A stretch of 64,000 bases of DNA from an uncultured delta proteobacterium (GTDB taxonomy: Bacteria; Desulfobacterota; Binatia; UBA9968). Both the position numbers and the translations under genes were made by a program. The stretch spans positions 96,001-160,000 of the forward strand of contig CAVUZH010000025.1 of the NCBI GenBank assembly GCA_963745835.1, written 5' to 3'. Below the pieces are notes generated by a model. The model did no database searches, had not been told where the DNA came from, and was given only the letters and a program-made list of their open reading frames with translations. This document shows positions 1 to 64,000 of the stretch, in pieces; position 1 is the stretch's first letter; each line of letters starts with the position of its first letter.

Positions 1-335
1 CGTTCAATCAAATACAAATTCTGGTACACGGAGTCTGCAGTGCCCTGGTACCATTCGAATCCCATGCGCATCTGGGCCGGCACGGCGGTGACGAAATGTT
101 CGCCCAAGAAATCGGTGCTGCGCCACCCTCGATCTAGATGTTCGAGCAGGGACTGCGCTTTGAATTGAGTCAAAACATAAATCGATAGAATGCCTGAGTT
201 AACGAAGTTGGAAAGAACGAAGTCGATGATCCGATATCTTCCGCCGAACGGCACTGCGGGCTTGGCCCGATCCTGAGTTAAAGGAAAAAGCCGTTCACCT
301 CTACCCCCGGCTAGCACAACCCCTAAGACATACAT
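1..335 (-). CDS. glgC: Glucose-1-phosphate adenylyltransferase, N-terminal part (runs off window start)
   Basis: Hand translation from ATG at 335 (absent from ORF track): [48 protein letters not shown]; adjacent to glgA. Confidence 0.95.
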
Positions 336-356
336 TGATCGCCTCGTATCTCGAGC

Positions 357-1796
357 TTAAGCCAGGAGCTTTTGGTAAATCTCGCTATACGCGCGCGCGG
401 AACGATCCCATGAGAAATCCATGGTCATCGCTCGGCGCTGTAACGCAATCCAGGATTTCTTGTCGGGAAATAGTTCCAAAGCACGATCAATCGTTTTCAA
501 AAGCTCCTGCGCTTCGTAGGCTTCGAACACAAAGCCGGTGCCAGCTGATCGCTCAGCGTTGTAATCTTCTACCGAATCCTTCAAGCCGCCGACGGCGCGC
601 ACGATCGGAATTGTACCATATTTTAAACTGAACATCTGATTCAATCCGCAGGGTTCAAAGAGCGAAGGCATCAGAAAGATGTCCGCGCCGGCTTCAATCT
701 GGTGCGCCAGCGCTTCATCGAATCCAATGCGTACTCCTACCTTGCCTGGGAATTGCGCCGCTGCACGATGAAAAAAATCTTCATAGCGGCTTTCACCGGT
801 TCCCAACAATACAAATTGGACATCTCGTTGGATCAGCGTGTCGAAACTTTTTTCAACGAGGTCAACGCCTTTTTGCGAGGTCAACCGAGAGATTATGCCA
901 AACAGAGGCACGCCGGGTTTAATTGCCAGTCCCATAGTTCGCTGCAGGTTGTCTTTGCAAAGCGGCTTACCGTCGAGACTGTCTTCGCTATACTGCTTGG
1001 CAATTAATGGATCGACCGCGGGATTCCATTGATTGTAGTCGACGCCGTTCAAAATGCCGATGAGATCGTTCCCTCGCTGCTGGAGCACGCCTTCAAGCCC
1101 GAATCCCTGCTCCCTCGTCATGATCTCGGCAGCATGAGTCGGACTCACGGTGGTTATCTTGTCGGCAAAGATGAGGCCTCCCTTCAGAAGACAAAAATTC
1201 TGGTAAAACTCAAGGTAGGCGGGGCTGAAGAGATACTCGTCAAGATTCAAATAGTGCCAGTCGGGGCGCCAAAAATTTCCCTGGAACGCGATGTTGTGCA
1301 CGGTTAAAACTGTTTTCGCCGAGGCGATCTCCGGGTACCGCAATGGTTGCGTCTTTAAGAATACCGGCGCTAGAGCCGTCTGCCAGTCATGGCAGTGAAT
1401 GATCTCTACATTTTCATGGCGCAAGATCTCCAATGCGCTACGGGTGAAAAAAACAAATCTGGCAAGATTATCGGCATAATCGCCTTGCTTTGTTCCGTAC
1501 AGAGATTCGCGATCGAAATAACGGTCGGCGCGAACTAAGTAAACAATCACGTCACGTCCCAATTTGGTTTTCAGGATCGTAGCCGTTTCCTGTCGATCTG
1601 AAAGCGGAACGGAGACGTCCAGCGATACGTTCCTCAAAGCGAAGCCGCCCTGGAGAGTCGAACGATAAGCCGGCATGATCAAGCAAAGCTTGTGTCCGAG
1701 TTGTTCCAGCGCAATTGATAAACTTCCGACCACGTCGGCCAAACCTCCAGTCTTAGCGAATGGAGAAATCTCAGATGATATTACGCCAATTTTCAT
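357..1796 (-). CDS. glgA: Glycogen synthase (GT5)
   Basis: KTGGLADV, HCHDWQ, PSLFEPCGL motifs; likely start ATG 1796 (MKIGVISSE) inside ORF 357..1838. Confidence 0.95.
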   Translation of the reverse strand: MKIGVISSEISPFAKTGGLADVVGSLSIALEQLGHKLCLIMPAYRSTLQGGFALRNVSLDVSVPLSDRQETATILKTKLGRDVIVYLVRADRYFDRESLYGTKQGDYADNLARFVFFTRSALEILRHENVEIIHCHDWQTALAPVFLKTQPLRYPEIASAKTVLTVHNIAFQGNFWRPDWHYLNLDEYLFSPAYLEFYQNFCLLKGGLIFADKITTVSPTHAAEIMTREQGFGLEGVLQQRGNDLIGILNGVDYNQWNPAVDPLIAKQYSEDSLDGKPLCKDNLQRTMGLAIKPGVPLFGIISRLTSQKGVDLVEKSFDTLIQRDVQFVLLGTGESRYEDFFHRAAAQFPGKVGVRIGFDEALAHQIEAGADIFLMPSLFEPCGLNQMFSLKYGTIPIVRAVGGLKDSVEDYNAERSAGTGFVFEAYEAQELLKTIDRALELFPDKKSWIALQRRAMTMDFSWDRSARAYSEIYQKLLA

Positions 1797-2298
1797 ATGA
1801 TGTGTCGATGCCACGTGCTCGTTTTTGTCATCGCGCACTAGCCGCAGCGAGATGTCTCTTTATTGGTCCATTTGAAGACGCAAGCTTGTGACCGCTACCG
1901 CTCTACCTTGTGGACTCGTGGAATTTCTGTGCCCGCAAATCTATTCTGTCTTGAATCTCTTTCTCGCGCTATAACTTTTTAAATTCGTTTCAGTGGTTTG
2001 TTCCTGAGTTAACAATGGGTGGTCTCCACTGTTGTCTATCGCAATTGCGGCATGCGCGTAAACCAACCGATACCTTTAGCCAGTTGACTGGCAAACCAAA
2101 GAAGTGGACGCAGGAGAGAACGACAGACTTAAACGCGCAGCCCGCTCTTGTAAATACCGGCGATCATTGCAGCTCCACTACAGGCATAATTTAAGGCACA
2201 CGCGGTCACCTCAGGTTGGGCGAAACAACCCCAATGAATGGTCTGCGAAGGACGCAGAGTATGATTATCTGTACACTTAGCCCTACATATGTCAAAAG

Positions 2299-2312
2299 TG
2301 GCCGATCGGCCA
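2299..2312. promoter_or_regulatory. Perfect 14-bp palindrome, candidate activator binding site
   Basis: TGGCCGATCGGCCA about 180 bp upstream of the sigma54 element; function inferred only. Confidence 0.3.
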
Positions 2313-2488
2313 TTCGCATCCTTTTTGTCTCTTACGGCCCGGCAATCAGGAGCTCCCTATACTTCAGGCAACAGCGACAATAATACCAGCCTTATTTGGC
2401 CGAAAAAGGGAATGCTGGGATTCCTGAAAAATACCTAAAACGCTAAATTTCCATTGCTAAACAAGGACATCTGTGGGAAATTAGGCAG

Positions 2489-2504
2489 TGGCATCGCACT
2501 TGCT
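2489..2504 (+). promoter_or_regulatory. sigma54 (RpoN) -24/-12 promoter of the polysaccharide operon
   Basis: TGGCATC-GCAC-TTGCT matches TGGCACG-N4-TTGCW with exact spacing, 20 nt before the first gene. Confidence 0.75.
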
Positions 2505-2524
2505 CAGTGTTTTAGCCTGTCGGG

Positions 2525-3097
2525 GTGTATAGGGTGGAGAATTTGCAACGCGATTGGTACGTCATCTACAGCAAGCCTCATAAAGAGGAACAAGCGCAGT
2601 TCCATCTTGGTCTCAAAGGCGTGGAGACTTTCTTTCCCCGATTACATTTGCCCGGACCGGTTGAAAAAAAGAAACGGCTAATCCCGCTGTTTCCCAACTA
2701 CCTATTTGCCTGTATCCATCTTCCTACCGAATATCACTCTGTAATTTGGGCGCCTGGCGTTAAAAAGATCGTCTGTTTCAGCGATACGCCGGTGCCGATT
2801 GAAGACAACGTAATTCGCTTTCTTCAGCAGAACGCGGATGACAAGGGAGTCATTCAGGCCCGGTCGCAATTACGACGAGGCCAGGAAATTGAAGTAACCG
2901 GTGGACCCTTCAACGGTTTGATGGGGATCATCCAGGATCCCCCCGATGCCAGGGGGCGAATCAAAATTCTTCTCAAGCTTTTGAGCCGACAAATAACTGT
3001 GAAATTGGGCGTTGAGTTTATCAAGGCAGAGCATACTGCCTTCGGCCCGCCAATCCGGGCAGACATAGGAACTGGTTTCGTTTCAGCCGCTAGCTGA
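2525..3097 (+). CDS. NusG-paralogue transcription antiterminator (RfaH/UpxY/LoaP-like)
   Basis: WYVIYSKPHKE, PLFPNYLF (NGN domain), GQEIEVTGGPFNGLMG (KOW); first gene of a polysaccharide operon. Confidence 0.88.
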   Translation: MYRVENLQRDWYVIYSKPHKEEQAQFHLGLKGVETFFPRLHLPGPVEKKKRLIPLFPNYLFACIHLPTEYHSVIWAPGVKKIVCFSDTPVPIEDNVIRFLQQNADDKGVIQARSQLRRGQEIEVTGGPFNGLMGIIQDPPDARGRIKILLKLLSRQITVKLGVEFIKAEHTAFGPPIRADIGTGFVSAAS

Positions 3098-3209
3098 AGG
3101 ACCATTTCCGTTTAGGTGTTTAAACGAAGGATTTTTAATCTGAAGGGCGGAGCTGTATCTACTACTCGGATTCTTATGTCCATATGCCCGACGAATTGGA
3201 GGGTTTGAA

Positions 3210-3958
3210 ATGAGGATAAGTCCGATTATGTCGCGCTGTATAAATGCACGTTCAGGTTTCTTGTTAGCCGTCTTACTGGTTAATGGCTGTTCCAGCCCAG
3301 CGTCAAATATCCCGGAGCTCACTCCGGAACGGCTGGTTGCCGAAGCCAGCGTCTCAGGCGCCGCTCGAGAAAACTTACAAGATGGTTCCTTATGATCAGA
3401 TCAATGTGAGATTTACCTATCATCCGGAATCGGATCCGAAAGCGCCAATTTCGATCAGACCCGACGGGCAAATCATGCTGGACGGCGTGGGTTCGATCCG
3501 CGCTGCCGGGATTAACGCCGGAAGAACTAGGCAAAGAGATCGCTACGCCAAAAGTTCAAAACGGCTGAGGGATCCTGAGGTAATCGTTACAGTGTGCTCA
3601 GTTTACTCCAAGAAAGATCTATGTTGGGGGACAGGTAAAGACTCCGGGCATAGTTCAGTTTCAAGGTGACATGACTCCGATTCAAGCTATTTTCGATCGG
3701 GGTGGGTTTACGCCTGAAGCGCAAATTGATAGCGTCATCCTTATACGCGACACCGGTGCTCCCGAGCCGGTTATAGGGCGGATCAATGCGATGCAGAGCT
3801 TGGAAGGAGGCGTTCCTGAAAGAATCAGTCTGTTAACGAACGACGTCATTTATGTTCCGATGTCGGGCATCAGCACAACTAATCAATGGATCAAGCAACA
3901 TCTGCGTGAAATCATGCCAATCGAGCTTTTGGGTCTCGGGTATCTATTCGGTAGCTGA
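3210..3958 (+). CDS. wza: Polysaccharide export lipoprotein (Wza/Poly_export + SLBB), frameshifted
   Basis: Lipobox LVNG-C; YDQINVRF..IRPDGQIML; SLBB-like MTPIQAIFDRGGF..DVIYVP; split over ORFs 3210, 3283 and 3671. Confidence 0.8.
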
Positions 3959-3998
3959 GAACCACAATCGATTTCTGTCTGGGAGACAAGGAACGCTC

Positions 3999-5523
3999 AT
4001 GGATTTTCTCCAGGTCGACGGTAAAGAAATTCCGCTTTTAGAGGCGCCACAAAAGTATGAAGCCCCGCCCCGGCGCATTCTCTATGTTTTGTTCAAGCAA
4101 AAGAGATTAATCTGCGCAATTTTTCTCGCCTTAAGTGTGCCGGCGTTCATCTATTTGCTCCTCAAGCCCGTGGAATATACCGCGACCGCGAAAGGTTCTA
4201 GTCAAACCAAGTCGAGAGTTTCTCAACGTTTCGCCGAGTAATACGGGGTACGGCAATGCTGGGATAAGCCTACTTCCTTCGCCTGAGATTATTAATACTG
4301 AGGTTCAGATCATCAAGAGTCCGCAGTTGGCCGAACGGCTGGTGAAGGACGTGCCGTTTCCGGACGAGGACGGAAATATCCCGCACACGCTCAGTGAAGC
4401 TCAAGTAAAGTACCAGGCCCGCTGGATGAAGTCTTTGATTGTCGCGACGCCCGATAAGAAATCTACTGTAATCGATATTAGCATCACCACTCCGTACCAG
4501 CAGGATTGGACGGCAAAGGCGGTTAATCGTGCTGCCGAGCTATATCTCGAAGAGCATCTCAAGGTTCATAAAACACAAGGCGTCGGAGAGTTCTACGACC
4601 AACAGGAAAAAAAGCTCCGGCTGCAATTGACGCAAGCAGAAGAAGCGCTCCAGGCGTTTCAGGAAAAAGAAAACATTATCGATGCTCCGGCCGAAATTAC
4701 TGCCGATCTCAGTGCGTGGGCGACCTTTGACAAGTCATTGAAGCAAACTGAGTCAGAGATCCGAGAAACCGAGCAGAAGGTAGCGGTTCTCGACGATCAG
4801 TTGAAGCAACAGAAGGCTACAATTTCTTCATCGACGAGCATTACAGAGAACCCAGTCTACATGCAGATCCGAAACCGGCTCACGCAACTCGAGTTGGAAC
4901 GGGACGGTCTTCTGCAGCGCTACACTCCTGAAGATCGCATGGTCAAAGACAAACAAAAAGAAATCGATGACTTGAAGAAGAAACTTGAAACGGTCAAGCC
5001 GACGTCGGTGGGATCGGAAAGCATCAGCCTTAATGATGTGCACCGGCGAATCCTCAACGAGTTGCTGGGAGCTCGCGTTCAGCTCAAAGCTTTAAACGAG
5101 AAGAAAGCCGCGTTGACCAAGCAGGTGGAAAACTACTCCTCCGGCGCAGCAGATAAAAAGCGCAAAGGTTTCGAATATGACCGTCTGCTGCGCGAGGTGA
5201 ATGTCAAGAAAGCGAATCTTGATCTCTATAGGCAAAAAGCCGAAGAGGCACGAATTTCCGACGCCATGGACGAGCAGAAATTCAGCAACGCTTACATTCT
5301 CGAGCGCGCCAGTCCGCCGCTACGCAAGGCGGGTAGAGGCTTTATGGTTCTGGCAATCCTCACACTCATTGCCTCGGCGGGCGCAGCCATAGCGGCAGCC
5401 TTTGGCATCGAATATTTCAATAGTACATTGCGAAACGAAAGCGATATAGAAGACCAAATCGGGTTGCCGGTACTGGCAACCATCCAAAATTACGGGGATT
5501 TCAATCCCGCCCCTTTCAAATAA
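3999..5523 (+). CDS. Polysaccharide co-polymerase / chain-length determinant (Wzc/GumC-type), one frameshift near 4190
   Basis: N-terminal TM, INTEVQIIKS, long coiled coil, C-terminal TM followed by GLPVLATI. Confidence 0.85.
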
Positions 5524-5553
5524 CATCAAGCTACTACAAGATCTGGGGGTATT

Positions 5554-6344
5554 GTGAGCAGAACATTTGATGCCTTGAAGAAGGCAGAAGCCGTCGCGAA
5601 AACTAAACAGCTCGTTGAAGGCAAGAAAAACTCGGCGCGTCAGCTTCCAGGCGTTGAGCGTTTTTAAGGAAAAAAAGCGCCCGATTACAATCGACTTCGA
5701 TTTAGATCCCTATATCGAGGAGCAATATCACAGACTTCGCCGGCACCTTCTGCCAAATTCAAAACGCGCCGCAGTCAAGGTCGTGATGGTGGCTGCCACC
5801 GATCATGGCGAGGGATGCACTACAACGGCAGCGATTCTGGCATCTACATTGGCGCGGTCGGGCAACTCGAAGATACTTCTCGTCGATGCAAACCTTAGAA
5901 CTCCCGCTCTAGATGAGGTATTCGAACCAGGGCACGCCTATAAGCTGATTGGATTGTCCGATAAAGTCTTATCCCACGCGCCGTTGGATCAGACCATCTA
6001 CGAGACCGATATTCCCAACTTATTTTTTATGCCATGTGGCAAGGCAGTGGCGTCGCCATCCTATGTATTCGCCAGCGAACCGATCACCGAAATGCTGTCG
6101 ACGCTTGCGCGAGCAATTCGACTTCGTCATTTTCGACGGTTCGCCTTTGCGTGATTATTCGGAATCGTGCTTTCTTGCCGAAAAGATGGACGGCGTCATT
6201 TTGGTCGTCGAAGCAGAACGCACCAAAGCTGAAGTTGTTCGCAAGATCCGAAAAGATCTCGAATCAACGGGAGTAAATATACTCGGAGTGGTGTTAAATA
6301 AGAAAAAGAATTACATCCCTGAGTATCTCGAGCGTTTCCTATAG
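5554..6344 (+). CDS. CpsD/CapB-family BY-kinase-like protein with degenerate Walker motifs, frameshifted
   Basis: GTG 5554 gives MSRTFDALKKAE; GEGCTTT, LLVDANLR, FDFVIFDGSP, DGVILVV, ILGVVLNK. Confidence 0.8.
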
Positions 6345-6540
6345 AAGACTCCGTTCCCAATTCCTATTCCGTCGGACACCAAGGGCAACATTACGGCCTT
6401 TGATCTGCTCGATAATCGATACTGATTTTCGACTCCGGAATTTCATTGAACGTTGGCCAATGCGGCACGAACCGAGTTGGCGTCGTATCTTCGCCCGAAC
6501 ATTCGAACTGAAGGTCTAGGGAAAGAGAAACTGAAGGGCT

Positions 6541-7516
6541 ATGATCAACAATCAGCCATTGGTCACAATCGCCATACCAACATATAATAGAGCCGACAAT
6601 TATTTCCCCTCGGCTCTCCGAAGCGCGCTAAGCCAAACGTATTCCAATATTGAAATCGTCGTATCCGATAACTGCTCCACCGATGGTACCCAGGCGATGG
6701 TTAGGGGTATCGGTGATCCAAGAATTAGATACTTCAGGCATGATCCCGGCATCGGGCAAAAGAACAATTATAATTTTTGTTTTGAGCAGGCAAAAGGAAG
6801 CTACGTCCTTTTGTTACATGATGATGACGTCATTGACGACGATTTTGTCTCGTCATGCATGCACGCTTCCGGAGGCACTGCCGAAGCCGGCATCATTCGT
6901 ACAGGGATGAGGACAATCAATGCGGACGGCGATATCATCGATCAAGTCACCAATGACGTCGTGGGGCTTCCCCTCGAGGCTTTTTTTCGCTGTTGGTTGG
7001 CGGGGAAAACGCCGATCTATTGTTGCAATACATTATTCAACACTCGCCGATTGAGGGAGGTCGGCGGGTTCGCATCGAGACACTTCTGTTATCCGGACAC
7101 AATGGCTATTTTCCGTCTCGCAGCTCAATATCGGACGGATCGATATACCCGAGGTCAAGGCAAGTTTTCGCTTTCACGGCGATCAAGCTGGATTTTCGAG
7201 AAGAATCTCCGAATGGTGTGAGGATTCTCTGGATCTGCTCCACCTCATGTGCGACCTGGCTCCGCAGAGCAGGGAGCAAATCCTGAAAGAGGGAGCGCGG
7301 TGTTTTGCTAGGGGCAATTATGACAGAGCAAACTGCGCCCGTTCGCCGTGGGAACGCGCGGTCGCCACTATGAAAGTCATGAGATATTTTCGCTATCGCC
7401 AACTGCCGTCGGTCAATCTCATCATTCACATCCTGTATGGAACGCGCTTGTACAATGCTCTTCGAATCATAAAACGTTGTGCGGTACGTCCGTTACGCGC
7501 TATTGCCGCACGTTAA
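6541..7516 (+). CDS. Glycosyltransferase family 2, frameshift near 7135
   Basis: VTIAIPTYNR, VVSDNCSTDGT, LLHDDD; continues in ORF 7247..7516. Confidence 0.85.
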
Positions 7517-7534
7517 CCAAAGCCTCAGCACATC

Positions 7535-9497
7535 ATGTGTGGAATTTGTGGTTCATTGAACTTCGGCGGCCAGTCTGAGCAAGACAAGGCTGCTATTATT
7601 GGCCTCATGAAGCTGATGCGGCGGCGAGGCCCCGATGACAGTGGTCTCTGGGCGGACGAACCATACTGCGTCTTTGGTTTTCAACGGCTGTCGATCATCG
7701 ATTTGTCCACAAACAGGTCATCAGCCAATGACAACACCTAATGGCCGTTACGCGATCATCTACAACGGAGAAGTTTACAATTTTCCGGAACTTCGACAAG
7801 AACTTCAGCAAAAGGGAATAAGATTTCGTTCATCTGGGGATACTGAAGTCGTTCTCCAGGCGCTCGCGCTATGGGGTAAAGACGCACTTCGTCGGTTTAA
7901 TGGTATGTTTGCTCTGGGGTTCTACGACGCTTTAGAAAAACGTTTGCTGCTCGCCCGGGATCATGCGGGCATCAAACCTCTTTACTACCTCATGACTTCC
8001 AAAGGGCTGGTCTTCGCCTCTCAATATGATCAGATCATGGCACATCCGTGGGCGAAAACACTCGATGTGTCTGAAGAGGGTTTAGCGACTCTATCTTCGA
8101 CTCGGATATATTCCCGCGCCTTATGCTATCCTTAAAAACACCTACATGCTGGAGCCGGGCGCCTGGCTCGAACTGGATCGTAAGGGTCAAGCAAAGAGCG
8201 GCAAGTTTTTTGAGTTCCCGGTTTACGAACGAAGCGAGCCTGCGGGGGGGAGAAGCTTACGAGGCCGTTGATGCCGCGGTGACGCGGGCTGTGCGCCGCC
8301 AACTTGTGAGCGATGTTCCCGTGGGCACATTTCTTTCTGGCGGAATCGATTCCCCGCTGGTCGCCGCCAAAGCCAGGGCGGCGAGTAATGACACGGTTCG
8401 TTGTTTCACCATCGGCACAAATGGCGATGAACTGGACGAATCCGATGATGCAGAAGCGTACGCTCAACAGATCGGCGTCGAGCATATCGTTGAGCACACC
8501 ACACCGCAGATGGCATTCGATATGTTGGACGACGTCGTCACTTCATGCGGTGAACCGTTCGCCGATTACTCCGTTTTTCCGACAATGCGCGTCGCCCGTC
8601 TTGCGCGGCGCCATGTCAAAGTCATTCTTTCGGGAGATGGCGGAGACGAACTCTTCTGGGGTTACCCGAGCCGGTTCGTTTCGCCTCTAAAATACTCCGC
8701 CGACTTTCGTCAACCTCAATGGTTTCGAACATTGCGCTGGGGCTGGGCTAGGATTATAGCCGATGGCAACGGCCGCCATGATCTTCGCTATAAATCCATT
8801 GGGCAGCTATACCGCGCATGGCCACTCCCGCATCGACGAAATGACCCTGAAACAGGTTTTTCCCGATGTCGCACCGTGGCCTAGTGATTTTGGTTTATTT
8901 GACTATAACGGTTGTGAGCCCAATCATGTGGCGCAATGGCTGCGTTGGAACGAATTCGTGAGTCATCTGACAATGGTCCTCTTGAAAGTGGATCGAGCGA
9001 GCATGTTTCACTCCCTCGAAGTACGCGTACCCTTGCTAGACCGGGAAGTTATCGATGTGGCCTCCCGCGTGGATTGGCGCTCTTGTCTGGATCTCGATCG
9101 GAATCTGGGAAAACTACCGCTGCGACATGCGTTGGCGCGCCACGTTGGACGTCCGACAGAGACGAAACGCGGCTTCGAGGCGCCCATGAAGGTTTGGCTC
9201 AAAGGCCCGTTGAAAGATATTTTTCAACAAGCGGTGATCGAGCGACAAGAAGTTCTCGGGCTGCCGGTCAATCGGGCCAAGGTAACGGCGATGTATCAAG
9301 AACACAGAGCAGGAATGAGGGATCATACTCGAGCGTTGTGGACGCTCTTGAGCCTCGCTTTGTGGGAAAAAAGGCACTATCGCAGGAGGGAAAGTACCGG
9401 ACAAGTGGACTCGGTTTCGGATTACAGGGTTCGCGGCTCCTCTGGGGAAGACGCGAACTCGAAGCCCAAGCCCTATATCGGCGGATCGAACTGTTGA
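7535..9497 (+). CDS. asnB: Asparagine synthase (glutamine-hydrolysing)-like amidotransferase, several frameshifts
   Basis: MCGI, RRGPD, YNGEVYNF, ARDHAGIKPLYY, FLSGGIDS, LSGDGGDE, KVDRASM..SLEVRVPLLD. Confidence 0.88.
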
Positions 9498-9505
9498 GCG
9501 ATGCC

Positions 9506-10769
9506 ATGAGAATTGCGGTTATCGTCAGCGGATTCCCGTCGCTGTCTGAGACCTTTATACTGCGTCAAATCACCGGTTTGATCGACAGAGGCCATGAGGT
9601 AGATATATTCGCCGGCAGTGCAGGCAATGATCCTGTAAGACACCCTGACGTTGACAAATACCGCCTGCTGTCTCGGACATCATTATCTAACCCAGTGCGC
9701 GTGCTCCGAAGCCGCACCGCTTCGAGCTCTTAAACGTTTGGGCTTGATCTTCGCAAACTTTCACAAAAACCCAACGGTAGTTCTAAGGACGTTCAACGTT
9801 GCCGCTTATGGCAAAGCAGCTGCTGTTTCTTCAGATTCTGTGTCAAATCGTACCCTTTTTGGATAAAGATCCGTATGACATTCTTCATTGTCAGTTTGGT
9901 CCGATTGGAGAATTCGGTCTTCTTCTGAGGGACACCGGCGTTTTTCATGGAAAGATTGTCACTTCCTTCCGCGGGTTCGATATTTCTTCTTACGTAAAAG
10001 AGCAGGGGGAGAACACTTATCAGGACCTGTTTAGGAGGGGTGATCTCTTCCTCTGCGTCAGCGAACACATAAAAGCCGATTTGATAAGACTCGGTTGTGA
10101 TCGCGAAAAGATCATTGTGCATAGATCGGGTATAGACCCGAACACATTCACCGTCATACCGCGAGAGCCGAAAAAGGGCGGCAAGACTACGATATTAACC
10201 GATCGCACGGCTTGTCGAAAAGAAAGGCGTGGAATATGGCATCAAGGCGATTGCAAAGATCGTTAAAAAGTATCCTCACATTGAATACAAAATAGCCGGT
10301 GACGGGCCGTTAAGGGACAAGTTGCAGCTCTTAATGAAAGGAACTGAACGTCGGGGACAAAATCGAGTTACTCGGATGGAGGTCGCAGGATCAAATTGCC
10401 GAACTACTGGAAAGGTCAGATATCCTCTTGGCTCCGAGCTTCACGAGCAGCAAAGGCGATCAGGAGGGTATTCCGGGGGTGATCATGGAAGCATTCGCTA
10501 CCGGACTGCCTGTGGTAAGCACGGAGCATGCTGGCATACCCGAGCTAGTTCAAGACGGAGCCTCAGGATTTCTCGTACCGGAAAAAGACGTCAATGCTTT
10601 AGTAGAAAAATTAGAAATTCTGATTGAGCAACCGCAACTGCGCTACGAAATGGGGCGAACCGGACGAAAGTTCGTCGAAGAATACTACAATATCGAGACT
10701 CTCAATAATCGACTCGTAGAAGTATATCAGCAACTACTTCGGGGCGAATTTGCGCCCGCTCACCTTTGA
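9506..10769 (+). CDS. GT4 glycosyltransferase, WcaL-like, several frameshifts
   Basis: FPSLSETFILRQITGL, HCQFG, TSFRGFD, GDQEGIPGVIMEA, STEHAGIPELV. Confidence 0.82.
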
Positions 10770-10950
10770 CAGCCGACTGAGACGTCGATTCCATCACATT
10801 CGATCTCTCACAATGTTGCATCCAGCTAACCGCGTTATGGCTTGAGCGTTCAGTGGAGGTAAAGTCATTCTTCGCTGAGCTGCTGTGCTATTTCGACCTG
10901 AGAAACAGTCTGTTTACCGGGTATCGGATGGATCTAATAAAACGTTTATC

Positions 10951-12401
10951 ATGAAATCCGTAATTATGATCGCCTACAACTTTGCTCCCGAAGGAAATGC
11001 CGGAGCGCACCGGCCACTTCGTTTCGTGCGTCATCTTCCGTCCGAGGGATGGAAACCAACAGTTGTTACGGTCGAAACTAAATCGTTCGAAAGGTATGAT
11101 CTTTCGCTGCTGGCCCAGGTTCCCCGTGACGTAGAAGTGATTCGCGTCGCTAATCGGGATCCATGGTTGGTGTTGCAAGAGCGACGAACGAAACGGTGCA
11201 AAGAAGAAACTCTAGTCTCACTCCAGAAGAGCTCACAAAAATCGAGACAGCACAGAAGGCTCCGTTTCGCTCGCTCGTCAGAGAAGCGATCCGAACGGTC
11301 GAGAGTTGGTGCTATCACCCAGATCCCGTGATGGGATGGATTCGACCGGCTGTAAAGACGATCAGAGAACTTCAAGCTCGGCAATCGGTGGACGTGATTT
11401 TGGCGACGGGGGGACCTTGGTCTTCGTTCATCGTGGCTGAGCGCGCGTCCCGGCTGACGGGTGTGCCTTATGTTCTAGATTTCCGTGACGCTTGGACATT
11501 GACGTGGGAACCTTTTACCGGCAGGCGGCCGTTCTGGGCCACTCTATACGACAGGCGGACGCTGTATCGGTTACTTAAGAACGCACAAGCGATCATTTTC
11601 CGATATGAGACGGAAGCCGAATGTTACTGGCGTGCATATCCTGGTGCGTTGGATCCACAAAGGATTCACCTGATCCCGAATGGCTTCGATGGCACTCTCG
11701 ATGAGCCTAAAACAGTTCGCGGAGAAAAGTGCCAAATTCTTTATACCGGGACTTTATCCTATTACCGTTACGACACGCTGCTTGACGCACTAGAGCGTCT
11801 GAAAAAGGACGACGGGAGCCGTATCCGACAACTTCGGCTTCTGTTTGTCGGAGAACAGTCGGACTCGCTTTATGCAGAGGCAGCCAAACGCGGCCTATCG
11901 GACGTAGTCATTCCTTCGCCCCCAGTTTCACATGCAGAGATTTTGAACCTTCAACGGGAGTCTGACGCGCTTTTAATGCTCGAGCGCGAACAGACCATGA
12001 AAGGACATGAACTTCTAGCGGGGGCTAAACTCTTCGGTTACCTGAAAGCCGGGCGTCCTATCGTCGGGATCTTGCCGGACGGCGAGGCGAAAAAAATCCT
12101 GCGGGGGGTGGGTGTCTCAACCTTAGCTGATGTAAAGTCTGTCGACGGAATTACGAAGCTTTTTCACCGCATCCTTCGCGCTTGGGAGGAGCAAAGCCTA
12201 TCATCTCTTGTGCCGAACCCTATCGCCTGCGCTGCTTTCTCAGCTGAAAAACAAGTAGCGGTTCTGACGCGTGCTCTCGAAGCGCAGACGCCAAGGGAGC
12301 AGTTTGTACCCGGTCTGGCGGAGGTGCCTGCATCTCTTCGTGATATGATCGGAGACCGTGGTTGGGTACATGCCGCCGAACGATTTCCGTTGCTGCCGTG
12401 A
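10951..12401 (+). CDS. GT4-like glycosyltransferase, frameshift near 11200
   Basis: MIAYNFAP..R..FVRHL, PYVLDFRDAW, IPNGFD, YTGTL, KLFGYL. Confidence 0.78.
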
Positions 12402-12514
12402 TCAAATTACGGATTCGGTAATTACGCCATGACGCCTCGAAACGTCTCACGAGATCGTTCTAGGACGGCTGATTCGTTTCTGCAGTCAACGATCGCGTGT
12501 GGTCTGGGGAGACA

Positions 12515-13225
12515 ATGAGCTATCTTCAAACACCTGTGTCACGGCCGACGATACTCGGTCGAAATGATTCAGCCCAATACCGAGAATCAGACGAGATTGA
12601 AGTCCAAACCGAGAACCACAAGCACTTTTGTGATCGTTTGCGTCAGCTCAGCCTTTCCGCTGGAGAGCGAATAGCGGCCGTAGATCTGGGTTGTGGAACG
12701 GGCCGTTATTTTCATTGCCTTCAAAACGTCGAAACATTGATCGGTGTTGATGTCTCGTGGGAAATGGCCAAGCAGGCCCGTTCTCCGGTGAGGGGTGAGG
12801 CCGTCACGATTGGCGGCATTAATCTGATTGCTGCAGATGTTTTGGATATTCATCTGCGTGGATCCTTTGATTTAATTTATTCTATCGGTGTTTTTGGTGA
12901 ACTCGTTCCGTGGGACATTGCGATTTGTAATAGATTGCATGATTGGCTCAAACCTGGTGGCAAGTTGTTTTTTACCGTTGTCGATGTTTTATCGAAATAT
13001 TCTTACATGTCGAATAAAAGAAAGGTGGCGGAAACGGTGAATTTGCTTTTGCCGTCACTGTGGAAGAGAAAATTACGAGAACGGCTCGGAACGTACTATG
13101 TGACGAAAAGAGAAATCATCACTATTTTTCGAAAGAGCAAATTTCGAGATTTCGAAACTCGAGGGCATGTTTCCACAGCGTCGTTATGGAAGGGCGCTCA
13201 TTACGAATGTTTGGCTACCAAATAG
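12515..13225 (+). CDS. Class I SAM-dependent methyltransferase
   Basis: VDLGCGTGRY, FDLIYS, LKPGG. Confidence 0.85.
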   Translation: MSYLQTPVSRPTILGRNDSAQYRESDEIEVQTENHKHFCDRLRQLSLSAGERIAAVDLGCGTGRYFHCLQNVETLIGVDVSWEMAKQARSPVRGEAVTIGGINLIAADVLDIHLRGSFDLIYSIGVFGELVPWDIAICNRLHDWLKPGGKLFFTVVDVLSKYSYMSNKRKVAETVNLLLPSLWKRKLRERLGTYYVTKREIITIFRKSKFRDFETRGHVSTASLWKGAHYECLATK

Positions 13226-13273
13226 TGTGGTCCGATAAAAATGAACCTTTCATCTCGACTCCTCAGGTGACAA

Positions 13274-14701
13274 ATGTCGATTGATAGCGATGTGTTCATC
13301 GTAAGATCCGTGCCGCGATATCCAGCATTTCCTTATGACATTGATGATTCTCTGCTGAACGCGCTGCGATTGCTTTTTTCAATGTGGGGTAAAGACCCAC
13401 AGAATCCATTCAAAGAGTGGCTCGGGCCGGGCTCTCGGGTTGTCATTAAACCCAACTGGGTTCTTCACCACAGTCCGAATGAGAAGGGTTGCGATGCTCT
13501 CGTCACGCACACGTCACTGATAAAACACATTATCGACCTGCTCGCCATTGCCTTAGGGGGAAACGGCTCAATTATCATCGGCGACGCTCCGCTTCAGAGT
13601 TGCGATTTTCAGGCCCTTATAACGGAAACCCGAATTGCAGAAGTTGTAAATGATGCCCGTAAAAAATACCCGGGTCTCGATATCAGGATCGAGGACTGGC
13701 GGCTCACGGTGTTTGAAAATCTGAGCGCTGCTCAGAAACGGAATGCTGATTATGACAACTCGATTTTAAAGGATTATCAAATAGTCGATCTCGGTGCGGA
13801 TAGTTTTCTCGAAGACATTTCGGACTACGCCGATAAATTCAGGGTCACCTGCTACGCGCCGCATCTCATGGCTGCGCACCATCAGAAAGGAAAGCACGAA
13901 TATCTGGTGACCCGGAAAGTGTTCGATGCCGATCTGCTCATTAATTTACCTAAGATGAAAACCCATATAAAGGCGGGTCTTACCGGCGCTCTGAAGAATC
14001 TCGTCGGCATTAATGGTCATAAAGAGTTCCTTCCGCATCATATACTGGGCGCTAGTGAAAACGGCGGAGATTGCTACTACAAGGGCAACAGCTTACGAAA
14101 CCTGTACGACGCCGCATATGATAGATTTTGGACACGATACGAGGAGTTGTCGGAATCTCGACGTAAGTTAGGTACCTTGATGCTCGGCGGGCTCTGGCGC
14201 GCGTCTCGGATCGTAACTGGCGACTCAACATCAGCGGGAAGCTGGTTCGGCAATGAGACAATCTGGCGCATGACGCTCGACCTGAATCATCTTCTTTATT
14301 TCGGCCATCACGCACCAAAACAGATCATCTCGATCGTCGATGGTATCATTGCTGGCGAAGGAGAAGGTCCGCTCACCCCTTCACCGAAGCCCACGGGATT
14401 ACTCGTCGGCGGCGAAAATCCTGCGTATGTTGACGCGGCTTTGGCGCAGTTAATCGGATATAACATCTCGCGGGTGCCGACGATTTATCAGGCCATCTAT
14501 CATCGAAAGTCGCAGTTCGGCGGACCGTACCTCGAAAATTTTACTACCCACTTCTGGAAAGAGGGTGAGGCGAAGATTGTTCCGCTTCAGGAGCTGCCGG
14601 ATCTCAACTTCACTAAACCAGAGCATTGGAAGCGAGCAGCCAGACCACTGATAAATTTGCTGCCCGCGACTGCCGGTTCATCGATCACTGAACACGCATG
14701 A
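13274..14701 (+). CDS. DUF362-domain protein
   Basis: VVIKPNWV, IGDAP, INLPKMKTH..GLTGALKNLVG, DGIIAGEGEGP. Confidence 0.8.
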   Translation: MSIDSDVFIVRSVPRYPAFPYDIDDSLLNALRLLFSMWGKDPQNPFKEWLGPGSRVVIKPNWVLHHSPNEKGCDALVTHTSLIKHIIDLLAIALGGNGSIIIGDAPLQSCDFQALITETRIAEVVNDARKKYPGLDIRIEDWRLTVFENLSAAQKRNADYDNSILKDYQIVDLGADSFLEDISDYADKFRVTCYAPHLMAAHHQKGKHEYLVTRKVFDADLLINLPKMKTHIKAGLTGALKNLVGINGHKEFLPHHILGASENGGDCYYKGNSLRNLYDAAYDRFWTRYEELSESRRKLGTLMLGGLWRASRIVTGDSTSAGSWFGNETIWRMTLDLNHLLYFGHHAPKQIISIVDGIIAGEGEGPLTPSPKPTGLLVGGENPAYVDAALAQLIGYNISRVPTIYQAIYHRKSQFGGPYLENFTTHFWKEGEAKIVPLQELPDLNFTKPEHWKRAARPLINLLPATAGSSITEHA

Positions 14702-16053
14702 AGCCTTCTCTTTTGAGACGATTGATTCTGCCGGCATGGCAGCGGGCGAAAGGGCAGAATAGCTTAGAGCTATTGCCTTACTTGGATAAGACCCAATGGC
14801 TACCACGCGATGAACTTGAGGGTTTGCAGTGGCGACGAGTTGCTGCTCTGTTGGAACATGCTTATGAGCACGTCCCGTATTATCGAGAGCTCATGCGCGA
14901 GAGGCAGATCGTTCCCGAGTCGCTTGTTCGAAGGCGTTCATTGGAGACGTTGCCTCTTTTGGATCGTCAAATCATAAACCAGCAGCGCGATAGACTTCGC
15001 GCCACAAACGTCCGAGCCGAACGGTTCGTGCCAAACGGCACCGGCGGTTCGACAGGCGAGCCGCTTCTTTTTTTCGATGACGGGGACCAAGCGGGATGGT
15101 CGGAAGCGGCGGTGTGGCGCTCGCACCGTTGGTATGATGTTGATGTTGGTGAGCGGTGTGCGTATCTCTGGGGCGCGAACTTCGATTTGAGCGAGTTTCA
15201 GGGGTTCAGTGGGCGGCTCAAATCGCGTGTGTTGAATTTATTGATGCTGCCGGCGTGGGAACTAAGTGAACCAACCGCATCGCTGTTCTGGAAACAACTC
15301 TGCGAGTTCCAACCGCGATTGTTAGTAGCCTATACCGGTGCATTGCATCATTGGGCGCGTCTGCTGGGCGATGACCGCGATCCAGTCCCTGGCCTTTCCG
15401 CGATCATCGTCTCGGCCGAAATGTTATACGAGGAAACGCGTCGCGTCATCGAGAATTGTTTCAAGGTGCCGGTTTACAATCGCTACGGCGGACGAGATTT
15501 ACATTTCGTCGCGCAAGAATGCCGGGCACAAAATGGGTTGCACATGAACTCAGAGAACTTGCTCGTGGAGATTGTCAAAGATGGACGGCAAGTTCCGCCG
15601 GGAGAGTTGGGGGAAATTGTCATTACCCGGCTGGATAATTTCGTGATGCCTTTTGTGAGATATAGAAGTGGGGATTTGGGCGTTATGAACAATGATGTTT
15701 GCGAATGCGGACGGTCACTTCCGCTGCTGGAAAAAATCGAGGGTCGGGTGCAAGACGCGATTGTCACGGTCGAGGGTAGAATAATCTCGGGACCCTTCTT
15801 CGCACACGTAATGAAAGATTGTCCCGACGTCAGGGAGTTTCAAGTTCACCAGCTTGCCATCAGTCGACTGCTTATTGTGATTGTTCTTCAGGGCGAACGG
15901 CAGTTCGTCAGCCGGTCGAGAATCGAGCGCATCGCTCAGCAGTACATGGGACGTAACATGCAGATCGAGTTCGACGTCCGTGACAGCATTCCGCTGACTC
16001 GCACCGGCAAGCGGCGCGTCATAGTTTCACATCTGAGTGCCAGTGCGGCATGA
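14698..16053 (+). CDS. Phenylacetate-CoA ligase family (CapK-like) adenylating enzyme
   Basis: HVPYYR, TGGSTGEP, YNRYGGRD, MPFVRYRSGD, IEGR, TGKRR; ATGA overlap with DUF362 gene. Confidence 0.85.
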   Translation: MKPSLLRRLILPAWQRAKGQNSLELLPYLDKTQWLPRDELEGLQWRRVAALLEHAYEHVPYYRELMRERQIVPESLVRRRSLETLPLLDRQIINQQRDRLRATNVRAERFVPNGTGGSTGEPLLFFDDGDQAGWSEAAVWRSHRWYDVDVGERCAYLWGANFDLSEFQGFSGRLKSRVLNLLMLPAWELSEPTASLFWKQLCEFQPRLLVAYTGALHHWARLLGDDRDPVPGLSAIIVSAEMLYEETRRVIENCFKVPVYNRYGGRDLHFVAQECRAQNGLHMNSENLLVEIVKDGRQVPPGELGEIVITRLDNFVMPFVRYRSGDLGVMNNDVCECGRSLPLLEKIEGRVQDAIVTVEGRIISGPFFAHVMKDCPDVREFQVHQLAISRLLIVIVLQGERQFVSRSRIERIAQQYMGRNMQIEFDVRDSIPLTRTGKRRVIVSHLSASAA

Positions 16054-16062
16054 TCAGATCGA

Positions 16063-17130
16063 TTGATCCTTCGAAGTGTAGGGACAAAAAATACTGTGGC
16101 TGCCGTTCACATGCTCACGACAGCCGACGAGAATATCGCCGGCTACAGCGGAGCGGACTTTCGCAGGCTTTCTGCGGCCGCGGCCTGCGACAGATTCGGA
16201 AAACATCAACTTGTTGAGTCTCCCGAGCAGGCAGACATCATTCTCTTCGTTGGTTCGACCTATCCGGACCACCGAGATGTTAGATCGCATCCGCTTTTGC
16301 GCCTCTACGCGAACAAATGTTTTCTGTTCCAATCCGACGATTACGTCATCCCATTCCTGCCGGGCGTCTATGTGAACATAGCTAAACGTTGGTACAGCGA
16401 CCGCACTGTCACCGGGCCTTACCTGCAGATGACCCAGTGGGAAGATGTGCCTTATATCCCATCGCTCGCTGGCTGCAAATTCCTGTTTTGTTTTGTCGGC
16501 TCCACGAGGACTCACGGTGTAAGACGACGGCTAATGGGCTTAAAGCATCCCCGTGCCTACCTCGAAGACACAAGTGCGTTGGTACCATCGACTGAATGTA
16601 ATAAAGCATTTGTCATGGTTGAGTACCAACAAGGCGCCAAAACGCATTATGGAGAAATCATCAGCAGGAGCAAGTTTGTACTTTGCCCGCGCGGATATGC
16701 CTGCTCAACCTGGCGGCTTTTTGAAACTATGAAGGCTGGCAGAGTACCGGTTATCGTTTCAGACCAATGGGTCCCGCCCGCGGGTCCTGCCTGGGAAACC
16801 TTTAGCATCCGGGTCAAGCAGAATCAGGTCGGTCGTATACCGTCACTTCTGGAAGAATATGAATCCGAAGCCGAGGCGATGGGCGGGCGGGCCAGAGCTA
16901 CTTGGGACGAGTGGTTCTCTAGGGAGACGGTTTTTCATAGAGTTGTAGAATGGTGCTTGAGTCTGAAGCACCGGTCGCAGGACGCGAACGTCAGCTCTAT
17001 TATGCCATATGTCCAATTACTGCGGCCGTTTTACTTGCGACACGTGCTACTTCCCGAGATTAAGCTGGGACTTTCACATCACATGCTCGGAGTTCAGCGG
17101 TTTCTCTCCGGGCGTTTTTTTTGGAGCTAG
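16063..17130 (+). CDS. Exostosin-family (GT47-like) glycosyltransferase
   Basis: FLFCFVGS, SKFVLCPRGY..TWRLFETMKAGRVPVIVSDQWVPP. Confidence 0.78.
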   Translation: MILRSVGTKNTVAAVHMLTTADENIAGYSGADFRRLSAAAACDRFGKHQLVESPEQADIILFVGSTYPDHRDVRSHPLLRLYANKCFLFQSDDYVIPFLPGVYVNIAKRWYSDRTVTGPYLQMTQWEDVPYIPSLAGCKFLFCFVGSTRTHGVRRRLMGLKHPRAYLEDTSALVPSTECNKAFVMVEYQQGAKTHYGEIISRSKFVLCPRGYACSTWRLFETMKAGRVPVIVSDQWVPPAGPAWETFSIRVKQNQVGRIPSLLEEYESEAEAMGGRARATWDEWFSRETVFHRVVEWCLSLKHRSQDANVSSIMPYVQLLRPFYLRHVLLPEIKLGLSHHMLGVQRFLSGRFFWS

Positions 17131-17199
17131 GCTGCTGCAGAGCGAAGATGTTGCATTCGCGAAAGTGGCGCTCCGCCTAAGAATAAAGGATACGTTAAC

Positions 17200-18000
17200 G
17201 TGCCATCGTGGGATATTCGACAAATCGCGCTCTGCGAAGCGAAAGGGATACGCGTCCGCAAGAATGCATGTATTCTCGACTATGGATGCGGAGCTGGCCG
17301 TCGTGTATACGAGCTGCTCGATGCCGGCTATTTGAATGCATCTGGCTATGATGTGCTGGATTATCTGGAGCTTCGCAACCCTGCCGATCGTAAACACTTT
17401 TACATTGCCCCAGACGGGCGCATTCCATTACCGGATGCGAGTCTCGACTTTGTTTTCAGCGATCAGGTTTTTGAACATGTAATGGACCAACCTTCCGCAT
17501 GGCAGGAGATTGTCCGCGTACTGAAGCCGGGCGGTGCGAGTGTTCATGTGATTCCGACGAAATGGCAATTTATAGAACCGCATATCAAAGTGCCTCTCGG
17601 TGGGTTTCAGTTATTTAAGCGTTATCCCTATTACTTGCTATGGGCAATACTCGGTATTCGGAATGAATACCAGCAGGGGCTTTCCGCCCGTGAGACAGCC
17701 CGCCGCAACCACGACTACAGCCGCACCGCTCTAAACTATTGGAGTTCATGGAAATACCGGCAGCTCTTTCGCACGCTGCCGATCACATGGAGTTGGGAAG
17801 AAGTCTCGTATATGGAGGCTAGCTACAAGCCCCGCATACAGCAGTTGGCACGCGCGGCACGGCGGGTGGCACTGGTCACTACGATTATCCGCACCTTCCA
17901 CACCCGAGTCTTATTTCTGGTCAAAACTGTCAACGGAGAGGAAGCCATCCGTCCGCCTGGTAATCGAAGCCGAGCCTCGGCTGTCGGGCTGCGCCAGTGA
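17200..18000 (+). CDS. Class I SAM-dependent methyltransferase
   Basis: ILDYGCGAG, DFVFSDQVFEHV, RVLKPGG. Confidence 0.85.
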   Translation: MPSWDIRQIALCEAKGIRVRKNACILDYGCGAGRRVYELLDAGYLNASGYDVLDYLELRNPADRKHFYIAPDGRIPLPDASLDFVFSDQVFEHVMDQPSAWQEIVRVLKPGGASVHVIPTKWQFIEPHIKVPLGGFQLFKRYPYYLLWAILGIRNEYQQGLSARETARRNHDYSRTALNYWSSWKYRQLFRTLPITWSWEEVSYMEASYKPRIQQLARAARRVALVTTIIRTFHTRVLFLVKTVNGEEAIRPPGNRSRASAVGLRQ

Positions 18001-18166
18001 ACGCTGGTTCGAATCACATGAAATAATTTCACAGGTTGCACCGCCGGAACGAATGAGCAACAACAACTTGATTCATCTTCGACAATGTCGAAGTTGAGGA
18101 GCGCGATCTATGATAGGCGAACTCCGGTAGTCATTCATTCAGCGATTTACGGAGAACAAAGAGTCG

Positions 18167-19042
18167 ATGAATGCAATCATCACTGCAGCGACGGGATATA
18201 GCGAAGCTGATCTGCAACCGTTCTTACGCTCAGTCGATCGTGCGTGCCCGGGTACTAAAGTTTTTCTAATCGCGTACAACCGCGATCATGTGGAAATAGG
18301 AGGGTTGCGATCTAAGTATTCGTTTATAGAGCCAGTCTATGTGCCGCGTAAATTTAACCGAGGCGGCAGAGTTTATCGATCGTTCGCGCGCCACTTCATT
18401 CAGGACGATTACTTCGCCTGCGGCTCACGCTGGAGGAGTGTGGGTAGATATTCGCTACATATAGCCCTTGAGCGCTATTTTCTGGCTTTAGAGATCCTGC
18501 GAATCCATCGGAATTCATTCGAGAATGTATTGTTGACCGATAGTCGGGATGTGGTCTTGCAGCACGATCCATTTACACAGATCGGCGACAAGTTGATCTC
18601 TGGCATCGAGGAACAGACAATCGGCGATTGCTCGATCAATACCGATTGGATCACCCATCTGTATGGAACCGATGTTCATAAAAACATGTCTGATCGTAGA
18701 ATCGTCTGCTCTGGAGTTACCCTAGGACCGGCCGATCCAATGGAAGCGTATCTGGTTGAAATGTGCCGGGAGATATGGAAATGTCTGCCGAAACTTGCGC
18801 TGATTGCACAGTATGATCAGGGGATTCATAATCACCTGATTCACACCGGTAGAATCAATCTGCACCTAACAGACAATCGGGCTGGAATCATTGCGACCCT
18901 ACACTATGAAAATCCACGTAACATCCAGACGGATGCTACAGCGGGCGTAGTTACGGTTCAAGGAAAAGCGCCTGCTATCATTCATCAGTATGATCGGCAC
19001 CGCAATTTGGTCGCATTTGTGAAGGAGCGACTAGCAGATTGA
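18167..19042 (+). CDS. Hypothetical protein, probable GT-A-fold glycosyltransferase
   Basis: LLTDSRDVVLQHDPF, IVCSGVTLG, DQGIHN, HQYDR; resembles the PLOD-type GT motif pattern. Confidence 0.55.
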   Translation: MNAIITAATGYSEADLQPFLRSVDRACPGTKVFLIAYNRDHVEIGGLRSKYSFIEPVYVPRKFNRGGRVYRSFARHFIQDDYFACGSRWRSVGRYSLHIALERYFLALEILRIHRNSFENVLLTDSRDVVLQHDPFTQIGDKLISGIEEQTIGDCSINTDWITHLYGTDVHKNMSDRRIVCSGVTLGPADPMEAYLVEMCREIWKCLPKLALIAQYDQGIHNHLIHTGRINLHLTDNRAGIIATLHYENPRNIQTDATAGVVTVQGKAPAIIHQYDRHRNLVAFVKERLAD

Positions 19043-20281
19043 GTGAACCCTCGGCTCTCAAGCTTTCCGAGCAACTGCATGCCTCGCCTCAAGAAACTCG
19101 CGCCCTTATTGCTCCTTTGTTTCTCATCTGTTGTACTTGCTGGACTGATATCGGAGGCTTTGCTGACTATAGCCCAGATAAACACAAAAGCTTACGATCG
19201 ATACATTCCCGGCAAGGGGACTACTTACGTACCTGGCGCCTACTATCGGCACACCAAAGAAGGCTTCTCAGAAGGATACATCAACTCTCACGGGTTCCGC
19301 GACTACGAGCGGTTTTATGAAAAGCCTGAAAATAGTGTCAGGATACTCATTCTGGGCGATTCTTATGTAGAGGCACTCCAGGTTGCGCTTGAGAATGCGT
19401 TTCCGGCGCTTCTTGAAAAAAAGCTCAATGGAAACTCTACCGCGACGAAATTCGAGGTCTTGAATCTAGGTCAGTCTGGTTTTGGAACTGCTGACGCGTA
19501 CATGAGGTATCTGAATTTCGGCGTCAAATATTCTCCCGATTTGGTCCTTCTCGCTTTTTTGACTGGTAACGACCTCCAGGATAATTCCAAATTTCTCAAT
19601 CGAGAAAATCTCCGGTTCTATTTTGTTTTTGACGACCAACAAAGACTGGTATTGGATCGTTCGCTGATGGACCAGTACGAACGGAATCTAAACCTTCCAA
19701 GACGGGTCTTCCAATATCTCAAACGAAATTCTTATCTCGCGAGCTTAATTTCTCAACGGTTTTACCTGCTGAGGCTTCAAATTCGCAATCGTGATTTTGG
19801 CAGGAGCGTCGCAGGAAAACAGCAAAGTGGATCTAAGCCGAAAATAGATGAGTTCTCCCCCCTGAATATTTATTTATCTAACCAAAGTAATCATTGGAGA
19901 CAGGCTTTTGACGTCAGCACAGATTTGCTGTGCAAATTCAGGGACAGTGTAGAAGCGAGCGGGAGCCAGTTTCTCCTCGTTACGCTCTCAAATGCCGAGC
20001 AAGTTCATCCTGAACTTCAGCGGCAGCTCAGGAATGAATACGACACAGAATTTGATTTTGACCAGCCAGACTCTCTTCTTGAGGAATTTGCAAAGAGAAA
20101 ACACATTTCTCACCTAAACCTGATGCCGTTCTTTCGTGAATATCACCTTCGAACTGGAAACTATCTTCATGGTTTTGGTGGAAGTAAGGGAGGACACTGG
20201 AACGAGAATGGTCACCGTCTGGCCGCAGAGAAGATCTTCGAGTTTTTAAAGAACAGCGATCTTCTTCATCTTCCGCTCTAA
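19043..20281 (+). CDS. Membrane-anchored SGNH/GDSL-fold protein (AlgX/AlgJ/SxtL-like)
   Basis: N-terminal hydrophobic anchor; NSHGFRD; ILGDSY (block I), LNLGQSG, GND, GHWNENGH. Confidence 0.8.
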   Translation: MNPRLSSFPSNCMPRLKKLAPLLLLCFSSVVLAGLISEALLTIAQINTKAYDRYIPGKGTTYVPGAYYRHTKEGFSEGYINSHGFRDYERFYEKPENSVRILILGDSYVEALQVALENAFPALLEKKLNGNSTATKFEVLNLGQSGFGTADAYMRYLNFGVKYSPDLVLLAFLTGNDLQDNSKFLNRENLRFYFVFDDQQRLVLDRSLMDQYERNLNLPRRVFQYLKRNSYLASLISQRFYLLRLQIRNRDFGRSVAGKQQSGSKPKIDEFSPLNIYLSNQSNHWRQAFDVSTDLLCKFRDSVEASGSQFLLVTLSNAEQVHPELQRQLRNEYDTEFDFDQPDSLLEEFAKRKHISHLNLMPFFREYHLRTGNYLHGFGGSKGGHWNENGHRLAAEKIFEFLKNSDLLHLPL

Positions 20282-20296
20282 TTTCTGAAGCTAGGC

Positions 20297-21154
20297 ATGA
20301 GCACTAGAATGCGTTCACAAATGGAATTCTGCATCCGCGACGATGACACCAGCTACTTCACGTCACCTGATGACCTAGAGAAGGTATATGGCGGGATTAG
20401 TCAACGGGGTCCGGTTTCATTAGCCGTGGTGCCTTTTCATCGCGCTGGCACGAGCGGGTGCGTGCCTGAGCGATTTCGCATGCGCGGAACCGTACATCCG
20501 CTGCACGAAAATCAGCCTCTTGTAGAATATCTGCGTGATGGAGTGGCAAAAGACCGCTTCGAAATCATGCTGCACGGCTATCATCATGATGAAACAGATG
20601 GGTTGTGCGAATTCACAAATCGCGCCGACCTCAAAGAGCGAGTTTCCCGCGGCCGTAAATATCTCGAAGATCTGCTTGGGACACATATTCGGGTTTTCGT
20701 CCCGCCTGGAAATACAATTGGAACTGCTGGCTTAAAGGCAATCGCTCGGGAGGGTCTCCATCTCGGCGGAACCGCCGGCGTTCGTGCAGGCTGGAATCCT
20801 TTAGGGCCGGCAACTTGGCGAACGTGGCTACGACTCAAAAAATGGCAGCGCAGTGGGGGGGTGGGTATTCCATGGGTTCTTGATCTTGGCGATCACCGTG
20901 AAATTCCAGGAAACCCTGTGACTCCGGCTGCTAGTTTCGAGGAGAACGGGGCGAGATTTCAAACGGCGCTGACGATCGGTGGAGTTTTTTGCGTCGCGAC
21001 GCATTATTGGGAAATGGAGGCTCCAAGTGCGCACCCTGGCGCACCTTCAGTGGGGGAGCATCTTCGACATTTAGTTCAGCTCGCCACATCAAATCCCCAA
21101 GTCAAATGGCGCTCGGTCGGAGATGTCGTCTCTGAAAGCGATTGTGTAGCCTGA
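20297..21154 (+). CDS. Polysaccharide deacetylase-like (DUF2334/NodB fold) protein
   Basis: IRDDD, SLAVVPF, IMLHGYHH, FVPPGN, ATHYWE. Confidence 0.75.
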   Translation: MSTRMRSQMEFCIRDDDTSYFTSPDDLEKVYGGISQRGPVSLAVVPFHRAGTSGCVPERFRMRGTVHPLHENQPLVEYLRDGVAKDRFEIMLHGYHHDETDGLCEFTNRADLKERVSRGRKYLEDLLGTHIRVFVPPGNTIGTAGLKAIAREGLHLGGTAGVRAGWNPLGPATWRTWLRLKKWQRSGGVGIPWVLDLGDHREIPGNPVTPAASFEENGARFQTALTIGGVFCVATHYWEMEAPSAHPGAPSVGEHLRHLVQLATSNPQVKWRSVGDVVSESDCVA

Positions 21155-21155
21155 T

Positions 21156-23004
21156 ATGTGTGGCTTCTTAGCAATTCTCGGAACGAACCTGCATAAAGTA
21201 AGCAAGAAGCGCCTACTGGATTCCCTTGCGCATCGAGGTCCCGATGCGTCCGGAGAATGGCAGGATGACGGGGTATATTCTGGGGCACCGGCGGCTTTCC
21301 ATCATCGACCTCGCTACGGGAAATCAGCCAATGGAGAGTTGGGACGATCGCTACGTCATCGTTTTCAACGGAGAGATCTACAACTTCATTGAGCTTCGCG
21401 AGCTTCTCATTTCTAAGGGAGCACGATTTCGGACCCGTTCCGATACTGAGGTGATATTGGAAGCTTATCGGGAATGGGGTCCGAAGCTCGTCGATCGTCT
21501 GCATGGAATGTTTGCTTTCGTCATCTGGGATCGACAGCGGCGTGCGGCGTTCGCTGCTCGTGATCGCATTGGTATTAAACCGCTGTCTTGGGCTGCTGTT
21601 CCCCACGGTTTGGTGATAGCCTCTACCCTCGAACCGTTTTCGTTAATCGAAATGTTCCGCAGTGTCGATATGCAGGCCATCCGGGACATTATGGTTTATG
21701 ATTATATCCTGGCGCCCAGAACAATCTTTAAAAACGTGCACAAACTGGAACCGGGCTGCCAGCTCGAGTGGTGCGTTGGTCAAAGAGATCCTGCCATCAA
21801 TCGTTACTGGGCGCCGCCGCTCAATCAACAGAACCTCAAACCTCCCGAATCGGACGAGCTCGAGATCTTGCTCGATCATGCGGTAAAGCGGCAGATGATC
21901 AGCGATGTACCCATCGGAGTGTTCTTGTCAGGAGGCATTGATTCCTCGCTAATCGTCGCTTTTATGGCGCGGCATTCCAGCAAACCGGTGCGAACGTTTT
22001 CTGTCGGGTTCCGCGAAGGCAAGGTGGACGAGTCGCCCATCGCCGAAACGGTAGCTCGCCGGTATGGAACAGACCACACCGTCCTTCAGGGAGAGGAAGT
22101 TGGCCCTGAGGATCTCTTGGAATTGCTCGGGCGGCTAGATGAGCCGTTCTGTGATCCGGCTGTTGTTCCTACGTATGCCCTCTCACTGCTCACGAAGAGA
22201 CACGTTAAGGTCGCGCTTTCAGGCGATGGGGGTGACGAGGTTTTCGGTGGGTATCCGAAATATCTTTATGGCGATACGGATCGCTTTCGTCTTCCATTAT
22301 CATCATGGCTGCGGCCGCTGCTGAAAAAGACACGCTGGAGACCGCGTGGCATGGAGCGAATTTATTGGCGAACGCTCAAGCCCTCTGATCAAGTTCAGTA
22401 CGGATGGGTGCATTACGGCGATTTTCCGGTCTTCCGCAAGGACCTGCGTCAATTGTTGCGGCCCGAGTACCATCATGCGGCGCAGATTGAGGATTATTTC
22501 GAGCCATGGGAACGGCGAGCGCGGCGCTACGGCGTCGGATTCGATAGGGACGTCGTTATGCGCGCGGATCTCGAAACATATTTAAGTGAAAATTGTCTCG
22601 TAAAGACCGATCGAGCTAGCATGCTCGCTTCATTAGAGGTCAGAGTTCCGTATCTTGACGAGAGTTTACTCGAACGCATTCTCCCTCTTCATGCCAGTGT
22701 GAAAATCAAGGATCGACAGTTGAAGGCGCTCTTAATGCCTGTTGCACGCCGCCTGTTGCCGAGAGAGGTTTGGGATCGGCCAAAGCAAGGGTTTGGCGTA
22801 CCGTACGGCTTACAACTCCGGCGTGCCTGGAAGCCCGCCCTCGACGCAGCTCTGAGTTGGGGCGAATCGAACCTGGACATTTTTGACTATGGCTACCTCC
22901 GCCGCTTGCAGGCGATTAATGTCACGGAAGGTGAATCCGGGATGGAACTTTGGAATCCTTTTGTGTTTCTCTCGTGGTCCATGGCCCACTCTATTGAGAT
23001 ATGA
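21156..23004 (+). CDS. asnB: Second asparagine synthase-like amidotransferase, frameshift near 21270
   Basis: MCGF..HRGPD, GHRRLSIIDL, FNGEIYNF, FLSGGIDSS, LSGDGGDE, KTDRASM..SLEVRVPYLD. Confidence 0.9.
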
Positions 23005-24122
23005 AGATCGCCTTCGTGAATGATCTTATATACGCCTATGCCATGGGCGCTCCTTCTGCCGTCGGCGGAGCGGAACGGCAGCAGTGGCTTTTGGCGCGCG
23101 CACTCGCTGCAGCTGGATGGCAAGTTACGGTGGGCGTTAGGCAATCATTAGAATATAAACGGCGAGTTGACATCGAAGGAGTAAGATTTGTAGGCATCGG
23201 CGAAGGCCAGATCTTGTTGTCCTGGTATCGTTTCCTGAAAGCGGAACAGCCCGATTGGTGGTACTGGCGCTGTGCAAGTCACCTGCTCGGACTTGCGACT
23301 ATTGCAGCAAAGTTCGCCAACGTGCGCATAATCTTTGCTGTTGGGTTCGATAGCGATGTTAACATTCGCTATGCTCTTTATCAGCGTCCTCGATGGTGGC
23401 CGCTCTATGCTTTGGGTGTTGCCTGGGCCGACAAAATTTTCGTTCAGAACGATAAACAACTTATAAGCCTGCCGCGACAGTGGCGAACTAAGACTTGGAA
23501 AGTCCCAAGCATAACTCCGGAACCTGGAGCCGTGATCCCGCAGACGCAACGCGCGCACTATGTTGCTTGGGTGGCGATGTTACGAAAGTTTAAGCGTCCG
23601 GACTTGCTCATAGAAATTGCTGGAAAAGCGCCCGATCTTTGTTTTGTAGTCTGTGGGGGGCTCACCACTTTTACGGCTGCTCCGGGTTACGGTGAAAAAA
23701 TGGTCGAAAGTCTGCAGGCTTTGCCGAATGTGCAATACCTTGGACAAGTTGCACCGGCTAAAGCTCTTCGGGTTATCAGCGAGGCGGCGATCTTTCTTTC
23801 CACTTCGGACGAAGAAGGGTTCCCAAATACATTTTTACAAGCCTGGGGCGCCGGCACTCCGGTAATCAGCTTGAGAATAGATCCAGATCAGGTAATCGAG
23901 CGTTACGCGCTAGGAAGAGTGTCCTGTACCGTCCAACAAGCGATCATTGATATTAGAGACTTACTTGGTTCGCCTGAAGCGCGAGAAGCTATATCTGGAC
24001 GCGCAAGACAATATGTGGCAAATCATCACAGCTCTTCTGCTCTCGTTAGCATGCTTGAGAATGTCACACTCGGTATTCTCCCTCCGATAACTGCGCAAAG
24101 TCAGAGTGCGAAGTTGGTTTGA
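23001..24122 (+). CDS. GT4 glycosyltransferase
   Basis: VGGAERQ, KRPD, STSDEEGFPNTFLQAW. Confidence 0.85.
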   Translation: MKIAFVNDLIYAYAMGAPSAVGGAERQQWLLARALAAAGWQVTVGVRQSLEYKRRVDIEGVRFVGIGEGQILLSWYRFLKAEQPDWWYWRCASHLLGLATIAAKFANVRIIFAVGFDSDVNIRYALYQRPRWWPLYALGVAWADKIFVQNDKQLISLPRQWRTKTWKVPSITPEPGAVIPQTQRAHYVAWVAMLRKFKRPDLLIEIAGKAPDLCFVVCGGLTTFTAAPGYGEKMVESLQALPNVQYLGQVAPAKALRVISEAAIFLSTSDEEGFPNTFLQAWGAGTPVISLRIDPDQVIERYALGRVSCTVQQAIIDIRDLLGSPEAREAISGRARQYVANHHSSSALVSMLENVTLGILPPITAQSQSAKLV

Positions 24123-24146
24123 TACGGCCTAAAAACTCTACAGACG

Positions 24147-25349
24147 ATGAAAGTTTTGATTCTCCATTCAGAGCTTGGTGTCCTCCGGGGCGGCGGAGAA
24201 AATTTCACGAGAAGCTTGTTTACTGCTTTTGCCAAGCGCGGTCATCAAATCGATGCAGCATTCGTAGCAGACATAAAGAGTAATTATCCGATTCCAATTC
24301 CCGCCGGCATCCGGCCGATTCCATTAGGCGGCTGGTGGTCGCCGGATTTTGGACAGAGGGAGTTGTCATTAGTAGGCCGCTACATTCCAGACGAAACTCG
24401 GCTGCGGAAGGAGTGGGATCGTATCCAGCAGGGAATCTCCTGGCGCACTTTCAGATGGCATAATAAGCGTTTTCAGCGCCGGGTTCAGCTCAGGTTTAGT
24501 AGAACTTGGTCGCAGTTCGATGCCGCATACGTACACGGTGATGCGATCCTGGCAAGTGAAGTTGCCCGTCATCTTCCAACCATTCTGTTTTTACCTGGGC
24601 CGGTGACGGCTGAGCTCGCTCCGCAGTTATTTGCGACTCAAGCAGTCTGCTCCAATGGCGATGCCTTAATCCAGATCCGAAAATTTTTGGGAAATCATGC
24701 CACTGAGCTTCCTGTAGGACTTGACCACGAGGTATTCAAGCCCGGTCCGACAACAATTCGTGAGAGACTTGGGTGGTCGGTTGAAGATCGCGTGGTCGGC
24801 TATGTCGGTCGGTTACACCATATAAAAGGTGTGGACCTTCTTTCCACTGCATTCCAGCAGGTGTCTGAAGTTGTGCGCAACGCCAGATTGCTGATCATTG
24901 GAAGAGGTGAAGAGGAAAAAAATATCCGGTCAGATTTGGCGGATGAAATCTCACGTGGGCTGGTTCATCTTGAGAGGGACGTCAAGCATGAGGGGCTTGC
25001 TGAATGGTACCGCGCAATGGACTTGATGATTATGCCCAGTAGATACGAAAACTTCTCGAATTCCCTGCTTGAAGGGATGGCTTGCGAGATACCCTTCTTG
25101 GGCTCTGATATTGGAGGGAATAGAATGATGGCCAACACCGGAGCAGGATGGGTCTTCCAACCAGGTTCTGCTTCGTCCCTGGCCGGCCGGTTAAGAGAAG
25201 TCCTAAAGAATAGCACTCAGCTGAAAAAGCGTGGAAGACTAGGGGCTCAGCACGTACAACGTCACCACAATTGGCAGTCGAGCGCCGCCCATTTGGAATC
25301 GATCCTCGGGCGCCATCTGGCGAACCGAAAGGATCAGATTCCGGCGTAA
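24147..25349 (+). CDS. GT4 glycosyltransferase
   Basis: GGGE, YVGRL..KG, PSRYENFSNSLLEGMA. Confidence 0.85.
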   Translation: MKVLILHSELGVLRGGGENFTRSLFTAFAKRGHQIDAAFVADIKSNYPIPIPAGIRPIPLGGWWSPDFGQRELSLVGRYIPDETRLRKEWDRIQQGISWRTFRWHNKRFQRRVQLRFSRTWSQFDAAYVHGDAILASEVARHLPTILFLPGPVTAELAPQLFATQAVCSNGDALIQIRKFLGNHATELPVGLDHEVFKPGPTTIRERLGWSVEDRVVGYVGRLHHIKGVDLLSTAFQQVSEVVRNARLLIIGRGEEEKNIRSDLADEISRGLVHLERDVKHEGLAEWYRAMDLMIMPSRYENFSNSLLEGMACEIPFLGSDIGGNRMMANTGAGWVFQPGSASSLAGRLREVLKNSTQLKKRGRLGAQHVQRHHNWQSSAAHLESILGRHLANRKDQIPA

Positions 25350-25403
25350 TGGGAGAGGTGACCCCTACTGCGCATCGGATACGCGGTAGAATCCAGTTAA
25401 AAC

Positions 25404-26722
25404 ATGCCTAAAGAACCGAGTATCGAACTAGCGGCCCGGCGGGCCAGACCAGATGGGGTAACATATACCCGCATCAGAATACCATCGAGCAACTCGAATT
25501 GGGCTTCTATGCGGCGATGGTTTACTCCCTCACGGCGGACGTTTGGGGCGTTTCGGTTCCGATGTTTGCCGGTGCTTTGTTCTTGGCTCTAGTAGCGCTT
25601 TGCATTTGGGAGCTTCGACCGTTTGCGAAAGCCGCTTACGCTCCTATTTGGCTGCTTCTTGCCTGCGGCATCACCTATATTTTAGTCCAAGTCGTGGTCC
25701 ACGAGGAAAGTATCAGAAGCGAAAGCACAAGGCCTTTCATTATCTGGATCACGCAACTGGCAATTGTCCACTCCCTTTGTTTGCGCCCAGGGTTTTCGCG
25801 ACGCTACCCCTGGTCTTGTTCTGTGTAGCTGCCCTGTCACTGCCATATTTAGCGTATAACACCGGGAACGTTGAGCGGGCACACGTTGAGCGTGATCTCG
25901 GCCTCGGTGGGGGATTAGCCAGCGTCAACGGCCTCGGCGAATGGTTTGGATTCTTTGCGATTTATTTTGCAATTTGCGGGCTCGAAACCAATCGTTTCAG
26001 TCATAGATTGGCAGCTTGGGGAACAGTGGTTGGTTGTCTACTCGTAGTCGGGTTGACGGTCAGTCGTGGATCCATGTTTGGCGCTGCTCTCGGAATCGTG
26101 ATCGCTTTCCGCTCTCTTCTCAAGCGGGGCTTTATACCGGTTCTCCTGCTACTAACGATTGCGGGGATCATTTACGAAAGTGGCTTGTTTGACCAAGCCG
26201 TTACTGGTTATGAGGAACGCGCCATGCAGGAGAGCGGTCGGGAGAGAATCTGGCCAGCCGTCATGAATAGAATTATGGATAATCCGGTTTTTGGCGTGGG
26301 GGAATCGAAAGTTGCCACACAGGTCTCCGCCGCGCGCTTTGACCAACCACACAACACGTTTCTTTACATCTCCCCTTGCCGCCGGAGTCATTCCTGCTGC
26401 GTTTCTGATTGCGTTCTTTATTCAGGCGGGCCGGAAATGTGCCATGCAGAGGAACATGCAAGGGGACGATTCCTTTCGAGTTCCGTATCTTGTCTTTACC
26501 TTCGTAGTGCTGATGCTCGGCGATTTGGGATTTATGGCTCCCTGGGCACTCCTGACGGTTGCGATCGGAGCAGGATGCACGGTCGTATATGGACGACAAC
26601 GTCTATTCGCAGTTCGCACAGGCAATAAAGTCAGGTTCGGAATATATGCAGGGCACGATGCCGGCGGGGCAGAGACAATCATTCAATCAAAAGCTACATA
26701 TGACGTAACGAGGACAAACTGA
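25404..26722 (+). CDS. O-antigen ligase / Wzy-like polymerase, about 3 frameshifts
   Basis: Multiple TM segments, LTVSRGS, SGRERIW..NPVFGVG, PHNTFL (Wzy_C signature). Confidence 0.75.
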
Positions 26723-26730
26723 AACTTGCC

Positions 26731-27855
26731 TTGCATTCAGATATATCCTCAAAAAGCTGCCGCATCCTTTACACGGTCGGGCAACTCGGTGCTGGCGGGC
26801 TGGAGCGCCAGCTTTACCTGCTTTTGAAGGGAATGGATCGGAACCGTTATAAACCGGCGGTGTTCGTCTGGAATTTTCATCAGGATGATAAGTACGTTTC
26901 GTTATTCCAACGCCTCGATGTTCCAATGCATTCTGCATCGAACTGCTCAAAGACAGCAAAGCTCGCCGCTATTCGGTGGCTAGCCGCACGACTAAAACCC
27001 GAATTGATCCATTCGTACACATTTCACACCAATATAGCGGCATGGTGGGCCGCGCTAGGAACGAAAACAATCCCTTTGGGTTCGGTGCGGAGTGACTTAG
27101 CCCAGGATAAAAAGGCTTCCGGCTTACTGCTGGGTCACATATGTTCTGGTTGGCCCAAACGACAAATTTATAATAATTTCGCTAGCGCGGAAAAAGCTCG
27201 ACGCTCTAGGGGTTTGTTTAAGCCTAAGGATGTGTTTGTTGTTCGCAACGGGTTGGACCTGGCGCAGTTCCGTAGCAGTCAATTGCCGACGGACGTGCCG
27301 GTTCGAATTCTAGGGCTAGGTTCGCTCCTGCCGGTCAAACGTTGGGATCGACTGCTGGTGGCCGGTTTGGCTTTAAAAAGAAGAAGTTTCCGATTTACAA
27401 TCGAAATCGCAGGGGGAGGTCCTTTGCGCCAATCCCTCGAAAAGCAGGCTAATGATTTGGGAATTCTGGATTGTGTTACTTTCAGGGGTCACACAGATGA
27501 TGTTCCCTCGCTGATTTCGACAGCAACTTTCCTGGCACATGCTTCCGACTTTGAAGGCTGTCCCAACGCTGTAATGGAGGCAATGGCGTGCGGCCGACCG
27601 GTAGTGGCAATGGACGCCGGGGACATTTCTTCGCTTATTGATAACGGCCAAACCGGGTTCGTAGTGCGCTTAGGCGATGTTGAAGAATTCATAGAGCGCA
27701 TGGCGACTCTAATCAACAATCGTGCGCTATGCCAACAGATGGGCGAAGCAGGCCGAGCAAAAGCGGAGCGGGAATTTGGGATTGATCGTCTGTTAAATGC
27801 TACATTTGATAGCTATCGCGCTGCGGGATGGAAAGATCCGGTTGAGTTTAGCTGA
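26731..27855 (+). CDS. GT4 glycosyltransferase
   Basis: GGLERQL, VVRNGLD, EGCPNAVMEAMACGRPVV. Confidence 0.88.
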   Translation: MHSDISSKSCRILYTVGQLGAGGLERQLYLLLKGMDRNRYKPAVFVWNFHQDDKYVSLFQRLDVPMHSASNCSKTAKLAAIRWLAARLKPELIHSYTFHTNIAAWWAALGTKTIPLGSVRSDLAQDKKASGLLLGHICSGWPKRQIYNNFASAEKARRSRGLFKPKDVFVVRNGLDLAQFRSSQLPTDVPVRILGLGSLLPVKRWDRLLVAGLALKRRSFRFTIEIAGGGPLRQSLEKQANDLGILDCVTFRGHTDDVPSLISTATFLAHASDFEGCPNAVMEAMACGRPVVAMDAGDISSLIDNGQTGFVVRLGDVEEFIERMATLINNRALCQQMGEAGRAKAEREFGIDRLLNATFDSYRAAGWKDPVEFS

Positions 27856-27880
27856 TCATGGCGGTCGGTGTCCGTAGTCA

Positions 27881-28927
27881 ATGCGAATCCTGACGATTAC
27901 GAACATGTACCCGAGTGTCAAAGCCCCGCATTCCGGGGTCTTTGTAGAGCAACAGATCACGGGTCTGAGAGCAATTGGACTGGAGGTGGATCTCATGGTT
28001 GTTGAGCGTCTGGAAAAGGGTATGACTTCATATGTCGGTTTAGGGCGCAGGGTAAGATCCAGAGTCAGAGCGCTCCAGCACACGGTTGTTCACGTGATGT
28101 ATGGCGGTGTGATGGCTAACATTGTGACGCGGGCAGTTACTGATAGGCCTACAGTCGTTACGTTTCACGGTTCCGATCTTCTTGGTGAGAACCTATCCGG
28201 GTGCGTGAGACGAATGATAGCAGGTTACGGTGTTCGGGCGTCCTGGGAAGCGGCGAGACGCGCAAGCCAAATTGTAACTGTATCAGAGGCTCTCAAAAAC
28301 GCCTTGCCGAATGACGTTGACAGAAGTAAAGTTCGAGTCATTCCTTGTGGCATTGACTTGGAGCGCTTCAAACCACTTGATCAGCGTGCGTGCCAAAATG
28401 CGCTAGGCTGGGATCGCGACGAGTTTCATGTTCTGTTCCCCGCAAATGGTGGCGATCCGGTTAAGCGATTTCATCTTGCTCAGTCGGCTGTCGACCTATT
28501 AAATGCATCACGCATTAAGACACAAATCCACCAACTCCGTGGAATCGACAATAGACAGGTGCCATTATGGTTGAACGCCAGTGATGTGTTGCTCCTCACC
28601 TCGTTGCACGAGGGATCCCCTACAATAATAAAAGAGGCCCTAGCGTGTGATTTGCCTGTAGTCTCCGTGGATGTGGGCGATATGAGCGAACGACTAAATG
28701 GAATTCCCGGATGCTATCTCAGCTCGTCCAGCCCAGACGCAATTGCTGCTAGACTCCGTATAGTTTATTTCGGCAATCGGCGGGTTAATGGTCGAGTTAA
28801 GATGCAGGCCCTGTCTTTAGAAAGGATCGCTCGTCAATTAAAGAACGTGTACGAGGAAATTGTCTTGTGCTTCGAAAACAAACACCGCGAGACTTTACCG
28901 AGAAATCATTCGCCATTCTCCGGCTGA
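27881..28927 (+). CDS. GT4 glycosyltransferase (TuaC-like)
   Basis: ITNMYP..GVFV..Q, TFHGSD, EGSPTIIKEALAC. Confidence 0.85.
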   Translation: MRILTITNMYPSVKAPHSGVFVEQQITGLRAIGLEVDLMVVERLEKGMTSYVGLGRRVRSRVRALQHTVVHVMYGGVMANIVTRAVTDRPTVVTFHGSDLLGENLSGCVRRMIAGYGVRASWEAARRASQIVTVSEALKNALPNDVDRSKVRVIPCGIDLERFKPLDQRACQNALGWDRDEFHVLFPANGGDPVKRFHLAQSAVDLLNASRIKTQIHQLRGIDNRQVPLWLNASDVLLLTSLHEGSPTIIKEALACDLPVVSVDVGDMSERLNGIPGCYLSSSSPDAIAARLRIVYFGNRRVNGRVKMQALSLERIARQLKNVYEEIVLCFENKHRETLPRNHSPFSG

Positions 28928-28950
28928 TTGTTTTCCCCGACTCTAACCAA

Positions 28951-31925
28951 TCACGGCACGTATTCGTACGCCCCGATATCAAAAGCCGACCCCTGTGGAC
29001 GGTTTACACCTGAAACATCAGTTGTTATCCCAATAGATGAGAGATCGATGCCCCTATCAATGGCACCGCTTCCTGACTTAAGACGGAAATCGTTGCCTGA
29101 TGGATTAAGAAATAGTGGGTCAGTGGTCATGTTGTTCGAGATTATCGTTCCGCTAGCCTGATTATTGATATCTGTAGCCCTGTTGTTTGTGCTGATGTTA
29201 TTTCTTACGATGACGCCCGTGCTGCTTTGATCAATATCGATTCCGTAACCATAGTTGTTATATAGTGTGTTGCTATAAATTTTACAGTTTAGGCAACGAT
29301 AATTGACCTGAATGCCGCCACCGAAGCCAGCACTGCCGTTTGAATAAATGAGATTGCTATAGACTTGATTGTTTGATCCAGAGGAAACGATTATTCCATA
29401 ACCCCCGCATCCATAACCCGTACATTGCAGGCCATTGTCGTGAATTGAGCTGTTCCTGACAACGTTGTCCGAGACGCTATTGTCGCCACTGTTGTATATA
29501 TGGATGCCGTAGTAACCGTTATTATAGACCTCAAGCCGCTCAAACAAATTGCCGTAACCAGTAATATACATACCATGTGGCGGACCGTATGACGTGGCGA
29601 CCGCATTATGATGAATTTTAGTGTTTAGAATTCGATTATTATGGGCGAAGACGTCTATGCCGCCCCTGGAAAATTTTTAACTTCACCATTCTGGAATGTG
29701 ATACGACTATCAACGCCGCAACAGATTCCAAATCCTACAGAATTCTGATCAGCATTGACACCGTCTATGATCAAACCGTTGAAAACCGTCCATTGGTTAG
29801 CAGTTGTCACACCGCCGATCATCGCCCCCTCACCGGAGGGTCTAATGGTAACGATTTCGGATTGATAGTTCGAAATAAAAGTTGGTGCGGCTGAAGTACC
29901 GCCAACAGGCCAACGCATCCGTTCTAAGTAGGTGCCACCACGAATATACAGAGTATCGCCACCACGCAATACACTGATTCCTTTTGCTATGCTTCTAAAT
30001 GGATTTGATATTGTGCCGGAATTCGAGTCGTTGCCGTTCGTCGCGATGTAATATGTGTTACCGGAAGTATTCTGGGTAGACGACGCAGCGCCTGCCGCAA
30101 CCGTTCCGCTGTCGGGTGTAGTTGTCGGGGCCGCCACGGTCAGCGCGAGTGTCACACTGAGAGTAAAAGCTGTGGTTCTAGTCACACCGCCTCCTGTAGA
30201 CGTCACGGTAATAGGAAAGCTACCGGCCGGCGTCGATCCGGTGGTATTAATCGTTAGTACCGTTGAGCAGGCTGGAGTGCAAGAAGCTGACGAAAAGGAC
30301 GCTGTTAGCGCCTGAAGGCAGTCCTGGATGTTGAAAACGAAATTGCTTGACTGGTTGCCGGATAACGAGTGCGGCAGCGATCGAGTTCGTCACGGAAGAC
30401 CCGGCAACAACGGATTTATCCCCGGAGTTCGAGGGAAAAGAGACGTAGCAGAACTTGAAAATCTCCTCCGGACTCTTGCTGGAAGTGGCTTGAATTTCCG
30501 TACTGGTTAAGGCTCGGTTGTGGACGCGGACCTCATCGATAAGACCCTTTGAAGTTTTCGCCGAATTGGCTTGCTCCTATTTGCAGAGTGCCGGTGCTGG
30601 GCGAGAGAGTCCTGGAAATATTGGAAGTCGCAACGGCAACGCCGTTTCGATAGAGAGTCAGGATTGAGCCGGTATAGGTTGCCGCCAAATGGGTCCAGGT
30701 GTTAGCCGGAAGAGGAGACGACTGGCATACATTATTACTGGTTTGTTCATCGAAGCCTGCCAGAGGGTTCCCGTTACCACAATAACCGGCAACACTCGCA
30801 TATAAATAGTACTTGTAGTTTTTAACCAGGATGGAACGAAAGTCGGTGAAAGAAGAAGCCGGATTGACCCAAGCCGAAAGCGTGAAGGAGCTGGATACAT
30901 CGAGAGAGTTTGAATCGGCTACCCGTGACGTGGTCGTCGATGCCGTCGAAGTATAATCCTTTGCCGATTCTTCCATCCGTCCACAGCGGTCCATTGGTTA
31001 GAGTCCCGGCGTTTCCGCTGCCTGACGAATCTGAAGCCGTTGTTCCACTTCCCTCATCGAATTTCCAGTGCGCAACAAGCCCCGATTCACGAACAGCGGA
31101 GTCTTGCTGGAACAGAGCTTGAATTTCCGTAGTCGTCAAGCCTCTGTTGTGAACGCGAACCTCATCGATCAGACCTTTGAAGTTTTCACCGAACTGGCTT
31201 GCTCCTATTTGAAGAGTGCCGGTGCTGGGTGAGAGAGTTTTGGAAATATTAGAAGTCGCAACGGCGACGCCGTTTCGATAGAGAGTCAGGATTGAGCCAG
31301 TATAGGTTGCCGCCAAATGGGTCCAGGTATTAGCGGGAAGAGGAGCTGGCTGGCATACAGCATTCGTGGTCTGTTCATCGAACCCTGCCAGAGGGTTCCC
31401 GGTGCCGCAATATCCGGCAGCGCTCGCATATAAGTAGTACTTGTAGTTCTTAACGAGTATGGAACGAAAGTCCGTGGAAGTAGAAGCTGGATTAACCCAA
31501 GCTGATAGGGTGAAGGAGCTGGTTACATCGAGGGAATTTGAATCGGCTACCGTCACATTGTCGTCAATCCCGTCAAAGTATAATCCGCCTCCAATCTTTC
31601 CAATGGCCCGGAGTGGACCGTTGATTAATGTTCCGTTGTTACCTTTGCCGGAAGAATCACATGCGGTGCTGCCGGTTCCCTCATCGAATTTCCAGTAGCC
31701 CACCAAGCTAGAATCTGTCCCATTGGAGGGGCTTGTCGGCGTCGAAGATACTGGGGATGTAACTGCCAGTGTGAGACCACTGGGAGCCGAGGGAGTGAGA
31801 GTAGAACACTGCGAATATGCTTCGGATTCAATAAAAATAGAGGAGAGGAATAGAATCAATACATTGAGCAAAAGGCCGTTCATTCTTTTTCTCAGGCAAT
31901 TTCCGGATTTAAACAGACAGTGCAC
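28951..31925 (-). CDS. Secreted protein: 2x LamG/ConA-like domains, Ser/Thr-rich Ig-like linker, right-handed beta-helix (DUF1565/PL9-like) and choice-of-anchor-Q-like tail; frameshifted
   Basis: Signal peptide; LVGYWKFDEG..FTLSAWV..WTHLAATY..IDEVR twice; YYIATNGNDSNSGT..PFRSI..GDTLYIRGGTY; DFRL..AIDRG..DIGAYEY; merges ORFs 30822, 30533, 29655 and 28951. Confidence 0.75.
30531..31705. repeat. Intragenic tandem duplication (two LamG-coding units of about 550 bp: ~30531-31078 and ~31160-31705)
   Basis: Highly similar DNA in both copies, e.g. gccgtttcgatagagagtcaggattgagcc. Confidence 0.9.
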
Positions 31926-32078
31926 AGTTCACTCTCCTTGCTCGTACTTTCTTAGTTCGACGGGGCATGCTGATTCGCGTGCGAATACAGGATGCGTATT
32001 GCTAGCCGTCAACTCTCTCGCCTCAGTTTACGGTCGTGCGTCTGCGTTGGGGTAGGTGGCCAAGGCAACTGGTTGAAA

Positions 32079-32094
32079 GGCAAGCTCGGTGCCA
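32079..32094 (-). promoter_or_regulatory. sigma54 -24/-12 promoter of the LamG/beta-helix gene
   Basis: Minus strand TGGCACC-GAGC-TTGCC with exact spacing, about 150 bp upstream of the start. Confidence 0.7.
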
Positions 32095-32137
32095 AAAAAA
32101 ACTCCGCCTAACATGGGAGCTTTACAAACCATCCGGG

Positions 32138-32155
32138 GTAAAGTCGTGACTTTAC
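32138..32155. promoter_or_regulatory. 8-2-8 inverted repeat, candidate operator or enhancer site
   Basis: GTAAAGTC-GT-GACTTTAC in the divergent intergenic region. Confidence 0.45.
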
Positions 32156-32319
32156 GGAACAAGCCGGTCAAGCACCATTGTTCGAAATCCGATTATTCGG
32201 CTGTTTAGGCTTGAACAAGAACAGCTTTCGCAGGAACTCGTGTCAGTTGTCTTCGCTGGATCATTATAAATGCATCTATTACCGCGGCTTGAGTTCCACC
32301 TTTATCCATTGAGGATTCC

Positions 32320-33414
32320 TTGTTGAAAGTTGCCAGCATAGTGGGTGCTCGACCGCAATTCATTAAGGCTGCCGCACTGACGCGAGTTGTGGCTAGCATC
32401 CCGCGATTCGAGCACCTGCTCGTTCACACCGGCCAACATTACGACGAAACCATGTCCGAGATCTTTTTCGAGGAACTGGATATTCCAAAGCCGGATTATA
32501 GTTTAGAAGTGGGTTCTGGAACTCATGGAGCTCAAACCGGCAAGATGCTGAGCGCCATCGAGGAGGTTCTCTTAAAAGTAGTGCCCGACATCGCGCTGGT
32601 ATTTGGCGATACTAACTCGACGCTCGCCGGAGCGCTGGCTGCAGTGAAACTCCACATTCCGGTGGCGCATGTGGAAGCGGGGTTGCGCTCATTCAATCGC
32701 CGCATGCCAGAGGAGATCAACCGAGTCTTGACCGATCATGCCTCAGATCTGCTGTTTGCTCCAACGGCCGCCAGTGTAGAAAATCTCACGAACGAAGGAC
32801 TCGCGGCCGATCGAATCTTTGCCGTGGGTGATGTTATGTACGACGTTGCGCTTTATTACGGCGATAAGGCGGAGAGACGCAGCCGGATTCTGGAACAGCT
32901 GTGTTTGAAGCCTAAGCAGTATGTCCTCGCCACCATTCACAGAGCGGAGAATACCGATGATGTCCAATGTCTCCGAAATATCTTTGAAGGTTTGGACTTG
33001 GTAGCCCAGGAAGTCAACGTGATTGTTCCACTCCACCCCCGTACGGGCCAGGTGGCTAAACACTTAGGATTAGCTTTTCAGCACGCTCGCGTAATCGAGC
33101 CGCTCGGGTATTTGGATATGGTCATGCTCGAGAAACAATCTCGTTTGATCGCTACGGATTCAGGAGGCGTGCAAAAAGAAGCTTTCTTTTACAATGTACC
33201 TTGTGTCACTTTGCGGAGCGAGACTGAATGGATCGAGTTGCTAGAGCTGGGATGGAACCGCCTGGTACCGCCGTTAGCGCCAGCGAAAATAGCGGAGGCA
33301 ATCTTGGAGAGCTTGGATCAATCCGGCGCTTCAGCTTCTCCTTATGGGAAAGGGAACGCAGCTCTTAAAATCGTCGACGTGATTACCGACCGGTCTGAGT
33401 TTCGCGCGCAATAA
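32320..33414 (+). CDS. wecB: Non-hydrolysing UDP-N-acetylhexosamine 2-epimerase (WecB/WbpI-like)
   Basis: VGARPQFIK, HTGQHYD, GDTNSTL, HVEAGLRS, TDSGGVQKEA. Confidence 0.92.
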   Translation: MLKVASIVGARPQFIKAAALTRVVASIPRFEHLLVHTGQHYDETMSEIFFEELDIPKPDYSLEVGSGTHGAQTGKMLSAIEEVLLKVVPDIALVFGDTNSTLAGALAAVKLHIPVAHVEAGLRSFNRRMPEEINRVLTDHASDLLFAPTAASVENLTNEGLAADRIFAVGDVMYDVALYYGDKAERRSRILEQLCLKPKQYVLATIHRAENTDDVQCLRNIFEGLDLVAQEVNVIVPLHPRTGQVAKHLGLAFQHARVIEPLGYLDMVMLEKQSRLIATDSGGVQKEAFFYNVPCVTLRSETEWIELLELGWNRLVPPLAPAKIAEAILESLDQSGASASPYGKGNAALKIVDVITDRSEFRAQ

Positions 33415-33434
33415 GCGCGTCCCGGAAATCCATC

Positions 33435-34683
33435 GTGCATATCTTGATTTTGACTCAGTACTATCCACCAGAGACGGGAGCTCCGCAAAACAGACTCTCC
33501 GACCTAGCCCGACGGCTGACGAATTCGGGCCATGATCTCACCGTTTTGACGGCGATGCCGAACTATCCCGGGGGCGAGATCTTCAAAGAGTACCGAAATC
33601 GTTTTCTCGTCAAAGATAAACATGCCGGCATCAAGGTTATTCGCACCTGGATATATGCAACAAAGAAGAAAACCTTCGTCCCACGCCTACTAAACTATTT
33701 CTCGTTTGTTGTTTCTTCCCTTGCATTAGGCATATGGAAGATTGGTTCACCGGACTTCGTGATCGTGGAATCGCCGCCACTATTTCTTGGCATCTCCGGG
33801 TTTCTGCTGAGCGCTTCTAAGAACGCGAAGCTGGTGTTGAACGTGTCCGACTTATGGCCTGATTCAGCTGTCGCTATGGGCGTTCTCAGTAATAACGTGC
33901 TTATCCGAGCATCGAGGGAGCTCGAGGAGTTCTTATATAGACGCTCGGCTCTGATCACCGGCCAGACACGCGGGATCGTCGATAACATTCAATCGCGATT
34001 TCCTAATAAAGAGGTAGCTCTCATCACCAATGGCGTTGATGTTGCCGCATTTCTGGATGCCTCGATCTCCGCTCAAAGGACGAAAATAAGGCGAGAATTC
34101 GCGCTAGAAGGTAAGTTCGTCATCGGCTATGCCGGGCTGCACGGCTTGGCGCAAGGTTTGGACACAGTCATTCACGCTGCTCGCTTGCTGGTTGATCATC
34201 AGGACGTGCTATTTGCTTTTTTTGGAGACGGCCCGGAAAAGGAAAAGCTTGTACAACAGGTCGATCAATATCGGGTTGAAAAACGTCCGCTTTTATTCGT
34301 CACAGCCGAGCGGGCGTATGCCGGCAGTGGTTGGATCGTTCGACCTCGCTTTAATCCCGTTGAAACGGCTAGAACTTTTCAAAGGAGCTTTGCCTTCCAA
34401 GATGTTTGAAGCAATGGCTGCTGCCGTACCCCTTCTCGCCAGCATCGAGGGTGAGGCGCGCGAACTCGTAGAGAAAGCGCAGGCTGGGCTGTGTATAGAA
34501 CCCGAGAATTTTCAAGCTATGGCGGATGCAATTTTGAAATTATACCAAGATCCACAACTCCTAAAGAGTTTTGGGCGTAACGGCCAGCAATACGTTATCG
34601 AGCACTTCGACAGACAAAAGATTGCTGATCGGTTCGAACGACTTCTTATGCATGACTATCGTGCTGAAATGGCATCTGCTTGA
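33435..34683 (+). CDS. GT4 glycosyltransferase (WbuB-like), frameshift near 34270
   Basis: TQYYPPETGA, PNYP, ESPPLF, DLWPDS, YAGLHG.AQGL, PSKMFEAMA. Confidence 0.85.
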
Positions 34684-34995
34684 GCAGTTACATAGCCGAG
34701 ATGAAGAATCTTGCCGCCGCGAGGAGCTTTTGTGTTAAGAATCTCATCCGCAATATGCATCACGCGGCGTCCTTTCTTCTGAAGTCAGTTCTTTCCGCTG
34801 TTGGAGTTAACTCGACCCACCTATCCGAAAAGCGGTCTTACGTGTTCGGGTTGCCCGAAACTCAGGGGAAGCACAGCGCACGTCGTGGATGAGATCAGGG
34901 TTTTCTCGTACATTGCTCCCTTAATTGCCTTCGGGATCGGATCCGCTGAGTCGCTAGCCTATCCGTAAGACCCATCAGCAAGTGGCACTCAAACT

Positions 34996-36009
34996 ATGAA
35001 GTCAGTTCAGATCTATCCACCGTTCGACACGCTTTATTATTCTTTTTATGTTAGAGCCGTGCAAGAATATTTCGGCGAATCAAATATTGAATTTTCGTAC
35101 AAGAACTTTCCTCCTCTCCCATCGGACTATTTTGGGTTCATCATCAAAGGTAAGGAAAAGCTACGGGTTGTAATCGATGCCTATGATGGAGCAACCATTA
35201 ATGATAGAGGCGCGCTTGAATGGTCTGATGTGTTTGGAAAAGTAAACTTAAATCTCTCTTCGATTCCAACCGATTCGGCGCGCAAGTGTGTTGCCATAGG
35301 ACCGAGTTTCCCGATTCAGCTGTGGCCTCTTTTTAAATCCTTTCGGAATTCAGTCAAACATTACCGACCTTGGGCGAGGACCAAATCCGCTCGCGAGCAC
35401 TTCGCTAATTACTTAAGACAATATAGAGACCGTCTTCCTCTGTCGCACTTCGTTCCCGGCAGGGTAAAAGACGACTTCATATTTTTCTCTTCATCGATTT
35501 GGAGGGAAGAGGAAGCGCCGGGCACGAATCAATGTCGGGCGCACTTTATGGAAGTGTGCAAATCACTGAACGGCATAACGTTTGAAGGCGGCTTCAGCCC
35601 TCCGCAATACCCGGGATATGAGGAACGGTACAGGACACACCTCGTCGCAAATCGGTATCCCTTTCCCGAATGGCTGGAAAAGATCAAAGCGTCCACGGTC
35701 GTTTTCAATACTCCGGCGGTATGGCGGAGCCACACTTTCAAATTGGCTGAATATCTGGCGCTTGGTAAAGCAATCATTTCCGCTCCGATTTTGAGAGAGT
35801 TACCGGCACCGCTTGTTCACGGCCAGCACGTACATTACGTCGATGGCTCGGTTGAGAGTATACGGGATGCCGTCAGGTTAATCGTCAACGATCGCAACTA
35901 CAGAATGCACCTAGAGAGGTACGCCTATGAGTATTATATAAGCCATCTACAGCCGATCAAAGTTATTGAACGTCTGTTGAATCATCGAAATCGGACGGCT
36001 CTTACGTAA
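34996..36009 (+). CDS. Hypothetical protein, probable GT-B glycosyltransferase-like
   Basis: 337-aa ORF; C-terminal FNTPAV..HTFKLAEYLALGKAIIS. Confidence 0.55.
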   Translation: MKSVQIYPPFDTLYYSFYVRAVQEYFGESNIEFSYKNFPPLPSDYFGFIIKGKEKLRVVIDAYDGATINDRGALEWSDVFGKVNLNLSSIPTDSARKCVAIGPSFPIQLWPLFKSFRNSVKHYRPWARTKSAREHFANYLRQYRDRLPLSHFVPGRVKDDFIFFSSSIWREEEAPGTNQCRAHFMEVCKSLNGITFEGGFSPPQYPGYEERYRTHLVANRYPFPEWLEKIKASTVVFNTPAVWRSHTFKLAEYLALGKAIISAPILRELPAPLVHGQHVHYVDGSVESIRDAVRLIVNDRNYRMHLERYAYEYYISHLQPIKVIERLLNHRNRTALT

Positions 36010-36033
36010 ACTTGACGAAGAATATACGATCAC

Positions 36034-36738
36034 ATGCTTGAGTCTACCAGGATCGAAGAATCTCGCATCCGCGCAGCGTACGCCAGGCGCGAAGACGGTG
36101 ATCGATACTCTCTATTTCAACCCGGTACTCTCTTCATCGCGCAACAGATTGAGCGGCGGATACTTTGGTCACTCAAGCGATACGGTTTCGCAGATCTATC
36201 ATCAAAAAAGATTCTTGAAGTGGGCTGCGGCAGCGGGCACTGGCTTCGTGAACTTACAACCTGGGGAGCACCACCGGAAAACGTGTGTGGCGTCGATCTG
36301 CTGCGGGATCGTCTCTCGAAGGCCAGAAGTTCGTGTTCGCCAGCTATTCGATTACAGTGCGGCAGCGCGGCCGAGCTGCCGTTTCCGGACGCGAGCTTTG
36401 ACCTAGTCCTTCAGTCGACGGTCTTTACGTCAATACTGGATCCTGATCTGAAATATCGCGCGGCGCAGGAGATGATGAGAGTGCTAACGCACGACGGAAT
36501 CATTTTGTGGTACGACTATCACGTCAACAATCCCTGGAACAGCGATGTCCGGGGCGTTAAAAGGTCCGAAATCGGGAGGCTGTTTCCCGGTTGCCGCATT
36601 GAACTTCAGCGCATGACCTTGCTTCCTCCATTAGCTCGTTGGCTGGCCCGGTATTCGATTGTGTCTTGTTATATACTCGAGAAACTTCCGCCACTTTGTA
36701 CTCATTATTTGGGCGTTATCCGAAAAGCTAGTTCCTGA
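36034..36738 (+). CDS. Class I SAM-dependent methyltransferase
   Basis: ILEVGCGSG, LPFPDASFDLV, WYD. Confidence 0.85.
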   Translation: MLESTRIEESRIRAAYARREDGDRYSLFQPGTLFIAQQIERRILWSLKRYGFADLSSKKILEVGCGSGHWLRELTTWGAPPENVCGVDLLRDRLSKARSSCSPAIRLQCGSAAELPFPDASFDLVLQSTVFTSILDPDLKYRAAQEMMRVLTHDGIILWYDYHVNNPWNSDVRGVKRSEIGRLFPGCRIELQRMTLLPPLARWLARYSIVSCYILEKLPPLCTHYLGVIRKASS

Positions 36739-36846
36739 GACGGTTCGTGTCTATCTCTCTCGAAAGATGCGGCTCCGCTTGATATTTGGATCGCGGCAAG
36801 CCCAATTGCCGGATCGTAGTAGTCTGAAACCGGCAGGGGCCTCCTT

Positions 36847-38433
36847 ATGATAGATGTGGAAAAAATGACAAACACTAACAAGATCGCCTGTATTGGGGCC
36901 GGGTATTGGGGCAAAAATCTCGTTCGGAACTTCAATGAACTAGGGGTCCTATCCTGGGTCTGCGATGCCGACCCGCACAGGCGAGCTCAGCTCGCCATGG
37001 AATATCCTGACGCGAGACTTACCGATGCAGTCGATCAGGTCCTTTCTGACCCGGACGTGGCCGGTGTAGCCATTGCCACACCGGCTGTCACACATGCGGA
37101 TTTGGTTCAACGAGCCCTGCTAGCCGGCAAAGATGTTTTTGTCGAAAAGCCTTTGTCCCTCTCGGTGGAGGAGGCCGAAAGGCTTGTGGCCGTAGCGTCG
37201 GAAAGACGCTTAATCCTGATGGTCGGGCATCTTCTCTGGTATCATCCTGCCGTGCTCAAGTTAAAACAACTGGTCGATGATGGCGACCTGGGACGAATCC
37301 GATATATCTATTCAAACCGGCTGAACCTCGGAAAGATTCGCCGTGAGGAAAATATTCTATGGTCGTTCGCTCCGCACGATATTTCGGTGATCCTGGGTCT
37401 GGTTGGAGAAATGCCTGATGCGGTAACCGCCCAGGGAGGCAACTACCTTCATGATCAGATTGCGGACGTTACTGTTAGCATGCTGTCCTTTCCCAGCGGC
37501 GTGAAGGCCCATATTTTCGTTTCATGGCTTCATCCATTTAAGGAGCAGAAGTTGATTGTCGTGGGAGATCGTCAGATGGCCGTTTTTGACGATGTTGCAC
37601 CCGAAAACAAGCTGGTTCTCTATCCCCACTCTATTACCTGGAAAAATCATTTGCCCATTTCCGCGAAAGCCAAAGCCGTAGTTGTGCCGGTGCAATCAAC
37701 AGAGCCTCTGAAGGAGGAATGCCTGCACTTCTTAGAGTGTATGGAAACGCGGCAGGTTCCTCGTACGGATGGCAATGAGGGAGTCCGCGTTCTTAGCATA
37801 TTGCAAAAAGGGCAGGCAGCCTTGCAACGCCAGATTTCGACTGCCGGGATTCCAGATCGACGACAATCTCGACATTTTGTTCACGAGTCAGCGTTTGTTG
37901 ACGATGAGGTCGAGATAGGCGAGGGAACAACCATATGGCATGTTTCACATATCCTGAAGAATTCGCGAATAGGCAGGGATTGTCGCATTGGCCAAAATGT
38001 TGTTATCGGCCCGAACGTAAACATCGGCAATGGAGTAAAGATTCAAAATAACGTTTCGGTGTACGAGGGTGTGACTCTCGAGGATGGGGTGTTTTGCGGC
38101 CCCTCGATGGTATTTACCAACGTATACAATCCGCGTAGCGATATCCGGCGCATGGATGAATTGCGTCCGACATTAGTGCGCCGCGGCGCTACTCTCGGCG
38201 CCAACTGCACCGTTGTTTGTGGGATCACGATCGGCGAGTATGCCTTCATCGGAGCCGGCACGGTCGTAACGCGGGATGTGCCCAACTTTGCTCTTGTGGT
38301 CGGCAATCCAGGGCGAATTGCCGGCTGGATGTGCGCCTGTGGCAACCGTATCGAATTCAACAGAGACGTTGGCTCATGTCGTGCCTGCCAAAAACATTAT
38401 TGCAAGATGGGGACGGAGGTGAGGGCAGCATGA
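36847..38433 (+). CDS. Fused Gfo/Idh/MocA dehydrogenase (WbpB-like) + hexapeptide N-acetyltransferase (WbpD-like)
   Basis: IGAGYWG, VFVEKP, FAPHD; then [23 protein letters not shown] and a C-terminal Cys cluster. Confidence 0.88.
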
Positions 38434-39545
38434 AGTCTATTCCCTTACTGGATTTACAGGCTCAGTATGCGACGATCCGCGGTGAACTCCGCGAGGCTAT
38501 TGATCGGGTCTGCGATTCGCAACATTTCATTCTCGGACCTGAGGTTGAAGCGCTAGAACAAGAAGTGGGTGCGTTTTGCCAGGCGCGGCATGCGATCGGC
38601 GTGTCCTCAGGGACCGATGCACTGCTCATCGCCTTGATGGCAATCGGAGTCGGTCCTGGCGACGAGGTCATCACAAGCTCCTTTTCTTTTTTTGCCACAG
38701 CCGGCGTGATTGCTCGTCTGGGCGCCCGCCCTGTGTTCGTCGATATTGACAGGCGCAACTTTAATTTTGACGCAACCGGACTCGAGTCGAAAATAACCGA
38801 GCGCTGCAAAGCGATTCTTCCTGTGCATCTTTTTGGCGCATGCGCCGAGATGGATTCTATTTTGGCCACTGCTCGCAAGCATGGAATTGCAGTCATCGAA
38901 GATGCCGCCCAAGCCATTGGAGCAAAGGACGGCCGCAATCGATCGGCTGGAACGATGGGCTCGCTAGGCTGTTTCTCTTTTTTCCCCAGTAAAAACTTGG
39001 GTGCGTTTGGCGATGCCGGCATGGTCGTCACCCAGGACGCCGAGTTAGCCGAAGCTGTTCGTGTGTTGCGTGTTCATGGTGGCAAGCCAAAATATCATCA
39101 CGGCGTTATCGGCGGAAATTTTAGGCTGGACGCATTGCAGGCGGCGGTGTTGCGCGTCAAGCTCAAGTACCTGGCTGGCTGGACCGAAGCGCGTCGGCGA
39201 AACGCAGCGCGCTATCGCAAGTACTTTTCCGACGCTGGTCTAGTCGAACGGATTGGCCTGCCAACGGAGCACGCCGGACACATCTACAACCAATTCGTAT
39301 TACGCTGTCCCAAGCGCGACCAGCTCCAGAAATACCTAAGCACGCAAGGCATCGGAACCGAAGTGTACTATCCGATTCCACTCCACCTTCAGAAATGCTT
39401 CGCTGATCTGGGCTACAAAACCGGTGATTTTTCTCATGCCGAGGAAGCTGCGCTGGAAGCTTTAGCATTACCCATCTATCCAGAACTTACGGAAGAACAG
39501 CAGCATTACATCGTCGGTGAGATCAAGGCCTTTTACGAGAACTGA
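38430..39545 (+). CDS. DegT/DnrJ/EryC1/StrS aminotransferase (WbpE-like)
   Basis: [33 protein letters not shown]; ATGA overlap. Confidence 0.92.
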
Positions 39546-39591
39546 GGGTGCATTTTTGCTAATCAAAGGGCTAGGCAGAGTGTTGTCGATA

Positions 39592-39795
39592 GAGACTGGT
39601 TTGACGGAACTCTGATCTATTATGCTCGCAACACCTGGTTTGACGTAATTTGGATCTATTATGCTTTGAACGGCGTGATAGACTGCGTACTTCTGGTTTT
39701 CTTTTCTTCTCTGTTTTTTTTTTTCTCTGCTTTAGTTTGATCGTATTCTCCTGTCTCACTCGCGAGACTGGTTTGACGGAACTCTGATCTATTAT
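39592..39795. repeat. Three direct repeats around a T-rich tract
   Basis: GAGACTGGTTTGACGGAACTCTGATCTATTAT identical at 39592-39623 and 39764-39795; variant CTGGTTTGACG-TAATTTG-GATCTATTATGCT at 39635-39665. Confidence 0.9.
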
Positions 39796-39912
39796 ACCGC
39801 CCCCAACACGGCTTGTTATATACTGAGATAACTTCCGCGGCTTTTTACTTATCTAATTTGGCATCATTGGCAAAGCCCAGCACAAAGACTGCGGCATTCG
39901 CATCCGGCGCGG

Positions 39913-40682
39913 GTGTTATCATCCTCACCGTCGGGAGAAGCTTTGGCTGAAGTCGCCATCACGGTCCCGTGCTACAACGAAGCTAATCGCTTGAAATGTG
40001 ACGCTTTCATCGATTTTGTTCGTGAGCATCACGATGTGATGTTTATTTTTGTCGACGATGGCAGCACCGACGATACCCCGCAGCTTTTGAAATCGATGTT
40101 TCAGAAGCGAAGCGAACAATATCCGGTTCATGAGTTTGGAAACCAATCTCGGGAAGGCCGAGGCGGTGCGACAAGGCACCTTGAGCGGCATCGCCGCAGG
40201 CGCCACATACGTCGGGTATTGGGATGCCGACTTGGCCACACCGTTGAATACAATCCTGGAATTTGTTGCTGAATTGAAGAAGAGCTCCGATTTACTCCTT
40301 GTCATGGGCGCCCGGGTTCAGTTATTGGGACGAACCATTGTTCGCAAGAAGTTACCGCCACTATTTGGGGCGAGTATTTGCAACCGTTGCATCTGTCGTT
40401 TTACGAATGCCGGTGTACGACACGCAATGCGGAGCAAAAATGTTCGTCTCGAGTGAACCCGTCGCGCTGGCTTTTCGGGATCCTTTTATTAGTCGATGGG
40501 TTTTCGATGTGGAAATACTTGCTCGACTGGTTCACAGAAGCAACTTGAATCCCCACATCGCAATTTGTGAATACCCACTCATGGAGTGGCATGATGTTAA
40601 GGGGAGCAAAATCAGGCTAAAAGACTTTTGGGTCGCGTTTTGGGATTTAGGCCGTATTCATTTTGCTTACAATCGATCTTGA
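39913..40682 (+). CDS. GT2, polyprenyl-phosphate glycosyltransferase-like (DPG/DPM synthase), frameshifted
   Basis: VPCYNEA.R, FVDDGSTD, NLGKAEAVRQG, YWDADLATP, YDTQCGAK, RWVFDVEIL, EYPL.EW.DV.GSK. Confidence 0.82.
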
Positions 40683-40770
40683 TTGAATTAAGTGCCGGCA
40701 TTTGTTGGAATGATCTACAAGCCCGGCGACCTCGGACACGTTCCGATGAAACCGGGACTTGGAGGATTCG

Positions 40771-42621
40771 ATGGCAACTAATATTTTAGGAGTTTCCGCG
40801 TTTTATCACGACAGCGCGGCATGCTTGGTCCGCGACGGTGACATCGTCGCCGCCGCCCAGGAAGAGCGGTTTACGCGGAAAAAGTTCGATGCGGGTTTTC
40901 CGACCAACGCAGTCCGCTTCTGCCTTGACCAAGGTGGCATTACCATCGCGGATCTGAAGTACTTCGTTTTCTATGACAAGCCGCTAATCAAATTCGAACG
41001 GCTCCTGGAGACCTATGTGGCTTTCTCGCCCACAGGCATCAAATCGTTCTTAGCCGCGATGCCGGTCTGGCTAAAAGAAAAGATCCTGATGAAAAGGATG
41101 CTGCAAGATGAGCTAGTTTCGTTGAATGGCATCAAAAAACGCGCCGACCTCGCCCCGGTTCTCTTCGGCGAACATCACGAGTCCCATGCCGCCTCGGCTT
41201 TTTACCCCTCACCGTTTAAGTCCGCGGCAGTTCTATGCATGGACGGTGTTGGTGAATGGGCCACGACTTCCGCCTGGTTGGGCGAGGACAATAAACTTAC
41301 GCCTCTTTGGGAGATTCACTTTCCGCACTCCCTCGGACTACTTTATTCGGCATTTACCTATTACACCGGCTTCAGAGTCAATTCAGGCGAGTATAAAGTC
41401 ATGGGGTTGGCACCCTATGGCCAGCCCAAATACGTCAAAGCCATTTACGATAACCTGATCGATCTTAAAGACGACGGTACGTTCCGGCTAAAGATCGATT
41501 ATTTCAATTATTGCACCGGGCTGACGATGACAAACGGTAAGTTCGATCATCTGTTCGGTGGTCCCCCGCGTAAACCGGAGAGCAAGCTGACTCAACGCGA
41601 TATGGATCTCGCTCGCTCGATCCAGGAAGTCACCGAAGAAGTGATGCTCCGTCTCGTGAGAAGTTTGCATCGCGAGACCGGAGCCGAGAACCTCTGCCTC
41701 GCGGGTGGAGTCGCGCTGAACTGCGTTGGGAACGGCAGAATTCTTCGGGAAGGGCCGTTCAAGGGGCTGTGGATTCAACCTTCTGCCGGGGACGCAGGCG
41801 GGGCGATAGGCGCGGCTCTGACCGCGTGGCACCAATTGGAAAACCAACCGCGCCACATCGATGGGTCCAAGGACAGGATGCGCGGCAGCTTTTTGGGGCC
41901 ATCGTACACGAATGAAGAAATCGAAACTTTTCTCCGCAGCAAAGAAGTGCCTTATGAACGGCTGCATGATGACACGCTCTTTGATCGAGTGGCCAGAGAA
42001 TTGGCTCAGGGCAAGGTCGTCGGCTGGTTTCAAGGGGCGATGGAATTCGGCCCACGAGCGCTGGGAGGACGGAGCATACTGGGCGATGCGCGGGATCCCA
42101 AAATGCAGTCGGTGATGAACCTTAAAATTAAATTCCGCGAATCCTTCCGGCCGTTCGCCCCATCGGTTTTGCGCGAGCGGGTCTCGGATTACTTTGCGCT
42201 CGACACCGACAGCCCGTACATGCTGCTGGTGGCCCCGGTTGTCGAAAAGCGACGCATTGTACCAACCGAGGCCGAGCAGTCCCTCTGGGGCATCGATCTA
42301 CTTAACGTGCCAAAATCGGATATTCCGGCTGCTACCCACGTGGACTATTCCGCCCGCATTCAAACCGTGCACGAAGATACCAATCCACGCTATTACAAGC
42401 TGATCAAAGCGTTTGAGGCAAAAACCGGCTGCGGACTATTGGTAAATACCTCTTTCAATGTTCGCAGTGAGCCGATCGTCTGCGCGCCTGAAGATGCCTA
42501 CCGCTGCTTCATGCGCACAGCCATCGACATTCTGGTGCTGGAAAATTGTGTCTTGTACAAAGAGCAGCAAAAAGCTTTGGAGAACGATACCAACTGGCAA
42601 CAGGAATTTGAGCTGGATTAA
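40771..42621 (+). CDS. O-carbamoyltransferase, NodU/CmcH/SxtI family
   Basis: GGAGG RBS; YHDSAA, EERFTRKK, EHHESHAASAFY, DGVGE, GEYKVMGLAPYG, AGGVALNC, EFGPRALG, RESFRPFAP, NTSFN. Confidence 0.93.
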   Translation: MATNILGVSAFYHDSAACLVRDGDIVAAAQEERFTRKKFDAGFPTNAVRFCLDQGGITIADLKYFVFYDKPLIKFERLLETYVAFSPTGIKSFLAAMPVWLKEKILMKRMLQDELVSLNGIKKRADLAPVLFGEHHESHAASAFYPSPFKSAAVLCMDGVGEWATTSAWLGEDNKLTPLWEIHFPHSLGLLYSAFTYYTGFRVNSGEYKVMGLAPYGQPKYVKAIYDNLIDLKDDGTFRLKIDYFNYCTGLTMTNGKFDHLFGGPPRKPESKLTQRDMDLARSIQEVTEEVMLRLVRSLHRETGAENLCLAGGVALNCVGNGRILREGPFKGLWIQPSAGDAGGAIGAALTAWHQLENQPRHIDGSKDRMRGSFLGPSYTNEEIETFLRSKEVPYERLHDDTLFDRVARELAQGKVVGWFQGAMEFGPRALGGRSILGDARDPKMQSVMNLKIKFRESFRPFAPSVLRERVSDYFALDTDSPYMLLVAPVVEKRRIVPTEAEQSLWGIDLLNVPKSDIPAATHVDYSARIQTVHEDTNPRYYKLIKAFEAKTGCGLLVNTSFNVRSEPIVCAPEDAYRCFMRTAIDILVLENCVLYKEQQKALENDTNWQQEFELD

Positions 42622-42731
42622 ACCGATATCGACGTGATCTTGTCCGTGAACTTTAGCGAATCAACACGAACACGCTAGCACGAAATGAGTTAAAGTAGTC
42701 AAGCTGGCACAACACTCGTGAGGCAACGATC

Positions 42732-43127
42732 GTGAAAGAGGACATTACATCCAAGCAATTGCGTTCCTTCGGCTTCATGGTGGGCGGAATATTTGCCGCC
42801 ATAGGGGGCTGGCCGCTTGTTTTCCGTGCTGAGGATCCTCGATGGTGGGCGCTGGTTCTGGCCGCCTTTCTGATAGTTCCTGCGGCGATCTCTCCAGCGG
42901 TTTTGGCCTGGCCTCATAAGGGATGGATGTGGATCGGGCATGTCCTAGGCTGGATCAATACGAGAATTATTCTGGGTTTCGTCTTCTATCTAATCGTGAC
43001 GCCGACGGGGCTGTTTAGACGTTGGCTCGGGAAAGATCCCATGGGCCGAAAGTTAAGACCTGACCTCGACAGTTACCGGGTTACTCGCGAGCCTAGACCG
43101 GCATCGCATCTAAAAAAACAATTCTAA
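42732..43127 (+). CDS. SxtJ-family membrane protein
   Basis: LRSFG, WM.IG.VLGWINTRIILG.VFYLIVTP.G..R..GKDPM; directly after the carbamoyltransferase. Confidence 0.85.
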   Translation: MKEDITSKQLRSFGFMVGGIFAAIGGWPLVFRAEDPRWWALVLAAFLIVPAAISPAVLAWPHKGWMWIGHVLGWINTRIILGFVFYLIVTPTGLFRRWLGKDPMGRKLRPDLDSYRVTREPRPASHLKKQF

Positions 43128-43275
43128 AAAACAGTTCGGCTGTGCTGTTGAACCGGCGCAGAAAATTGCTTGGATCATCTCTGCTCTGTGCATCCGTAGA
43201 TAGTTTCTCGTTTAAACGGTTGTTGCTGAACCAATCGTTCCCATCGTCTCGGTCGGCTAGAAATTTGGAGGTTCT

Positions 43276-43428
43276 ATGGGCGAGTTCTTGATGGATCTGT
43301 GGTCATTTATGAAAGAGCGGAAGAAGTTTTGGCTTTTTCCAATCATCATCTGGCTGGTTCTGCTCGGCGGGTTGATAGTTCTTACTTCTGGATCTGCTGT
43401 TGCGCCTTTCATTTATACGCTGTTTTAG
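43276..43428 (+). CDS. DUF5989 / SxtK-family small membrane protein (50 aa)
   Basis: Not in ORF track; GGAGG RBS; MGEFLMDLWSFMKERKKFWLFPIIIWLVLLGGLIVLTSGSAVAPFIYTLF*. Confidence 0.88.
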   Translation: MGEFLMDLWSFMKERKKFWLFPIIIWLVLLGGLIVLTSGSAVAPFIYTLF

Positions 43429-43473
43429 AATGGAGCCCTCAGATATCGCAACTCAGCACTCCCAAACACCACC

Positions 43474-44634
43474 ATGAGCTCTGAATTTATTCCATTTCAT
43501 AAGCCTGCTATCGGCGAGGACGAAATCCGTTCGGTCGTCGAGACGCTTAGATCGGGTTGGTTGACCACCGGACCCAAGGTCAAAAAATTTGAAGCGGAAT
43601 TTGCAAGTTACACGGGTTCTTCGCATGCCGTGGCAGTTAATTCCGCAACCGCGGCGCTTCATCTGGCGCTTGAGGCCGTGGGCATCAAGAGCGGCGACGA
43701 GGTCATCGTGCCGACCATGACGTTTACAGCGACGGCGGAGGTCGTGCTTTATCTAGGAGCGCGTCCGGTTCTCGTCGATTGCAGGACCGATGATCTCAAC
43801 ATCGATGTCGATCGGATCGAGGCATCGATCTCTAGTAACACCAAGGCAATTATTCCGGTTCATATCGCGGGCCGCCCATGCGCAATGGACCAGATTCTGG
43901 CGATCGCGCAAAGGCATCGGTTACGAGTGATCGAGGATGCAGCGCACGCGCTACCCGCCAGCCATCGAGGCAGAAAAGTCGGAGCCATCGGGGATATTAC
44001 TTGTTTCTCCTTTTATGCAACCAAGACAATCACGACCGGCGAGGGAGGAATGGCAACCACCGAGAATCCTGAGTGGGCGAAGCGGATGAGGATGATGAGC
44101 CTTCACGGGATTAGCCATGATGCTTGGGACCGCTACACGGAAAAAGGGTCTTGGTACTACGAAGTCCTGCAGCCCGGGTACAAATACAACATGACGGACA
44201 TCGCCGCTGCGTTAGGAATCGAGCAGTTGAAGAGATGCAACGATTTCTATCAGGCCCGGCGGCGCATCGCCGAACGGTATAATAAAGCGTTTGCCGATTT
44301 GCCGGAGATCCAGGTGCCGCCCTGCGGCTCTGACTTAGAGCATGCCTGGCACCTTTATATCATCCAGCTCAAGCTGGACCGGCTGAGCATTGATCGACAC
44401 GATTTCATTAAAGCGCTAAACAGCCGAAGGATTGGAACATCTGTGCATTTCATTCCGCTCCATCTCCATCCCTTCTACAAGCAAACCTTTAGTTGTCAGC
44501 CTGCGGATTTCCCTCAGGCCAGCGCGACCTTCGATCGGATCGTTTCAATACCGATATATCCGACGATGACGGAGCAGAACGTGTCTGACGTCATTGCGGC
44601 CATACGCAGCCTGGTTCAGGAATATCGCAGGTGA
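43474..44634 (+). CDS. DegT/DnrJ aminotransferase
   Basis: SGWLTTGP, NSATAALH, EDAAHA, SFYATKTITTGEGG, GYKYNMTD. Confidence 0.92.
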   Translation: MSSEFIPFHKPAIGEDEIRSVVETLRSGWLTTGPKVKKFEAEFASYTGSSHAVAVNSATAALHLALEAVGIKSGDEVIVPTMTFTATAEVVLYLGARPVLVDCRTDDLNIDVDRIEASISSNTKAIIPVHIAGRPCAMDQILAIAQRHRLRVIEDAAHALPASHRGRKVGAIGDITCFSFYATKTITTGEGGMATTENPEWAKRMRMMSLHGISHDAWDRYTEKGSWYYEVLQPGYKYNMTDIAAALGIEQLKRCNDFYQARRRIAERYNKAFADLPEIQVPPCGSDLEHAWHLYIIQLKLDRLSIDRHDFIKALNSRRIGTSVHFIPLHLHPFYKQTFSCQPADFPQASATFDRIVSIPIYPTMTEQNVSDVIAAIRSLVQEYRR

Positions 44635-45239
44635 TTAAAAGGGCCTTTGACATTGCGATCGCAGCGACCGGTCTCATCGCGCTATTGCCGGTGATGGCCG
44701 TCGTGGCGGTTTTGATCAAATGCGATTCTCACGGTCCCGTCTTTTTTAAACAAAGAAGAATGGGGAGAGGGTTTCGAGATTTTTTGATCTACAAATTTCG
44801 TACAATGAAACAAGAGTCCGAGCTAACCGGACGTTTGATCACGATAGGAGAGGATCCAAGAATTACCCGCGTCGGTAGGCTCTTGCGCAAAACAAAGATC
44901 GATGAGTTGCCGCAGCTTATCAATGTTCTAAAAGGGGAGATGAGTTTAGTCGGTCCACGACCCGAACTGCCGCGGTTCGTCGAGCTTTTTCGTAGTGAGT
45001 ACGCCGAGATACTCACTGTTCGCCCGGGCATCACCGACCTTGCCTCGCTTAAATATCAGGATGAAGCAAAACTGATGGGCCAGTTTACCAATCCCGAAGA
45101 GGAATATGTCAGGAGCATTCTGCCGGACAAGATCCGCCTCGCCAAAGAATATATTGACCGCTCGTCAATGTTCTTCGACCTCAGCTTGATTCTAAGAACT
45201 TTGCCGAAGCTATTTGACTTCAAGCCATTGTCGCATTGA
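44631..45239 (+). CDS. Priming sugar (phosphoglycosyl) transferase, Bac_transf family
   Basis: KRAFD, KFRTM, DPRIT..G..LRK.KIDELPQL.NVLKGEMSLVGPRPE, RPGIT. Confidence 0.92.
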   Translation: MIKRAFDIAIAATGLIALLPVMAVVAVLIKCDSHGPVFFKQRRMGRGFRDFLIYKFRTMKQESELTGRLITIGEDPRITRVGRLLRKTKIDELPQLINVLKGEMSLVGPRPELPRFVELFRSEYAEILTVRPGITDLASLKYQDEAKLMGQFTNPEEEYVRSILPDKIRLAKEYIDRSSMFFDLSLILRTLPKLFDFKPLSH

Positions 45240-46105
45240 TATACCTGGGGTATCGCTCAATGATAAGCAATCAAAGCATGATAGACGCTCCGGTCATTCG
45301 CATCGAGCCTTCCCGCGGTTGGATATCACTTAAACTCAATGAATTATGGGAATATCGCGAATTGCTCTACTTTCTAGCTTGGCGAGATATCAAAATCCGC
45401 TATAAGCAAACGGTATTGGGAGCGGCGTGGGCGATTATTCAGCCATTTTTCACCATGGTTGTTTTCAGTGTTTTCTTCGGCCGTCTCGCTGGCATTCCCT
45501 CGGACGGTGTTCCTTATCCCATTTTCAGTTTTGCCGGGTTGGTGCCATGGACGTTCTTCGCCAATAGTTTGAATCAATCGTCAAACAGTCTGGTAAGCAG
45601 TGCGAATCTCATCCAAAAGGTTTATTTCCCACGCCTGGCGGTACCGATCGCAACCGTCTTTTCCGGGATTGTAGATTTCGCCCTGGCTTTTTTGATGTTG
45701 CTGGCTATGATGCTTTACTACGGCATGGTTCCGACTTTGAACGTGCTCTGGCTTCCGGCCTTTTTTCTTTTGGCCTTAATCACCTCACTCGGAGTGGGAC
45801 TGTGGCTTTCCGCCATGAACGTCCGCTTCCGTGATGTCCGTTATATCGTTCCGTTTTTAGTTCAGTTCTGGATGTTCTCCACTCCCATTGCCTATCCGAG
45901 CAGTCTTCTTTCGGAGCCCTGGCGTACTCTGTACGGCCTCAACCCGATGGTCGGTGTAATCGAGGGGTTTCGATGGGGTTTGTTAGGGACCAACACGGCG
46001 CCTGGAGCGATTATCTTTGTTTCTTCCTTCGTGGCGATGGCGATCTTTATCGGCGGGGCGTTTTATTTCAGACGGGTCGAGAAAACGTTCGCGGACATCG
46101 TCTAA
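45236..46105 (+). CDS. wzm: Polysaccharide ABC transporter permease
   Basis: RDIKIRYKQTVLGAAWAIIQP, KVYFPR, FRDV, LNPM. Confidence 0.92.
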   Translation: MIYLGYRSMISNQSMIDAPVIRIEPSRGWISLKLNELWEYRELLYFLAWRDIKIRYKQTVLGAAWAIIQPFFTMVVFSVFFGRLAGIPSDGVPYPIFSFAGLVPWTFFANSLNQSSNSLVSSANLIQKVYFPRLAVPIATVFSGIVDFALAFLMLLAMMLYYGMVPTLNVLWLPAFFLLALITSLGVGLWLSAMNVRFRDVRYIVPFLVQFWMFSTPIAYPSSLLSEPWRTLYGLNPMVGVIEGFRWGLLGTNTAPGAIIFVSSFVAMAIFIGGAFYFRRVEKTFADIV

Positions 46106-46149
46106 TGCGAATTCCAATTAGAATTTTCATTGTTTCATTAATGATCGGT

Positions 46150-46465
46150 AGAGAGACGGAGCAATTTGCTATCGTGTTCGTCGTCGGCATCGCCTAACAA
46201 CAGCGCAAAAAAATGTGCTTGACTATCAGTTGCTCAAATTCAGGCGCGCCTATCGGTGCCAATGACCGCGAGGCGAATCGGGCTAAGTCTCGCAAGGGAT
46301 TTCATTCACAAATCGGCATAGTAGAAAAAGAGCCGTCAGAGGCCACTGGCTGATCAGCCAGGAAGCTTCATCTTGAAAGATTAGGACCCGCGAAGCTGCT
46401 CCATGAATCAGGCGCCTGAGAGCTATCTTCACGAGCATCACTAGAACCACCAGGCATGCGTAAAC
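46150..46465 (+). pseudogene. Decayed four-helix-bundle (TIGR02436 / 23S-IVP-like) gene; boundaries approximate
   Basis: Cross-frame translation YQLLK-SGAPIGANDREANRAKSRK-DFIHK-IGIVEKEPSE..WL matches the family pattern QLLRSGTSIGANYREA..SR.DFIHKI.I..KE..E..YWL. Confidence 0.7.
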
Positions 46466-46467
46466 AA

Positions 46468-46510
46468 TTTGGAATTGTGAATTTCGAACTTCGCAATTCG
46501 AAATCAGAAA
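46468..46510. repeat. Heptamer tandem/inverted repeat array forming a hairpin
   Basis: TTTGGAA TTGTGAA TTTCGAA C TTCGCAA TTCGAAA TCAGAAA, just upstream of the wzt ATG. Confidence 0.7.
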
Positions 46511-46517
46511 TTTATTT

Positions 46518-47840
46518 ATGAGCCTTTTAGCTGTTCATGTCGAGAAACTGAGCAAACTCTATCAGATCGGTCCGGCGGAGACGTACGCGACGATTCGGGA
46601 GAGCTTGATGGAGGCGTTCGCCGCTCCATTCCGTCGTGCGCGTGAGAAGCTTCAGTCTTCCAACCGGCAGGTCTGCTCGATTAGCGATACGATCTGGGCG
46701 CTGAAGGATGTTTCTTTTGAGATTAAGCAGGGAGAGATTGTCGGGATTATCGGGCGCAATGGGGCCGGCAAGAGCACGCTACTGAAAATTCTTTCGCGCA
46801 TCACCGAGCCGACCGATGGCTTTGCTGAAATCCATGGGCGGGTCGGCTCGTTGTTGGAAGTCGGAACCGGTTTCCACGGCGAGCTGAGTGGACGGGAGAA
46901 TATCTACCTGAACGGCGCCATCTTAGGCATGAGAAAGACGGAGATTGGCCGGAAGTTCGACGAGATCGTCGCTTTCGCGGAAGTGGAGAAGTTCATCGAT
47001 ACGCCGGTTAAGCGGTACTCCACCGGCATGTATCTGCGACTCGCGTTCGCAGTGGCGGCACACCTAGAACCGGAGATTTTGATTGTGGATGAGGTGCTTG
47101 CCGTAGGGGATGCCTCTTTTCAAAACAAATGCATAGGTAAAATGGGAGCCGTCGCCAAAGAAGGTCGAACCGTTCTTTTTGTCAGTCATAATGTCGCTGC
47201 GGTCAAGTCGCTTTGTAGTCGAGCCATTTTGCTGGATCGCGGGCAGGTGGATTGCGACGGGCGGGTCGATGACGTCGTGGATCGTTACGTCATGGCCAAC
47301 AGCAACGTGCTCAAGAGCGGGGCTATACCGGACGATGTGGAGCGGATCGGTACGGGTGAAGCGAAACTACGTTCCGTGCAACTCGCTAACATATCCTGTA
47401 ATCCGGTTTCAGAACTGTACTTTGGTCAGCCGTTCCGCGTCACGCTCGGGTTTGACGTCCTCACAAACATCCGGGATGTTTTTGTAGAAGTGAATATTGG
47501 CAAGCCCGATGGAACTGAGGTAGTTTTTTCTACCACGGTCGACGAAGGACAGCGACCGATGGATTTAACGACCGGACGCTATCAGGTGAATGCAGAATTC
47601 GACATCGTGCTCCTGCCCGGGCGGTATTCGATCGGTTTAGGTATTCACTTTATCGACGGTATGACCATCGATTTTATTCGACGTGTTATGGATTTTCGAA
47701 TTTTAAAAGTAGCGCAGAATGGGCACGGCGACTACCTCTGGGACACTGTTCGGGGCTATGTGCGTGGTCTTCCCCGCTGGGGAATGCATAAAATGGCGGG
47801 TTCAGAAGCTGCGCAAGCGATTAAGTTCCATCTCGCTTAG
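46518..47840 (+). CDS. wzt: Polysaccharide ABC transporter ATPase with C-terminal Wzt_C domain
   Basis: GRNGAGKST, YSTGM, ILIVDEVLAVGD, VSHN; about 170-aa C-terminal extension. Confidence 0.92.
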   Translation: MSLLAVHVEKLSKLYQIGPAETYATIRESLMEAFAAPFRRAREKLQSSNRQVCSISDTIWALKDVSFEIKQGEIVGIIGRNGAGKSTLLKILSRITEPTDGFAEIHGRVGSLLEVGTGFHGELSGRENIYLNGAILGMRKTEIGRKFDEIVAFAEVEKFIDTPVKRYSTGMYLRLAFAVAAHLEPEILIVDEVLAVGDASFQNKCIGKMGAVAKEGRTVLFVSHNVAAVKSLCSRAILLDRGQVDCDGRVDDVVDRYVMANSNVLKSGAIPDDVERIGTGEAKLRSVQLANISCNPVSELYFGQPFRVTLGFDVLTNIRDVFVEVNIGKPDGTEVVFSTTVDEGQRPMDLTTGRYQVNAEFDIVLLPGRYSIGLGIHFIDGMTIDFIRRVMDFRILKVAQNGHGDYLWDTVRGYVRGLPRWGMHKMAGSEAAQAIKFHLA

Positions 47841-47896
47841 CAAGGATCGGATAAAAAAATGGTTCATGATTGCTTCCGATTTGGCGCACCTCGGCC

Positions 47897-49066
47897 ATGA
47901 GAATCCCGATTGCAAAGTGCGTGTTCGGCGAAGAGGAACTACTGGCCGTACAAAAGCCGTTAGAAACGGGCTGGGTTGTGCAGGGACCCTTCGTGCGCCA
48001 GTTCGAGGAGAAATTCTCAAACTTTACAGGAGCCCCCTTCTCGGTTGCGACAAGTTCTTGCACGACTGCATTGCACATAGCCGTGGCGGCTTTGGGATTG
48101 AAGCCGGGCGATGAAGTCATCGTGCCGGCATTCACCTGGGTAGCAACCGCCAACGCGGTCGAATACATGGGCGCGCGGCCTATCTTCTGTGACATCGATC
48201 TAAACACGTTTAATATCGCTACAGACCAGATCGAAGCGCTGATTACACCGCGTACGGTGGGGATCATTCCGGTGCACCTCTTCGGGCTCTGCGCCGACAT
48301 GCAACCGATTATGGACATTGCGAAAAGACACAGCCTGTGGGTAGTGGAAGACGCCGCCTGTGCTTTTGGTGCTTACTATCGTGAGCGCCATGCCGGCACG
48401 TTTGGCGGGACGGGCTGCTTTAGCTTTCACCCACGTAAGTCTATCACTACCGGCGAAGGAGGGATGATCACGACTCAGAGGGAAGATGTCGACCGACTAG
48501 CGCGGAGCTTGCGCGATCATGGCGTGTCTCACTCCGACTCGACTCACCAGCAGGAAAAAGGGACCTTTCTCCTCGCGGAATATAACCATCTTGGCTACAA
48601 CTATCGCCTGACCGATATTCAGGGAGCCTTGGGCTGTGCGCAAATAGACAAGGCAGAGTGGATTCTCGCCGAACGCGCCCGTTGCGCGCGCATTTACGAC
48701 ACAATGTTAGCCGATGTGCCATGGCTCAAAAGACCCGATGTGCCCGAAGGCTATGTGCACGGGTACCAGTCTTACGTCTGCTTGTTCTGTCCTGACGAAC
48801 CTACCCTGAAAAACGTGGAGAAACTGTACCGGCAACGTAATGATTTGATGTTGAGGTTGGAGGCGAAAGGGATCGCCACGCGCCAGGGGACCCATGCTCC
48901 GGTGATTCTGGGCTATTACGCCCAGAAATACGAACTGCGTCCCGAGCAGTTTCCCAAGGCTTACATCGCCGACCGGTTAAGTTTGACGCTTCCGCTGTAC
49001 GCCCAGATGACGGACGCTGAACAGAGTCTCGTGTGTCAGAGCCTTCGCGACGCACTCGATGCATAG
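47897..49066 (+). CDS. DegT/DnrJ aminotransferase
   Basis: GWVVQGP, SSCTTALH, EDAACA, SFHPRKSITTGEGG, GYNYRLTD. Confidence 0.92.
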   Translation: MRIPIAKCVFGEEELLAVQKPLETGWVVQGPFVRQFEEKFSNFTGAPFSVATSSCTTALHIAVAALGLKPGDEVIVPAFTWVATANAVEYMGARPIFCDIDLNTFNIATDQIEALITPRTVGIIPVHLFGLCADMQPIMDIAKRHSLWVVEDAACAFGAYYRERHAGTFGGTGCFSFHPRKSITTGEGGMITTQREDVDRLARSLRDHGVSHSDSTHQQEKGTFLLAEYNHLGYNYRLTDIQGALGCAQIDKAEWILAERARCARIYDTMLADVPWLKRPDVPEGYVHGYQSYVCLFCPDEPTLKNVEKLYRQRNDLMLRLEAKGIATRQGTHAPVILGYYAQKYELRPEQFPKAYIADRLSLTLPLYAQMTDAEQSLVCQSLRDALDA

Positions 49067-49215
49067 GTCGTCGCTCCAGTTCCGGTCTTTAATCGGAAAG
49101 ACACTTTTGCAGGCTAATAAGTTGAACGGTCCTGGGAGCGACGCAATATGATCCGAGCGCATCGTTTCAAAGCTCGACAAGCTCCTTAGAGTATCATTAA
49201 AGGATTCATTGATTT

Positions 49216-51318
49216 GTGATGATCTACGCCAACCTTCGACCCCAAGTGCGATCTTCCATAGACTTCGGCCGCATTACTGTTGTGCTGGCCACTGTCATTC
49301 TTGGCCTACTTATTCATGGGATGCACGCAAGCAAGCTTGGACTGTACTGGGATGACAGTGAACTATGGCTGCAGCCAATGCAGTGGGCTGACGGAAGCGT
49401 AATGCAATTTGTTCTGAGTGATACGTTTGGAGTCTTGCGTGCGGAAAGACCTTTTGCCCATTTTCTGATGACAATACATCGCGCCGCCTTTGCAATCAGT
49501 CTCCCTGCACTGCACTGGAGCCAGGTTCTCTTACTGATACTGAACGCTGTCACCCTGGAAGTTATTGCATCGAAAATCGTTAACGAGAACTGGTATGTCT
49601 TTGCGGCTGGGGTTATCTTTCTTACTTACCCCCTGGCTCCTTTACACGCCATATGTCCAATTACTTTGCTTCACGTCTGGGCTTGTCTACTAGCCCTCCT
49701 GACCCTCTTGTTTTCTTGGTATGGCCTGAGGGCTAACGAGACGCGACGGCTCATGTGGTTTGCTCTTGGCTCCATCACGTACGTTGCAAGTATATTGACG
49801 CATGAAGTATTTGCTCTGATCCCACCTGTATTTGTGTGCCTGTTTGTCCTGTCGAAAACCAGACAGAACACTGCGGAATGGTATCAATTTTGGCGCATGT
49901 CACTCTACAAACCAGCTATTCAGGGGCTGGGTGTATTCGCGGGTCTCTTCGGACTATATGGGCTCTGGCGGGTGCTGATTCTCCCCACGTATGGAGTCTT
50001 TGGATACCCTAACTCTGATATAGTGTTAAGCCCGATAATCGTCGCAAAGAAGCTTCTAGCAGGCATAACAATCGGGTTTGTCCCTTGGGCCACAGTTTTA
50101 GACCGAATTAATTTATCCAGCCCGCCCATCACGTATGTCTTTTTTTCTGCTGGGCTGTTTGTTATTACATGGATCATTACTTTCCAGCTATTGCTACGTT
50201 CACCCGCCTATGATCACAGCGATCATCAAAACGCCGCGAAAAATCCTGGCGATGACCATTGGGTCCAAGCAGCCAGGACCGGCATAGCGTTGTTCGTAGC
50301 CGCGGTTTTAGCTATCGCGGTATCCCCTTCGGATGTCGATGTAAATTTTGGAGTCAACTCCCTGTCGCCCGGTCCGCGGGTTAACTTCGTCGCCACAATT
50401 GGCATCGCTCTCGCGCTGCCCGTCCTGTTTGCCCTGCTCGCGCAGTGGTCCCGCCGTTTTATAAGACTGGTGCAGTGTCATCCCCGCTCTATGAGACTTT
50501 TGGGCCTTGCGGGTATTGCCTGTCTCATATACGTAGGGTTCATTGGATTCCCTGCAGATGGGAGCGTTTTTTCACATCAGAGTGCTGTGCCAATTCTGTT
50601 CACTCGCTATTCACTAGCTTATGGATTGCTGGTGGTCGCATATGTATTCGTGATGGTACTTGTTACTGGAATGGTCGTCCTGTCATCGGTGTCTTATTTG
50701 CGTGACACGAGATCGCCTCCCATAGTCATCGTTCCCCGCATGCGTGCCCAATGTCTTTCTTGGGCAGTGGCCTGTATCGTCCTGTTCGGAACCCTTTTCC
50801 ACCTTAGTATCAAAGAGGAATTCGCTGACGAGTGGCGCCGTCACAAAGCTATGCTCGAGCAACTTCACGCTATCGCTCCTGCACTTGAGGACGACACATT
50901 TGTCATCATTGTTCATGAGGAGCTTAGCCGATCAGTTTCTATGCCCTATATGAGTCATTCGGAACTTAGCTCCTTCCTGCTAGCACTCTATGCTAATTGG
51001 TCAATCATGGGGACTACGGACCGGAACACCCGTTTCTATCCGGATGGAGTCGAAGCGCGATATTACGGGAAAGTCGCGATGTGGTTGCCTCCCGGTGTAA
51101 AGGGTCCAGCAAACATATATTATGCTACCTTACCTGTGCCACGGATATCCTATGATCGTCTTCTTCTGTTCTCATTCGACGGAACTAGTCTACGGCTGCT
51201 TCCTGAGATGGAGGTTGAGGTTGAAGGGAATGGGCGTGGAGTTGTGATGAATAATCCGGAACGAATTCTAAATCAAACATCGCTCAAAATGGCTGTATGG
51301 CGGCATGTGACCGACTAG
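49216..51318 (+). CDS. Large polytopic membrane protein, possible GT-C-fold glycosyltransferase
   Basis: 700 aa, more than 10 hydrophobic segments, GLYWDD after TM1, RP motif, soluble C-terminal domain. Confidence 0.55.
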   Translation: MMIYANLRPQVRSSIDFGRITVVLATVILGLLIHGMHASKLGLYWDDSELWLQPMQWADGSVMQFVLSDTFGVLRAERPFAHFLMTIHRAAFAISLPALHWSQVLLLILNAVTLEVIASKIVNENWYVFAAGVIFLTYPLAPLHAICPITLLHVWACLLALLTLLFSWYGLRANETRRLMWFALGSITYVASILTHEVFALIPPVFVCLFVLSKTRQNTAEWYQFWRMSLYKPAIQGLGVFAGLFGLYGLWRVLILPTYGVFGYPNSDIVLSPIIVAKKLLAGITIGFVPWATVLDRINLSSPPITYVFFSAGLFVITWIITFQLLLRSPAYDHSDHQNAAKNPGDDHWVQAARTGIALFVAAVLAIAVSPSDVDVNFGVNSLSPGPRVNFVATIGIALALPVLFALLAQWSRRFIRLVQCHPRSMRLLGLAGIACLIYVGFIGFPADGSVFSHQSAVPILFTRYSLAYGLLVVAYVFVMVLVTGMVVLSSVSYLRDTRSPPIVIVPRMRAQCLSWAVACIVLFGTLFHLSIKEEFADEWRRHKAMLEQLHAIAPALEDDTFVIIVHEELSRSVSMPYMSHSELSSFLLALYANWSIMGTTDRNTRFYPDGVEARYYGKVAMWLPPGVKGPANIYYATLPVPRISYDRLLLFSFDGTSLRLLPEMEVEVEGNGRGVVMNNPERILNQTSLKMAVWRHVTD

Positions 51319-51666
51319 TATTCGAAGAGTAAATGCTATCAGGCCTGTAATTTCTCAATGTACCATTCATGGGTAATATATCCTAGGTTTACATATGCGT
51401 ACCGTCCAGTTCGTTTGCTATCTTGCCGCGCAATGGATTCCTTCCTGATTGCGCTTGCGCCTGCTGTCGTTCCACTGGCGTTCTTCATAGCTTAGTGTTG
51501 CTGCGCGACCGCACCTCATGGCATAGAACTGCTGGATTTGTGGGTCTTAGCGGTGTGGGCCTGGCGCGAGAGTTACAACAGTATGTTGGGTAGCAAGCCG
51601 TTGTTTGGTTGCAAACGCCTACTCTGATAGGCCTGCTTCCTGAATCCGCTGGTAGCAGCGGGGATC

Positions 51667-51835
51667 GTGCGCTCGTGAGGGCGTCACATTAGCACGGTGA
51701 AAGTTCGTGTCGTCATTGCGGCCTCTGTGTTAGCAAGCCAATTCCGATGTGGAAACCACCGACTCGAGAGGCGTCTGTGGGGAGAACCGCACCACGGTTC
51801 GGCGGGCAGGGACGGAGAGCCGTTTCTGACCCTAT
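51667..51835 (+). mobile_element. Internally deleted group II intron remnant (169 nt, no intron-encoded protein)
   Basis: 5' GTGCG end with GCACGGTGAAAGTTCGTGTC; D5-like GAGAGGCGTCTGTGGGGAGAACCGCACCACGGTTC; D6 GGG-CAGGGACGG-agag-CCGTTTCTG-A-CCC with bulged A51829; 3' end CTAT. Confidence 0.78.
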
Positions 51836-51927
51836 CTGCACGCTTATTTTTGAATCGCCAACGAGAGATGGAAGAATGCATTCTTATCTTTTGACACTAG
51901 CGGAGAGGTTTGACGCTCTGACGTTTT

Positions 51928-52200
51928 TTGCTCATTGGCTTTCCTGTTTTGCTGGTGTTTGGGATTTATGCAGGAGCCAAGGCGATTGGAAGAAAAGACG
52001 TCGTTGCCTTAGTAACGCTTATCTTCATGGTCACCAATATTCTGTATGTCTCTTTGCTCATAACGGTTTTTGGCGAGGAGGATCACAATCGTTACCGGTT
52101 CACAGTTGATGCCTTTTATTTGATGTTGCTCGGCCTGTTAATTTCATCTGGGATTGCTGCAGTGAAAACCGGTGGTTTCAAGCGCAAGCTCGTTATCTAG
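51928..52200 (+). pseudogene. C-terminal fragment of a membrane (GT-C-like) protein
   Basis: Three TM segments with a GEEDHNRYRFTVD loop; no convincing start; directly after the intron remnant. Confidence 0.45.
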
Positions 52201-52594
52201 GTGAGCAGTTGGGGCGGATCTCGATCCATCCATCATAGAAGTCTCTCACGAAAAACCTGTCATGGGGTTTCCCGGAGGTCGTGTGATTCTTAGCTGTGGA
52301 TTACCTATTCTTTTAAAGAACTCGATTGACTCGGTGTGTTTACTTTAACCGATTTGAACTGGCTTTTCCTCATCTGCCATCGTGGCAACTTCCACTAGTA
52401 TCATCCGCAGTACACGCGACGGACGGACGTAAGATGATCTCAGCGTGGTTAATCCGCCGAACTGTGCTTTCAGTTACAACATGTGATGCGCGGGCCGGAG
52501 ACGCTGCCGCTGTCTGTCTATGGACAGTTGTCATCGGATCAAACAGGCACTGATGGCAAATGCCGTCGCGGCCTATACGGGAGACCCATAAACT

Positions 52595-53572
52595 ATGGAT
52601 AGAGCTTTGCGCGGCAAACGAATCTTCCTCAGTGGCGGCGGCGGCTTCATCGGCTCCACCCTTGCTGGCCGTCTTCTCGATGACAATGAAATCGTCGTGT
52701 TCGACACCTTTAAGCGTGACTCGCTGTCGGGCAAGCCGTATGCTCGGCACGTTAACCTGCGGCGCGTGGAGGGCGATGTTCTCGACTTAGAGGCTATCAC
52801 GCGAGCGATGGCAGGCGCCGAAGTCGCCGTGCACATGGCTGCCATTGCTGGCGTGGACACCGTACTGCAGAGTCCGACAACGACCATGGCCGTGAACATG
52901 CTGGGCACGCTAAACTTCCTCAAGGCGGCCCACGCGCAGCGTTGCTGCGAGCGCGTAGTAACATTCTCGACCAGCGAGGTGTTCGGCACTTACGCCTACC
53001 GCGTGAGCGAGTCTGATACTGTCACTACAGGCGCGGTTGGCGAAGCGCGCTGGACCTATGCGGTGAGCAAGCTTGCCAGTGAGCACCTGACATATGCCTA
53101 CTACAAGGAGTTTGGCTTGCCGGCGGTGATTGTCCGGCCCTTCAATGTGTACGGGCCGGGACAGGTCGGTGAGGGCGCCATCCACACTTTTGTGAATCGC
53201 GCGCTCCGGGGAGAAGATCTGCAAATTCATGGCGACGGCGACCAAATCCGATCGTGGACATATATCGATGACATGATTGGCGGCATTCTTCTCGTGATGG
53301 AACGTCAGGAGGCGGTCGGCGAGTCCTTCAACATCGGCAATCCGCGCGGGACCGTCACCATCAACGGCCTCGCCGAACTCGTGCTGGCGGTGACCGGCTC
53401 GCGCTCGAAGATCATCCATGTGCCCAAGGTCTCTGCTGATGTCGAACTGCGCGTCCCCAGCATCGATAAGGCACGTGCGCTGCTCGGCTTCACCCCGCAG
53501 GTTGATCTTCGCGAGGGCATGGAGAGGACAGTGATGTGGTACCGCAGCCGGATGGAGCCTTCCCGCGCATGA
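52595..53572 (+). CDS. NAD-dependent nucleotide-sugar epimerase/dehydratase
   Basis: GGGGFIGS, STSEVFG, YAVSK, RPFNVYGP; visibly higher GC than flanks. Confidence 0.9.
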   Translation: MDRALRGKRIFLSGGGGFIGSTLAGRLLDDNEIVVFDTFKRDSLSGKPYARHVNLRRVEGDVLDLEAITRAMAGAEVAVHMAAIAGVDTVLQSPTTTMAVNMLGTLNFLKAAHAQRCCERVVTFSTSEVFGTYAYRVSESDTVTTGAVGEARWTYAVSKLASEHLTYAYYKEFGLPAVIVRPFNVYGPGQVGEGAIHTFVNRALRGEDLQIHGDGDQIRSWTYIDDMIGGILLVMERQEAVGESFNIGNPRGTVTINGLAELVLAVTGSRSKIIHVPKVSADVELRVPSIDKARALLGFTPQVDLREGMERTVMWYRSRMEPSRA

Positions 53573-53705
53573 TCGGTAGCTCCAGCGCAATCCCTAACCA
53601 GTCGTCCGGCACTCGTCCGGTATCTTCGGGTGAGCTGATGTCTTCTCCTTCATCAGCGCAGCAGCATCGCTTGCGGCGTGTGTCGGTTTATCCCGCTTTG
53701 GCTTT

Positions 53706-54401
53706 GTGATGCTTGTTTCGTCTGCGGCAAAGCAGCTAATCATTCTCGGAGCCAGAGGCAACAGTGTGGACATCCTGGATGCTGTGAATGAAATAAACGC
53801 GAAGTCGAAATTAGCGCGGTACGAGTGCATTGGATTTCTCGACGACGATCAGCATCGGTGGGGTCAGGAAATATGGGGCGTGCAGGTGCTCGGCCCGCTG
53901 GAAAGTGCCAGAAAGTATTCGGATGCCTACTTTGTGAATAGCATCGGCAGCGAGCGCAACTTTCGGCAGAAAGCTGCGATCATCGCTAAGACGGGGCTTC
54001 CACCTGAGAGGTTCGAAACCATCGTTCATCCTACGGCGAGTGTCTCCCGGATGGCGACGTTGGGCAATGGGGTGGTGGTGCTTCAACATGTGAGCATCAG
54101 CAATCAGGTCAGTATTGGCAATCATGTTATTATTCTGCCGAACTCCGTGATCAGCCACGATGTCGTCATTGGTGATTACTCCTGCATAACAGGTGGGGTA
54201 TGCATTTCCGGCATGGCGACAATAGAAAGGGACTGCTACCTGGGCACCAACAGCTCCATCATCGGCAATGTGAAGCTCGAAACCGGGTGTATCATTGGTA
54301 TGGGTGCAGTGATCAGACATGATGTTCCCGCGAACGCAGTGATGGTAGGCAATCCTGCCAAGTTACTCTGCGACGCGAAAGATTGCGGCAATGGAGACTA
54401 G
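53706..54401 (+). CDS. NeuD/PglD-like sugar acetyltransferase
   Basis: IILGA.G, GFLDDD, IVHPTA, ISHD, hexapeptide repeats, VGNPA. Confidence 0.88.
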   Translation: MMLVSSAAKQLIILGARGNSVDILDAVNEINAKSKLARYECIGFLDDDQHRWGQEIWGVQVLGPLESARKYSDAYFVNSIGSERNFRQKAAIIAKTGLPPERFETIVHPTASVSRMATLGNGVVVLQHVSISNQVSIGNHVIILPNSVISHDVVIGDYSCITGGVCISGMATIERDCYLGTNSSIIGNVKLETGCIIGMGAVIRHDVPANAVMVGNPAKLLCDAKDCGNGD

Positions 54402-54407
54402 TGATGA

Positions 54408-56128
54408 ATGCGAGAACGTTCTAATGGCGTCCTTCTGGGAAGAACGACGGCGATTGAACAAGCGGTTTTTGATTGGTGCCTCCGAAACGCGGAAGCCTGC
54501 TTGGCAGAGGCTGCTCTTGAAAAGTCATTTCGGTGGGCTCGGCTAGCAGCAGTCATCGCTAATAGATTCTCGTTCGGAGAGATGGCGTCTTCTGCGCTCG
54601 AAGAGCATCTTTTGAGAATAGCGAGAGAGTTGCCGATACCGAGGCAAAACGCCGCACGGGGCGGGCAGCGGCATGAGCGATGGATGCACGTCTCTACGGA
54701 AACATATCCGACCGGAGGACACACCGCGATCATCCGAAAATGGATCGAACTTGATGCGAGTGCACATCGACACAGCATAGCGCTGCTGGATCAGAAGAAG
54801 GAAGTTCCAACGGCTCTGAGCGATCTGGTTCACGGTACGGGAGGTGGACGTACTAAGGTTAGATACGAACGCACTCATTGCTAAGCCGTGCGATGCAACT
54901 CAGAAAAGCCTCGATGGAAGCTGACGTCGTCGTCTTGCACCTCTTTCCCGACGAAGTAATTCCGGTCGTTGCCTTGGGAGTATCCTGCGGGCCGCCGGTA
55001 CTGCTGATGAACATCGCGGATCACGAGTTCTGGAGCGGCGGTTCTGTAGCGGACGTGGTTGTGAACTTGCGACAATCAGGAAACGATTGGATAGTGCGTC
55101 ATCGCGGTATTCCAAGGATTAGCTATCTTCCCACGCCTCTTGCGATGCCTGATATGACTGCCGAGCAGTGTTCCGAGCTGCGAGCAAGCACGCGCAAAGC
55201 CTTGGAATTGCCACTGGACGCACCCGTGATCCTCACATCAGGCGAGGCGTACAAATACACGCCGCTACCGGATCTCAACTTCTTCGGCGCGGCGCGAGCG
55301 ATTTTGTCGTCCTGCCCGGACGCCTATTTGCTGGCAGTTGGTCCGAGCGAAGTTGACGAATGGAAGGCGCTTCGGCAAGGCACAGGGGGCCGCGTCCGGG
55401 CCGTTGGATTACAGAAGGACGTTTCGGCTTATCGCGCGTGCGCCGACATATATCTGGAGGGGTTTCCTTTTGGCTCCAACGGGGCGTTTCTTGAAGCGTG
55501 CATTGATGGAATTCCCTGCGTACGGGCCCCGCGAGTATGCCTGCCATTGGTCGGCTCGGATGGCGTGGCCCCGGGCGAATTAGATCAACCACCAGACATC
55601 GCAGCATACGTTAGAAGGGCTGTTGAATTGATAGCCGACAAAGATGAACGCCGGCGTTGTGGCAAGTCCCTCGCAAGAGCGGTAAGAGAGCGCCACAGTG
55701 GTTCAGGTTGGGTTAGGTATCTGAGAGATTTGGAGACCCAGCTGCCGACGCGCCATTCGGTTTTCCACCTTTCGGCCCCTGAGCCGGTGCCGGAGCAGGT
55801 CGCAGACTTTTGGACGAAGTTTCTAATTCACCGATTCGGTAACGAAGATCCGCTTAATAATGCATATCGTTCGGCGCTCAGTTTAGGCCTGAAACCTAAA
55901 ATGGATGATGCTTTGATGAAAGTTGTGCGGCCGTCCAGGCATGTACGGGGCCATAGCGCTGTACATGAAGCGGTAACAACTTTAGTCGGTCCTATGCTGT
56001 CGCTGCTACCATCCAAGACCTCAAGTATAGTCTACGATAAAGTGGTCGCCCGTCTATGTCATGATGGCCGGATCATGCGTATGTATCGTCGGGTCAGGAA
56101 CGACATTTCTCGCCGCGCTTGCGCCTAA
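54408..56128 (+). CDS. GT-B glycosyltransferase-like protein, frameshift near 54850-54880
   Basis: TETYPTGGHT, NIADHEFW.G, ADIYLEGFPFGS..LEA. Confidence 0.6.
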
Positions 56129-56334
56129 TGCCACAAAGCCGCTATTACCGCTACTTTATGCGCCGGTCTCTGGATAAACCTCAAAGCCCCGATGGCAAAT
56201 TGGCTTCTACGTTGCTTGAAGCCTCGCTAGAAAAGCTCCAGATTCATCGATTTCGCTGGCCGAACTGGTTCTGACCTATGTACTTTTTCCTTTCACCTAC
56301 TAGCCAAGCATTCACCGACCCTCTGCGATTCATT

Positions 56335-57146
56335 ATGCAATTGGAAGCCGCGAAGAAATCCTTAAAGTCGGTGCTCCCCGAGGAGCCTGGAACATGGCCC
56401 GCGATGCGGTTTATTGTATTCGCAGGTATAAATACAATTTCGAGCGTCAACCTCCCGTGGGCTGGGTTCGCTTCGGTTCGTTTCGTCGAGTGCATCCTAT
56501 CGACGCCGAGTTTGGTTTCCGCTGGGGACAAGTTATCGATCGATACTACATTGAGAAATTCTTACAGCAGTACGCATCCGAGATTCACGGCACCGTACTT
56601 GAGGTTGCCGACGATGGTTATACGAAACGCTTTGGAGGCAAACGGGTCAGCCGATCCGACGTGCTTCATTATACAAATGATAATCCGAAAGCGACGATTG
56701 TCGCCGACCTGATCGATGCTCCGCAGATACCGTCTAATACTTTCGATTGCATTATTTTGACCCAGACCCTGCAATTTATATATGATCTGCGCGCGGCCGC
56801 TAAGACGCTTCACCGCATTCTCAAGCCCGGCGGTACTTTGCTGGTGACGTCTCACGGAACCAGCCAGATATCTCAGCACGATATGCAACATTGGGGGGAA
56901 TACTGGCGCTTGACCTCTCTGTCTGCCCGCAAGCTTTTTACAGAAGTCTTTCCCGAACCCTGTGTTACGGTTCAGGCTTATGGAAACGTGCTTGCCGCCA
57001 CTGCCTTCCTGCATGGCATTACCGCGCAAGAGCTTCGTCGCGAGGAGCTGGATTACCATGACCAACACTACGAGGTGCTTATCGGCATCCGTGTTACTAA
57101 GCCGTTTCTGGGCACACACAACGAAGCAGTCTCGAATTCCTGCTAG
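56335..57146 (+). CDS. Class I SAM methyltransferase, frameshift near 56385
   Basis: FGFRWGQVIDRYYIE.FL, FDCIILTQTL, RILKPGG, YWRLT, YGNVL. Confidence 0.82.
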
Positions 57147-57215
57147 TCAGCAAGAACAAGGGATCCGCAAGCGGCAGTCGAATGCTACTGCACTAAAGAT
57201 ATGGGAGAGTGAAGC

Positions 57216-57992
57216 ATGAAAGCGGTTATCCTGGCAGGCGGACTCGGCTCTCGGTTGTCCGAAGAGACGACGCTCCGTCCGAAGCCGATGGTCGAGATAG
57301 GCGGCAAGCCGATCCTTTGGCACATTATGAAGACCTATGCTTGCCACGGCATCAATGAATTTATAGTGGCGTTAGGCTACAAGGCGGAAGTGGTCAAAGA
57401 CTATTTTCTGCGGTTCTATGCGATCAACAACGACCTTACGATCGACCTGGCTTCCGGAGCGACGACCATTCATAAAAACGGTCACCAGACAGATTGGAAA
57501 GTGCACCTTGCCGATACCGGTCTTCACACCCAAACAGGAGGGCGGCTGAAACGATTGCAGAAGTGGCTCGCCAATGACGAAACCTTCTTGTTTACTTATG
57601 GCGATGGAGTCACCGATCTTAACATCGTCGCTCTACTTGAGTTCCATCGGCGACATGGAAAGATCGCCACGGTCACGACGGTTCGTTCACCCGCTCGGTT
57701 CGGACGAATCGGGTTTACCGGAGACCAGGTCACGGACTTCTATGAAAAGCCGGAAACCGGCGAGGGCTGGATCAATGGCGGCTACTTTGTTCTCAACCGC
57801 AGGGCGCTCGACTACATCGAAGGCGATGAGTCGATCTGGGAACATGGGCCGGTTGATAGACTGGCAAAAGACGGTCAATTGATGGGCTATCGCCATCACG
57901 GCTTCTGGTCCTGCATGGATACCTTGAAAGAGAAAAACACTTTGGAAGAATTTTGGAATTCCGGCAAGGCGCCATGGGTTATATGGAAGTAA
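57216..57992 (+). CDS. rfbF: Glucose-1-phosphate cytidylyltransferase
   Basis: ILAGGLGSRLSEET..PKPMVEIG, TGGRLKR, TYGDG, WINGG, GFWSCMDTL. Confidence 0.95.
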   Translation: MKAVILAGGLGSRLSEETTLRPKPMVEIGGKPILWHIMKTYACHGINEFIVALGYKAEVVKDYFLRFYAINNDLTIDLASGATTIHKNGHQTDWKVHLADTGLHTQTGGRLKRLQKWLANDETFLFTYGDGVTDLNIVALLEFHRRHGKIATVTTVRSPARFGRIGFTGDQVTDFYEKPETGEGWINGGYFVLNRRALDYIEGDESIWEHGPVDRLAKDGQLMGYRHHGFWSCMDTLKEKNTLEEFWNSGKAPWVIWK

Positions 57993-58251
57993 CCATGGTT
58001 CAGCTTTGTCGGGTCGAGCAACAATGAAAGTACCGGTCAGAGGAAGGGGAACCTTAAATGGTTCATTGCTGCTTCACTATTTGGAGCAGCCACGATGAGT
58101 TCTAGTCGACACGGTTTTAGCGTGAGGCGTTGCAGAGCTACCGGTTACAGGGTCAAGCGGCAATCGAAATCGTCGCGTCCTCCTCTTAAAGGTAAGCCTT
58201 CTAGATGCATTTGCTTGCCGATAACTAGTGAATCGTCTGAAGGTCATCGAA

Positions 58252-59269
58252 ATGGCACAGACAACTGACAATCTGATCGCAGATAACGAGAAACACTCCG
58301 GCTGGCTTTATCATAGGTGCAAATTTATTTTAGGTCCGAGATTTGTCGAGCGATTCCCTGCATGGCATAGATTCGCCATTAGTAGCGGGATGTATCTCAC
58401 TGTCCATCCAGATCTAGCGCTGCATCATGTGAGACACAACGACATAATCTTCGTTCTGCTCGGGTTCATGTTGGACCCGGACGAGCCGACGGCTGATGAT
58501 ACTGCTATCCTGACGTGGGTTGATCCAGCAGTTTGACAATTGTGCCAACATTTTCTCGCAGACGGCGCGATTCGGCGGAAGATGGACCCTTATTATCGAT
58601 GACGGATCGCGCTTGATGGTTTTTAATGACGCCATAGGCTCACGACGAGTCTTTTTCACCGATCTGCGATTTACGAGAGAGCTTTGGTGCTGTTCGGAGC
58701 CTAGTCTGATCGCAGACATATTGGATTTAAAAGTAGATGAGGACGCTGCCAGCTATCTTGCCGCGGCCGTAAAGATAGATCCCGAGTATTGGTGGCCTGG
58801 TGAGAGCACATTATATAAAGGGATCCGCCATTTGCTCCCCAATCATTATCTAGATTTAAACACTGGAAAAACAGGCAGGTACTGGCCGAGTCGTAATCTG
58901 AGTATGCTCCCGCTTGATGTTGTCGTAAGGCGTTGTTCGTTTCTTCTACGGGGTCTTTTGGCTAGCGCAGCAAACCGGTTTAATCTAATGGTGACATTGA
59001 CGGCCGGTTGGGATAGCAGGTTGGTATTGGCCGCTTCGAAAGATATTCGGCACCAGTTATCTTACATGACGTTAAGGCAAGCGGGCGAGCCTGATGATGA
59101 TCCAGACATCACGGTGGCATCCAAAATTGCAAGTAAACTAGAGTTACGACATCAGGTTGTGAGTGCTCATCAGACGGTTGACGAAAATTTCCGGGAATTA
59201 TTTACAAAGCATAGCATGCCGGCGTCTTCGTCGATCTGGGGATGTCGCCTCTGTCAAACGCTTATTTAA
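58252..59269 (+). pseudogene. Asparagine-synthase-related protein, frameshifted and apparently C-terminally truncated
   Basis: GGRWTLI..DAIGSR, YWWPG..TLY..LLPNHYLDL..RYWP, TLTAGWDSR; ends by running out of frame into the next gene. Confidence 0.55.
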
Positions 59270-60411
59270 AGCCGTCCGATCTGGCTCGAATGGAGCCCTT
59301 CTACCCGCTTGTAGTCTTTGTTTGCGGGCAATGCTTCTTGGTCCAGCTCGAGGAGTTCGAGAGTCCGGACGGTATTTTCAGCGACTACTCGTATTTCTCT
59401 TCGTATTCAGAGTCGTGGGTCGAGCATGCCCGTATTTATACCGAGATGATCGTCGATAGGCTTAAGCTCGGTCGTAAGCATCGGGTGATCGAGCTCGCCA
59501 GTAATGACGGTTATCTCTTGCAGCATTTCGTCGGCCGAGAAATCCCGGTTCTTGGAATCGAGCCGGCAGCGAACGTCGCCGAAGCGGCCATCAAGAAGAA
59601 CATCCCGACACGAATAGAGTTCTTCGGCGAAACCATGGCTCGTCGTCTGGTGCAGGAAGGTATTGGTGCCGATTTGATCGTCGGCAACAATGTCCTCGCG
59701 CACGTTCCCGCACTCAATGATTTTGTCAAAGGACTGAAGATTCTGCTCAATCCTGGGGGAGTGATCACCCTGGAGTTCCCACATTTGATGCGGCTAATGG
59801 ATGAGAATCAATTTGACACGATTTACCACGAACACTTCTCGTACTTCTCATTCCATACGGTGGCGCAGATCATGGCGCGGCATGGGCTCAGCGTTTTTGA
59901 TGTTGACGAACTTTCGACCCATGGCGGTTCGTTAAGAATTTACCTGCGGCATCAAGAAGATTCGAGCAAACCGACGGAAAAACGTGTCGAAGACCTCGCT
60001 GCCCGCGAGACCGCTGCGGCGGTTTCCGATTTGGAAACTTACCTTTGCTTCGGCGAGAAAGTAAAACAGACCAAACGCAAATTTCTGGATTTCTTGATCA
60101 CGGCAAAAAACGAGGGACGCTCGGTGGTGGGTTACGGGGCTCCGGCTAAGGGCAATACGCTGCTGAATTTCTGCGGCGTCCGGACGGATTTCATTGATTA
60201 CACCGTTGATCGAAGCCCACATAAGCAGGGTCATTTTTTGCCTGGAACACGCATTCCAATCCATCATCCCGATCGGATCATGGAAACACGCCCCGATTAT
60301 GTACTCATTTTGCCTTGGAATCTCACCGACGAAATTACTGCCCAGATGAGCTACATTCGAACTTGGAACGGGCGCTTTGTGGTGCCTATTCCGGAAGTGA
60401 AAATTCTCTAG
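59242..60411 (+). CDS. NDP-hexose C-methyltransferase (TylCIII/EryBIII-like), N-terminus truncated
   Basis: DLGMSPLSN, C..C.LVQL, ELASNDGYLL, FDTIYHEH, THGGSLR, GYGAPAKGNTLL; first CxxC missing. Confidence 0.85.
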   Translation: MSPLSNAYLKPSDLARMEPFYPLVVFVCGQCFLVQLEEFESPDGIFSDYSYFSSYSESWVEHARIYTEMIVDRLKLGRKHRVIELASNDGYLLQHFVGREIPVLGIEPAANVAEAAIKKNIPTRIEFFGETMARRLVQEGIGADLIVGNNVLAHVPALNDFVKGLKILLNPGGVITLEFPHLMRLMDENQFDTIYHEHFSYFSFHTVAQIMARHGLSVFDVDELSTHGGSLRIYLRHQEDSSKPTEKRVEDLAARETAAAVSDLETYLCFGEKVKQTKRKFLDFLITAKNEGRSVVGYGAPAKGNTLLNFCGVRTDFIDYTVDRSPHKQGHFLPGTRIPIHHPDRIMETRPDYVLILPWNLTDEITAQMSYIRTWNGRFVVPIPEVKIL

Positions 60412-60549
60412 GTTCGCTGCTGAACGGTCCCAGCGCATCGATGATTGCTCCTTTGCGCGGCTAGTCACTGATCTCAAGAGAACACAAGAACGCTCCAGAA
60501 AAACGGCATAGTGAGCTTTAACGATGATTTCTAACAACAGGAGACTGCA

Positions 60550-61647
60550 ATGAATATCCTTATTACCGGCAGCGATGGCTATATTGGTACCGTTCTAGCA
60601 GCTTATCTAACGGCACGCGGGCACAGTGTCACAGGTCTAGATACCGGCTTTTATCGCGAGGGCTGGCTGTACAATGATCATGCCTTACAACGCCCGCGCT
60701 GTGTGAATACGGATCTTCGCGCAATAACCGAAAGCGACGTCCTTGGTTTTGAAGCCGTGGTTCATCTGGCAGAGTTGTCCAACGATCCCCTAGGGCAGCA
60801 CAATCCTGAATTGACCTACGCGATCAATCATAAGGGCAGCGTGGCACTGGCGACTATGTGTATGAAAAATGGAGTGTCAAGGTTTGTCTATACGTCATCA
60901 TGCAGCGTGTATGGAACGGGCTCCGGTGAGTTCAAATCGGAAGAGTCCGAAACCAATCCGCAGACAGCTTATGCCAAGTGTAAGCTTCTAGTGGAAAACG
61001 ACCTGATGCGACTTGCCAATGACAACTTTTCACCGACCTTTTTGCGCAACTCCACTGCTTACGGACCCTCGCCGCGGATGCGCTTCGATCTGGTGCTAAA
61101 TAATCTCGGCGGCTTGGCATGGACGACCCAACAGATAAAAATGACCAGCGATGGCAGTCCCTGGCGTCCTCTCGTTCATGTCCGGGATATCGCGCAAGCC
61201 ATCGGCTGCGTTTTGGAAGCTCCGAGAAGCGTTATCCACAATCAAGTTTTCAACGTCGGCTCAAACAGCGAGAACTACCAGGTCAGACAGATCGCCGAAA
61301 TCGTCGCTGAAGCCTTTCTTGGCTGCGAGCTTTCGTTTGGAAAGAGCGATGGCGATAACCGTAGTTATCGTGTTTGCTTCGATAAAATCCATTCACTGCT
61401 GCCGGAGTTTAAATGCAGGTTTAACGCCCGGGACGGCGCCTTCGAGTTGTATGATCTGTTTCAAAGGATCGACATGACGCGCGACGTGTTTGACTTCCGC
61501 GCCTACACACGCCTAAAGCAACTCGAATATCTCTTACGCACCGGCCAAATCGACGACCAATTCTACTGGATCAAATCGAATGGTTCGCATGCTGTGTCAG
61601 AAACTTCGTACCAACTCGGTGTTAACCGGGCGCTGGCCACAGGTTGA
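60550..61647 (+). CDS. NAD-dependent epimerase/reductase (extended SDR)
   Basis: ITGSDGYIG, HLAELSNDP, SSCSVYG, YAKCK, SPRMRFDLVLN. Confidence 0.9.
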   Translation: MNILITGSDGYIGTVLAAYLTARGHSVTGLDTGFYREGWLYNDHALQRPRCVNTDLRAITESDVLGFEAVVHLAELSNDPLGQHNPELTYAINHKGSVALATMCMKNGVSRFVYTSSCSVYGTGSGEFKSEESETNPQTAYAKCKLLVENDLMRLANDNFSPTFLRNSTAYGPSPRMRFDLVLNNLGGLAWTTQQIKMTSDGSPWRPLVHVRDIAQAIGCVLEAPRSVIHNQVFNVGSNSENYQVRQIAEIVAEAFLGCELSFGKSDGDNRSYRVCFDKIHSLLPEFKCRFNARDGAFELYDLFQRIDMTRDVFDFRAYTRLKQLEYLLRTGQIDDQFYWIKSNGSHAVSETSYQLGVNRALATG

Positions 61648-61724
61648 CTCAAGAGAAATTTTTGTTCAAATGCTTGTAGCGCATCCTCCGCCAATGTCCG
61701 ACTCATTTAGGTTACAGCGATGGT

Positions 61725-63185
61725 ATGAATATGAACAGCAGTTTTTGGCAATCAAGAAGGGTTCTTATAACCGGCCACACCGGGTTCAAAGGCAGCTGGT
61801 TGTCTCTCTGGCTTCAATGCTTGGGCGCCAATGTAGTTGGTTACGCACTTGACCCGCCGACCGAGCCAAATCTTTTCCAAACGGCCAAAGTTGCCGAGAG
61901 GATGAGTTCGATCACCGCCGACGTGCTGGATAGAAGCGCTTTGAAGTCGGCTATTGAAAAACATCAGCCTGAGGTGGTATTCCACCTGGCCGCTCAGTCG
62001 CTAGTCCGTGAATCCTATAAGAATCCGGTCGAGACCTTTTCGACCAATGTGATGGGTCTGGTGCACTTATTGGAAGCTGTTCGTACAACCGATGGAGTGA
62101 GGGCGGTTGTCTGCGTCACATCGGATAAATGCTACCAAAATCGTGAATGGGTTTGGGGCTATCGAGAAGATGAGCCGATGGGCGGTTATGATCCGTACAG
62201 CAGCAGCAAGGGCTGCTCGGAATTGGTCGCTGCTGCCTATCGAAATTCCTTTTTTAACGAACGTGAATATTCGCAGCACGAAGTGGCGGTGGCGACAGCC
62301 CGGGCTGGAAACGTTATCGGTGGCGGTGACTGGGCAAAAGATCGGCTGCTTCCCGACTTAATACGATCGGTGAGCCGTGGTGAGGATATCGTCTTGAGGA
62401 ACCCTCATGCTATCAGGCCTTGGCAACACGTGCTCGATCCGCTTGCCGGATACTTGATGCTCGCGGAATCTCTTTTCAAAGATGGCCCACGTTTCAGCGA
62501 AGCCTGGAATTTTGCACCGGCAGAATCTCATACAGTGACCCAAGTGGTTGGACAACTGCTCTCGCTCTGGGGCAGCCAGGTTTCTGCCAAGCATGATCAG
62601 AGTCGTCAACCACACGAAGATCCGTACATGATTTTGGACAGTACCAAGGCACGGGTAAAGTTGGATTGGAAACCAGTATTAGACTTGCGCACGAGTCTAA
62701 GTTGGATTGTCACATGGGTGAAGCGCTTGCAGGCGGGCGCCGATATGCGCAGCGTAACAGAGTCGCAAATTAGGGCCTACATGGACATAGGTCAGAACAG
62801 CAGGACTGGAGATCAAGGCCAAGACGGTACGCCAGCTCATCGTAACGATGCTGAGCTTCTCGATCTGCTTCACGAAACGGTCATGGTTCGCGACATGAAA
62901 GGCAGAATCCAATATTGGAATCCGGGCGCCGACGAGATGTACGGTTGGAAGAGCGAAGAAGCCGTAGGCAGTATTTCCCATGAACTTCTGCGAACGAAAT
63001 TTCCCCGACCCTTGAGGGATATCGAAGCCGAACTCCTTAAGGAAGGACGTTGGCAAGGAGAGCTCGTGCACACCAAGAGAAACGGTAGCGCTGTGGTGGT
63101 AAAGAGTCGCTGGCTGTTGAAGCGGGACGGTAAAAATAATGCTGGTGAAATCTTCGAGATTAATCAGGTCTGCGCTAATCGATGA
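61725..63185 (+). CDS. rfbG: CDP-glucose 4,6-dehydratase with a C-terminal PAS domain
   Basis: TGHTGFKGSWL, TSDKCY, DPYSSSKGC, RAGNVIGGGDW, RPWQHVL; then PAS LLDL..VRD..GRI.YWN.GA..YGW..EA.G..W.GE..H. Confidence 0.9.
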   Translation: MNMNSSFWQSRRVLITGHTGFKGSWLSLWLQCLGANVVGYALDPPTEPNLFQTAKVAERMSSITADVLDRSALKSAIEKHQPEVVFHLAAQSLVRESYKNPVETFSTNVMGLVHLLEAVRTTDGVRAVVCVTSDKCYQNREWVWGYREDEPMGGYDPYSSSKGCSELVAAAYRNSFFNEREYSQHEVAVATARAGNVIGGGDWAKDRLLPDLIRSVSRGEDIVLRNPHAIRPWQHVLDPLAGYLMLAESLFKDGPRFSEAWNFAPAESHTVTQVVGQLLSLWGSQVSAKHDQSRQPHEDPYMILDSTKARVKLDWKPVLDLRTSLSWIVTWVKRLQAGADMRSVTESQIRAYMDIGQNSRTGDQGQDGTPAHRNDAELLDLLHETVMVRDMKGRIQYWNPGADEMYGWKSEEAVGSISHELLRTKFPRPLRDIEAELLKEGRWQGELVHTKRNGSAVVVKSRWLLKRDGKNNAGEIFEINQVCANR

Positions 63186-63256
63186 GCAGGGTTCTAACTG
63201 ATTAATTCTCGAACGCTCAGGATCTTCGGTCCGTTTGTCCGCCATGTCATAGTTCC

Positions 63257-63796
63257 GTGATCTTTAAAGAAACTAAACTCCAAGGCGCTTATATCATTCA
63301 GGTTGAGCCTTTCGAGGACGAACGCGGATCTTTCGCTCGCACGTTCTGTCGCGAAGAATTCGAGACACGAGGTCTGAATTCGGCGGTGGCTCAGTGCAAC
63401 GTTTCTCAGAACCGTAGGAAAGGCACGGTTCGGGGCATGCATTATCAAATCGCGCCTCATGCCGAGGCGAAGTTGATCACCTGTATTGCCGGCTCGATCT
63501 ACGACGTCATTATCGATTTAAGACCCGGTTCAATCACCTGTTGCCAATGGATTGCGGTGGAGCTCAGCGCGCGCCATCCCCGTAACCTCCTCTATATCCC
63601 CGAGGGCTTCGCGCACGGATTTCAAACGCTCGAAGACGGTACCGAGGTTTTTTACCAGATGTCACACATTTATGTACCCCAGGCGGCTCGCGGAGTACGC
63701 TGGGATGATCCCGCGTTTGCGATCCGCTGGCCAGATGGTCCCCGAACGATATCGGAACGCGACCAGCATTATCCGGATTTTAGTCCCGCCACATGA
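63257..63796 (+). CDS. rfbC: NDP-4-keto-6-deoxyhexose 3,5-epimerase
   Basis: DERG.F.R, GTVRGMHYQ, DVIIDLR, PEGFAHGFQ, RWDDP. Confidence 0.92.
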   Translation: MIFKETKLQGAYIIQVEPFEDERGSFARTFCREEFETRGLNSAVAQCNVSQNRRKGTVRGMHYQIAPHAEAKLITCIAGSIYDVIIDLRPGSITCCQWIAVELSARHPRNLLYIPEGFAHGFQTLEDGTEVFYQMSHIYVPQAARGVRWDDPAFAIRWPDGPRTISERDQHYPDFSPAT

Positions 63797-63875
63797 ACGT
63801 CTCGACTTTTTAGGAGGTCGTCACGACGTTTAGGCCCGTAATGCCGCTTTGACCAGCACTTTCAAAAGTAAGACT

Positions 63876-64000
63876 ATGCTCGTGGTAAGCCGATGTCAGT
63901 ACCTGAGCTTTTTCGTAAGAAACACTACAACCGCTTCATCGAATCTCGACAGAGCTAATGTGGGCGAGGAGATGTACCGGTTTGTTACTGACCTGTTTCC
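63876..64000 (+). CDS. Probable DUF4910-domain protein, N-terminus only (runs off window end; start uncertain)
   Basis: Open frame reading GEEMYRFVTDLFP, resembling the G.EMY....LFPICRSITG start of this family; typical position after rfbC. Confidence 0.55.
   Translation, partial: MLVVSRCQYLSFFVRNTTTASSNLDRANVGEEMYRFVTDLF

Follow-up and report, generated by a model that had tools for sequence, protein, structure and literature searches.

A candidate carbamoyl-tyrosine relay linking the SxtK/DUF5989 microprotein to a carbamoyltransferase, SxtJ and an SGNH protein

Results

The CT–SxtJ–SxtK triad and its polysaccharide locus

We found a carbamoyltransferase (CT), the small membrane protein SxtJ and the microprotein SxtK encoded in tandem in the window, i.e. 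the whole 64,000-nucleotide stretch of DNA analysed, SxtK carrying at its C-terminus a tyrosine motif of the acyl-shuttle type. Our main reading, to which we assign a probability of about 0.5, is that these three proteins and a membrane-anchored SGNH protein constitute a carbamoyl version of the MBOAT/DltX–SGNH acyl relays. The features concerned are the following:

19043..20281, + strand: membrane-anchored SGNH protein (SxtL-like; C-terminal half AlgJ/AlgX-like), 412 aa
40771..42621, + strand: NodU/TobZ/NovN-type O-carbamoyltransferase (CT, SxtI-like), 616 aa, Pfam PF02543 and PF16861
42732..43127, + strand: small membrane protein of the SxtJ family, 131 aa; its C-terminal tail is basic and finishes in KKQF; PF19588
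43276..43428, + strand: SxtK/DUF5989 microprotein, 50 aa, PF19451
43408..43425, + strand: FIYTLF codons (SxtK residues 45–50), FxYxxF-type motif; Tyr47 is the candidate carrier residue
43474..47840, + strand: DegT aminotransferase, Bac_transf initiating sugar-phosphate transferase, Wzm and Wzt, downstream of SxtK (Pfam)

The initial annotation had described a CT, an SxtJ-like protein and a 50-residue single-TM peptide ending APFIYTLF in tandem, and the Pfam matches and open reading frames (ORFs) confirm all three and their positions. The Wzm/Wzt pair downstream of SxtK indicates an ABC-transporter-type pathway of glycan export. Within the subset of window ORFs that was scanned with Pfam, every ORF has either a sugar-polymer function or no match and none belongs to a toxin pathway, in keeping with the earlier description of a polysaccharide locus devoid of saxitoxin genes.

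The CT carries both domains of its family, Carbam_trans_N (E 1.4e-111) and Carbam_trans_C (E 8.1e-73), and matches the solved structure of NovN over its full length (E 1.5e-91, residues 10–600), as well as those of GdmN and TobZ. Its Kae1-like N-terminal and YrdC-like C-terminal domains, together with this full-length similarity, make it a member of the O-carbamoyltransferases; it scores 130 bits against the NodU equivalog cut-off of 1000 bits and is thus not NodU itself. We take it, from what is generally known of the family, to be cytoplasmic and to form carbamoyl-AMP out of carbamoyl phosphate and ATP. It contains the sequence GPRALGGRS, given as the putative catalytic site of SxtI in bioRxiv 10.64898/2026.06.11.731795.

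SxtK, SxtJ and the CT are a near-universal triad. SxtJ and SxtK are no more than 4.5 kb apart in 37 of 46 loci of an independent sample and in 75 of 80 loci of a second set. The CT is missing from that distance to SxtK in 8/46 loci, three of which are at contig ends.

SxtK ends in a strictly conserved tyrosine motif

SxtK belongs to PF19451 (E 3.3e-26, 91.5 bits for a gathering cut-off of 27), and its ATG is preceded, five bases upstream, by GGAGG at positions 43267–43271. It is composed of a conserved amphipathic N-terminus with RKK, one TM helix, an uncharged TSGSAVAP segment and the terminal FIYTLF. Thirteen positions are invariant in 20 aligned sequences, namely W9, F11, R15, K16, K17, W19, P22, A43, P44, F45, Y47, T48 and F50. 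The terminal pattern F.Y..F is present in 235 of 269 retrieved homologues; another 19 have it upstream of apparent read-through tails, and 15 do not carry the exact pattern. An invariant terminal FIYxxF had been anticipated for DUF5989, and we checked it on a sample selected independently of the motif, 48 loci picked from 201 genomes with the Pfam HMM, two weak places being unreadable: the Tyr is kept in all 47 readable copies and the strict F.Y..F in 45 of them. Such an ending is rare: the 7.28-Mb genome contains 103,428 stop-to-stop frames with a length of 40 aa or more, and F.Y..F terminates just 7 of them, FIY..F just two, SxtK and an MBOAT. The SxtK motif is therefore not a chance feature.

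Since KERKK precedes the TM helix and no charged residue follows in the tail, the positive-inside rule suggests that the tail faces outward, which would put the C-terminus of SxtK in the periplasm. The DUF5989 family is both very large and exceptionally well conserved, with at least 7,995 matching clusters at 90% identity and members 60–86% identical across phyla; its carriers are found among Gram-negative-type phyla and cyanobacteria. The family is named in no paper found in the literature searched.

A search for fused forms returned 208 longer proteins, mostly with miscalled N-terminal extensions; the few that read through as SxtJ–SxtK or CT–SxtJ(–SxtK) are almost all singletons and are weak evidence, because sequencing errors could yield the same picture. 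The AF2 model of one natural SxtJ–SxtK fusion (P0287) places the Tyr tail with low confidence (pLDDT about 51–67).

SxtJ has no catalytic signature of an MBOAT

SxtJ is a member of PF19588 (E 6e-18, 65.9 bits, cut-off 24.4); its nearest clusters in a Protein Atlas search are all SxtJ, and no other family was matched. The AF2 model (pLDDT 91.7) consists of three helices, residues 7–31, 38–53 and 55–98. The proposal that SxtJ substitutes for the MBOAT finds no support in these data: among 34 sequences, no His or other polar residue of catalytic type is conserved, the only near-invariant positions being W65 and P91, and a Foldseek search of the model against the PDB gave no match at E ≤ 0.001. 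In our view SxtJ serves for scaffolding or docking and not as a catalyst. The cues to its topology conflict, as three helices and a strongly basic C-terminal tail suggest an N-out/C-in arrangement and the CT–SxtJ fusions of loci L073 and L129 suggest that the N-terminus is inside. Apparent long ORFs joining SGNH or other domains to SxtJ (L007, L010, L044) proved to be high-GC artefacts.

The membrane-anchored SGNH protein

The SGNH ORF encodes a hydrophobic anchor at the N-terminus and contains the GDS, GND and H blocks; the profile match starts at 19079, where an ATG may be the true start. As a single sequence it stays below every Pfam cut-off, with only weak NCBIfam/Pfam matches to SGNH and ALGX. 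Blocks I (GDS), III (GxND) and V (His), with similarity at the family level, assign it to the SGNH hydrolase superfamily, and G105, D106, S107, D177 and H385 are invariant in a 22-sequence alignment. The family profile matches, in the PDB, TesA-type esterases (E 5e-11), AlgJ (4o8v, E 4.3e-8), AlgX and PatB1; the esterases are the best matches of its N-terminal half, and the O-acyltransferases AlgJ, AlgX and PatB1 are matched by its C-terminal half. The RLKK that precedes the anchor suggests, by the same rule as for SxtK, a domain facing outward. The protein is the candidate for an extracytoplasmic carbamoyl acceptor and transferase. It is the only strong member of its family in the genome. The initial annotation placed it in the same locus as the triad: the ORF is real, but it lies 23 kb away in another gene cluster. 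A complex prediction of SxtJ, SxtK and the SGNH protein, with the latter as scored partner and run without controls, gave 0.02 for a mark of 0.32 and is neutral on binding.

SGNH genes often accompany SxtK and MBOAT genes rarely do

The expected co-occurrence of the SGNH family with SxtK is frequent but not general, in gene order as well as across genomes. In the independent sample, 21/46 loci have an SGNH-family ORF no more than 500 nt from the SxtK/SxtJ/CT span, 20 of them with the SGNH gene on the same strand; 42/80 loci of the second set do, a count that is partly circular as the profile was built on SxtK-linked examples. The gene stands between CT and SxtK in L109, L111, L114 and L127, and up to five tandem paralogues follow SxtK in L038. 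Among 201 genomes scored with profile A2 at E ≤ 1e-20, 44 have SxtK, 39 the SGNH family and 34 both, five having the SGNH family only and ten SxtK only; the family is thus found in 34/44 SxtK genomes versus 5/157 SxtK-free ones, an association that is overstated by the relatedness of the compared genomes. The linkage is not obligatory: no SGNH gene is found within 10 kb in 18/46 SxtK loci, the family falls below the threshold in 10/44 SxtK genomes, and in the window itself the two genes are far apart. Of the four best matches of the window SGNH protein in the phylum sample, three adjoin SxtK. A much weaker linkage obtained with a single-sequence search (E ≤ 1e-15, 7/201 genomes) was discarded as a sensitivity limit in view of the family profile.

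MBOAT genes, which the initial annotation had not seen in the window, are indeed absent from it and are rare near SxtK in general. The single PF03062 match of the genome is on another contig, and an MBOAT occurs within 10 kb of SxtK in none of the 46 and in three of the 80 loci. MBOATs are wholly absent from 21/44 SxtK genomes and from 19/39 SGNH genomes, and none of the ten multi-TM ORFs nearest to SxtK matches MBOAT or AT3. [quoted passage not shown] Three MBOATs in related loci have the same terminal motif, and the hexapeptides of all these MBOATs are FIYFQF or FIYFDF. Some SGNH-family members adjoin MBOATs (G063, G141, L019, L033), which argues that the family works with FxYxxF donors elsewhere.

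Discussion

Comparison with known relays

The background invoked by the initial annotation, the FxYxxF shuttle of DltX and PatA and the sxtI-J-K-L gene order, agrees with PMC12148441, PMC13653941, PMC2885083 and PMC2684587. [quoted passage not shown] The parallel with DltX–DltB–DltD is close in several respects. SxtK is likewise a single-TM microprotein of about 50 aa with an FxYxxF terminus, predicted on the outer face, and an invariant Tyr; the 412-aa SGNH protein resembles DltD in size, its one N-terminal TM helix and its SGNH-type outer domain; and an ATP-dependent adenylate-forming enzyme stands upstream, DltA there and the CT here. The differences are as clear. The SxtK system has neither MBOAT (DltB) nor carrier protein (DltC), so that SxtK, with MBOATs near 0/46 and 3/80 of its loci, is not encoded with an MBOAT and DltA/DltC as DltX is. 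Nor does it resemble the DltX family model: PF12459 gave no row for SxtK even at E ≤ 10 in Pfam, and we accordingly claim no profile-level homology to DltX. The group transferred would be carbamoyl instead of D-alanyl, an extra small protein, SxtJ, is present, and Dlt systems occur in Firmicutes whereas SxtK occurs in Gram-negative-type phyla and cyanobacteria.

With PatA/PatB and AlgI/AlgJ/AlgX, the SxtK system shares a near-identical terminal hexapeptide (FIYTLF, compared with FIYANF in NgPatA and FIYFQF or FIYFDF in the MBOATs above) and an SGNH family that matches AlgJ, AlgX and PatB1 in its C-terminal half and in part adjoins MBOATs. In contrast to these systems, where the motif belongs to the MBOAT and the donor is acyl-CoA reached via a membrane tunnel, the SxtK motif is on a free 50-aa peptide and the donor would come from a soluble ATP-dependent enzyme.

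The same Pfam families, PF02543/PF16861, PF19588 and PF19451, make up SxtI-J-K of the saxitoxin clusters, in which sxtI-J-K is followed by the GDSL/SGNH gene sxtL (PMC2885083, PMC2684587). SxtJ and SxtK have stood beside the carbamoyltransferase as short ORFs without an assigned function since that cluster was described (PMC2885083). At 12 cyanobacterial loci, homologues of the window SGNH protein (tblastn E 1e-40 to 1e-50) come directly or at most about 900 nt after SxtK. The window locus differs in making a sugar polymer, with no toxin genes among the ORFs scanned, and in its distant SGNH gene.

Proposed mechanism

The relay would begin with a step established for the enzyme family, the ATP-dependent activation of carbamoyl phosphate to carbamoyl-AMP by the CT in the cytoplasm. 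The carbamoyl group would then pass to the hydroxyl of Tyr47 in the FIYTLF tail of SxtK, which would have SxtJ as its companion in the membrane. At the outer surface of the inner membrane, the carbamoyl-Tyr tail would be presented to the SGNH protein at its catalytic residue, Ser107, as the motif, the predicted topology and the gene linkage suggest, and the SGNH protein would finally move the group onto a hydroxyl group on an exported glycan. Against this scheme count the missing catalytic signature and conflicting topology cues of SxtJ, the low model confidence of the SxtK tail, the missing sequence relationship to DltX, the SxtK loci without a nearby CT and the incomplete occurrence of the SGNH partner, and also two mechanistic points. 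The active site of the CT is cytoplasmic and the SxtK tail is predicted to be periplasmic, with no conduit visible between them. Carbamoyl-serine enzymes, moreover, are usually slow in turnover, which is awkward for a transfer intermediate. As a tentative answer to the topological problem, SxtK may act as an MBOAT-free trans-membrane carrier, whose 14-residue tail would dip via an SxtJ-lined groove to a CT docked on the cytoplasmic side, be carbamoylated on Tyr47 and swing back to outer SGNH transferases; we find this more specific version possible but doubtful.

Alternative explanations

Rather unlikely in our view, a simpler arrangement would have SxtJ and SxtK do no more than anchor or organise the soluble CT on the inner side of the membrane, the CT carbamoylating an undecaprenyl-PP sugar directly in the manner of NodU, the tail being a structural or assembly element and the SGNH protein acting independently on the same polymer. 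The CT is indeed a complete and ordinary NodU/TobZ/NovN-type enzyme, a full-length member of the NodU/NolO/TobZ/NovN/GdmN group with both domains. The solved systems need no carrier, and the molecule names of solved carbamoyltransferase entries, the only field compared, include no SxtJ/SxtK-type partner; the solved enzymes differ, in turn, in acting directly on soluble substrates. CT, SxtJ and SxtK form the universal core to which SGNH is optional, the cytoplasmic N-terminal part of SxtK is conserved as strongly as its tail, CT–SxtJ fusions are known (L073, L129), the window operon belongs to the ABC-transporter type, where glycans are completed in the cytoplasm, and reviews say only that SxtI presumably acts with SxtJ and SxtK. 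What such tethering leaves unexplained is that the last six residues of SxtK copy an acyl-shuttle motif in which the Tyr never varies and always stands equally far from the C-terminus, and that an SGNH family rare elsewhere (5/157 SxtK-free genomes) is concentrated in SxtK genomes (34/44), often within the operon. It would also leave an extracytoplasmic AlgJ-like transferase donorless, as it has no MBOAT or AT3 partner (0/10 of the nearest multi-TM ORFs).

It is less probable still that the CT carbamoylates in the cytoplasm and that the modification is then trimmed in the periplasm by the SGNH protein, as a decarbamoylase or esterase, with the SxtK tail binding the SGNH active site as a regulator or pseudo-substrate. 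Hydrolytic carbamoyl cleavage has been proposed for SxtL in PMC2885083, PMC13653941 has the esterase DltE also bound by DltX-type tails, and the TesA-type esterases are the best matches of the N-terminal half of the SGNH profile. This reading gives no reason for the strict Tyr, however, nor for the transferase-like C-terminal half (AlgJ, AlgX, PatB1), and the five SGNH paralogues in tandem in L038 better fit a diversified acceptor specificity.

A lipid-linked donor, with the CT loading a polyprenyl-phosphate-type carrier that SxtJ/SxtK flip like GtrA/ArnEF-type proteins and that SGNH uses outside, is highly improbable: the multi-helix SxtJ and single-helix SxtK are sized like known flippase subunits and GtrB is among the weak, non-significant Foldseek rows for SxtJ, but neither fold nor sequence comparisons favour a flippase, the Tyr motif would go unused and lipid-phosphate donors are not known for SGNH enzymes.

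Implications

The carbamoyl-tyrosine relay would bring another chemical group and another kind of donor enzyme under the recently established acyl-tyrosine principle (MBOAT, DltX, AT3), and would offer a way for extracytoplasmic glycans to become O-carbamoylated. No paper linking the SxtK/DUF5989 tail with an acyl-shuttle relay was found in the main texts searched, and the shuttle-motif reading together with the linkage to an AlgJ-like SGNH family offers a directly testable hypothesis for SxtJ and SxtK. Should SxtK be an MBOAT-free carrier, it would represent a second, ATP-driven way to carry an activated group over the inner membrane on a protein tyrosine, and the SxtI/J/K/L step of cyanobacteria would take place outside the cytoplasm. 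It would also give a function to DUF5989, SxtJ and the SGNH proteins of SxtL type, found in roughly one fifth of the phylum-sample genomes and in many other phyla.

The triad and its glycan locus

The initial annotation placed a carbamoyltransferase (CT), an SxtJ-like membrane protein and a DUF5989 peptide (SxtK) in tandem and pointed to a membrane-anchored SGNH protein in the same window; the ORF listing and Pfam searches confirm the first three, and motifs and a profile the fourth:

40771-42621, + strand, CT, 616 aa (ORF listing; Pfam PF02543, PF16861)
42732-43127, + strand, SxtJ, 131 aa (Pfam PF19588)
43276-43428, + strand, SxtK/DUF5989, 50 aa, C-terminus APFIYTLF (Pfam PF19451)
19043-20281, SGNH protein, 412 aa

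Alignment of the CT with the solved NovN, GdmN and TobZ spans its entire length, and a GGAGG stands 5 bases upstream of the SxtK ATG. The same-strand genes 3' of SxtK encode a DegT aminotransferase, a Bac_transf initiating transferase, Wzm, Wzt and more sugar-modifying proteins, while a UDP-GlcNAc 2-epimerase, glycosyltransferases and an oxidoreductase/acetyltransferase fusion are encoded 5' of the CT: the gene content is that of an ABC-transporter-type glycan locus. Its operon also encodes a protein of 700 aa (49216-51318, +) that lacks a Pfam match and is predicted to have about 13 hydrophobic helices. Immediately 5' of the CT, a gene at 39913-40682 (+) is broken across three frames (ORFs 39913-40272, 40130-40456 and 40299-40682) and is probably a frameshifted pseudogene or the product of sequencing errors; its N-terminal part, judged by eye from the sequence, resembles a family-2 glycosyltransferase. 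Within the 370-nt gap preceding it, 39590-39800 holds two copies of a sequence of about 30 nt (gactggtttgacggaactctgatctattat), a third, degenerate copy and a T-rich tract. The SGNH ORF belongs to another, Wzy-type polysaccharide cluster, at about 11-29 kb of the window, where a DUF362 protein adjoins a CapK/PaaK-like adenylate-forming ligase, assigned by eye and lacking a Pfam match (13274-16053, +).

Conservation of the SxtK tail and its likeness to acyl shuttles

DUF5989 is very large and strongly conserved, with at least 7,995 matches at E<=0.001 among the 8,000 candidates scored and 2,926 matching representatives at 50% identity; identities are 60-86% across Nitrospirota, Proteobacteria, Cyanobacteria, Bacteroidota, Acidobacteriota and Elusimicrobia. 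An exact C-terminal F.Y..F is found in 235 of 269 retrieved SxtK homologues, is followed by an apparent read-through tail in 19 and is absent as an exact pattern from 15. Since an 80-locus set had been picked partly through the pattern APFIYTLF, which makes it unusable for motif conservation, an independent sample was drawn with the Pfam HMM for DUF5989 from 201 genomes of the window's phylum. Forty-four were positive and 48 places outside the window's own genome were fetched, two weak ones without a tblastn match being excluded from the motif count. The Tyr is present in 47/47 readable copies and the strict motif in 45/47, the exceptions ending in MIYTIF and FVYPFV. One locus carries two tandem SxtK paralogues (L119:6436-6816, -), the second of which ends in PFVYPFV, with the last Phe replaced and the Tyr retained.

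According to excerpts of one source, DltX carries D-alanine on the invariant Tyr of an FXYXXF motif close to its extracellular C-terminus, the same motif ends other bacterial MBOATs, PatA is auto-acetylated on the motif Tyr, and the hexapeptide FIYANF is an acetyl donor for PatB (PMC12148441). [quoted passage not shown] A chance control covered every stop-to-stop frame in the own genome that reaches 40 aa (103,428 in total): seven end in F.Y..F, and FIY..F ends only SxtK and the single MBOAT. The resemblance of the SxtK tail to the acyl-shuttle motif is specific. This MBOAT (L002, on contig C3, outside the window) is canonical, with 487 aa and the C-terminus ...THSPVQFIYFQF, i.e. FIYFQF, and lies directly 5' of the gene for a 346-aa N-terminally anchored DltD-like protein, so that a classical MBOAT-SGNH pair is present in this genome as well. 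Three MBOATs of related loci end in FIYFQF or FIYFDF, and judging from such endings SxtK looks like the detached last helix and motif of a bacterial MBOAT. It shares the tail motif with DltX but is not a sequence member of that family, the Pfam search giving no row for PF12459 at E<=10.

Association of SxtK with an SGNH family

In the window's SGNH protein a hydrophobic anchor comes after RLKK, and the motifs GDS, GND and, C-terminally, GHWNxxGH are present; G105, D106, S107, D177 and H385 are invariant in a 22-sequence family alignment. As a single sequence it falls below every Pfam cut-off. The family profile matches TesA-type SGNH esterases (E 5e-11), and its C-terminal half the O-acyltransferases AlgJ (4o8v, E 4.3e-8), AlgX and PatB1.

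Neighbourhood of SxtK in two locus sets. The independent-sample counts cover the 46 loci having an SxtK ORF, and contig ends account for some absent CTs; for the 80-locus set the SGNH counts are in part circular, as 21 of its sequences went into the SGNH profile.
Feature; independent sample; 80-locus set
SxtJ <=4.5 kb from SxtK; 37/46; 75/80
CT <=4.5 kb from SxtK; 38/46; 69/80
SGNH-family ORF in the fetched 10 kb; 28/46; 52/80
SGNH-family ORF <=500 nt from the triad span; 21/46 (20 same strand); 42/80 (34 same strand)
MBOAT; 0/46; 3/80

The gene orders are CT-SxtJ-SxtK and SxtJ-SxtK-CT, with CT-SxtK-SxtJ in Bacteroidota-type loci, and four loci of the independent sample (L109, L111, L114 and L127) have the SGNH gene inserted between those for CT and SxtK. 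Twelve cyanobacterial loci have between one and five SGNH paralogues (tblastn E 1e-40 to 1e-50 against the window's protein) directly 3' of SxtK or within about 900 nt, the position, after sxtK, of sxtL in the saxitoxin clusters as described in excerpts of PMC2885083 and PMC2684587. Trichodesmium erythraeum IMS101 has five after SxtK, four of about 400 aa being closely spaced (L038:11048-17037, 19181-20140), and no CT within the fetched 10 kb. A 440-aa N-terminally anchored family without a Pfam match follows the SGNH genes at L014:5374-6702 and in 11 other cyanobacterial loci; it matches the SGNH profile weakly (E 1e-4 to 4e-6) and has GGS and DxxH-like motifs. Five loci (L108, L121, L125, L126 and L132) have SxtK without CT or SxtJ within 4.5 kb despite flanks being present; in L132 its neighbours are two SGNH genes only, and in L126 it lies 3' of an FAD-type oxidoreductase-like gene, assigned by eye.

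Across the same 201 genomes (SGNH family, profile A2 at E<=1e-20; MBOAT, PF03062), SxtK occurs in 44 and the SGNH family in 39; 34 genomes have both, 5 only the SGNH family, 10 only SxtK and 152 neither. The family is thus found in 34/44 SxtK genomes vs 5/157 SxtK-free ones, an association whose strength is overstated because the genomes are related to one another but whose direction is clear. MBOATs occur in 53/201 genomes, 23/44 with SxtK and 20/39 with the SGNH family, and both SxtK and the SGNH family are independent of them; the 10 multi-TM ORFs nearest SxtK gave no match to MBOAT or AT3 families. The SGNH linkage put forward initially is borne out, though not universally, by both locus sets and the genome profile, and MBOATs are nearly absent from the loci. 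In G045, G051 and G110, SxtK and SGNH genes share a contig at distances of 9-50 kb; in the window the distance is 23 kb. The window's SGNH is the sole strong family member of its own genome, and of its four best matches in the phylum sample, three adjoin SxtK (G174:C9, G093 and G076). A paralogue lies outside the window on another contig of this genome (C18:218370-219440, profile E 6.7e-42), with a 42-codon frame ending in FFYPLF about 1 kb away (about 220418-220546); this frame lacks a clear TM helix and could be due to chance. A few family members adjoin MBOATs (G063, G141, L019 and L033), which fits a family that would take groups from FxYxxF tails.

SxtJ topology and the proposed relay

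The suggestion that SxtJ substitutes for an MBOAT is not supported: its model (pLDDT 91.7; helices 7-31, 38-53 and 55-98, the last of 44 residues) gave no significant fold match, and W65 and P91 are the only near-invariant residues, so nothing in it resembles the His at the MBOAT catalytic site. How SxtJ is oriented in the membrane is ambiguous. Its very basic C-tail favours a C-terminus in the cytoplasm and, with three helices, an outside N-terminus; two in-frame CT-SxtJ fusions (L073:243-2486, 747 aa; L129:10117-12381, 754 aa) argue for a cytoplasmic N-terminus. In the rare SxtJ-SxtK fusions (L122:9898-10485, 195 aa; P0279, P0287 and P0306), the C-tail of SxtJ and the N-terminus of SxtK would share one side of the membrane. 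Sequencing errors could account for every one of these fusions; genuine ones would constrain the topology. In the predicted fold of the P0287 fusion, the SxtK helix is confident and the tail of low confidence.

We give a probability of about 0.5 to the carbamoyl-tyrosine relay, in which Tyr47 of SxtK would carry the group and the SGNH Ser transfer it. Its weakest step is the passage of the carbamoyl group from the cytoplasmic CT active site to the SxtK tail, which is predicted to be periplasmic. The N-terminal amphipathic segment of SxtK, with RKK, is conserved to the same degree as the tail, and a plain membrane-tether role is a rather unlikely alternative; writer/eraser or other schemes take up the rest. 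Within the searched literature (subscription journals and supplements being outside it), 'DUF5989' is named in no paper, and none was found linking DltX, acyl shuttle, SGNH, carbamoyltransferase and microprotein; excerpts of the papers naming sxtJ and sxtK describe them as ORFs of unknown function or as thought to act with SxtI. The carbamoyl-tyrosine relay would act like the DltX/MBOAT-SGNH relays, yet outside those families.
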